This document shows, piece by piece, positions 1-39,283 of a stretch of DNA of 39,283 bases. The position numbers and the translations under genes were made by a program. The stretch comes from Patescibacteria group bacterium. GTDB lineage: Bacteria > Patescibacteriota > Gracilibacteria > UBA1369 > UBA12463. The first letter of the stretch is position 1. Each line of letters opens with the position of its first letter. The notes beneath the pieces were generated by a model, which saw only the letters and a program-made list of their open reading frames with translations, was not told where the DNA came from and made no database searches. Location: positions 1 through 39,283 of the forward strand of contig JBBTWG010000023.1 of assembly GCA_038062935.1 (NCBI GenBank). The letters are read 5' to 3'.

Positions 1-1380
1 GTAACCTGGCTGAACGAGTGTGAAGTTTGCCAGATTTGATCTGGAAATTGTACCGCCGTGTGTCAATGAAATTTGGTTCAATTCGATGTCATTTGCTCCT
101 GCGGTCAGTTTGAAGTTTCCGCATTCTACATTTTTTGCACCGAGCATTGGTCCAGAGATAGCGCTGACGGTAGCAAGTGTGACTGTACCGACAGAGACTG
201 CTCCGATGGAGAATTCACTTCCCACGACTGGGAGACCACCGATCGTTCCATTGGATCCGACGTCAGCAGCGCTGACGATGGAGAATGTGTGGCGATCATT
301 GGCTGTTGCTGTGCCGCTCGCTGCGACATCAACTTTTAGAGTGAGTACTCGTGGAGTTCCTGGTTCGACTTTGAGAGCGAGTGCTGAGAATTCAACCGTG
401 TTTGTGTCAGAAGAGATTGTCTTTCCTGATTTCAAACGGTTTGCACCTTCATACACTGCAACAGATGCGAAATCTGCTACTGCACCAACACCTGAACGTG
501 TGAATTTGATAGAATCCACTGTTGTTGCTGTTGCTGCTGAAAGGCTGAATTGGAGAACTCCAGCGCTCTTTGCACCGAGAGGAAGTGTGTTTCCTACTGG
601 TGTGTTTGAGAGTGCAACTGTGACGGCTCCGCCAGTGACTGGCTCGCTGCCTGTTCCTGTTCCTGTTCCTGTTCCTGTTCCTGTTCCTGTTCCTGTTCCA
701 GTTCCAGTGCCTGTGCCTGTGCCTTCTTCTTCTTCTGATCGTTCCTGTGGATCTTGACCACGAGCAATCATAGCGGCTGCTTCACCACGAAGGATGTAGT
801 TTCCGACTTTGAATGTTTCGTCTTCATATCCGTTCACGACTGACCAGAAATATGCAGTCTTTACGAAAGGTTCTGCCCATTCTGGAACTTCGTCTGTGAA
901 AGGAAGTTCAGCGTCTGCTGCTGCCTCCTGATCGAGTTCTGCAGCGAGCGTGATCATTTTGGCAAATTCCCCTCGCTTGACATTGTCAGCTGGGCGGAAC
1001 ATACCTTCAAATCCAGCGACGAAGCCGAGCTGTGCCGCTGTTTCGACGTATTTGTATCCCATTCCATCCCAAAGAGTCTTTGGAACGTCTTTGAATGTTG
1101 GGGTTTCTGGGTTGGCGAGATCTGCATCTTCGACACCAGCCATTTTGACAACGAGTTTAGCCGCTTCTACGCGGTTCATGTTGTCGCCTGGGCGGAAGTT
1201 TGTAGCGGATCCGTCAATGATGCCTTGATCAGCAAGATCCATAACGTTTTCTGCGAACCATTGGTCGCTAACGTCATCAAATGCTGATGCAACCGGCACC
1301 ACGGAGAGAGTCGCGAGTATAGCAACTACTGAAAAGCTCGCAAAAGCTTTTCGGAGTCGCAGACCGAAAGAGATATCCAT
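1..1380 (-). CDS. S-layer homology (SLH) domain surface protein, N-terminal part; runs off the left edge
   Basis: Not in the ORF track. Manual translation from ATG 1380 gives MDISFGLRLRKAFASFSVVAILATLSVVPVASA (signal peptide), then FDDVSDQWFAENVMDLADQGIIDGSATNFRPGDNMNRVEAAKLVV and two further SLH-like units (FKDVP..FRPADNVKRGEFAKMI; FTDEVPEWA..FKVGNYILRGEAAAMI), a Gly-Thr linker and a beta-rich region. Confidence 0.9.
   Translation of the reverse strand, partial: MDISFGLRLRKAFASFSVVAILATLSVVPVASAFDDVSDQWFAENVMDLADQGIIDGSATNFRPGDNMNRVEAAKLVVKMAGVEDADLANPETPTFKDVPKTLWDGMGYKYVETAAQLGFVAGFEGMFRPADNVKRGEFAKMITLAAELDQEAAADAELPFTDEVPEWAEPFVKTAYFWSVVNGYEDETFKVGNYILRGEAAAMIARGQDPQERSEEEEGTGTGTGTGTGTGTGTGTGTGTGTGSEPVTGGAVTVALSNTPVGNTLPLGAKSAGVLQFSLSAATATTVDSIKFTRSGVGAVADFASVAVYEGANRLKSGKTISSDTNTVEFSALALKVEPGTPRVLTLKVDVAASGTATANDRHTFSIVSAADVGSNGTIGGLPVVGSEFSIGAVSVGTVTLATVSAISGPMLGAKNVECGNFKLTAGANDIELNQISLTHGGTISRSNLANFTLVQPGY
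650..724 (-). repeat. 6-bp tandem repeat (12 copies) encoding a (Gly-Thr)12 linker
   Basis: (CCTGTT)8 followed by CCAGTT, CCAGTG, CCTGTG, CCTGTG on +; reads GGN-ACN in the S-layer frame. Confidence 0.95.
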
Positions 1381-1984
1381 GTGTGGATGTGAGTTAAGGA
1401 TAGATAAAAATAAGAACTTGTAGTTGGCTTTTTGCAGTCTTTGATCGCCAACAAGAATTCAAAGACTGTTTGGTAGAAACTGAAAAGAATTGTTTGAAGT
1501 TCGTTGAGAGATCGTTGACTAGACAACTTTTTGCGGACGATCTCGCCGCCGCAGAGTTGGAGGGATTTTGGCTGCTTTCCTCAAAGCAGTGATTTTTTCG
1601 AGACTCTTGTGCCTGATTTTCAAGGGACGACCAGCGAATTATTCGCTTCTGTAAGCGATATTTCACGCTTTTGCCTAATCCAAAGCTGGTTTTATCGGAA
1701 GAAATCTACCAGATGCGCTCTCTCAAGTCAAATTCGTTCTCCTGCTCACTTTTTCTCTGTTCTGCTTTGCTTTTGCGCATTCTGGTTCGCCTTTTACAAC
1801 TCAAAAGAACTTGAAATGTTTCACAAATAGACGTGACAAAAGTGTGTAATATTTTGCTTTGTGTGTATTTTTTTGGATAGTTGAGTAGACGATGGGGTGT
1901 TTTTCGCGGCTTGATGCAGGGTTTTTGCCAATTTCTTGGCTTTTTCTATTTCTCCCCTATAATGCTTGAGTTCTTTCTGTTCGT

Positions 1985-2059
1985 GCCGCGTTCGTCTAAT
2001 GGTTAGGACGCCACCTTCTCAAGGTAGTAATACGGGTTCGATTCCCGTACGCGGTACCA
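1985..2059 (+). tRNA. tRNA-Glu(CUC)
   Basis: Acceptor stem GCCGCGT/ACGCGGT, anticodon loop TT-CTC-AA, T arm GGTTCGATTCC, encoded CCA. Confidence 0.93.
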
Positions 2060-2064
2060 TAAGG

Positions 2065-2130
2065 GACATGTGACATGTGACTTATGACGATTGACTGGTC
2101 ACAAGTCACATGTCAATTGTTACAAGTAAC
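2065..2130. repeat. TGTGACA-type heptamer repeats, a direct array followed by an inverted array
   Basis: gacatgt gacatgt gacttat gacgatt gact..gtcacaa gtcacat gtcaatt gttacaa gtaac. Confidence 0.8.
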
Positions 2131-2138
2131 TTTTATAT

Positions 2139-3275
2139 ATGTCTCAAGATTTTTACAGGGTTCTCGGGGTTTCCAAAGCTGCTTCTGAGCAGGAATTGAA
2201 GAAAGCCTATCGCAAATTAGCTTTGGAGTCTCATCCCGACAAGCACAAAGGTGACAAAGCTGCGGAGAAGCGTTTTCAAGAGGTGAATGAGGCTTATCAG
2301 ACGCTTTCTGATCCCAAAAAACGAGCCATGTATGATCAATATGGCTCTGTGCCTCCTAGTGGCGGCTTTGGTGGTGGGGGTGCGGATTTCGGCCAGGACT
2401 TTGATTTTTCTCAGTTTGGAGGTGGTTTTGGCGATATTTTTGAATCTTTCTTTGGTGGCGGATTCAATAGTGGCGGTGCTACAGGTCGTCGAAAGAAAAA
2501 AGGGCCTCGTCGTGGTGAAGATGTTGAAGTTTCGCTTCGAATCAGCTTTGAGGAAGCTGCTTTTGGCATGGAAAAAGACCTTATTCTGGAAGCAATGCAA
2601 GGATGTGAACACTGTACAAGTACTGGCGCAGAACCAGGAAGCACTGTTGTGGATTGCAAAACATGCCAGGGCGCGGGTGAAATCCGCGGTGTTCGTCAAA
2701 CGATGCTTGGTCAGATGATGACATCGCGAGTGTGCGAAACGTGTCAGGGCGAAGGGCGATATCCAGAAAAAAAATGTTCGAAGTGTCATGGCGCTGGCCG
2801 CATACGACGCCGAACAGAAATTACTTTGAAAATTCCTGCGGGGATTCATGACGGTGCAACGCTCCGAATGAGCGGAAAGGGTGAGGCTGGAGTTTTTGGT
2901 GGTGAGGCGGGCGATCTCTTTCTCCACATCGCCGTTGCGGCTCACAAAAAATTTATGCGCGAAGGAAGTGACGTGCACTCCGAAGAACATATTCATGTCC
3001 TGCAAGCAATTTTGGGCGATACGATTCCTGTCGAAACTTTGCACGGTCGCGTGGATCTAAAAGTTCCTGCTGGCACGCCATATGGTCGTGTTTTTCGACT
3101 CAAAGACTCAGGAATTCAGAATCTCGGACGCTCATCGCGTGGCGATCATTTTGTCAAAATTCTCATTTCGATTCCTGAAAAACTTTCGAAGAAAGAAGAA
3201 GAATTCTATCAATCGCTCGCTCAGGAAGTAAAAACAAAAAAGAAAGATGGATTTTTTGGAAAACTTTTTTCGTAA
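2139..3275 (+). CDS. dnaJ: Molecular chaperone DnaJ
   Basis: J domain with HPD, G/F-rich region, four CxxCxGxG-type zinc-finger motifs, C-terminal domain. Confidence 0.97.
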   Translation: MSQDFYRVLGVSKAASEQELKKAYRKLALESHPDKHKGDKAAEKRFQEVNEAYQTLSDPKKRAMYDQYGSVPPSGGFGGGGADFGQDFDFSQFGGGFGDIFESFFGGGFNSGGATGRRKKKGPRRGEDVEVSLRISFEEAAFGMEKDLILEAMQGCEHCTSTGAEPGSTVVDCKTCQGAGEIRGVRQTMLGQMMTSRVCETCQGEGRYPEKKCSKCHGAGRIRRRTEITLKIPAGIHDGATLRMSGKGEAGVFGGEAGDLFLHIAVAAHKKFMREGSDVHSEEHIHVLQAILGDTIPVETLHGRVDLKVPAGTPYGRVFRLKDSGIQNLGRSSRGDHFVKILISIPEKLSKKEEEFYQSLAQEVKTKKKDGFFGKLFS

Positions 3276-3338
3276 TGTTTTGGTTGCGGAAAAAAGGCTT
3301 TTTTATTATTGTATACGAAGTTCAGCCTCTCACACTTT

Positions 3339-3908
3339 ATGAACATTAATCTTACTTGGGATCTTTTCATTCTCGTTTTCTTCGGCATTATTGTGGCCTA
3401 TAGTTTTATCATTGGGCAGAATAATACGTTGAAAATTATTCTCGGAACGTATGTTTCTGCGCTTGCAGCGGATGCTGCTGGAAATCTCTTTGGTCAATAT
3501 CTTGGCAAATCTCAGCCATTTTTGAAAGCTGCTTCGAACATCGGCATTCAGGATCAGAGCGATGCGATGATTTTCATGAAAGTCACGATTTTTATTCTCC
3601 TGGTGATTGTCTTTACTGTTCGTGGTGGAATTTCTGTCGACTTGAAACTCGCAAAATCTGTTTTTTCTCGTATGATTTTGACAGGGTTGTTTGGGTTTCT
3701 GAGCGCTGGTTTGATCATCAGTACAGTTCTCATGTATGTATCTGGCCTTTCTTTCATTGCTGGCGGCGCATCTGTTGGACAGACGTCGATTACCGCTTTC
3801 TCTGGCCAATCCCCGTTCGTACAACAACTCCTCACCTATTATAACTTCTGGTTCTTTTTACCGGTTATAGCTATCCTGGTGCGCGAGTTTTTGGCTGGAA
3901 AAGAATAG
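3339..3908 (+). CDS. Hypothetical multi-pass membrane protein (CvpA-like topology)
   Basis: About five hydrophobic segments; ATG 3339 preferred over TTG 3309. Confidence 0.75.
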   Translation: MNINLTWDLFILVFFGIIVAYSFIIGQNNTLKIILGTYVSALAADAAGNLFGQYLGKSQPFLKAASNIGIQDQSDAMIFMKVTIFILLVIVFTVRGGISVDLKLAKSVFSRMILTGLFGFLSAGLIISTVLMYVSGLSFIAGGASVGQTSITAFSGQSPFVQQLLTYYNFWFFLPVIAILVREFLAGKE

Positions 3909-3964
3909 GATATTTTTCATCTTGTCATTCTTTTTGTCGCCCATTACAATGCTTTTACTTTTTC

Positions 3965-4040
3965 GGGTCATTAGCTCAGTCGGTAGAGCGGCTCCCTTTT
4001 AAGGAGAAGGTCGCTGGTTCGATTCCAGCATGACCCACCA
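3965..4040 (+). tRNA. tRNA-Lys(UUU)
   Basis: Acceptor stem GGGTCAT/ATGACCC, D arm TAGCTCAGTCGGTAGAGC, anticodon loop CT-TTT-AA, GGTTCGATTCC, CCA. Confidence 0.96.
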
Positions 4041-4124
4041 TGAAACTTATCTTCGGGTAAGTTTTTTTATTACAAAATATTCTTCGGACGAATCTAGTGC
4101 TTTTATTTTTTGAAAAAGTTTTTT

Positions 4125-4163
4125 AAAAAGCCCATCGCGAGTGAGGTAAATGGCGATGGGCTT
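4125..4163 (-). terminator. Intrinsic terminator-like hairpin
   Basis: 11-bp stem AAGCCCATCGC/GCGATGGGCTT with a 14-nt loop; the U-tract is on the minus strand. Confidence 0.55.
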
Positions 4164-4240
4164 CCCAAAAAATGGGTGTAAGAATGTTCTTGTCCAACAG
4201 CATTGTAGGAGCTTTGAAGTATTTTTACAAAAAATAGTTA

Positions 4241-4269
4241 TTGATTGATCGTTCGACTAGTCGTACAAT
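4241..4269 (+). promoter_or_regulatory. Sigma70-like promoter with a palindrome in the spacer
   Basis: TTGATT(4241)-17 bp-TACAAT(4264); perfect palindrome CGACTAGTCG at 4254-4263. Confidence 0.55.
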
Positions 4270-4299
4270 TTTCTCAAAGAAAAATTAACCCTCACTCCT

Positions 4300-4788
4300 A
4301 TGAAGCTCGAAAAAACTGACCTGATTGACATTAACCAAGCCGCATTCATCAGCGGAAAATCGATTCAAACGATTCGACGTGCAATCAAGTCAAAAAAGAT
4401 TATTGCTCGCAAACAAAGAACCCCCCAGGGATTCAATTATTTCATTTCGAAGAAGAGCGTCCAGGATTTTTTCTGCGCACCGACTGGCCATAACTTCCAG
4501 GATATTCCTGTGGAGGACATGGAAAACCACATGATTATTCAAGAGGCTATTCAGGAAACTCTCCAGGAGGCTACACAGCAGACTAGTCAAAGTCTTGAAA
4601 ACAGCGAGACAAAGCAGGAAATCAAGGATGTAAAACGTATGCTTCAGTCACTCATTGGACAATATCAGAAGGAGCGCGAACAAGTGGCGATTGTCCTGAA
4701 AGATATACAGGATCGTGTCCTCGTGAGTGAGAATCAGATTCGATTTCTCTCGGCTCCAAAAAAGAAATGGTATCAACTCTGGAGATAG
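4300..4788 (+). CDS. MerR/excisionase-like HTH DNA-binding protein with a coiled coil and an amphipathic C-terminal tail
   Basis: IDINQAAFISGKSIQTIRRAIKSKKI is an HTH pattern; heptad-rich C-terminal half; ends PKKKWYQLWR. Confidence 0.8.
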   Translation: MKLEKTDLIDINQAAFISGKSIQTIRRAIKSKKIIARKQRTPQGFNYFISKKSVQDFFCAPTGHNFQDIPVEDMENHMIIQEAIQETLQEATQQTSQSLENSETKQEIKDVKRMLQSLIGQYQKEREQVAIVLKDIQDRVLVSENQIRFLSAPKKKWYQLWR

Positions 4789-4800
4789 GCTTTGGTTTTT

Positions 4801-5232
4801 CTACAGAATATCCATTCGTATAGGATCTTTCTTTTTTGTTTGGAAAATTTCGACTTTTATTTGAGACTTTTGTGGGTCTGGGGAGTTTTGAGTTGGCAAG
4901 GGTGTGTTTTGTGCGGTTTGCGCGGGAATTATGGGATCTTTTTCGAAGACGGCTTTTTTGTGAGTTTCGTGAGACTCTTTTTTCCCCATATGTTTCTTTA
5001 ATTCGGCGACGAGGGCACTTTTCTTGTTGAGCGAGAAGAACTTCATGTTTCCGACTTTCTCGGAGAGTACGATGCCGTCGAGTTCCATACCTGCAAGTTC
5101 GCGCTGGAGCGACCCGGCGGAGTACTGCATCATCTCCGCGAGCTCCCGAAGGTAGTACTTCTGTCTACTCCCGTCGAACAAAATTTCGAGGACTGCCTTT
5201 CTAGCCTGAGATTTGAGGATTTTTGAGAACAT
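4801..5232 (-). CDS. Winged-helix DNA-binding protein (ArsR/MNT-associated type) with a low-complexity tail
   Basis: SQARKAVLEILF..YYLRELAEMMQYSAGSLQRELAGME..GIVLSEKVGNMKFFSLN; ATG 5232 preferred as start. Confidence 0.8.
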   Translation of the reverse strand: MFSKILKSQARKAVLEILFDGSRQKYYLRELAEMMQYSAGSLQRELAGMELDGIVLSEKVGNMKFFSLNKKSALVAELKKHMGKKESHETHKKAVFEKDPIIPAQTAQNTPLPTQNSPDPQKSQIKVEIFQTKKKDPIRMDIL

Positions 5233-5394
5233 TTTTTTCGGAGTTGAGAATGTTTTGAGAACAACTGTTCTCAATTCTGAGAACGATCGTACTCAATTCT
5301 GAGAACAACTTGAGAACGATTGTTTTCAGATTGGAGAACATTCGTACTCAATATTGAGAACGATTTGAGAACGAGTGTTCTCAGAATTGAGAAC
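5224..5394. repeat. 11-bp-phased array of TGAGAAC/GTTCTCA heptamers (putative operator array)
   Basis: 14 consecutive heptamers starting every 11 bp from 5245 to 5388, plus one at 5224; includes five GTTCTCA-N4-TGAGAAC-type palindromes. Confidence 0.9.
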
Positions 5395-5484
5395 AATTTA
5401 GCTTTTAAATTACTGATATGCAAGTTATTTTTAATTTGTTCTTTTTTTCTGGTCTGTTTTTGTATTTTTTACTACACTGTTTTC

Positions 5485-7434
5485 ATGTTCTTGCGCCTTC
5501 TCAAATGGGCGACTGCACTGATTGTGGTTGCTATGCCTCTCATTTTTTGGCCAGATTTGTATCTCACTTTTGAACTCCCTAAGACTGTGTTCTTCCGGAG
5601 TATGGTGCTCGTCTTGTTGCTGTTATTCATCCTGAGAGCGTTTTTTGAAGAATATATGAGCCTCCCACGGATACCAAAAGTTTTGGGATGGGTGATGCTT
5701 TTCCTTCTTCTTACTTTCATACTTTCTACAGTTTTTTCGGTGGCGCCATGGGAAAGTTTCTGGGGATCGTACTTTCGGCAGACTGGGCTCTTTACTCATC
5801 TCACTTTTTGGCTTTTTGCTGCTGTTTTTGTGATTTCTTTCGAAAAAAGGCATGTTTCTTTCTTTTTCCGATGTTTAGGCCTCTGCGGAATTTTTGTGGC
5901 CTTTTTTGGGCTTCTTCAGCATTTTTTGCCTTCTCTGAGCGGTTTCTGGGACGTTGATTTCTTTTTGGGACGGATTTTTTCCACGATGGGGCACCCGAAT
6001 GCACTTGGAACTTTTTTGGCAATGATTTTTCCGGTGTTTTTGTGGAAATCTCCCCTGGGGAACGATGATGATAAGAAAAAAAACCTGCGACGGATTTTTT
6101 GGATTTTTTCTACATTGATTCTTCTGATGGCAATTTTTCTCACGCGAGGACGTGGGGCGATGTTGGCGGCGGGATTTTCCGGATTTGTATTTTTATTGAT
6201 TTTTTTCTGGCGACGAGGGATGCGAAAAGTTTTTTGCATGACACTTCTCTTACCAATTTTTCTCGGAATTTTTCTTTTTGTGGGTGCAAAAATTTCCCCG
6301 CATGCTCCCCTTTTCAATCGACTTTCTTTGCAGGGTGAGAATGGTCGATCGGTGGAAACGCGCTTGCTCATGTGGCCTGCGACGGTTCGGATGATCGCAG
6401 ATCGACCGATTCTCGGCTATGGGCTCGAAACTTTTTCGCTGGTTTTTCCCAAGTACGCGCCGAAAGAACTCCTTCTTTTGGAAAATTTCCAATATGTGGC
6501 AGATCGTAGTCATAATGAATTTCTCGATATTGCAGCGACGACTGGGACTTTTGGGCTGGCGGCGTGGATATTATTTTTGAGTGTGATTCTCTTCTATGCA
6601 CTGCGAAATTGTGATCTGCGAAGTGTCGCTGCTGGATGCGGAATTCTCGCACTTCTTGTGGCGAATCAATTTAGTTTTTCGACGACGGTACATTGGGCTC
6701 TCTTCTGGTTTTTTGTCGGATGTATTGTGCTTCTGAACTTTGAAAAAAAATCCTACACACTCCCCTTTTTTCGTCGAAAATTGCTGAGTTTTTGCGTGCT
6801 GGTGGTTTCTTTTTTGGCGATTCTTTTCGTGATTTGGACGACGAGTGTTCGTGCGCTTGTGGCGGATCGATACTTTCGTTTGGCTCAGAATTCTGCGGAA
6901 AATGGTGATTTTCTTTCGAGTCTCGATTCATTTCAGTTGGCAGTGAATACTTTTTCGTTTCAGCATTTTTATAACTTGTCTGGAGCGCGAATGCTCATGA
7001 GTTTTGCGGATCGATTGCCGCGAGAATTACGCAATATTTTTCTCGATCCAAGTCGTGAATTTTTGAAAAATATGGGGAAAAATGAGACTTCTCGTGATCC
7101 TCATTTTTTCCTGGCGAGTGGGATTTTGGCACGACTGGAGGGCGATTTTGAGGTTTCTTTGCGCATATTTGTGCGTGCGCATGAGCTCGCGCCGCATGCA
7201 CCGGCATTGCTGCTCGAATGGGGGATGGCGCTTGCTGATGCGGGGAAATATCGTGAAGCAATTGCAAAATATGAGGAATATGTCTCGCTCGCGCCACCCT
7301 ATTGGAGTTGGAAAGATCGCCTCGATCTCAGCGAAGACGAGAAAAATCAACGACGAATTTTTTATAAGCTGAATCCGGGATTTGATCGAGTTTTTGAGTT
7401 GATTCATGTGGCGAAGCAGCAAATGAGTTCATAA
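5485..7434 (+). CDS. O-antigen ligase (Wzy_C) family membrane protein with C-terminal TPRs
   Basis: Many TM helices; motifs RIFSTMGHPNALG, LTRGRGA, RPILGYGLETF, DRSHNEFLD; TPR-like helical C-terminus. Confidence 0.88.
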   Translation: MFLRLLKWATALIVVAMPLIFWPDLYLTFELPKTVFFRSMVLVLLLLFILRAFFEEYMSLPRIPKVLGWVMLFLLLTFILSTVFSVAPWESFWGSYFRQTGLFTHLTFWLFAAVFVISFEKRHVSFFFRCLGLCGIFVAFFGLLQHFLPSLSGFWDVDFFLGRIFSTMGHPNALGTFLAMIFPVFLWKSPLGNDDDKKKNLRRIFWIFSTLILLMAIFLTRGRGAMLAAGFSGFVFLLIFFWRRGMRKVFCMTLLLPIFLGIFLFVGAKISPHAPLFNRLSLQGENGRSVETRLLMWPATVRMIADRPILGYGLETFSLVFPKYAPKELLLLENFQYVADRSHNEFLDIAATTGTFGLAAWILFLSVILFYALRNCDLRSVAAGCGILALLVANQFSFSTTVHWALFWFFVGCIVLLNFEKKSYTLPFFRRKLLSFCVLVVSFLAILFVIWTTSVRALVADRYFRLAQNSAENGDFLSSLDSFQLAVNTFSFQHFYNLSGARMLMSFADRLPRELRNIFLDPSREFLKNMGKNETSRDPHFFLASGILARLEGDFEVSLRIFVRAHELAPHAPALLLEWGMALADAGKYREAIAKYEEYVSLAPPYWSWKDRLDLSEDEKNQRRIFYKLNPGFDRVFELIHVAKQQMSS

Positions 7435-7499
7435 ATTTGTTAAGAATCGTTCATCTTTTTTTGCTAGTTTCTTCTTGAAACTTTCTGTTTTTATGTTGA

Positions 7500-7530
7500 T
7501 AACGCTTGACGTTCATAACGCTATACGTTA
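7500..7530. promoter_or_regulatory. Putative HigA operator pair
   Basis: Two adjacent imperfect palindromes, TAACG-cttga-CGTTC and TAACG-ctata-CGTTA, directly upstream of higB. Confidence 0.55.
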
Positions 7531-7532
7531 AT

Positions 7533-7814
7533 ATGATTGTACATTTTCGATGTTCGCAAACTGCAAAAATATTTCGGAGAGAATGCTCAAGAAAATTCCC
7601 TCCTGAAATTCAAAAAGTGGCTTTGCGTAAGCTCTGGATGATTGATGCAACTTATGTTCTCAGCGATCTTCGGATACCGCCTTCTAATCACCTTGAAGCC
7701 CTTCGTGGCTCTCTCGAAGGTCGCTACAGCATTCGCATCAATCGACAATGGAGAGTCTGCTTCCGTTGGAGTAATGGGAATGCTTATAACGTCGAAATTG
7801 TTGATTATCATTAA
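7533..7814 (+). CDS. higB: HigB (RelE-family) toxin
   Basis: DLRIPPSNHLEALRG..GRYSIRINRQWRVCFRW..VEIVDYH signature. Confidence 0.93.
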   Translation: MIVHFRCSQTAKIFRRECSRKFPPEIQKVALRKLWMIDATYVLSDLRIPPSNHLEALRGSLEGRYSIRINRQWRVCFRWSNGNAYNVEIVDYH

Positions 7815-7826
7815 CTCCTTGTCACT

Positions 7827-8129
7827 ATGCCATCAAAAAAAATCATTGCGGTGCATCCTGGAGAAATTCTGGAAGAAGAATTCCTCAAACCTTTTCATCT
7901 GTCTCAATATCGCCTTGCAAAAGACATCGCTGTGCCGCCGAGACGGATCAATGAAATTGTCCATGGACTGCGAGCGGTGAGTGTCGATACGGCGCTGCGG
8001 TTGGCGCGATATTTTGGGAATTCTCCGGAGTTTTGGATGAATTTGCAGGCGCGATATGATTTGGAAATTCAGAAAGATATTCTGTCGGGACAATTGAAGA
8101 AAATTCCTGTTATTTCGGCTTTGAGATGA
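7827..8129 (+). CDS. higA: HigA antitoxin (XRE HTH)
   Basis: VHPGEILEEEFL..LSQYRLAKDI..RRINEIVHG.R..DTALRLARYFGNSPEFWMNLQ. Confidence 0.95.
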   Translation: MPSKKIIAVHPGEILEEEFLKPFHLSQYRLAKDIAVPPRRINEIVHGLRAVSVDTALRLARYFGNSPEFWMNLQARYDLEIQKDILSGQLKKIPVISALR

Positions 8130-8200
8130 TTTTGCATTCAATTTGCGTTCCTAGATTTTTTTTGTATACTGCGTTCGCAGTCTCCTATAACTTCTTCAAT

Positions 8201-10858
8201 ATGGCTTCTATGGCTACTTCTTTGAAGCACAGAGAACCGATCGGCTCTCATGTGCGTCCTTTGTCGTGCATCCTGGCTTTCGAGGAAGGGGATCGGAGTA
8301 TGAAGGCCTTGCTCGGCGGAAAAGGCGCGAATCTCGCGGAAATGACGAATCTGGGTCTTCCGGTGCCTCCGGGGTTTACGATTACGACGGAGGTGTGTGA
8401 TTTTTATTTGAAGAATCGTTCGTATCCGGAAGGGTTTTCTGAAATTCTGGAAGAGAAGCTTGCTGCACTCGAGACAAAAATGGGGAAAAAACTGGGAGAT
8501 GCGGAGGATCCTTTGCTTGTGTCGGTGCGGAGTGGTGCGGCGGTTTCGATGCCGGGGATGATGGATACGATTCTCAATTTGGGATTGAATGATGCGACGG
8601 TGGCTGGACTTGCAGCTCGTACGAATAATGAACGATTTGCCTGGGATTGTTATCGACGGTTTATTCAGATGTATTCGAATGTGGTACTCAACGTGCATCA
8701 CGATTTTTTTGAGGAGGCACTGAGTGCTGCGAAAGCGAAATGCGAAGTGCGTTTGGATACGGATTTGATGGTGGAGGATTTGAAAATGCTCGTCGTGGAG
8801 TACAAAAAAATTGTGAAAGAGCATGGCAAGGTAGAATTTCCAAGTGATCCGCGAGAACAGCTGAAAGGCGCAGTGGAAGCGGTTTTTCGATCTTGGAATA
8901 ATGATCGTGCGATCATGTATCGACGGATTCATCATTTGACGCATGTGTCCGGGACGGCAGCGAATGTGCAGTCAATGGTGTTCGGCAATATGGGCGAAAT
9001 GTCAGGAACGGGCGTGGCTTTCACGCGCAATCCTTCCACGGGCGAGAAAGTTTTTTATGGAGAATTTCTCATCAATGCGCAGGGAGAAGATGTGGTCGCA
9101 GGAATTCGCACTCCAGAGCCAGTTTCGGCGATGGAGAAGGTGCTTCCACAGGCGTACGCGCAGCTGATGGAGATCCAGTCGACGTTGGAAAAACATTATC
9201 GGGATATGCAAGATATCGAATTTACTGTGGAGAATGGTCGACTTTTCATGTTGCAAACGCGCAGTGGAAAACGCACGGCACATGCAGCGATCAAGATTGC
9301 GGTGGATTTGGTGAATGAAGGTTTGCTGACGCCAAATGAAGCGTTGATGAAAATTGATCCGTACTCTTTGTCGCAACTTTTCCATCCGCGTTTGGATCCG
9401 AAAGCGGAGAAAAAAGTCGTGGCGCGTGGGCTTCCGGCGAGTCCTGGAGCTGCGTCTGGTCGTGTGGTTTTCACGGCGGAAGATGCGGTGGAGTGGGTTT
9501 TGAAAAATGAAAAAGTGATCCTCGTACGTCGGGAAACGAGTCCGGAGGATATTCAGGGAATGCATGTTTCTCAGGGAATTTTGACATCGACGGGCGGACT
9601 TTCTAGTCATGCGGCGGTCGTGGCGCGGGGCATGGGAACACCATGCATCGCGGGGTGCAGTGCGATTACGGTGCAGCCTGCGCGAAAGAAAATTATCATT
9701 GGGGAATTGGAAATTTCGGAAGGGGATTTCGTGACTTTGGACGGCAGTACGGGCGAAGTGATGCTCGGTCAGGTGAAGATGATTCCGCCGACGGTGACGC
9801 CGGATTTGGACATCGTGCTCGGGTGGGCGGACAAGGCGCGACGACTGCATGTGCGTGCGAATGCGGACACGCCGGAGGACGCGGCGAAAGCGCGGGAATT
9901 TGGAGCAGAAGGAATTGGATTGTGTCGCACAGAGCATATGTTTTTCCAAGAAGGTCGCATCCAGTCGGTTCGTGAAATGATTTTGGCGCGCGATGTGGAT
10001 GCTCGAAAGAAAGCTCTCGCAAAACTTCTGCCGATGCAGCGCGAAGACTTCGTTGGGATTTTGCGTGTGATGAACGGATTTCCGGTGACGATTCGTTTGC
10101 TGGATCCACCGTTGCATGAATTTTTGCCAAATAAAGAAGATCAGATTGCGGCACTTGCTGAGGAGTTTGGCATTTCTCTGGATGCAGTGAAGAGCATTGC
10201 TTCCAATCTCCATGAGGTCAATCCGATGCTCGGGCATCGTGGATGTCGTCTCGCGGTGACGTATCCGGAGATTTATGAAATGCAGGTGGAGGCTATTATT
10301 CTGGCATGTATTGATGTGCGAAAAGAAGGCGTGGTGATTTATCCTGAGATCGAAATGCCACTGATTGCGAATGCGAATGAGATGAAATTTCTGCGAGAGC
10401 TTGCGGAAAATGTGATTGCGAAATATCGTCCGCAAATTGATTTCGAATACAAAATCGGTGCGATGTTGGAACTGCCACGAGCGTGTCTGACGGCCGATGC
10501 GATTACGCCGTATGCGGATTTTTTCTCTTTTGGAACGAATGATTTGACTCAGACAACCTATGGAATTTCGCGTGATGATGTTGGGAAATTTATGAATGCG
10601 TACATCGAAAAAGGCCTCCTAGAACGCGATCCGAGCGAGTCGATCGACGTCGCGGGTGTCGGCGAACTCATGAAAATTGCTGTGTCAAAAGCACGAAGTA
10701 TTTCTGGGAATATTGACATCGGCATTTGCGGAGAACACGGCGGAGAATCGGCGAGCGTGGAATTCTGTCACGCGATTGGGCTCAATTATGTGAGCTGCTC
10801 AACATATCGCGTGATTGGTGCGCGAGTTGCGGCCGGGAGGGCTGCGATCAACGTGTGA
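8201..10858 (+). CDS. ppdK: Pyruvate, phosphate dikinase
   Basis: Motifs LLGGKGANLAEM, VSVRSGA..SMPGMMDT, GGLSSHAAVVARG, GIGLCRTEHMF, FSFGTNDLTQ, GICGEHGG. Exact start uncertain. Confidence 0.97.
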   Translation: MASMATSLKHREPIGSHVRPLSCILAFEEGDRSMKALLGGKGANLAEMTNLGLPVPPGFTITTEVCDFYLKNRSYPEGFSEILEEKLAALETKMGKKLGDAEDPLLVSVRSGAAVSMPGMMDTILNLGLNDATVAGLAARTNNERFAWDCYRRFIQMYSNVVLNVHHDFFEEALSAAKAKCEVRLDTDLMVEDLKMLVVEYKKIVKEHGKVEFPSDPREQLKGAVEAVFRSWNNDRAIMYRRIHHLTHVSGTAANVQSMVFGNMGEMSGTGVAFTRNPSTGEKVFYGEFLINAQGEDVVAGIRTPEPVSAMEKVLPQAYAQLMEIQSTLEKHYRDMQDIEFTVENGRLFMLQTRSGKRTAHAAIKIAVDLVNEGLLTPNEALMKIDPYSLSQLFHPRLDPKAEKKVVARGLPASPGAASGRVVFTAEDAVEWVLKNEKVILVRRETSPEDIQGMHVSQGILTSTGGLSSHAAVVARGMGTPCIAGCSAITVQPARKKIIIGELEISEGDFVTLDGSTGEVMLGQVKMIPPTVTPDLDIVLGWADKARRLHVRANADTPEDAAKAREFGAEGIGLCRTEHMFFQEGRIQSVREMILARDVDARKKALAKLLPMQREDFVGILRVMNGFPVTIRLLDPPLHEFLPNKEDQIAALAEEFGISLDAVKSIASNLHEVNPMLGHRGCRLAVTYPEIYEMQVEAIILACIDVRKEGVVIYPEIEMPLIANANEMKFLRELAENVIAKYRPQIDFEYKIGAMLELPRACLTADAITPYADFFSFGTNDLTQTTYGISRDDVGKFMNAYIEKGLLERDPSESIDVAGVGELMKIAVSKARSISGNIDIGICGEHGGESASVEFCHAIGLNYVSCSTYRVIGARVAAGRAAINV

Positions 10859-10882
10859 CATTTGACTTGTGACGTGTGACTT
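10851..10882. repeat. TGTGAC-type heptamer repeats overlapping the ppdK stop
   Basis: acgtgtg acatttg acttgtg acgtgtg actt. Confidence 0.75.
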
Positions 10883-10884
10883 TT

Positions 10885-11094
10885 TCACTCTTCTCCTGTT
10901 TCTGCTTGGGGCTTTACTCTTTCTCTGGCTGCTTTTAGTGCCCTCAATATCTCGCTCACTTCTTCATCAGTTAGCGATGAACTCGGCAAGTCTGCTTTCG
11001 ACCGACTTGCTTTCGCGAGTATCGCAAGCTCTTTGGCGGTGAATTTCTGCTTGGGTTGATCTAATTCATCGGTCTTTTGATCTTCTTTTCCCAT
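10885..11094 (-). CDS. Small hypothetical protein
   Basis: 69-aa charged ORF with a consensus promoter upstream. Confidence 0.65.
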   Translation of the reverse strand: MGKEDQKTDELDQPKQKFTAKELAILAKASRSKADLPSSSLTDEEVSEILRALKAARERVKPQAETGEE

Positions 11095-11142
11095 GGGATT
11101 CTTGTTAGTGGATGCTATTTATTTCTTGTTTTCTGGCTCACT

Positions 11143-11170
11143 ATTATAATCCAATGTTTTTATTTGTCAA
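11143..11170 (-). promoter_or_regulatory. Sigma70 promoter
   Basis: TTGACA(11170-11165)-16 bp-TATAAT(11148-11143) on the minus strand. Confidence 0.7.
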
Positions 11171-11220
11171 TGTGGCAATGTAGTGTTGGGTCGTGTCTGG
11201 TGATGATGAGTTTCATGAAT

Positions 11221-11694
11221 TTAGGTTTCTAAAATACTGACTTTTTGTCCGAGGAGCTCCAGGAATTTGTGGAACATTTCTTTCGAAAGTTCGAGCGTTG
11301 CAGTGTTTCGGTTTGGATGGAAACCGACGATTTCGGCATTATGGACGTCTCTGTCGATGTAGACTTCGATTGATTTTTCCGTATCGTTGAGCAGACCAAA
11401 TGGTGAAACTGAACCAGGCTCCAGGTTTAATTTTTCTTTCATCGCTTCTGGACTGGCGAAACTCACTTTGGTTTCGCTGACGGTTTGGGCGAATTTCTTG
11501 AGATCGGTTCTCTTGTTTGCTGGCAAAATCACGAGAAAATACCTGCCGCTTTTCCCCTTTAGAAAAAGATTTTTGCAGGCGAGACCCGGGATGTGAGCGC
11601 AGTGAATTTCAGCTTCTTCACAGGTGAAAACCGCGGGATGCTCGTGGAGAACGGTGGTGATTTGGTGAAGTTCAAGGAACTGTTCGGGGGTCAT
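11221..11694 (-). CDS. YbaK/ProXp-ala (PrdX-like) aminoacyl-tRNA deacylase
   Basis: HPAVFTCEEA..CKNLFLK..SFASPE..LNLEPGSVSPFGLLND..FHPNRNTAT. Confidence 0.9.
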   Translation of the reverse strand: MTPEQFLELHQITTVLHEHPAVFTCEEAEIHCAHIPGLACKNLFLKGKSGRYFLVILPANKRTDLKKFAQTVSETKVSFASPEAMKEKLNLEPGSVSPFGLLNDTEKSIEVYIDRDVHNAEIVGFHPNRNTATLELSKEMFHKFLELLGQKVSILET

Positions 11695-11704
11695 AGTTTT
11701 TTAT

Positions 11705-12586
11705 TTACCATCGCAATTTTTCACTGAGCTGTTCCCAATATGTCTTCTCACCGATGCGGAGAAATTGCATGTTGTAGCGAGATTTTTTGATGAGGATGTG
11801 GTCGCCGCGCTGGACTTCGTGACTGACTTGGCCGTCGAGGGTGAGACGCATTTCGGCGTTGGTTTCGCTTTTTTTGAGCATTTCGATTTCGATGCGGCTG
11901 TTTTCGGAGACGACTATGGGGCGCAGAGAGAGATTGAGCGGACAGATGGGATTGATGATCATGCCGCAGATTTCGGGATGAAGGACTGGTCCGCTGGCGG
12001 AGAGTGAGTGACCGGTGGAGCCAGTGGGAGTTGCGATGATGAGGCCGTCGGCGCGCATGTCGAAGATTTTCTTGTCGTTGATTTTGATGTTCATTCCAAC
12101 GAGGCGCGGGAAACTGCCCTGGCTGATGACGGCTTCGTTGAGCGCTGTTCCAGTGAGTAATTCTTTTTTTCCACGGAAAAGTGCGACGGAGAGAACGGCA
12201 CGATGCTCAAGTGTGTAGTTGCCTTTTGCTATTTTTTGGAGTGCGCTTTTGAGTTTTTCTTTCCGAATTTCGGTCATAAATCCCAAATTTCCGGTGTTGA
12301 TCGGGAGGAGTTTCACGTTGCCAAATTCCGTGAGACGCGCGCTGCGAAGAACTGTTCCGTCGCCGCCGATCGTGATGAAAAAATCTACTTTTCCGACCAT
12401 TTTTTCGGCGGGCATGCCTTTTTTCCCGAGGGTTTCTGCGGTGTTTTCGTCGTAGACGATTTCAAATTTTGATTGCTCGAGAATTTTTGCAATGTCACGA
12501 AGTTCGTTGATTTTTTCGTGTTCGGTGGAGAGGCGCTTTTTTCCGAAGATGCCGAGGGTAAACTTGTGAAGTGTGATTTGTGGCAT
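11705..12586 (-). CDS. nadK: NAD(+) kinase
   Basis: Motifs GGDGT, GNLGF, ALNE, ADGLIIATPTGST, DGQ. Confidence 0.95.
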   Translation of the reverse strand: MPQITLHKFTLGIFGKKRLSTEHEKINELRDIAKILEQSKFEIVYDENTAETLGKKGMPAEKMVGKVDFFITIGGDGTVLRSARLTEFGNVKLLPINTGNLGFMTEIRKEKLKSALQKIAKGNYTLEHRAVLSVALFRGKKELLTGTALNEAVISQGSFPRLVGMNIKINDKKIFDMRADGLIIATPTGSTGHSLSASGPVLHPEICGMIINPICPLNLSLRPIVVSENSRIEIEMLKKSETNAEMRLTLDGQVSHEVQRGDHILIKKSRYNMQFLRIGEKTYWEQLSEKLRW

Positions 12587-12630
12587 GTGACTTGGGGAAC
12601 TTGTGACATTTGACATGTGACTTGTGACTT
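12584..12630. repeat. TGTGAC-type heptamer repeats
   Basis: catgtgacttggggaacttgtgacatttgacatgtgacttgtgactt between the glycosyltransferase and nadK. Confidence 0.75.
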
Positions 12631-13702
12631 AGGAATTGAAGAGATTTTTTAATTTTTCGGCGCTGATTTTCCAGGAGAATTTTTCGGCTTGCTTGAGGCC
12701 TTTTTCGATCAGCTCTTTTCGGAGAGATTCGCTGTTGGCGAGTGTTTCTATTTTTTCTGCTAATTCATTTTCGTCGTTTGGATTGATGAGGAGCCCTGCG
12801 TCGCCGACGACTTCTGGTATGGACGATGTGTTGCTCGCGATGATCGGACATCCGGATTTCATGGCTTCTACCAGTGGAATTCCGAAGCCTTCATAGAGCG
12901 ACGGAAAGATGAACATTTGCGCAGTATTATAGTAACGTACTAATTCTTCGCCGGAAATATATTCTTTGAAATAGATGCGGTTTGCACAGGTGGTGGCGCG
13001 CGCGGTGGCGAGGATTTTTTTGTATTTCCAGCCTTTTCCGCCGATGATCACGAGGTCGGCTTTTACTTTTGCTTTTTCGAAGGCGCGAATCAGGGTTGTG
13101 TAGTTTTTGCGCGGTTCGAGTGTGCCGACAGCGAGGAGGAGCTGATGATTGATAACTTCGAGATTATAACTTTTTGGCGTGAATTTTTCGCTGGCAGCGC
13201 AGGGGATGACTATTCCTTTTTCATTTTGGTTTCCGAATATTTTTTCGAGATCTTTTTTGGTGTTCTGCGAAACTGTTACGACTTTCCAGGCTTTTTTCAG
13301 GGCTTTTTTCAATGTGAGTTTTTCTATAATTTTTGCCTTTTGGTTATTGCCTTTTGGAAAAATCCACGCGACGAGGTCGTGGACGACGATAACAGTTTTC
13401 TGTTTTTTTGGCAGGAGCGCCGGGATGATGAAGCTTGTTGGCGCGAAAAAAATATCAGGTTTTTCTCGACGAATCTCGCGCGCAACTTTCCAATGCCACC
13501 AGAATGATTTGGCTTGAACGACGCGGATTTCTGCGTTTTTGAATTGTTGCCACTCTGTGGAGTCGACGGGTTCGTCGGCATAGAGAATAAAATGATCGGC
13601 TTGATTTTGCTGTAAAAGCGCTCTGACGATTTCGAAAGTATACCAACCTTTTCCGGCTTTCTTTTTTTTCACGGCTTCGCGAATGTCGATGGAAATTCTC
13701 AT
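12629..13702 (-). CDS. Glycosyltransferase family 4 (GT-B fold)
   Basis: Motifs VHDL, VGTLEPRKN, FIFPSLYEGFGIPLVEAM, SSIPEV. Confidence 0.95.
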   Translation of the reverse strand: MRISIDIREAVKKKKAGKGWYTFEIVRALLQQNQADHFILYADEPVDSTEWQQFKNAEIRVVQAKSFWWHWKVAREIRREKPDIFFAPTSFIIPALLPKKQKTVIVVHDLVAWIFPKGNNQKAKIIEKLTLKKALKKAWKVVTVSQNTKKDLEKIFGNQNEKGIVIPCAASEKFTPKSYNLEVINHQLLLAVGTLEPRKNYTTLIRAFEKAKVKADLVIIGGKGWKYKKILATARATTCANRIYFKEYISGEELVRYYNTAQMFIFPSLYEGFGIPLVEAMKSGCPIIASNTSSIPEVVGDAGLLINPNDENELAEKIETLANSESLRKELIEKGLKQAEKFSWKISAEKLKNLFNS

Positions 13703-13739
13703 TTCTTTACTTTTTTATGCTTCCTGCTATGATTTTTGT

Positions 13740-14327
13740 ATGCCACAAAAGCGACTTGGTCAATACATTTATGAGCTTTCTTTCGCGCAGAAAATGGTGA
13801 TGGCTGGTGGATTTCTCGCAGCAATCAGCGTTTTTATGCCGTGGTATCAGGATTTAGATCGATTTAATACGGGTTTTGAATTTTATGGAATTACCGGGCC
13901 ACTCTATCTCGTGGGACTGTTTTTTTTGGCTACGGGGGCACTGATTCTCGGAAGCCTCTTTGTGGCGAGTGTTCGTGACAAGATTAAAAAACTTGGTTTT
14001 CAATTGTCGCATTTTTATAGTCTTTCTGCTGGATTTTTGGGGTTTCTTTTTGTTCTTACGAATTCTGTGTATTTTCATGAAAACTTTGGTGTCAATATTA
14101 CCGAAAAAGCTTTTCGTTTTGGTATGGTTTTCGCGGTGGTAGGAATTTTTTCACTTTTTGTGGGAAGTGTTTTTCTCGGCCGCGAGAGGCCGAAAACGAC
14201 GAGTAGCGATCTCTTCGGAGAGAGCCTTGATGAAGTTTTGGAACAGCGACCTTCGCGTGAGCATCAAACTTTAACTGAAATGCCTCACGAAAAATCGACT
14301 GCAGAACAAGGAAAAATTGATCTTTAA
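13740..14327 (+). CDS. Hypothetical membrane protein
   Basis: Four hydrophobic segments (..SVFMPWY..) and a polar tail. Confidence 0.75.
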   Translation: MPQKRLGQYIYELSFAQKMVMAGGFLAAISVFMPWYQDLDRFNTGFEFYGITGPLYLVGLFFLATGALILGSLFVASVRDKIKKLGFQLSHFYSLSAGFLGFLFVLTNSVYFHENFGVNITEKAFRFGMVFAVVGIFSLFVGSVFLGRERPKTTSSDLFGESLDEVLEQRPSREHQTLTEMPHEKSTAEQGKIDL

Positions 14328-14333
14328 TTTTTT

Positions 14334-14546
14334 ATGAAAGAAGAACAACTTTGGAATACTGTCGTTTTTTACTGCAAAGACTGCGAAAGAATCGTGGACG
14401 TGGATCGTGCTGGGCGGAAATATGTTTATATGTGTAAAATTTGTCATACGAAAAATGTGGCTTTTGGAACGGAAAAAAGCATCCGTGGGTATTTCCATGT
14501 GGAAGACGAACCTGTGACTGAGGAACCTGTGACCAGTGACGTGTGA
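14334..14546 (+). CDS. Small zinc-ribbon-like protein
   Basis: Two Cys pairs, CKDC and CKIC, in a 70-aa ORF. Confidence 0.7.
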   Translation: MKEEQLWNTVVFYCKDCERIVDVDRAGRKYVYMCKICHTKNVAFGTEKSIRGYFHVEDEPVTEEPVTSDV

Positions 14547-14556
14547 CATGTGACTT
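14511..14556. repeat. TGTGAC-type heptamer repeats overlapping a stop codon
   Basis: cctgtgactgaggaacctgtgaccagtgacgtgtgacatgtgactt. Confidence 0.75.
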
Positions 14557-14649
14557 TTCTCACCAATGAGCCAGTTTATCTTTTTGTCATAAAGAATTTA
14601 AGAATATTTCATCTCCGAGTGCTATACAGTTTCTGTCAATGATAAACAC

Positions 14650-14679
14650 TTGACGGTGAGTGCATGCTCACCCTATCAT
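14650..14679 (+). promoter_or_regulatory. recA promoter with a palindrome in the spacer
   Basis: TTGACG-18 bp-TATCAT containing GGTGAG-N6-CTCACC. Confidence 0.55.
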
Positions 14680-14714
14680 TGGCGCATATAATTATTTCTT
14701 ATCTTCTCTTTTCT

Positions 14715-15809
14715 ATGACGCAAAAAACGCTCAAAGATGCTGAAAAACCAGCAGAAAAGGCGAAAACTTTTACGATCGATCCAGAGAAAAAACGTGTCCT
14801 CGATTTGGCAGTTTCTCAGATCGAAAAGGATTTCGGAAAAGGTTCTATTATGAGACTTGGTGCAGCTGATCGCGTGGCGATCGAGACAATTCCTACGGGT
14901 TCTCTTTCTCTCGATATCGCGCTCGGTGGTGGAATTCCTCGTGGTCGTGTAGTTGAAATTTATGGCCCAGAAAGCTCAGGCAAAACGACACTTTCGCTCC
15001 ATATCATTGCAGAAGCTCAGAAGCGCGCCGGTCAAGTGGCGTTCATCGATGCCGAACATGCTTTGGATCCAGAATATGCTCGAAAAATTGGTGTGGATCT
15101 CGACAATTTGCTTATTTCTCAGCCTGATAGTGGAGAACAGGCGCTGGAGATTGTGGAGACGCTCGTACGCTCAAATGCGGTGGATGTGATCGTGGTGGAC
15201 TCAGTAGCGGCACTCACACCTCGTGCAGAAATTGAGGGTGAAATGGGCGACCCACAGATGGGTCTCCAGGCAAGACTTATGTCGCAGGCTCTTCGAAAAT
15301 TGACAGCGACGATCGGAAAAACGAAAACAACAGTCATTTTCTTGAACCAGCTTCGCATGAAAATTGGCGTGGTTTTCGGCAATCCAGAGACGACGACGGG
15401 TGGCAATGCGCTCAAATTCTATGCTTCGGTTCGTATGGAGATTCGTTCTTCGACGAAGATTGAGCAAGGAACTGGCGATGACAAGGAGTTCATTGGCGTT
15501 CGGGCTCGCGTGAAAGTCGTGAAAAACAAGATCGCTCCTCCTTTCAAAATTGCGGAATTCGATATCATGTACAACCGCGGTATTTCATACGTCGGCGATG
15601 TACTCGATTTAGCTTCAAAATATGAGATTGCTCGTAAATCAGGGGCGTTCTACAGCTATGGTGAAACAAAGCTGGGTCAAGGTCGGGATAGTGCCAAAGG
15701 CTTTTTAGCTACCAATCCGACTATTCTACGAGCTCTCGAGAAGGAAGTTCTCGAAAAAGTGAAGCAGCTTCAAACGGCTTCAGAGAGCCAAGGGTCAATG
15801 GTGACATAA
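14715..15809 (+). CDS. recA: Recombinase RecA
   Basis: [37 protein letters not shown]. Confidence 0.99.
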
Positions 15810-15813
15810 AATT

Positions 15814-15837
15814 TTCAGCTTTGTAAAGCTGAATTTT
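15814..15837 (+). terminator. Hairpin plus U-run after recA
   Basis: TTCAGCTT-tgta-AAGCTGAA-TTTT. Confidence 0.45.
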
Positions 15838-15932
15838 CAGCTTTCAAGGGTGACTAGACCTACGAATTATGGCTAGTCAACACCATTTTCTCTTGATTTC
15901 TATCTGAGTTTTTGGGACAATCGCGAGTGCAG

Positions 15933-15972
15933 AGTCCGAGGATAAGTGAGTGAGGGTCCTCGGACTTTTTTT
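15933..15972 (+). terminator. Intrinsic terminator-like hairpin
   Basis: AGTCCGAGGA-N14-TCCTCGGACT followed by a T run. Confidence 0.6.
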
Positions 15973-15993
15973 GTGCCCGGAAATCGGTGTACT

Positions 15994-16153
15994 CGAAAAA
16001 GAGTGCGGGATTTTGCGCGCGCGTCGCCGGAATTTTCCCCCTGCGAGGGAAAATTCCTAAGTGCTCGTGATTCGCTCGTCCCGCTTCGCGGGACACCATG
16101 CCCGCTCATCCTCGCAGTTGCGCCACGCGCGCAAAATCCCGCACTCTTTTTCG
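15994..16153. repeat. Long-stem structured element, family A copy 1
   Basis: Perfect 28-bp inverted repeat (15994-16021/16126-16153) enclosing a core homologous to 37426-37526. Confidence 0.85.
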
Positions 16154-16204
16154 GAACAACCTTTTGGGCACAAAAATTGTTATGTTTTTTTTATTTTTTC
16201 TGGT

Positions 16205-16387
16205 TCTCAAAAGTGGTGAGTGAAGAATTTTTTCGAAAAAATTGCGAGGACGCGGGATCCAGAAGAGATAGTTTTTGGCGTAAAGAAAATCGAATTGCTT
16301 GCAATTCGATTTTTAGCCAAAACACTATCCTTGTGGTCGCGCCCGGAGCACTTTTTCGAAAAAATTCTTCACTCACCACTTTTGAGA
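16205..16387. repeat. Long-stem structured element, family B copy 1
   Basis: Perfect 36-bp inverted repeat (16205-16240/16352-16387); the core is homologous to 18303-18401 in the opposite orientation. Confidence 0.85.
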
Positions 16388-16424
16388 TGCTGGTAAAAAC
16401 CTCGAAAAACGCTATACTCAGCCC

Positions 16425-16883
16425 ATGTACGAGACTATCATGCAGGCGGCTTTGAAAATTGTTTCGCGGCGACGGCGGACGGTTTTGGAGATGCGGGGAA
16501 AACTTTTTGAGAAATTTCCTGGCGAAGACGTGGTGATTGAAAAAGTTTTGGTGCGACTTTTGGAGATGAAATATTTGGATGATTATTCGTATGTGCAGGC
16601 TTTTGCGCGGGATCGTTTGAAATTTCGACCGCGGGGGAAGAAGATGATTGAGTTTGAGTTGAAGAGGAAAGGTGTGGATGCTGCGACGGCGGCGAGAGGG
16701 CTTGCGGATTTGGAGATTGATGAAGTCGAGACGGCGCGGAAAATTTTTGCACTTTATAAGAAAAAATCTTCTTTTAAGCGAGCAAAAAATCAACGTGCTT
16801 CTGTTTTTCGGCATTTGGCGAGTCGCGGGATTTCTTTTGCTGCTGCGCAGCGGGTGGTGACGGAAAGCAGGATTGAGGATTGA
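16425..16883 (+). CDS. recX: Regulatory protein RecX
   Basis: ALKIVSRRRRT..E; YLDDYSY; PRGKKMIEFELKRKGV; HLASRGIS; downstream of recA. Confidence 0.9.
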   Translation: MYETIMQAALKIVSRRRRTVLEMRGKLFEKFPGEDVVIEKVLVRLLEMKYLDDYSYVQAFARDRLKFRPRGKKMIEFELKRKGVDAATAARGLADLEIDEVETARKIFALYKKKSSFKRAKNQRASVFRHLASRGISFAAAQRVVTESRIED

Positions 16884-16899
16884 GGATGTAGGATTGAGG
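16868..16899. repeat. TAGGATT/GAGGATT heptamer repeats
   Basis: caggatt gaggatt gaggatg taggatt gagg, overlapping the recX stop. Confidence 0.75.
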
Positions 16900-17011
16900 G
16901 CGATTGGACGGCTTTTTTTGACTTTTGGCTGACTTGCTGTTAGAATCTCCTCGAAAGTAAGGTTTATTTGAACCTTGCTTGTTTTTTTGTACTTCTTTAT
17001 TTTTACTTGTT

Positions 17012-18250
17012 ATGCAAACTGAATTCGCTGCTGCTATTTCGCAACTTTGTGATGAGAAGGGGATTGATCGGGAGAAAGTCATGGAAACGATCAAGGCTGC
17101 TTTGAAGGCTGCGTATCGCAAAGATTATGGGACTCGGGATCAAAATGTGGACGTCGTTCTCGACGATATGACGGGGAATGCGACGGTTTTTTTGTTGAAG
17201 ATGGTGGTGAAAAAAGTGGAGAGTGAGGATCTGGAAATTTCTGTGACGGAGGCGAAGAAATACAAAAAAGAGGCGAAGGTTGGTGATGAAATCCGCATTG
17301 ATGTGACACCTCCTGGCTATGGACGCATCGCAGCGCAATCAGCAAAACAGGTGATTATTCAACGTCTCCAGGAAGCGGAACGTGATGTGATGTATGAAAT
17401 GTTCAAGGGTCGTGAAAATGAGCTCATCAATGCGCTCGTGCATCGTGTGGATGGTGAATTTGTGTATCTCAATCTGGATAATAAGACGACGACTTTCTTG
17501 CCGAAAGAAGAACAGATTCCTGGTGAGCGATATTATGGCGGTCAACGTTTGAAAATTTATTTGGACAAAGTGATCAAGACGACGAAAGGTCCGCAGCTTT
17601 TGATTTCTCGCAAACATCCGAATCTCGTGCGAAAATTGATGGAGCTCGAAATTCCTGAAGCGCGTTCGGGATTGGTGGAAATCAAGGCGATTGCGCGTGA
17701 ACCGGGCGTGCGCTGCAAAGTGGCGGTGTCTTCGAACGATCCGAAAATTGATCCGATTGGCTCATGTGTTGGCCAAAAAGGTGTGCGTGTCATGAATGTG
17801 ATGGCGGAATTGAACAACGAACGTATCGACATCATCCAGTATGCTGAAAATCCTGAGCAGTATATCAAGGCTTCCCTGAGCCCTGCGAAGATCACGCAGA
17901 TTCAACTGAACAATCAACAAAAACGCGCGGCGATTTTTGTGGCCACTGACCAACGTCCACTTGCGATCGGGAAAAATGGCCAAAATGTGCGGCTCGCTTC
18001 GATTTTGACGGGATGGGAAATTGATATCAAAGATGCTTCTGAACTCGCGACGACTGTGGTTGAAAAGAAGGTTGTTGAAAAAATTGCTGATCTCGGACTC
18101 AACTCACATGTTGTTGAGAAATTGGCGGCGGCGAATTTGACTTCTGTTGAACAGATCAAGGGGCTTTCGGAGAAAGATCTCATGTCTGTTGAGGGCATGG
18201 ATCATGACTCGGCCTTGGCGGTTTTGGAGGCTTTGAAGGGAGTGAAGTAG
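17012..18250 (+). CDS. nusA: Transcription factor NusA
   Basis: GRIAAQSAKQVIIQ, S1 and KH domains (AREPG.R.KVAV, GSCVGQKG, LAIGKNGQNVRLA), C-terminal HhH. Confidence 0.98.
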   Translation: MQTEFAAAISQLCDEKGIDREKVMETIKAALKAAYRKDYGTRDQNVDVVLDDMTGNATVFLLKMVVKKVESEDLEISVTEAKKYKKEAKVGDEIRIDVTPPGYGRIAAQSAKQVIIQRLQEAERDVMYEMFKGRENELINALVHRVDGEFVYLNLDNKTTTFLPKEEQIPGERYYGGQRLKIYLDKVIKTTKGPQLLISRKHPNLVRKLMELEIPEARSGLVEIKAIAREPGVRCKVAVSSNDPKIDPIGSCVGQKGVRVMNVMAELNNERIDIIQYAENPEQYIKASLSPAKITQIQLNNQQKRAAIFVATDQRPLAIGKNGQNVRLASILTGWEIDIKDASELATTVVEKKVVEKIADLGLNSHVVEKLAAANLTSVEQIKGLSEKDLMSVEGMDHDSALAVLEALKGVK

Positions 18251-18267
18251 ACCTTTCGAAGAACGCC

Positions 18268-18436
18268 GTTTGGGTGAGGTGAGTTTGAAAATTTCCGAAA
18301 AAGTGCTCCGGGCGCGACCCAAAGGAGGGTGTTTTGGCTACCCCGCTTAGCGGGGCTTCACGCCAAAAACCACTCTCTTTGGGGTCCCGCGTCCTCGCAA
18401 TTTTTTCGGAAATTTTCAAATTCACCTCACCCAAAC
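18268..18436. repeat. Long-stem structured element, family B copy 2
   Basis: 35-bp inverted repeat with one G.T pair (18268-18302/18402-18436); core homologous to copy 1. Confidence 0.85.
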
Positions 18437-18468
18437 TCCTTTTTTGTAAAATCTATGGTCAGAGCTCT

Positions 18469-19104
18469 TCAGGAAACTTTCCTCAATTCTTTTATTGCCT
18501 CATCTATGGCTTCGGCGATGAGTTTTTCGAGCTTTGTATAATTTCCGTTGTCGGCCTGTTGCAGCGCTTGAATGTATCTTTTTCTTCCGGATGGTGTTTC
18601 AACTTTCAATTCAACTGGAGGAAGATTGAGATTGAGCAATAGCATGCTGATAAGTAATCTTCCGATCCGGCCGTTGTAATCCTGGAAAGGATGAATCCAT
18701 AAAAAGCGGTGATGCGCCCATGAGAGAAACTGAATGAGTTCGTTCAAAAATTCATCATTCTCGATCTTTGGAATGTGCCGTATGCGTGCTTTCAAATCCT
18801 CAGCGAAATCTTCCATCACCTGAGGAATCAGATATGATTTTGGTGGCGAATGTTTTGATACGTGCACTTCTATTTTTCGAAACTTCCCTCCGTGTTCTGG
18901 GAAAATCCAACCGAATCCGATTTTATGAATCTTTTTCAGCGATGTCACAGTAATAGGAATTTTTTGGTCACGCTGGTGCTGTTTTAAAACAAAATCCCAT
19001 GCTCGTTTTATGCCTTCTATTTCTAAAGGAATTAATTTGGATCGTGGAATAATTCCAAATGTTGTTTCCTGATAGCTGGTTTCTCCGATTCGTTTTTTGG
19101 GCAT
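18469..19104 (-). CDS. Fic-domain protein
   Basis: HPFQDYNGRIGR, a variant of HPFx(D/E)GNGRxxR; GKFR upstream motif. Confidence 0.92.
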   Translation of the reverse strand: MPKKRIGETSYQETTFGIIPRSKLIPLEIEGIKRAWDFVLKQHQRDQKIPITVTSLKKIHKIGFGWIFPEHGGKFRKIEVHVSKHSPPKSYLIPQVMEDFAEDLKARIRHIPKIENDEFLNELIQFLSWAHHRFLWIHPFQDYNGRIGRLLISMLLLNLNLPPVELKVETPSGRKRYIQALQQADNGNYTKLEKLIAEAIDEAIKELRKVS

Positions 19105-19110
19105 ATAACC

Positions 19111-19281
19111 TTATGTTCGCTTGAGAACTTTCTTGACCATTTTTTTGGTTGTCTGTGGATTTTCAGTCTTTGTGGTGCGATATAACATTTTCTCGGCAAA
19201 ACTATGAAGGTACGCTTTTCGCTTCTTTATGCTCGCTTTCCTATATGTTTTCATCCCTGCGATGGTGGCTTTTGTCGTCAT
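19111..19281 (-). CDS. Putative Fic antitoxin (VbhA/FicA-like), 56 aa
   Basis: Below the ORF-track cutoff: MTTKATIAGMKTYRKASIKKRKAYLHSFAEKMLYRTTKTENPQTTKKMVKKVLKRT. TTKTEN matches (S/T)xxxE(G/N); it ends 6 bp before the fic start. Confidence 0.7.
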   Translation of the reverse strand: MTTKATIAGMKTYRKASIKKRKAYLHSFAEKMLYRTTKTENPQTTKKMVKKVLKRT

Positions 19282-19312
19282 GATGAAATTCTAATTCAAA
19301 TTATATTCCAGA

Positions 19313-20293
<981 letters not shown>

Positions 20294-20310
<17 letters not shown>

Positions 20311-20638
20311 TATCAATAAAAGTTATGATGCGTATAAGGCGATTATAGTCATGAATAATGTTTTGGAGAAACGGTGGAGACTTTCTCTCGGCATCAGTCT
20401 CGAAAAATCGATTCTCGATTTTCTGGAATATGCCATTATGGCCAAGAATGCTCCAAAATCATTGAAGGCTTCGTACCTGATTAAAGCCAGCAGTTTGCTC
20501 GAGATTTCGACTTTGAAATTACGCCTTTTCCTGGAACTTCAACTCACGAATGAGACAAAAATCTTCCAGATACAGGGCATGCTCGCCGAGATTGGCAGAA
20601 TGCTTGGCGGATGGCTAAAGGCTTCACAGAGCACATAA
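20294..20638 (+). CDS. avd: DGR accessory variability determinant Avd (four-helix bundle)
   Basis: 114 aa from ATG 20294; LPIINKSYD..KRWRLSLG..LRLFLEL..EIGRMLGGWLK; lies between RT and TR. Confidence 0.88.
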
Positions 20639-20657
20639 AAAGCACACCTTCTCTCAT

Positions 20658-20756
20658 CCACGGCAGACAGCGCAGGTTGTCGTTCGAATTGTCAGGATTG
20701 TTCCTGTCCAGATTGACGTGGTCGTCGTTCCAATTCGCGTTCGGCAAGTTCTGAGC
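20658..20756 (-). ncRNA. DGR template repeat (TR)
   Basis: 99-bp copy of 21065-21163 with 28 adenines and 10 AAY codons on the minus strand; all 15 mismatches fall on TR adenines. Confidence 0.95.
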
Positions 20757-20941
20757 ATGTGACGAAGTTTCTCTGATGAACATTTGCAGTCGCGACTGCG
20801 ATGTTCGCATTGGTTTGCTTTTTCACCCCCGCTCTACGGGGATAAACTTCGCTCAAACGTGAGGGGAGATGTGCTGATTGTGATCTCAAGACTTCTTTTG
20901 AAATTCAAAGTCTTTTTTATGAGAGACAAAATATGGCAGCC

Positions 20942-20999
20942 TCAACAAAATGTGGAGGTGACTGTTCGCCACGCTCCACATTGAACACTTTATTGTTGA
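20942..20999 (-). other. Stem-loop downstream of VR and upstream of TR
   Basis: TCAACAA..AATGTGGAG-GTGAC-loop-GCCAC-G-CTCCACATT..TTGTTGA; the A/C mismatch on + is a G.U pair on -. Confidence 0.65.
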
Positions 21000-21040
21000 A
21001 AAGATAAAGAGAAGAGAAAAGAAAAGACAAGAATCGAAGA

Positions 21041-21907
21041 CTAAGTTTCCATCTCGCCCTCAACCCACGGCAGACAGCGCAGGCTGCCGTACGAATTGCC
21101 AGGATCGCTCCTGCCCAGAACGACGCGGTCGCCGTCCCAACCCGCGTTCGGCAAGTCCTGAGCGCCAGCAGGTCTTTCAAAGGCATTCCAGGTATTTCGA
21201 TCCAAGACTTCTCCTTCTGCTATCTGGCCGGCCATTGCTGGAACGTAACCATGAGGAGGCATGATGCCAACACCTTTTTCGGCGAAGCGTTTTTTATATT
21301 CTGTGACCATTTGTTCATTGATTCTTCGATTTTCGTTTGTTGGAAAATCTGCATAGAGGATAGATTCATCAAGAGGATTTTCTTTTACTGCCTTTGTAAT
21401 ACCAAATTTCCATTTTTCTGAGCCTACTGTGTCCCAGAATTCTGGCCACCAGTTTTTGCTGTCCGTTTGGTCTGGAATTGTTTTGTTTGCATCGATTGCC
21501 CTCAAAAGGGCTACAGCTTTTTCTGGAGGGACCAGAACGAGTTTTTGAGCGCCAAATTCTCTCAATCCATCCAGCGTTTCGCCTGAAAGGCTTGCGAGCC
21601 AATTGGTGAGACCCTCTACAGTGGGAAGATTTTTCGCGTTGATGAGAAATCTCTCTGTCCATACGGCGAGTTTCGCTGCGAATTGAGATTCGATGGCTGT
21701 TAAAAATTCTGATTGCTCTGGTGTGCGTGTGCCGTCGAGACGGTCGAAAATTCTTGTCATGCCGCGTCTCACTCCTTCGTCTGTTATAAGCGCTAATTCA
21801 GCATCTGCCGGTCTCTCGAAATTAAAACTTTCTGCTGCTAAAAGTGCTTTTTGTTCTGTTGTGAACATGGTCCAGCTGTCTGGAAATTGACCGATTGTAT
21901 TTGTCAT
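21041..21907 (-). CDS. DGR target (variable) protein with a C-terminal VR, presumed C-type-lectin-like fold
   Basis: 288-aa ORF whose C-terminus AQDLPNAGWDGDRVVLGRSDPGNSYGSLRCLPW is the VR. Confidence 0.92.
   Translation of the reverse strand: MTNTIGQFPDSWTMFTTEQKALLAAESFNFERPADAELALITDEGVRRGMTRIFDRLDGTRTPEQSEFLTAIESQFAAKLAVWTERFLINAKNLPTVEGLTNWLASLSGETLDGLREFGAQKLVLVPPEKAVALLRAIDANKTIPDQTDSKNWWPEFWDTVGSEKWKFGITKAVKENPLDESILYADFPTNENRRINEQMVTEYKKRFAEKGVGIMPPHGYVPAMAGQIAEGEVLDRNTWNAFERPAGAQDLPNAGWDGDRVVLGRSDPGNSYGSLRCLPWVEGEMET
21065..21163 (-). repeat. DGR variable repeat (VR)
   Basis: 84/99 identical to TR; 13 A>G and 2 A>T changes. Confidence 0.95.
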
Positions 21908-22080
21908 TGGAGATGTTTGTTAGAAAACAAGATTGAATTTTAAGTGTATTTTGCCTTTTTGTCAAATTCATTTGCTCCATCAGCTTTGTGATTCTACAGT
22001 TCTTTCCGAAATTTAGCTTCCCGCAGCTTCCCAAATCCTGCTTTTTGTGGTACAATGGTTGGAAATACAAACCAAACCTT

Positions 22081-23793
22081 ATGGCTACGATTTTTGATCC
22101 TATGGCGGCTTCGGGGGGCGACGACGGGAACTCCGGGAAACTTGCGAATGGACAGCAGGCGAGTTTTTCTCAGGGGCTGACGACGATCAATCGCGATTTC
22201 AAGGAGAAGGAAGTGATGCGTCGAGCGGAGGAATTGAAGATTCCTTATGTCGATATTGCGCGGACTCCGGTGAATCCGGATCTCCTTCGGCTCGTGACTT
22301 TGGACATGGCCCAGAAGGCTTCCGTGATGCCTTTTATGCTTGTTGGGCGCGTGATTCGAATTGCTGCTGTGGATCCTTCGAATGTTGAGACTTTGAAACT
22401 TTTTGAAGTGTTGAAAGCGCAGCGATTTGAAGTTTTGCCACATCTCTGTTCGCAACAATCTTTTGAGGAAACTCTCCATGTGTATGATTTCGAAAAGGGG
22501 ATTGAGAAACAAAAATTGATTACGACGGTCGAGCATGATCGAATTGCGGCGTATGAAAAAGAGATTTCTTTGCTCTCGGAAATGCGGGAGAAAGTGGAGA
22601 AATTGACGGCGGATGAGGCGATGAATTTTATCGAAGTGGGAGCCATGAAAACGAATGCGAGTGATATTCATTATGAACCTTCGGCGGGGCTGACTCGTGT
22701 GCGATTTCGTATCGATGGCGTGCTGCACAAGGTGTTTGATTTGAATCAGGATGTCTACAAAAATATTGCAAATCAGATCAAGTATCGTTCGAAAATGAAA
22801 TTGAATGTGACGAATATTCCGCAGGATGGACGGTATAGTTTTGTCCTGAATAATGGAAAAGTGGACGTGCGTGTGTCTTCGATTCCTACGGAATTTGGGG
22901 AGTCTTTTGTGTGTCGACTTCTCGATAGTTCGAAAGGTGTGATGCATTTCGATCAGATGGGTTTTGCGGGAAAATATTTGGAGACGATGAACGGACTTTC
23001 AGGACTTTCGCACGGCATGGTGCTGGTGACGGGGCCTACGGGATCAGGGAAAACGACGACGCTGTACGCACTGCTCGCGCAGTTCAATGACACGGAAACG
23101 AAAATTATTACGCTCGAGGATCCGGTGGAATATCAGATCACGGGGGTGACGCAGAGTCAGATTGATGAATCGCATGGATACTCTTTTGCGGCGGGACTGC
23201 GGTCGGTGCTGCGTCAGGATCCGGACGTGGTGATGATTGGTGAAATTCGTGATTTGGAGACGGCGACGACGGCTGCGCAGGCGGCGCTCACGGGGCACGT
23301 GCTCCTGAGTACGCTGCACACGAATAGCGCGGTGGAGACGATTCCGCGACTTCTCAACATGGGCATTCCGGAGTTTATGATGGCGCCGGCGCTCAGCACG
23401 ATCATTGCGCAACGGCTCGTGCGTGTAGTGTGTGAGTGTCGCGAGATGGTGGCGCCGAGTGCTTCGGATTTAGCAAAATTTCAGGCGATGGTGGCTTCAC
23501 TTGCTGTCGTGCGACCGGACTTGAAAGTGGCTGTGCCTGAGACAATTCCGCGACCGGTGGGGTGTGATAAGTGCAGCAAGACCGGATACAAAGGTCAGCT
23601 CGTGATCTGCGAAATGTTTTCCATGGATCGTGAGATGGAAGAATTGATTTTACAAAAATCGAGCAGCGGGAAATTGCTGGAGGCTGCGCGGAAGAAAGGC
23701 ATGATTACTCTGGAAGAAGATGGACTTTTGAAGGTGGCGCAGGGGCTCACGACGATTGAAGAAGTGTTTCGGGCGACGAATATGGGGGTGTAG
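22081..23793 (+). CDS. GspE/PilB-family type IV pilus / type II secretion assembly ATPase
   Basis: ASDIHYEP, PQDGR, GPTGSGKTT, TLEDPVE, LRQDPDV..GEIRD, TGHVLLSTLHTN, and zinc-binding Cys residues. Confidence 0.95.
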   Translation: MATIFDPMAASGGDDGNSGKLANGQQASFSQGLTTINRDFKEKEVMRRAEELKIPYVDIARTPVNPDLLRLVTLDMAQKASVMPFMLVGRVIRIAAVDPSNVETLKLFEVLKAQRFEVLPHLCSQQSFEETLHVYDFEKGIEKQKLITTVEHDRIAAYEKEISLLSEMREKVEKLTADEAMNFIEVGAMKTNASDIHYEPSAGLTRVRFRIDGVLHKVFDLNQDVYKNIANQIKYRSKMKLNVTNIPQDGRYSFVLNNGKVDVRVSSIPTEFGESFVCRLLDSSKGVMHFDQMGFAGKYLETMNGLSGLSHGMVLVTGPTGSGKTTTLYALLAQFNDTETKIITLEDPVEYQITGVTQSQIDESHGYSFAAGLRSVLRQDPDVVMIGEIRDLETATTAAQAALTGHVLLSTLHTNSAVETIPRLLNMGIPEFMMAPALSTIIAQRLVRVVCECREMVAPSASDLAKFQAMVASLAVVRPDLKVAVPETIPRPVGCDKCSKTGYKGQLVICEMFSMDREMEELILQKSSSGKLLEAARKKGMITLEEDGLLKVAQGLTTIEEVFRATNMGV

Positions 23794-23801
23794 GAATTTC
23801 T

Positions 23802-24353
23802 TTAATTCATCTCTGCCTCTTCCAATGTGCAAATCCGACGATTGTGGTCGATGAGCGTTTCTTCATGGCGCGTGAGCGTGCCGCCCTGAAGTGCATCCAT
23901 CTGATCGCGTTTTTTGATAATGGTCACTACTTCATCCATCATGGTCCAGAGATTGTTTTGCATATCGCGCGTTTCTCGCTGCAAACTCAATGTTTCTTTG
24001 TGCATTTCTATTATCTCCCGCTGCATGGCCAACGATTTCAGATGCATATTTCGAAGCTCATGCTGCATTTCGATCATTTGAGTCTGCATATCTGTGACTT
24101 GTTGCTGCATGGTGCGAAGTTCCTGTTGCATGGCGCGTGATTCTTCGAGCATCGTGCGGTTTTCCTGTTGCATGGCGCGTGATTCTTCGAGCATCGTGCG
24201 GTTTTCTTTGTGCATGGCGCGTGATTCTTCGAGCATCGTGCGGTTTTCTTTGTGCATGGCGCGCAGTTCTGCAATATCCTTCTGGATTTCTGTTAGACCA
24301 TATTGGATTAATACCTCCTCAATAACTTTTCGGAGTTGATTGGCATTTGTCAT
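23802..24353 (-). CDS. Coiled-coil protein with 14-aa repeats
   Basis: (RAMHKENRTMLEES)-type repeats; Met/Gln/Glu-rich heptads. Confidence 0.75.
   Translation of the reverse strand: MTNANQLRKVIEEVLIQYGLTEIQKDIAELRAMHKENRTMLEESRAMHKENRTMLEESRAMQQENRTMLEESRAMQQELRTMQQQVTDMQTQMIEMQHELRNMHLKSLAMQREIIEMHKETLSLQRETRDMQNNLWTMMDEVVTIIKKRDQMDALQGGTLTRHEETLIDHNRRICTLEEAEMN
24120..24263. repeat. 42-bp tandem repeat, about 3.4 copies
   Basis: catggcgcg recurs at 24129, 24171, 24213 and 24255. Confidence 0.93.
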
Positions 24354-24417
24354 AGAATTGGAAATTAAGGATAAAAAAATAAAAAAGAAAAAACAATACT
24401 TTGGACTTGTAGAAATT

Positions 24418-25272
24418 TCAAAATATCACGAAACCGCCGGGGACTCTTTTGATCCTTTTTTCGGATTCGAGGATGGTGAGATTTACGAGGATTTCGGTGA
24501 TATTTTTGTTCGTTTCGGCGAGGATTTGGTTGGAACTTTTTGGGTTTTCGGGTGAGAGGACTTTCAGAATGTCTTGTTGCTCCTGTGGCAGATTGAAAAA
24601 TAATTCTGGTTGTGCGGTCTCCGGCGCGAGGCCGTAGGCGTGGAGGAGATTCGCGGGGTCGAGTAGGATTGTGGCTTTTGCCTGCTGAATCAGTTCGTTG
24701 CAACCTTGCGAATTTTCGCGGTTGGTGTCGCCGGGGATGGCGAAAACTTCGCGATTATTTTCCAAGGCGAGTGTGGCGGTGATGAGCGCGCCGGAACTTT
24801 TCGGTGCTTCGACGACGATCGTGACTTTCGAAAGTCCGGCGATGATGCGATTTCGCTCGGGAAATTGGAATTTATTGCCGGGCATGCTCGGTGGATATTC
24901 GCTGAGAAATCCGCCGCCTTGTTCGATGACTTTGCGCGCTGTGGAAAATTTCCTTGGCGGGATATGATCGAATCCGTGGCCGAGGACGGCAACGGTTGGC
25001 AGGCCTTGTTCGAGCGCTTCGTGGTGTGCGACGAGATCGATGCCGTCGGCGAAACCGCTGATGATTTGGAACGGATAATCTCGGAGAAATCGCACGATGT
25101 TGCGAGTCTGTGAAGCGCCGTAGAGTGTGCTTTTGCGCGTGCCGACGATGCTGATAGAACGCTTCGTGGGGAGATTTCCCCAGAGGTAGAGCGCTTCTGG
25201 TGGCTTGTGGATGTGTCGGAGGAGCTCTGGATAGTCGGGGTCTTTGAAGGGAATGATGCGGAAGTTTTTCAT
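24418..25272 (-). CDS. dprA: DNA-processing protein DprA
   Basis: YPELLRHI..PP, IVGTRK, ISGFADGID, FPERNRIIAGLS, SGALITA; C-terminal winged helix. Confidence 0.95.
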   Translation of the reverse strand: MKNFRIIPFKDPDYPELLRHIHKPPEALYLWGNLPTKRSISIVGTRKSTLYGASQTRNIVRFLRDYPFQIISGFADGIDLVAHHEALEQGLPTVAVLGHGFDHIPPRKFSTARKVIEQGGGFLSEYPPSMPGNKFQFPERNRIIAGLSKVTIVVEAPKSSGALITATLALENNREVFAIPGDTNRENSQGCNELIQQAKATILLDPANLLHAYGLAPETAQPELFFNLPQEQQDILKVLSPENPKSSNQILAETNKNITEILVNLTILESEKRIKRVPGGFVIF

Positions 25273-25354
25273 GTTGGCGATTGTACGCTCTGGACATGAA
25301 CGAAAGTTAACATTTTTATGAACTGTGTGAAGCTGTGCTATAATGCGCTCCAGC

Positions 25355-26476
25355 ATGAAAAAAATTGAGCATGTCAACTACGATATTCTGGACAAGGCGA
25401 AAGCGGCGTTCATTGTGGCGAGTCAGCGGACGGTGAAATTTGCTGGGGCTTATGGGTTTATTCCAGAGTCGGGATTTGGGTCTAGTGCTAATGTTTTTAC
25501 TCTCGATTTGAAACCTTTTTTGAAGGCTGGTGCGGAGAGTCTTTCGGTTACTTTGCTTCCTGAGGGCTTGGGGACGAGTGATGATGCGCGGCCGGAGGAT
25601 CTTTCGACGGAAGAGGCTTTGAAATTTTGGCATAATATTGGGATCAAAACGGTGGCGGTGATGACGAATGATGCGGCGGCGAGTGGGCTCCAGACCATTT
25701 TAATTTCCCTGTACTTGCCGAGCAGTACACCGGAAATTGTTTTCAATGAAACTTTTATGAAAGGGTTTTTGGATGGGTTTGTGGCGGGATGTGAAAAAGT
25801 GGGATGTGTGTATTTTTCTGGGGAAACGCCGCAACTGAAAGGGAAAATTCTTGAAGGAAAACTCGATATCGCTGGTGCGCTTTTTGGCATCTGTCCACCG
25901 GGGAAGAAACCTATCGACTCCTCGCGACTTTCTGCTGGCGATCAGATTGTTTTTATCGAAAGTTCTGGTCCGCATGATAATGGTTTTACGACGCTGCGAA
26001 AATTGGCTGCGGATTTGCCTCAAGGGTATCGCACGAAATTGCCAGATGGACGGGACTTCTATGACGCGATGAATGCGCCGACGATTTTGTATACGCCATT
26101 TGTGCAGAATTTACTTCGAGAGAATATCGACGTGACGAACATCGAACCGATTACGGGTCACGGATGGCAGAAACTCATGAGATCAAAAAAAAACCTTCGG
26201 TATGTGATTGAGACAATGTTGCCGGTGCCGGCGATTTTTGAGTTTGTCGAAAGGCACGCGAATATTTCGAAAGAAGAGATGATGAAGATTTTCAACTATG
26301 GTGTGGGAATGGCGGTTTTCACGCCTGGTGATGGAGAAAAGATTGTGGAAATTGCGAAGAAAAATGGCTTGAATGCGGTGGTTGCGGGCGTGACGGAAGC
26401 AAGTGAGCGACGCGAAGTTTTTGTGAAACCGCTCGGAGTGACGCTGACGGATGAAGAGTTTTTGTTGAAGAAGTAG
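25355..26476 (+). CDS. purM: PurM-like AIR synthase family protein
   Basis: NDAAASG, GET, SSGPHDNGFT, ITGHG, EMMKIFNYGVGM; divergent, with EGLGTS in place of DGVGTK. Confidence 0.75.
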   Translation: MKKIEHVNYDILDKAKAAFIVASQRTVKFAGAYGFIPESGFGSSANVFTLDLKPFLKAGAESLSVTLLPEGLGTSDDARPEDLSTEEALKFWHNIGIKTVAVMTNDAAASGLQTILISLYLPSSTPEIVFNETFMKGFLDGFVAGCEKVGCVYFSGETPQLKGKILEGKLDIAGALFGICPPGKKPIDSSRLSAGDQIVFIESSGPHDNGFTTLRKLAADLPQGYRTKLPDGRDFYDAMNAPTILYTPFVQNLLRENIDVTNIEPITGHGWQKLMRSKKNLRYVIETMLPVPAIFEFVERHANISKEEMMKIFNYGVGMAVFTPGDGEKIVEIAKKNGLNAVVAGVTEASERREVFVKPLGVTLTDEEFLLKK

Positions 26477-26525
26477 GATTGAGAATTTAGGATTTAGGAT
26501 GTAGGATTGAGGAGTTAGAATTTAG
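26474..26525. repeat. TAGGATT heptamer repeats (about 7 copies)
   Basis: taggatt gagaatt taggatt taggatg taggatt gaggagt tagaatt tag. Confidence 0.8.
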
Positions 26526-26532
26526 CTTTTTT

Positions 26533-27219
26533 ATGATCCGTTTCCAGCATATTTCGAAAAAGTTTGGTGTGCGTTCTGTGCTTTCGGATGTGCATTTTGA
26601 GATTGAAGGTGAGGAATTTGTGTGCTTGATTGGGCGCAGTGGAGCTGGGAAATCGACGCTTTTGCATTTACTTCTTGGGACTCAGAAACCGGACAGTGGG
26701 AAGATTTTTGTGGATCAGTTTGAGGTGACGGGGATGAATAAAAATGAGGCGGCGAAGTATCGTCAGAAGATTGGGATTTTGTTTCAGGATCACTGTCTTT
26801 TGCCGAAGAAAACGGTTTTTGAGAATGTTGCTTTGCCTCTCGAGATGACGAAGAATCATGATTCGTATGTTCATGCGCGTGTTACGGAGACTTTGCATCT
26901 CGTGGGGATGACGGGGAAAGAGAAGCGTTTTCCGCATGAACTTTCGGGCGGAGAGAAGCAGAAAGTTTCGCTTGCGCGGGCACTGGTGGGCGCTCCGCTC
27001 CTGCTCGTGTGCGATGAACCGACGGGAGATTTGGATCCGATTGCGACACAGGAACTTTTGAAACTTTTAGTGAAAATTAATAAGGGTGGGACGACGGTGA
27101 TTTTGTCGACGCATCACAAAGGTGTGGTGGATTTACTGAAAAAACGGGTTGTTGTGCTGAAAGAAGGGAAGGTAGTGAGTGACAAAAAGGAGGCGGGGTA
27201 TGAGCTCGAGAGCCTCTAG
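26533..27219 (+). CDS. ftsE: FtsE-like ABC ATPase
   Basis: GRSGAGKST, LSGGEKQ, CDEPTGDLD; no ftsX adjacent. Confidence 0.8.
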   Translation: MIRFQHISKKFGVRSVLSDVHFEIEGEEFVCLIGRSGAGKSTLLHLLLGTQKPDSGKIFVDQFEVTGMNKNEAAKYRQKIGILFQDHCLLPKKTVFENVALPLEMTKNHDSYVHARVTETLHLVGMTGKEKRFPHELSGGEKQKVSLARALVGAPLLLVCDEPTGDLDPIATQELLKLLVKINKGGTTVILSTHHKGVVDLLKKRVVVLKEGKVVSDKKEAGYELESL

Positions 27220-27626
27220 GATTTTGATTTTATGTACGTTCCCGTGAACGTGACGTTCATTCCGCCACATTGATTGTTATCTTTTACGGTGAGTTTTCCT
27301 GGCTTCCAGTTTACTTTTGCGTGGCAACTGTAGTCTTCTATCCCGTCGGAATAGTAAAAAACTTTCGATCTGACGGTGACATCGTGGTCGAGTTCGCCGG
27401 TATGAACATTGTCAGGATTGTATGTGCTTGTCCAATAGGCAAATCCGGAGACGTGGAATTTTTTGCCACTGATGCGCTTGAGATCGATGTATTGTCCGGT
27501 GTCTTGCTTCCCTTCCCGGATGAGGACGTAGTGACCTTCGAGGTTATCGATGGGTGACAGGGCTTGCGCTATGCCGGTGAAGATGAGGAGCGAGAGGCTG
27601 AGGGCGAGGAAGAGGTGTTTTTTCAT
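27216..27626 (-). CDS. Secreted hypothetical protein
   Basis: Signal peptide MKKHLFLALSLSLLIFTGIAQA; beta-rich with one Cys pair (CGGMNVTFTGTY). Confidence 0.8.
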   Translation of the reverse strand: MKKHLFLALSLSLLIFTGIAQALSPIDNLEGHYVLIREGKQDTGQYIDLKRISGKKFHVSGFAYWTSTYNPDNVHTGELDHDVTVRSKVFYYSDGIEDYSCHAKVNWKPGKLTVKDNNQCGGMNVTFTGTYIKSKS

Positions 27627-27644
27627 TGGGAATATTGTGGAAAT

Positions 27645-28550
27645 TTAACTATGAAACTTCTCATGCACTTCTTTGAGTCTGCGATTCGTGAGATGCGTGT
27701 AGATTTGCGTGGTGGTGATGCTGGCGTGGCCGAGCATTTCTTGGACTGAGCGAATGTCGGCGCCGTTGACGAGGAGTTCTGTGGCGAAGGAATGGCGGAG
27801 GGTGTGAGCGGTGACGCGCTTGATGATGCCGGCCTTGAGAGCTGTATCACGGACGATTTTTTCGATGCTGACGGTCGTGAGGCGACGAGCTTCGCCGAGG
27901 GTTATGTCGGTGCCTTTTTTGCCGTGTTTGTGATTCAGGAATACTGGATCAAAACTGTCGAGGCGGGCGGCGAAATATTTTTCTAGATAATCGACGGCGC
28001 GCTGCGAGAGGAAGACGATGCGGGGTTTGCGGCCTTTGCCGCGGACCATGAATTCGCAGCGTTTGAGATCGACTTGTTTGCGGTTGAGATTGGCGAGTTC
28101 GCTGACGCGCAGGCCGGTGGAGTAGAGGGTTTCGAGAATAGCTCGGTCGCGCAGGCCTCGAATGTCGTCTTTTTCGGCCGCGGCGAAGAGTCTTTCGAGT
28201 TCTTCGCGCGTGAGGAATTCGACGGTTCTTCCGGGCAATTTACTGAGTTCGATTTTTTCGGGAGCGAGAGTTTCGATGTCTTGCTTGATGAGGTGCTTGA
28301 GAAAAGCGCGAAGCGCGATGATGTGATAATTTTGCGTTTTGATGGAGAGATCGCCGCGACGACTGAGATGGAGGCGGAAATCCTGGACCTGATCGAGGGT
28401 GAGTTTTTCGATTTTGAAATTTTTCCCGGCATTTTTTTCGGCCCAGTCGGCGAAACGAGTGAGGTAGTGGCGATAATTGATGATCGTGCGAGGGGACTGG
28501 TTTTTGCTGATTTCGCAGTGCTCGAGATATTTTTCGAGAAGGTTTCGCAT
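27645..28550 (-). CDS. XerC/XerD-family tyrosine recombinase
   Basis: SAM-like N-terminus, LYSTGLRVSEL, GKGRK.R, HTLRHSFAT, LGHASITTTQIY. Confidence 0.95.
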   Translation of the reverse strand: MRNLLEKYLEHCEISKNQSPRTIINYRHYLTRFADWAEKNAGKNFKIEKLTLDQVQDFRLHLSRRGDLSIKTQNYHIIALRAFLKHLIKQDIETLAPEKIELSKLPGRTVEFLTREELERLFAAAEKDDIRGLRDRAILETLYSTGLRVSELANLNRKQVDLKRCEFMVRGKGRKPRIVFLSQRAVDYLEKYFAARLDSFDPVFLNHKHGKKGTDITLGEARRLTTVSIEKIVRDTALKAGIIKRVTAHTLRHSFATELLVNGADIRSVQEMLGHASITTTQIYTHLTNRRLKEVHEKFHS

Positions 28551-28648
28551 GACGCTATACTACGTGAAAATCCGAGGGTTTGGAACTGGTCTCTTGTGGC
28601 TGATCGCAACCTGTGTGTATGATGCTGGTGCTTTATTTCCCTATTTCT

Positions 28649-29206
28649 ATGAAAAAACTTGATCCTTTTTATTGGTACATGATTCTGGCTCATCGGCAGC
28701 TTTTGAAGGCTCATCTTCATGCGGAAGAGAAAATTTTTGTTTTTACGAATATCAATAAACATCGAACGGCCCAGTGGATCAATCTTTTTGCTGCGGTGAT
28801 TATTTTTTTCGCGTTGAGATCGGTGCCGCGAGCGGATATGGGATCGGTGATTTCGGCACTTTTGGCTCCGGTGATGGTGATGGGTGGGGCTTGGTTTTCT
28901 CTGAGTTTTGGAGCTATTCCGGCGAGGCTTATTGATTGTTCGATGTCGGTGACGCTGTGGATGTACACGGGGTTTAAAGTGTCTCTGACGACAATGTTTC
29001 TGGCTCTGGGGTTCATTACTCCTCCGCTTTTGTGGATTGTTTTTGCGGTGATTTATTTGGCGATGGATCTCAGTTCTACGGTGTACGACACGGCTGATGG
29101 ACTGAAGGCTGGGCTAGATGAAGCAGTTTTGAAGCATTCGCGTGCGGCGCTGATTTACTATAATTCTCAGGGGATTCGAGTGGAGGATGAGAATTCTTCT
29201 TCATAA
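28649..29206 (+). CDS. Hypothetical membrane protein
   Basis: About four hydrophobic segments; ends 3 bp before the dGTPase-like gene. Start uncertain. Confidence 0.7.
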   Translation: MKKLDPFYWYMILAHRQLLKAHLHAEEKIFVFTNINKHRTAQWINLFAAVIIFFALRSVPRADMGSVISALLAPVMVMGGAWFSLSFGAIPARLIDCSMSVTLWMYTGFKVSLTTMFLALGFITPPLLWIVFAVIYLAMDLSSTVYDTADGLKAGLDEAVLKHSRAALIYYNSQGIRVEDENSSS

Positions 29207-29209
29207 ATT

Positions 29210-30346
29210 ATGCAACTCTTTTCTCGCGAAGTTATTGAAAACCGGGAATGCGAAACTTTGGCTGCTTTTGCTGTGAAGAGTGGGCAGTCGCAGGGGCGTA
29301 TGTATGCGACTTCAGTGGATTCCTATCGCACGTGCTTCCAGCGGGATCGGGATCGAATTATTCATTCGAAGGCTTTTCGCAGACTTCAGGCGAAGACACA
29401 AGTTTTTGTTTCTTCAGAAGGGGATCATTATCGCAATCGCATGATTCATTCGGTGGAATGTGCGCAGATTAGTCGTGGACTGTGTCGGACTTTTGGCCTG
29501 AATGAAGACCTTGGTGAGGCAATTGCGTTGGCGCATGATCTCGGACACACGCCTTTTGGACATGCTGGTGAGGCGGCGATGAATGAGATTTTGCAAGGCT
29601 TTGATTTGCATTTTGAACACAATGAACAAAGCTTGCGAGTTGTCGAAAAATTGGAAAAAATTTCTCCAGATTTCGAGGGATTGAATCTCACAAAAGAAGT
29701 TTTGGATGGGATGCTCAAGCATCACACGCCTTTTGATCGACCGAAAATGAAATTTGTTTACTCGGCACATCTGGAAGGGCAGGTTGTGGATTTGGGCGAC
29801 GAGATCGCCTACATGAGCGCGGATATCGATGATGGACTCCGGTCAGAAGTTTTTTCTTTTGAAGATTTGCGCGGTGTGCCTCTGATGCGCGAGATTCTGG
29901 AACGCGTGTCGCATGGCTATGACCTGGGAATATTTGATGAGACGCTTCGAGCGAGAGTTTCAAATGCTTTGATGCGTGCGATGGTGGAAGATGTGTCTAC
30001 TGAATCGCAAAAACGGCTTTTGGAAAATAAGATTTTGACGCTGGAGGATGTTCAAAAATATCCTGCGGTTTTAATTTCTTTCAGTCCGGATTTTCGAATT
30101 GCACTTGATTTGGTTCGGAAATTTTTACTGGAAAATTTTTATCATAGTCCGAGGGTGAAGGCGCAGACCGATCATGGACAATCTATTATTCGCGATCTTT
30201 TTTCGGCTTTTTTGAAAGATCCTTCAAAGTTGCCGGAGCGGGCACGAGTGATGATGGCAGACGGTGAACGAATAGAAGTCGTGGTGAAAGACTATGTTGC
30301 TGGAATGACGGATACTTTTGCGGAGAGGATGTGGTCGGAGATGTGA
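29210..30346 (+). CDS. dgt: dGTP triphosphohydrolase-like HD protein
   Basis: FQRDRDRIIHSKAFRRL..KTQV, HDLGHTPFGHAGE, FEHNEQS, DYVAGMTD. Confidence 0.93.
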   Translation: MQLFSREVIENRECETLAAFAVKSGQSQGRMYATSVDSYRTCFQRDRDRIIHSKAFRRLQAKTQVFVSSEGDHYRNRMIHSVECAQISRGLCRTFGLNEDLGEAIALAHDLGHTPFGHAGEAAMNEILQGFDLHFEHNEQSLRVVEKLEKISPDFEGLNLTKEVLDGMLKHHTPFDRPKMKFVYSAHLEGQVVDLGDEIAYMSADIDDGLRSEVFSFEDLRGVPLMREILERVSHGYDLGIFDETLRARVSNALMRAMVEDVSTESQKRLLENKILTLEDVQKYPAVLISFSPDFRIALDLVRKFLLENFYHSPRVKAQTDHGQSIIRDLFSAFLKDPSKLPERARVMMADGERIEVVVKDYVAGMTDTFAERMWSEM

Positions 30347-30450
30347 AACGCTTTTTCCCGGAAATATCTTTTTTATTCTAGCGCCTCTGTCTTCAATTAG
30401 TGCACTCAACCGGTTCAAAAATATTAATTTCTTTGCTAGAGTATGCGCGT

Positions 30451-30897
30451 ATGCATTGTCCGAAATGTTCCAATAAGGATACGAGTGTTCTCGATTCTCG
30501 TGTGACACATGAGGGGAAATCGATTCGGCGGCGGCGGGAATGTGATGCTTGTCATGCTCGGTTTACGACTTTTGAGCGGGTGGAAATGAGTGCTTTCATT
30601 GTGGTGAAGCGCGATAATTCTCGGGAGTCGTATAGTCGAGAAAAGGTGGAACGTGGGATTTGGCGGGCGTGTGAGAAACGCGCGATTGGGAAGGATCAGA
30701 TTGATCGTATGATGAATGAGCTCGAGGAAGAATGGTCACGCCTCGGGAAAGAGGTTCCGAGTCAGGCGATCGGAGAGGCAATTATGGAGCGACTGCGCAA
30801 AATCGATGATGTGGCGTATATCCGTTTTGCTTCGGTGTATCGACAATTTCGAGATATTGAAACGTTCAAAAAAGAGCTGCAGAAGCTTCTGGATTAG
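30451..30897 (+). CDS. nrdR: Transcriptional repressor NrdR
   Basis: MHCPKC..V.DSR..IRRRREC..C..RFTTFER; ATP cone; VAYIRFASVYR. Confidence 0.97.
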   Translation: MHCPKCSNKDTSVLDSRVTHEGKSIRRRRECDACHARFTTFERVEMSAFIVVKRDNSRESYSREKVERGIWRACEKRAIGKDQIDRMMNELEEEWSRLGKEVPSQAIGEAIMERLRKIDDVAYIRFASVYRQFRDIETFKKELQKLLD

Positions 30898-31394
30898 CGC
30901 TTGTTCGCTGCGGTTTTTGCGGAACAGATGTCAATTTCCTTGATTTCTTTCCATATGCCTTCGGATTTCTGATGAAATGCCAGGGTTGCCTTTGGCTCCT
31001 CTCCGAGAATACGACATTCAATAATTGCTCTTTCTGTTTCTTGTCCCAAGACTTCCAAGACTTTGTCTTTTCTTTCTTTTATGTCTTTAAAATTGCCGAG
31101 TATGCCCCCCACTGCGCCTTCACAACGCTTGCACATATCATCTATGATTCCTCTCTCTTTCAAGGAATTCATTATCACTGTTTGGTCGAGAACTTCTTGA
31201 TCCTTCTTTATCCACAGAGCGAGACTTACTGCTCCGAGTGCGGCTGCCGCGAAAAGTCCTACCCATGTTCTAATGCTTCTGTTGACCTGAGCCTTTCTCT
31301 GTTTCTCGCTCGCTCTTCGCAAGATAGTAAGACCATCCTCGACTGATATTCTTGGATGCGTCCCGTCTCCATCGCTTGGTGTTCTTATTCTCAT
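30894..31394 (-). CDS. Hypothetical single-pass membrane protein
   Basis: One TM segment (WVGLFAAAALGAVSLALWI); has its own promoter candidate. Confidence 0.7.
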   Translation of the reverse strand: MRIRTPSDGDGTHPRISVEDGLTILRRASEKQRKAQVNRSIRTWVGLFAAAALGAVSLALWIKKDQEVLDQTVIMNSLKERGIIDDMCKRCEGAVGGILGNFKDIKERKDKVLEVLGQETERAIIECRILGEEPKATLAFHQKSEGIWKEIKEIDICSAKTAANKR

Positions 31395-31426
31395 AGAATT
31401 TGAGATACTTTTTTAAAAAGGGTCTG

Positions 31427-31470
31427 ATTATCCACCTTACTTGACAAAATGTCAAATTTTGATGTATAAT
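31427..31470. promoter_or_regulatory. Overlapping divergent sigma70 promoters
   Basis: Plus strand: TTGACA(31441)-18-TATAAT(31465). Minus strand: TTGACA(31455-31450)-17-GATAAT(31432-31427). Confidence 0.7.
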
Positions 31471-31523
31471 GAAGTCGGTTTCGATGCTTTTGAAGCCAAA
31501 AATAAAAATTAAAACACAGAAAT

Positions 31524-32858
31524 ATGGCTCGACGACGTTCCGGTTCTTCCCGCTCTCTTGTGGCTGCATTGGCCTTGGCTTTTACGGTCGGTGGATCTCT
31601 GGGGTTTCTGTCTCATGATGCCCTTCCGGGACTCGTCAAGACTTCGATTTTGGCGAATCTTATCAATCCTGCGGTGATGGAACGTGTCGCTTCTCTGGAA
31701 ACTGTGAAACGTTTTGGAGAAATTTTGGCATATCATACGACCGACAGTGGAGAGCTGATCGAAGCGCAAGTTGGCGGTGATCCAAGTGATGCTTCCAGTG
31801 TTACGAATATCATTGCTCCTCTTGCGACTGAGCCAGTGGCTCCACCTGCGATAGAGATTCCTGATAATCTCCCAACGATCGATGGGTCGACTGATTGCAG
31901 TATTCCCACAGTGGAACAACCTTTGTATGGCGCAATTCCGGTCAGCACTCCAAATATGCATAACGGCATTCCTGGTGAATCGGCGGAAGTGACTATTTTG
32001 ATGCAAAATACCGGGAATATTCCTTGGTTTTCTGATCAAAGTGGATGTAAATCACGAATCCCTGTACAGCTCGGCACGATGCGCGAACGTGACCATGCGA
32101 GTGCTCTCTACACTGGTACGAGTGAAAGTGGATGGATTTCTCTGAATCGAATTGCTCTGGATACTCCTCGCGTCGATCCTGGCGAGACGGGTGTTTTCCG
32201 TTTTATGGCAAAATTTCCGAGGATTGAAGACGTGTATCGAGAATATTTTGGGCTCGTGATTCCTGGCGTTCAATGGGTTGATGCCAGTGAAGTGGCTCTG
32301 AATTTTGTTTCTGGTGAGCCTTATTCTTCTGATGAATTGGCACAGCGTTTGAATTACCTGAATGATTCTTCTCCTGGACGCGTGATTCATTTCGATCAGC
32401 CACGCAGTATGGATGTCAGCATTTCTGAACAGACAGCTCGCTTGAAAATTGGAGAGTATGTGGTTCGAAAATTTTCAGTGAGTACAGGAAGTGATCAGCA
32501 TCCAACGCCATTGAGAAACTGGAAGGTGCTTTTCAAACAACAGTGGAGAATCGGTGCGAAAGCGCCATATTATATTATGCCAAAATTTGTGGCACTTGAT
32601 CGTGGTAATGGATTTGAAGGATACGGACTGCATGCGCTCCCGAGTTTGGGAAATTCCAACCTTCGCAATCGTATTGGCGAGCTCGGATCGGATACACCTG
32701 TGCCGACGGAATGGTTTACGCAGGACGGCATGTGGACAGAAGCATATAGCCACATCGGAACCCGTAGAAGCCATGGCTGTGTACGATTTCTGCCAATCGA
32801 TCAGGAATTTGTGTACGATTTCATCGATATCGGAACTGAAATCGTGACGCATAATTAG
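31524..32858 (+). CDS. L,D-transpeptidase (YkuD family) with an N-terminal anchor and an Ig-like domain
   Basis: VSISEQ..FSVSTG..TP..YGLH..SHGCVR; Ig-like QNTGNIPW..VDPGETGVF. Confidence 0.88.
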   Translation: MARRRSGSSRSLVAALALAFTVGGSLGFLSHDALPGLVKTSILANLINPAVMERVASLETVKRFGEILAYHTTDSGELIEAQVGGDPSDASSVTNIIAPLATEPVAPPAIEIPDNLPTIDGSTDCSIPTVEQPLYGAIPVSTPNMHNGIPGESAEVTILMQNTGNIPWFSDQSGCKSRIPVQLGTMRERDHASALYTGTSESGWISLNRIALDTPRVDPGETGVFRFMAKFPRIEDVYREYFGLVIPGVQWVDASEVALNFVSGEPYSSDELAQRLNYLNDSSPGRVIHFDQPRSMDVSISEQTARLKIGEYVVRKFSVSTGSDQHPTPLRNWKVLFKQQWRIGAKAPYYIMPKFVALDRGNGFEGYGLHALPSLGNSNLRNRIGELGSDTPVPTEWFTQDGMWTEAYSHIGTRRSHGCVRFLPIDQEFVYDFIDIGTEIVTHN

Positions 32859-32905
32859 AGCTATGCTACAATCCCTCTGCTTTGACTTGGTTTTTTGATA
32901 TACGC

Positions 32906-32981
32906 GGCGGCGTACCCAAGTGGTTAAGGGAGCAGTTTGCAAAACTGCGATGCATCGGTTCGATTCCGATCGCCGCCTCCA
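32906..32981 (+). tRNA. tRNA-Cys(GCA)
   Basis: Acceptor stem GGCGGCG/CGCCGCC, U discriminator, anticodon arm GCAGT-TTGCAAA-ACTGC, GGTTCGATTCC, CCA. Confidence 0.96.
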
Positions 32982-32984
32982 TGA

Positions 32985-33028
32985 GTTAGGAATTAGGATT
33001 GAGGATGTAGGATGTAGGAATTGAATTT
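32985..33028. repeat. TAGGATT/TAGGAAT heptamer repeats
   Basis: ttaggaa ttaggat tgaggat gtaggat gtaggaa ttgaatt. Confidence 0.75.
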
Positions 33029-33974
33029 ACATTCGTTCGGTTTTTTCGTACGCGCGTTCGAGGGCGAATGCTTTGGCTTCCCCGAAGCATTCCTCTTCTC
33101 CAAAACAGGGTTGTTCGTGTGCCTGGAGATATTGTTTTAGGGCGTTTTTGTAGGTGGTATTCATTTGAGTGGCGTAGAGTGCATATTCTGGATTCTGATA
33201 CATCCATTTTGCTTTTTTGAGCCACAAATTCATGGTGATGTCGGCCTCCAACAGATATTCTCGGCTTGCATCTCCGGTCGGGATGACACGGAGTTTGTCG
33301 CCCATATCTTTTTCGAATTCGAGGAAAAGTTGTGCTGCGATTTTTTTGAGATTTTGTTCGACTAGATTTTCCCCGTCTTTTTCATGGATACTTTTGGCGA
33401 GTGCTTTTATTATATGTTTTGCCCTTGTGAAAAATGGGTCATCCTGAACATTTTCCTGGTCCGCGATGATGTCTAATCCTTGAAGACTTTTTGAGCTCAT
33501 AAGCCTTTCCCAATTTCCGGAAAAAATATCTTCTTTGAATCCTTCTGCGAGTTTGAGGAGATCTTCTTTTGAAACCTCGGCACTTTCAATTGCTTCACGA
33601 AACAGATCTTTGTCCGCAATCTGTATCCTTAATCGCAAGCTCTCTGGGTCTCCGGCCTTTTTGGCCTTTGACATCACCTGTAATCCACATTCACGAGCCA
33701 ATTGCTGTATTTCTTTAGCCATATTCAAATCTGTTGCTTGTTGTGAATTTCTTGCCGTTCTCAATGCTTCTGATTCGTCTCTGAGCATGTCATCCACTGC
33801 CTCCCGAATGCTCGCCCTCTGTCTGAGCCTCACTTTTCCAATTCTGCTGACAGCTCCCACGGCTTTTTCTTGGCCTCTGGCTATGTTTGCACTTGAATCC
33901 AGCCTTGCATTGTACAGCTTCAATAAATCCAAAAGTTTTTGAACACTTCCTGATGGCCGCTCAATGTTATGCAT
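33027..33974 (-). CDS. Hypothetical helical protein
   Basis: Long charged ORF with no recognised motif; ATG 33974 preferred as start. Confidence 0.75.
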   Translation of the reverse strand: MHNIERPSGSVQKLLDLLKLYNARLDSSANIARGQEKAVGAVSRIGKVRLRQRASIREAVDDMLRDESEALRTARNSQQATDLNMAKEIQQLARECGLQVMSKAKKAGDPESLRLRIQIADKDLFREAIESAEVSKEDLLKLAEGFKEDIFSGNWERLMSSKSLQGLDIIADQENVQDDPFFTRAKHIIKALAKSIHEKDGENLVEQNLKKIAAQLFLEFEKDMGDKLRVIPTGDASREYLLEADITMNLWLKKAKWMYQNPEYALYATQMNTTYKNALKQYLQAHEQPCFGEEECFGEAKAFALERAYEKTERM

Positions 33975-34030
33975 AGGTGATATTTTCCCGTATTTCCCTT
34001 GTTTTGTCAAATTTTGGCTTTGACCTGAAT

Positions 34031-35065
34031 TTAATTCCTTCCTTTTCTTACTTCAAATGGGTTCCTTTTCAAGATGCTTTCTGCGTCTTTTTCCAGGACT
34101 TCCCTGATTCCTTTTTCTGTTTGTCCGGGGTAGTTTCTTGCCAACCAGTCCACAATTCCTGTTCCTTTAAAATCTCCTGATTTCCATTTTTTCATTGTTG
34201 AGATTGCCCATTTTTTGCCGATTGGCAACCTTCTTGTGTTTTCCATGAAGAATATTCGTACGTCCTCTTTTTTTATTTCATCTTTTGCATATGGATTTCT
34301 TGCGAGTAAAAAATCCCTTCCCTCTTTCCCAAAAACTTTTAGCATCCAAAATTCTACGTTGCCTCTCGAGTTCTTTGTTATATTGTTTTCAATCCATTCC
34401 CTGCATGTTTCACCACTAATTCCATTTATTTCCTGTCCTCGAATTTTTGCCATGGACCATTTTTCGCCCTGCTTTAGCGATGAAAAAAAACTTTTTAGAA
34501 ATTCTCCAACCTCTGCTTTTGATCCCAGCTTTCTTTCTTTTTCTGGCGTATATGGGTTTCTTTGTAACATTTCACGTTCCATTGACCCCAAAATGTGACC
34601 TATAACCTTGCGTGTCCATCCCGATCTCGCATAAATATTCCCATAGAGTTTTTTATTTCTCGGATCACTTTTTAGTTTTCTAATATTCCATTTTTCACCC
34701 TCCCCCAATTGCTTCAAAAAAGAAATAAATTGCTGCCTTGGAGATTCTTTTTCATTTTTTGATCCTTCCAGCCACCCTTCAAATCCCATTGCTATTGCGA
34801 TTTTTAGCCGCATGCTTGCTGATATAAGCCTGTGTATGTCTTCATATTTTTGCAAGTCAGGATCCTCCTGAATCATTTTCCTTATTCTTGCACACCCTGC
34901 TGCAATATTTGGGAGCCCCCTTATTTCAAAATTCTCCATGGCGAGCCTGAGTGCTCCTGGATTTGGATACTGGATATCATTCTGAATGCAGTATGTTTCT
35001 GCCGCCTGAACTATTTCTCTGCCGGTCAGAACTTTCTTGTCTGTAAATTCTGGTTCATTTCTCAT
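34031..35065 (-). CDS. Hypothetical protein with three internal repeats of about 75-85 aa
   Basis: Recurrent L..G(E/K)KW...(L)..RNP(Y/F). Confidence 0.78.
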   Translation of the reverse strand: MRNEPEFTDKKVLTGREIVQAAETYCIQNDIQYPNPGALRLAMENFEIRGLPNIAAGCARIRKMIQEDPDLQKYEDIHRLISASMRLKIAIAMGFEGWLEGSKNEKESPRQQFISFLKQLGEGEKWNIRKLKSDPRNKKLYGNIYARSGWTRKVIGHILGSMEREMLQRNPYTPEKERKLGSKAEVGEFLKSFFSSLKQGEKWSMAKIRGQEINGISGETCREWIENNITKNSRGNVEFWMLKVFGKEGRDFLLARNPYAKDEIKKEDVRIFFMENTRRLPIGKKWAISTMKKWKSGDFKGTGIVDWLARNYPGQTEKGIREVLEKDAESILKRNPFEVRKGRN

Positions 35066-35126
35066 ATTAATGGCTTACTTTACATGCATTTCAAATAAAA
35101 TCAAGAGCTGGTATAATCTGCTGACT

Positions 35127-37379
35127 ATGGGACATTTTCTGGATGAATTGAATGATCCACAGCGAGATGCGGTGGTGACGATGGAGGGGCCTCTGCTTGT
35201 GATTGCGGGAGCGGGGAGCGGAAAAACGAAGGCACTCACGCATCGGATTGCGTATATGATTCAGGAGCGCGGGGTTTCTCCGTGGAATATTTTGGCGGTA
35301 ACTTTCACGAACAAGGCGGCGCAGGAGATGAAGGAGCGCATTGCGAAATTGACATCTGTATCAGTCGGACAGAGCTTCATGGAAAATCTGGATCTGCCGA
35401 CGATTGGAACTTTCCACTCGGTGTGTGTGAAGATTTTGCGAAAATATGGACATGTTCTGGGGTATGAAAATTCTTTTACAATTTATGACGGGACGGATCA
35501 GGAAATTCTCATGAAGCAGCTCATGGAGCAGCGAAAAATGGATCCAAAGAAAATGAATCCGAAAGCGATTTTGGGTGGGATTTCTGGAGCGAAAAATCAA
35601 CTCATCACGGCGAAGGAGTATCAAAAATATGCGAATTCGCATTTCACAGAGACGATTGCGGAGCTGTATCCGCCCTATCAGAAAGCGCTTCGGGAGAATG
35701 GTGCGATGGATTTCGATGATTTGATCATGAATGTGGTGACGATTTTCCGTACTGATGCAGCGGTACTGACGGAATATCAGGATCGATTTGGATATATTTC
35801 TGTCGATGAGTATCAGGATACAAATCACGCGCAATATACTTTTTCGAAATTGCTTGCGGAGAAGTATCGGAATATCTGTGCGATTGGAGATGAAGATCAG
35901 AGTATTTATAGTTGGCGCGGTGCGACGATTCGCAATATTCTGGATTTCGAGAAAGATTATCCGGAGGCGAAAGTGATCAAGCTGGAGCAGAATTATCGCT
36001 CGACGCAGCCGATTTTGGATGCGGCGCATTCGGTGATTCGCCTGAACAGTCAGCGCAAAGAGAAAAAACTCTGGACGGAGAAAACGATTGGCGATCCGGT
36101 GAAAATCTGGGCGTGTCGCAATGAGCGCGCGGAGGGTGAGATGGTGGCGCAGGAAATTCTGAAGACGATGCGGACGTATGAAGCGCCGGATTATCAGGAC
36201 TTCGTAGTGCTGTATCGCACGAATGCGCAGTCGCGTGTGATGGAGGAAATTTTTCTGCGCAATGGAATTCCGTATAAAATTATTGGTGGGATTAAATTTT
36301 ATGATCGCAAAGAAATCAAGGATCTGATTGCGTATCTGCGAGTGATTCAGAATCCTCGTGATTCGGTGAGTATGATGCGGATCCTGAATGTGCCGGCGAG
36401 GAATATCGGCGCGAAGACGATCGAGGCGGTGCAGCAATTTGCGTTGTCGCGTGGTGTTTCTTTTTTCGAGGCGATGGATGACATCGCGTCTTTTGGAGAA
36501 CTCGCGGACGCGAAAGTTCTTGCGATTCAGAAGTTTGTGGCGCTGATTCGTCGGTTGCAAAATTTCAATACACAAGAGACGGCGGCGGGGATGATTAAAT
36601 ATGTTTTTGAAGAAGCGGGATATCGCGCGTTTCTGGATGATGGCTCTAGCGAGGGCGAAGAACGACTCGAAAACGTGCGGGAAATGATTTCAGTGGCGAA
36701 AAAATATGATGCGCTGGAACCAGGAATGAGTCTGAAAATTTTCCTGGAGGAAGTGAGTCTCATCGCGGATGCGGAGCGGACAGAGGAGAAAAAGAATTCA
36801 GTGACGATGATGACGATTCACTCGGCGAAAGGTTTGGAATTTCCTGTCGTTTTCGTGGTGGGAATGGAAGAGGGGATTTTTCCGCATGGACGCAATGCCC
36901 TGGAACGTGATCTGCTGGAGGAAGAACGTCGCCTCATGTACGTGGCGGTGACGCGCGCGAAAGAAAAATTGTATCTGCTTTTTGCGCAGGAACGCATGTT
37001 GTATGGCGAATATAAAAATAACCCGCCGTCGCAATTTCTCGCGGTGCTTCCGGAAGATGTGGTGGAGAGAAATTATGATCTGATGGGAGGACGTGGGCGT
37101 GTGGGTGGTTTCGGTGGTGCGGGTGTGAGCACATTTGGTAGCTCCGGTGGCCGACAATTTCAGCCGATTACAGATTTATCACAAAGTTCGAAACCGGTGC
37201 CGATGGAAGATGTCGAGTCGGTGTATCAGAAAGGTGATACAGTCATGCATCCTTCTTTTGGGCCTGGGACGGTGATGAGCGTCGCTGGCGGCGTGATTGA
37301 AATTATTTTCGAAGATCCGGATGTGGGCGTGAAGAAATTGGCGGTGAGTATTGCGCCGTTGAAGAAGATTGCGATCTAG
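35127..37379 (+). CDS. pcrA: UvrD/PcrA superfamily 1 DNA helicase
   Basis: AGAGSGKT, TFTNKAA, VDEYQD, GDEDQSIYSWRGA, LEQNYRS, TIHSAKGLEF, EERRLMYVAVTRA; Tudor-like C-terminus. TATAAT at 35112. Confidence 0.96.
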   Translation: MGHFLDELNDPQRDAVVTMEGPLLVIAGAGSGKTKALTHRIAYMIQERGVSPWNILAVTFTNKAAQEMKERIAKLTSVSVGQSFMENLDLPTIGTFHSVCVKILRKYGHVLGYENSFTIYDGTDQEILMKQLMEQRKMDPKKMNPKAILGGISGAKNQLITAKEYQKYANSHFTETIAELYPPYQKALRENGAMDFDDLIMNVVTIFRTDAAVLTEYQDRFGYISVDEYQDTNHAQYTFSKLLAEKYRNICAIGDEDQSIYSWRGATIRNILDFEKDYPEAKVIKLEQNYRSTQPILDAAHSVIRLNSQRKEKKLWTEKTIGDPVKIWACRNERAEGEMVAQEILKTMRTYEAPDYQDFVVLYRTNAQSRVMEEIFLRNGIPYKIIGGIKFYDRKEIKDLIAYLRVIQNPRDSVSMMRILNVPARNIGAKTIEAVQQFALSRGVSFFEAMDDIASFGELADAKVLAIQKFVALIRRLQNFNTQETAAGMIKYVFEEAGYRAFLDDGSSEGEERLENVREMISVAKKYDALEPGMSLKIFLEEVSLIADAERTEEKKNSVTMMTIHSAKGLEFPVVFVVGMEEGIFPHGRNALERDLLEEERRLMYVAVTRAKEKLYLLFAQERMLYGEYKNNPPSQFLAVLPEDVVERNYDLMGGRGRVGGFGGAGVSTFGSSGGRQFQPITDLSQSSKPVPMEDVESVYQKGDTVMHPSFGPGTVMSVAGGVIEIIFEDPDVGVKKLAVSIAPLKKIAI

Positions 37380-37396
37380 GAATTCAACTTTGGGTC

Positions 37397-37555
37397 TCAT
37401 TTCCCTTGCGGGGGCGCGCTTTGGATCGCCGGAAATTTCCCCCTGCGAGGGAAATTTCCTAAGTGCTCGCGACTCGCTCTCGGTCTTTTCAGACCGAACC
37501 ATGCCCGCTCGTACTCGCAGTTGCGCTCCAAAGCGCGCCCCCGCAAGGGAAATGA
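37397..37555. repeat. Long-stem structured element, family A copy 2
   Basis: Perfect 29-bp inverted repeat (37397-37425/37527-37555) enclosing a core homologous to 16022-16125. Confidence 0.85.
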
Positions 37556-37599
37556 ACACAAATTTGCATTTCTAATTCGTCATGTCCTATACTTCAAAC

Positions 37600-38142
37600 A
37601 TGCACTTTCCTCAAAAATTTCCCATCCTCAAGGTTGGCAAATATTTGCTTCGGGAAGCGAAAAAGTCTGATGCGAAGTTTTATTTTCAATGCTTGACGGA
37701 TCCGGAGACGATTCGATTTACGAGCTATGGCGTCAAAGATATTCTTGGGGTTGAGCAGTGGTTTCAGGACTATAAAAAACAGTTTCGTGAATCGAAGAGA
37801 ATTAGCTGGGTGATTGAAGAAATTGAGACGGGTGATTTTCTCGGTGAGATGAGTCTTTTCGATGTTTCAGTGGAACACAATAAAGGCGAGATTGGATTTT
37901 TTCTGGGAAAAAAATATTGGAATCGTGGAATTATGTCTGAGGTTTCAAAAGCAGTTTTGGATTATGCTTTCGGCACTCTGCAGATGCACCGACTGCAGTC
38001 AATTGCGATGGGCAAGAATATGGGATCGCGTCGGCTTTTGGAAAAAAATAAATTCCGCGAGGAGGGGATTTTGAGACAATATAAATTGTGTCGCGGGAAG
38101 TATTGCGATTTTATTTTGTACTCGAGGATTGCTGCGAAGTGA
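37600..38142 (+). CDS. GNAT N-acetyltransferase, RimJ/RimL type
   Basis: GEIGFFL..YWNRGIMSE..N.GSRRLLEK..FREEG.LR. TATACT lies 6 bp before ATG 37600, so the mRNA may be leaderless. Confidence 0.9.
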   Translation: MHFPQKFPILKVGKYLLREAKKSDAKFYFQCLTDPETIRFTSYGVKDILGVEQWFQDYKKQFRESKRISWVIEEIETGDFLGEMSLFDVSVEHNKGEIGFFLGKKYWNRGIMSEVSKAVLDYAFGTLQMHRLQSIAMGKNMGSRRLLEKNKFREEGILRQYKLCRGKYCDFILYSRIAAK

Positions 38143-38153
38143 AATTACTTCTT

Positions 38154-38369
38154 TCATTCCGAGAGGCTTCTTCCCAAGAGCTTTTCTGCTGATTCGCGCG
38201 TCAATCTTCCTCTACTGTCCATCTCTTCATCGTGAGGACGTAGGTATTGATCGCTCTCTGGTTGCAATTTCCCCATCTTAAAATCTTCATTCCACCCCTT
38301 TCCTTTCGCTCTTTTTCCCCCTTCGGGATTTTGCCCCTCTGTCTCTCTTCTCAAAGCATTGGCTGCCAT
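38154..38369 (-). CDS. Small hypothetical protein
   Basis: Charged 71-aa ORF from ATG 38369; no recognised motif. Confidence 0.5.
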   Translation of the reverse strand: MAANALRRETEGQNPEGGKRAKGKGWNEDFKMGKLQPESDQYLRPHDEEMDSRGRLTRESAEKLLGRSLSE

Positions 38370-38644
38370 ATATTTTGAATTTAGAAAAATAGAAGAGTAT
38401 TCTAGCACTTTTTCTTTTCTTTGCAAGTTTTTGCGAAAATAGCTTTGAAAAACCCCCGGTTTGTGGCCGGGGGTTGCGAGTGCAGTGTGATTGTCCGTCC
38501 CGCGGGGCGGGACAACGTATCTTTCTGCGGATTTTCGAAGGCCTGGATCTCCGGCTTGCGTCGGGATTTTTGGACACTTTCAAAAAGCCTGTTTTCTTGG
38601 GATTTTTTTGGAAGAAGGGGAGAATGCCGAGTGGCTCTTTTGAG

Positions 38645-39283
38645 CTACTGGCACTTTTTGAGGGCGACGGTTCCGGAGGTGTAGAGCATGTTGCAGGTGG
38701 TGCCGCCGCTCCAGAGTTTGAGCTGGAGAGTGGCGGTGCTGGCGGGTGGTGTGAATGTGAATGAGAAGGAAGACTGGCCTCCGTAGTGCATATCACATCC
38801 TGATCCTGGCGCGTTTTTCAGAACTTTTCCGTTGGTGTCGACGAGACTCCATTGAATCGGATTGGTACTGAAGGTGCTGCTGTCGTTTTTGGTGACGACG
38901 GCCGTGCAGGAATTTGCCGAACAGTTTTGAACTTGGAGACAGATGACACTTCCGCAGGACGATCCTGTGCTGGGTGCATAGCTTTTCGTAAAGATGCAGG
39001 TTCCTGGTGTCCACTGGCACGAATTTGAACAGGTATTTGTTGTCATCCCTGGTCCGCATTCGTCAAAGTAGTTGCAGAAACCCCCACTGGTCGTTCCGGG
39101 GGAGCAGACACCTTCGTTTCCGCAAACGACATTGTCTTGTCCACTGCATTTCCAGGTTCCACATTTGTTGCCGCAGGTGGTTCCCGGAGTTGCTGAGAGA
39201 TTTGATGTTCCGCCGCAGGCGTTTTTGGTTGGTGGAGGTGGTGGAGGAGGAGGTGGTGGTGGACTACCGCACGCGTTCGTTGT
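38645..39283 (-). CDS. C-terminal part of a Cys-rich, poly-Pro-containing extracellular protein; starts beyond the right edge
   Basis: Frame is open to the window edge: TTNACGS(P)11TKNACGGTSNLSATPGTTCGNKCGTWKCSGQDNVVCENEGVCSPG... Confidence 0.85.
   Translation of the reverse strand, partial: TTNACGSPPPPPPPPPPPTKNACGGTSNLSATPGTTCGNKCGTWKCSGQDNVVCGNEGVCSPGTTSGGFCNYFDECGPGMTTNTCSNSCQWTPGTCIFTKSYAPSTGSSCGSVICLQVQNCSANSCTAVVTKNDSSTFSTNPIQWSLVDTNGKVLKNAPGSGCDMHYGGQSSFSFTFTPPASTATLQLKLWSGGTTCNMLYTSGTVALKKCQ

Follow-up and report, generated by a model that had tools for sequence, protein, structure and literature searches.

An 11-bp-phased heptamer array upstream of a winged-helix gene in Peregrinibacteria: a candidate multi-site operator

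Phased arrays of short repeats are established as operators in the systems of ParR and parC of R1 (PMC2241845) and of StbA and stbS of R388 (10.1101/2022.04.29.490116). According to these two papers, parC serves both as operator and as platform, takes up about one ParR dimer per unit and is curved, while StbA binds cooperatively, represses its own gene and has a positioning role without a dedicated NTPase. TubR, from type III partition systems, extends cooperatively along repeated sites, and these overlie the promoter as well (PMC6009700); tubC of pBtoxis is described in the stbS paper as consisting of 12-bp direct repeats (10.1101/2022.04.29.490116). Omega, the ParB of pSM19035, needs at least four contiguous units and acts both in repression and in binding the centromere (PMC9499535). 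BldC, going by the abstract, multimerises cooperatively in head-to-tail fashion on direct repeats whose number varies.

We analysed a comparable arrangement in a window of 39,283 nucleotides, the whole stretch of DNA under study, from a Patescibacteria group bacterium (Table 1). An earlier note on this DNA had described 14 heptamers in strict 11-bp phase upstream of a winged-helix gene, defined as F = TGAGAAC and R = GT(T/A)CTCA. All positions and the register hold, but the definition fits exactly in only 11 of the 14, the other three being one base off (TGAGAAT at 5245, GTTTTCA at 5322 and GGAGAAC at 5333). The orientation string claimed from 5256 onwards, (F-R-F-R-F)x2 followed by F-R-F, was recovered as such, and a repeat with a period of 55 bp (2.6 copies, 80% matches) is detected at 5255-5397 by Tandem Repeats Finder. 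This higher-order pattern is real in the window but lineage-specific, being found in no other of the 13 orthologous loci described below. A further heptamer, TGAGAAC, does overlap the ATG of the minus-strand regulator gene (CAT at 5230-5232), at a distance of 21 bp rather than 22 bp from the unit at 5245, so that it lies 1 bp out of register in the window. Read along the regulator gene, units are written '>' for GTTCTCA and '<' for TGAG(A/T)AC or TGAAAAC, and inverted pairs have their centres 11 bp apart. Since a relaxed turn of B-DNA takes ~10.5 bp, 11.0 bp is not exactly one turn, and the sites, previously placed on one face of the helix, would drift by ~17 degrees from one unit to the next in DNA that is not untwisted. 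ArsR/SmtB operators consist of one or two palindromes, compared with about 10-15 half-sites here; with 14 units plus the start-codon unit, the array is indeed much larger than an ordinary operator.

Table 1 Coordinates of the array, the regulator gene and their neighbours in the window
Feature	Coordinates	Strand	Remarks
Main heptamer array	5245..5394	none	14 heptamers, exact 11-bp period (7 bp + 4-bp spacer); starts 5245, 5256, 5267, 5278, 5289, 5300, 5311, 5322, 5333, 5344, 5355, 5366, 5377, 5388
Perfect palindromic pair	5256..5273	none	18 bp, TGAGAAC-AACT-GTTCTCA
Pair with one central mismatch	5278..5295	none	TGAGAAC-GATC-GTACTCA
Imperfect pair	5311..5328	none	TGAGAAC-GATT-GTTTTCA
Imperfect pair	5333..5350	none	GGAGAAC-ATTC-GTACTCA
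Perfect pair	5366..5383	none	TGAGAAC-GAGT-GTTCTCA
Orphan (unpaired) half-site	5300..5306	-	directed at regulator gene
Further orphan half-sites	5245-5251, 5355-5361, 5388-5394		
Start-codon half-site (15th heptamer)	5224..5230	-	ATGTTCTCA on gene strand
Promoter-like element towards regulator gene	5395..5423	-	-35 TTGCAT (5423-5418), 17-nt spacer, -10 TAAATT (5400-5395)
Regulator gene	4801..5232	-	143 aa; start MFSK conserved in all orthologues
ArsR-like winged-helix domain (predicted)	4975..5232	-	residues 1-86; block-mean pLDDT 75-90
Low-confidence linker	4828..4974	-	residues 87-135; probably disordered
Conserved C-terminal peptide	4804..4827	-	DPIRMDIL
Divergent gene	5485..7434	+	Wzy_C (O-antigen ligase-like) membrane protein with C-terminal TPR domain
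Pyruvate phosphate dikinase (PPDK)	8126..10858	+	co-directional, downstream of Wzy gene

The array is unique in its 1.02-Mb genome, as a search for the heptamer proposed in the note revealed. In the assembly (1,018,961 bp, 59 contigs, 93.6% complete), TGAGAAC is found at 124 places, both strands counted, where a rough estimate predicts 132, and among 200-bp bins the top bin holds 12 heptamers and the next-best 2. Both TGAGAAC-N4-GTTCTCA and TGAGAAC-N4-TGAGAAC are confined to the array. No heptamer pair at 11 bp with at most one mismatch was found elsewhere in this genome (five shuffles: 1-5), and pairs with two mismatches number 14 outside the array, where shuffles give 23-39 pairs of all kinds. 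The array is far above chance. A wider regulon was considered and dropped, no further sites being found in the same 93.6%-complete assembly. Contigs of three runs from two studies span positions 4700-5700 unbroken and match the window there without a single difference or gap; the window itself may derive from at least one of these runs. The architecture recurs in 12 other independently assembled loci, and the array is not an assembly artefact.

Orthologues of the regulator occupy 13 loci, namely the window, nine species genomes and three metagenome contigs. At all 13, an array lies directly upstream of the regulator gene and embeds its start codon as ATGTTCTCA, a check on homologues that the note had proposed. 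Besides the start-codon unit, each array has 8-14 classified units, all of them in exact 11-bp register at every locus, and the start-codon unit shares this register in 11 of the 13. Two loci, L010 and L011, encode identical proteins and have arrays that differ by exactly one 11-bp unit. Pairwise identity in the nine loci whose arrays permit a unit-by-unit alignment (99 nt) is 0.91 for heptamers and 0.60 for spacers; in the winged-helix domain of the same loci, it is 0.82 at the first two codon positions and 0.49 at the third. Judged by these identities, the heptamers are conserved far above neutral sites, which indicates selection. Across the loci, there is hardly any variation in either the heptamer or the recognition helix. 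The '<' units are systematically not the exact complement of '>': only 4 of 68 read TGAGAAC, and 5 of the 56 inverted pairs are fully perfect. Orphan half-sites are always directed at the gene and keep the 11-bp phase.

Gene and array are restricted to two genera of one Peregrinibacteria family. The flanking genes lie 19 bp apart in the sister-genus genome G245, and gene and array look like a self-contained inserted module. Neighbouring genes are the Wzy_C/TPR gene, PPDK, a 199-aa membrane protein, an HTH_17 coiled-coil protein, and DnaJ or GlnA; the window itself is ordinary chromosome, with RecA, NusA, UvrD, PPDK and DnaJ. G134 (L009/L018), a genome of the same genus, has the array next to the regulator gene as well, but its Wzy gene is not adjacent and the PPDK gene is the direct divergent neighbour. 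The note's link between the array and the O-antigen ligase/TPR gene needs correction to this extent: the array travels with the regulator gene and not with the ligase gene, and in G134 it faces PPDK. Two loci without an array, L014 and L015 (48% identity over 62 residues), were classed as distant relatives and not as orthologues. A supposed diverged equivalent in the sister-genus genome G268, a winged-helix relative near an HTH_17 gene, proved to be an ordinary winged-helix and nucleotidyltransferase protein without an array. The carriers are a few uncultured groundwater bacteria, and the DNA occurs in groundwater or drinking-water habitats.

In the AlphaFold model, the regulator adopts an ArsR-type fold with elements H9-20, H28-35, H39-51, E55-60, E63-68 and H73-86. 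Its best Foldseek matches are the ArsR-family repressors 3f6o, SrnR (7p6f) and HlyU (3jth) together with TubR (3m8e), at E values of 3e-4 to 1e-3; TubR ranks third, with E 4.6e-4 and an rmsd of 2.6 A over 81 columns, and 4rs8, a centromere-binding protein of pNOB8, is in 50th place. Sequence likeness to HlyU is weak (E 0.002). The ArsR-type cut-offs of Pfam and NCBIfam (HTH_5/HTH_20; HTH_metalloreg) are not reached by the sequence, and matches below threshold are those to EarA (16.9 bits, cut-off 22), HTH_metalloreg (20.3, cut-off 55) and SdpR (15.8, cut-off 100). ArsR/SmtB proteins sense through Cys pairs in helix 3 or through Asp, His or Glu in the last helix. Metal- and thiol-sensing residues are absent from the regulator: residues 1-86 contain no Cys and one His, and no Cys or His column is invariant. 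Past residue ~86 no Pfam domain is detected, and neither an enzyme domain nor a ligand-binding domain is present in the protein. The nearest remote sequence relatives are winged-helix and nucleotidyltransferase proteins (E about 1e-20 to 1e-12), the kinship that the note had recognised together with the missing enzyme domain; 14 of the 26 scanned carry NTP_transf_2/Polbeta, and none of the 27 loci of remote relatives examined has a long array. Within the recognition helix (approximately residues 37-51), Y37, S38, G40, S41, L42, Q43, R44 and E45 are invariant in 19 sequences. The linker of the sister genus spans 60-200 residues rich in Pro, Gln and Thr, and the C-terminal peptide reads GDIxLHIE there; no other ORF of the regulator's own genome ends with the C-terminal peptide motif.

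At the distal edge of the array lies a sigma-70-like element (TTGC/A.., 16-17 nt, TACAAT) that is predicted to drive the regulator gene. It scores 7/12 in the window, and its positional equivalents score at least 8/12 in 12 of 13 loci. The array occupies the stretch between this conserved element and the start codon, and most of it would therefore fall within the predicted transcribed leader of the regulator gene. A consensus scan for a promoter towards the divergent gene gave nothing consistent, with no promoter-like site in most loci. The argument that the absent Shine-Dalgarno sequence marks a leaderless mRNA was discarded, given that 21 of the 24 genes checked in the window are likewise devoid of one.

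Our preferred reading, at a probability of roughly 55%, treats the array as a dedicated operator with many sites that the regulator fills cooperatively, repressing its own gene and probably also the divergent Wzy-PPDK unit. The regulator would recognise the half-site GT(T/A)(C/T)TCA, and its invariant recognition-helix residues (19 sequences) match the invariant heptamer. At a spacing of 11 bp, successive protein molecules would share roughly the same face of the DNA and could touch; most half-sites form 18-bp inverted pairs (TGAGWAC-N4-GTTCTCA), which would fit a dimer on two adjacent major grooves. With enough protein, cooperative filling is expected to coat 100-170 bp, from the -10 of the predicted promoter of the regulator gene, or right next to it, up to the start codon, and the coat would shut off the regulator gene through promoter occlusion and a roadblock. 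It would probably also control the back-to-back divergent unit, either Wzy-PPDK, whose link to the array is adjacency alone, or PPDK alone in G134, and the many sites would confer a steep, threshold-like response. A symmetric dimer on an orphan half-site would clash with its neighbours, so that the picture of one dimer per pair is incomplete. A regulator with its own promoter region as sole recognisable target also needs a further purpose, and the long disordered tail with its conserved end peptide, superfluous for a simple repressor, may by analogy with centromere-binding proteins point to a partner. The Wzy TPR domain was rejected as binder of the C-terminal peptide, because four spans after a large outer loop put it on the extracytoplasmic side, an assignment made by crude means (simple hydropathy and positive-inside count).

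The tail is central to a second reading, unlikely in our view, in which the locus is a chromosomal centromere-like or anchoring complex of the StbA-stbS, ParR-parC or TubR-tubC kind and forms one nucleoprotein landmark per chromosome. The tails would display the end peptide to a motor, membrane or pole protein, and autorepression would be a by-product, as in plasmid partition operons, which makes this reading compatible with an operator. It is consistent with the single array site in the genome, with about 10-15 phased units upstream of the binding-protein gene, where at least four are expected of such a site, and with the look of an inserted module, including the 19 bp between the flanking genes of G245. 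The succession of DNA-binding domain, flexible region and conserved terminal peptide is what the papers describe for ParR and StbA; TubR (3m8e) and the pNOB8 protein (4rs8) are among the Foldseek matches, although ordinary ArsR repressors match at least as well as TubR does. None of the loci examined has a ParM, TubZ or ParA-type gene as a neighbour, an argument against such a complex to which StbA, acting without a dedicated NTPase on an 11-bp repeat cycle, is the exception (10.1101/2022.04.29.490116). The setting argues against it as well: rather than on a plasmid, in a phage or at an origin, the array lies in ordinary chromosome, with no turn in GC skew and with dnaA on another contig, C30. 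Canonical ParB is rare in the order, where 41 of 201 genomes have a ParB_N match of any kind and most matches lie in open frames of 420-510 aa that may not be canonical ParB; yet the presence of ParB_N is unassociated with the array (2 of 10 array genomes versus 39 of 191 others). No partner for the tail came to light, and its motif recurs nowhere else in the genome. A bolder and still less likely form of this reading would make gene and array a motor-less plasmid-style segrosome, captured into the chromosome of one Peregrinibacteria lineage and tethering or positioning the chromosome via the tails. The single landmark of 10-15 phased winged-helix units would then serve cells mostly without canonical ParB, and autorepression would be merely its housekeeping side.

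The position of the promoter-like element raises the question of whether the array, if transcribed, acts as RNA, with leader hairpins of the regulator mRNA controlling stability or translation and the start codon in the last pair. Folding of the 177-nt strand yields -61.6 kcal/mol (z = -8.8 versus shuffles), but a strong fold follows trivially from inverted repeats. We regard this reading as very improbable: only 5 of 56 pairs are fully complementary, the recurrent U-U and A-C mismatches cannot wobble-pair, and orphan direct units hold an exact 11-bp phase that RNA hairpins do not require. Compensatory changes are absent because the heptamers barely vary, and no Rfam family reaches its threshold, the best match scoring 44 bits versus 211 and being hairpin-like only.

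Iterons of a replication origin, whether chromosomal or of an integrated element, would likewise appear as phased short repeats beside a winged-helix protein, and short repeats near the origin are reported for a Peribacteria genome (PMC4736985). This reading, also raised by the note, is largely refuted: GC skew is positive on either side of the array throughout the 39-kb window without a switch, dnaA lies on contig C30, no Rep-like or DnaA-like gene is adjacent, the protein has 143 aa and a single winged helix, and synteny with housekeeping genes is conserved in the 13 loci. A chance repeat, functionless slippage product or assembly artefact, for which the differing unit number of the close relatives L010 and L011 might speak, is refuted by identical sequence in contigs of three runs from two studies, by arrays in 13/13 orthologous loci and by heptamer conservation far above neutral sites.

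To our knowledge, regulation and chromosome handling in CPR bacteria are almost unstudied because these bacteria are uncultured. We found no description of the array in print, in a search that covered freely accessible articles without their supplements and, by search terms only, the Peribacteria genome paper. The locus is a compact, directly testable protein-DNA pair, with a 143-aa protein and a 170-bp target, and its architecture is clear: strict 11-bp phase, mixed orientation, one-way orphans and naturally occurring variants in steps of whole units. It may become a model for (i) how winged-helix proteins build long cooperative DNA assemblies and (ii) how the number and orientation of units set the response. 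Should the tail recruit a partner, the locus would be the first chromosomal counterpart of NTPase-less positioning systems of the StbA type; should the regulator be only an autorepressor, its operator would still be unusually large, and such arrays would not be confined to plasmids.

Among known systems, the regulator shares its fold with ArsR/SmtB repressors (HlyU 3jth, SrnR 7p6f, RHA00566 3f6o), which are local regulators beside a divergent gene and in which inverted half-sites about one turn apart suit a dimer; it differs from them in scoring below the family thresholds, in having no sensor residues and in its long disordered tail. The winged-helix and nucleotidyltransferase relatives, which we take to be MntA-like antitoxins, combine a nucleotidyltransferase domain with a HEPN partner, whereas the regulator has neither, with no HEPN gene adjacent, and is related in its winged helix only. 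The pho boxes of PhoB/PhoP are made of 7-bp repeats with 4-bp spacers, an 11-bp unit bound by a winged-helix protein. PhoB/PhoP is a response regulator with a receiver domain, however, and BldC is a MerR-like protein; each acts at numerous targets in a genome, where the repeats are always direct and the units at a site far less numerous. Pfam finds neither a receiver domain nor Trans_reg_C in the regulator, and the likeness to OmpR/PhoB is confined to the 7+4-bp spacing of the DNA.

Further known systems are those of plasmid partition. Omega heptads are seven-base units of mixed orientation, for instance seven heptads both ways, but they are contiguous, with a 7-bp period and the protein winding around the DNA, in contrast to the 11-bp spacing here, and Omega is a ribbon-helix-helix protein with a ParA partner, unlike the regulator (PMC9499535). 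TubR (3m8e, 3m9a) has the general ArsR-like winged-helix fold of the regulator, whereas tubC is composed of blocks of different short repeats, with TubZ encoded alongside, on a plasmid or prophage (PMC6009700). In parC, 11-bp units, ten in all, stand upstream of the operon of the binding protein, as here; ParR is a ribbon-helix-helix protein, the repeats are direct and form two sets of five that flank the promoter, and ParM is part of the operon (PMC2241845). The direct repeats of stbS in R388 are 9 bp long, separated by 2-bp spacers and grouped as two sets of five in one orientation, compared with 7+4 bp, mixed orientation and one block here, and StbA is PadR-like, plasmid-borne and provided with extra operator sites at other promoters, where the regulator is ArsR-like in predicted fold, chromosomal and limited to a single target. 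Both are nevertheless small proteins with an N-terminal (winged) HTH and a separate C-terminal part, non-conserved in StbA, and the ten units of stbS follow the same 11-bp cycle upstream of the gene of their own binding protein (10.1101/2022.04.29.490116).

We set window 4700–5700 in 11-base rows and found all 14 heptamers upstream of the winged-helix gene at the start positions given in the earlier note. Its definitions, F (TGAGAAC) and R (GT(T/A)CTCA), are exact in 11 of the 14 units and one base off in the other three. The orientation string also stands, as does the proposed 55-bp higher period (Tandem Repeats Finder: period 55, 2.6 copies, 80% matches). Across the window genome (1,018,961 bp in 59 contigs, 93.6% complete), the heptamer occurs at background level, with 124 occurrences on both strands versus roughly 132 expected; the densest 200-bp bin holds 12 heptamers and every other bin at most 2. 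A search of the whole genome found no paired heptamer patterns outside the array. In three public runs drawn from two studies, one or more of the runs being a possible source of the window, contigs contain 4700–5700 in one piece with zero differences. Given the unique clustering and these identical contigs, the array is real and non-random, and an assembly artefact is effectively excluded.

Coordinates of the array and of other features in the window
Feature	Position	Strand	Detail
Array heptamer starts	5245, 5256, 5267, 5278, 5289, 5300, 5311, 5322, 5333, 5344, 5355, 5366, 5377, 5388
One-base variant unit	5245		TGAGAAT
One-base variant unit	5322		GTTTTCA
One-base variant unit	5333		GGAGAAC
Start-codon unit	5224–5230		covers regulator start codon
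Regulator gene	4801–5232	−	143 residues
Wzy_C/TPR gene	5485–7434	+	divergent
AGCTTTA motif	5400–5406		one copy
HTH_17 coiled-coil gene	4300–4788	+	162 aa
HigB-like toxin and HTH_3 antitoxin pair	7506–8129		between Wzy gene and PPDK
Contiguous 7-bp tandem repeats at gene boundaries	10854–10882, 12562–12628, 14528–14554; 16869–16899, 26465–26525, 32986–33019
RVT_1 reverse-transcriptase frame	19316–20316	−	two overlapping ORFs
(CT)15 microsatellite	19770–19800		in or beside overlap of RVT_1 ORFs
42-bp tandem repeat	24120–24291		3.4 copies, 97% matches
Unknown-family ORF containing 42-bp repeat	23805–24353	−

Scans of species genomes and metagenomes yielded 15 loci with relatives of the regulator. 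L012 is the same record as L006, and L014 and L015, which have no array, were left out because at 48% identity over 62 residues they are distant; the remaining 12 loci and the window make 13, with L016, L018 and L046–L052, the same records as L001–L009, counted once. The earlier note had asked whether homologues carry such arrays, and all 13 loci have one directly upstream. The gene starts with ATGTTCTCA in every locus except L013, where it starts with ATGCTCTCA, and the first heptamer therefore encodes Met-Phe-Ser. A strict 11-bp register runs from this start-codon unit through 8–14 classified upstream units in 11 of the 13 loci; in L013 and in the window, where 21 bp lead from the start-codon unit to the next, the register is held inside the array and is 1 bp off relative to the start-codon unit.

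Read in gene direction, nearly all arrays consist of inverted pairs '<>' (TGAGWAC-N4-GTTCTCA) and single units. In-register arrays pair their last '<' with the start-codon unit and the remaining single units are all '>', a spurious far-end '<' in the window being the exception. GTTCTCA makes up 68 of the 85 '>' units. The 68 '<' units comprise TGAGTAC (23), TGAAAAC (19) and other variants, only 4 of them being TGAGAAC, the exact complement of '>', and just 5 of 56 pairs are perfect palindromes. The 55-bp pattern of the window recurs in none of the other loci, where orphans, unpaired single half-sites, stand 3, 5 or 7 units apart. L010 and L011, whose proteins are identical, have arrays that differ by exactly one 11-bp unit. 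No long array was found at 27 loci of remote winged-helix relatives, which hold at most 2–7 scattered hexamer copies.

We aligned unit by unit the nine loci that share a common first nine-unit pattern (99 bases), leaving out the window, L009, L010 and L013 for their differing pattern or register. Mean pairwise identity is 0.91 in the heptamers and 0.60 in the spacers; for the winged-helix domain, third codon positions give 0.49 and the first two positions 0.82. By these values, the heptamers are more conserved than the adjacent protein-coding positions. On the gene strand, the spacers are rich in A; phased A-tracts curve DNA, which by analogy suggests an intrinsic curvature of the array.

A second small cluster of two to three of the array's heptamers is present in L001, L002, L005, L006, L009, L010 and L011, which suggests looping or another control point. 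In L002, L010 and L011 it lies about 100–150 bp upstream of the main array, within the opening codons of the divergent Wzy gene (…TTTCGAGAACGATTTGAGAAC…); that of L009 is an isolated palindrome, TGAGAAC-AAAG-GTTCTCA. By eye, two to three AGCTTTA motifs at 11-bp spacing stand between the Wzy start and the array in L010 and L002/L005, partly coinciding with the Wzy start region.

Pfam and NCBIfam return ArsR/EarA-type matches to the regulator, all sub-threshold. An AlphaFold model from 19 family sequences places a winged helix confidently at residues 1–86, followed by low-confidence coil. Foldseek against the PDB ranks ArsR-family repressors at the top (3f6o, SrnR 7p6f, HlyU 3jth), with the plasmid-partition protein TubR (3m8e) at rank 3 and the pNOB8 centromere-binding protein (4rs8) at rank 50; a profile search of PDB sequences matches HlyU at E 0.002. 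By its predicted fold the regulator is thus ArsR-like, yet it stays under the family sequence thresholds and is devoid of the sensor residues. In the family alignment, the recognition helix (Y37 S38 G40 S41 L42 Q43 R44 E45) and wing (G61 N62 F65 F66) are invariant, the linker is very variable in length and the last peptide is conserved (DPIRMDIL in the window protein, GDIxLHIE in the sister genus); no other ORF among 2,906 of at least 60 aa scanned in the window genome ends in this motif. When 1.84 billion representatives were searched exhaustively with the profile, 20 sequences with E below 1e-30 emerged as family members and 2,197 with E up to 1e-3 as remote relatives. A nucleotidyltransferase domain follows the winged helix in 14 of 26 remote relatives scanned, so the resemblance to HTH-nucleotidyltransferase proteins seen in the earlier note was correct; HEPN, receiver, NUDIX and HD domains occur as single examples.

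The usual gene order is pyruvate phosphate dikinase (PPDK), Wzy_C/TPR, array, regulator, a 200-aa membrane protein, an HTH_17 coiled-coil protein and GlnA or DnaJ. In G134, a genome of the window's genus, there is no Wzy gene at the locus and the array directly faces PPDK. The HigB-like/HTH_3 pair is absent from this position in the other scanned loci, where PPDK directly follows Wzy. In the 162-aa HTH_17 protein (also L053, 840–1421), an HTH_17/MerR-like domain at the N-terminus is followed by a coiled-coil-like central part, and the end is conserved (…APKK.W..W). Of 101 genomes sampled in the order, 87 encode it, frequently next to a 199-aa membrane protein, and its gene looks like a core gene.

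At the far edge of the array, oriented to the regulator gene, lies a sigma-70-like element (TTGC/A.., 16–17 nt, TACAAT) whose TACAAT is made by the outermost '<' unit. It scores at least 8 of 12 matches in 12 of 13 loci and 7 of 12 in the window (TTGCAT, 17 nt, TAAATT). If this predicted element is the promoter, the array would mostly be a transcribed leader of 100–170 nt. A consensus scan of the loci found no consistent promoter toward the divergent gene. Outside the array, heptamer pairs 11 bp apart with at most one mismatch number 0 in the genome versus 1–5 in five shuffles, and two-mismatch pairs number 14 versus 23–39 pairs of all kinds in shuffles. Because no other pair within one mismatch exists in the genome, the protein has, as judged from sequence, one recognisable target, beside its own gene.

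Our class and order surveys are samples, in which absence means not found in the genomes searched. Among 201 genomes sampled evenly across the class, clear orthologues are confined to the window's family. Of the 201 order-level genomes surveyed, 10 carry the gene at E below 1e-25. Within the window's family these comprise both members of the window's genus and 8 of 9 from a second genus, against 0 of 5 from a third; the other 18 families (185 genomes) have none. In G245, a third-genus genome, the HTH_17 coiled-coil and Wzy_C/TPR genes stand 19 bp apart on one strand, and in the window they lie on either side of the regulator gene and array. From this junction, the ~700-bp gene-plus-array unit (about 4789–5484) looks like a self-contained insertion; its loss in the third genus is the less parsimonious alternative.

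Elsewhere in the window, the 7-bp tandem repeats are of two kinds, a TGTGACA type and a TAGGATT/AGGATTG type, with at least three contiguous copies at 29 (TGTGACA) and 77 (TAGGATT) places in 1.02 Mb; they resemble a signal scattered between genes, be it a terminator, a binding site or something else. The RVT_1 frame may be broken or phase-variable. No Shine-Dalgarno-like word lies within about 20 nt of the start in 21 of 24 genes checked, and initiation seems largely independent of such sites.

The simplest and most likely reading of the array is a dedicated operator that would be filled cooperatively by the regulator. With half-site centres 11 bp apart, an ArsR-type dimer could set one recognition helix on each half of an inverted pair; neighbouring dimers would follow at 22 bp, and orphan half-sites preserve the phase. 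Relaxed B-DNA turns once about every 10.5 bp, from which we calculate that the 11.0-bp period rotates each unit by ~17 degrees, or ~220 degrees over 14 units. Since the period exceeds the helical repeat, the complex would have to untwist the DNA or trace a shallow superhelix; reports on the ParR (PMC2241845) and TubR (PMC6009700) complexes describe such a path. Protein filling the array would span the −10 region and the entire leader to the start codon, switching the regulator gene off, and the back-to-back Wzy-PPDK unit would be a likely second target. The operator reading does not account for orphan occupancy, the systematically imperfect '<' half-sites, a relief signal without a ligand domain, or the tail with its conserved end peptide. 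A centromere-like or anchoring complex, compatible with autorepression, would have the same anatomy of array and protein, with StbA-stbS, ParR-parC and TubR-tubC as close precedents; in its favour are the one site in each genome, an insertion that resembles a cassette, and the disordered tail. We consider it unlikely: there is no motor gene nearby, the chromosomal position is ordinary (RecA, NusA, UvrD, NrdR, NAD kinase, DprA) and the array is not tied to ParB absence (ParB_N match in 2 of 10 array genomes versus 39 of 191 others). Just 41 of the 201 order-level genomes have a ParB_N domain, and most of these matches sit in open frames of about 420–510 aa, unlike the usual ParB length. Action at the RNA level is also unlikely, because most pairs are mismatched in ways RNA cannot tolerate, direct units likewise hold DNA phase and no Rfam family matches. 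Origin iterons are effectively excluded by a GC skew that is positive on both sides of the array without change and by dnaA on another contig.

Compared with plasmid systems, the dedicated operator would have several counterparts. As described in the respective papers, R388 StbA-stbS has an 11-bp cycle in two sets of five repeats, bound by a protein with an HTH and a C-terminal part that does not require an NTPase (10.1101/2022.04.29.490116); R1 ParR-parC has ten 11-bp iterons doubling as operator (PMC2241845); omega binds seven-base units in mixed orientation (PMC9499535); and TubR-tubC is a third plasmid precedent for centromere-like anatomy (PMC6009700). By analogy, the window system would work like these phased operator/centromere arrays, but it fits none of their families: its regulator belongs to a protein family unlike ParR, omega and StbA, it has no motor gene and it is not on a plasmid. 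Our literature search, with most subscription journals and supplements outside it, found no published description of the array or cassette. What is new is the combination: in one Candidate Phyla Radiation family, a lineage-specific cassette on the chromosome pairs an ArsR-like winged helix carrying a probably disordered tail with a 10–15-unit, 11-bp-phased, mixed-orientation half-site array in its own predicted leader.
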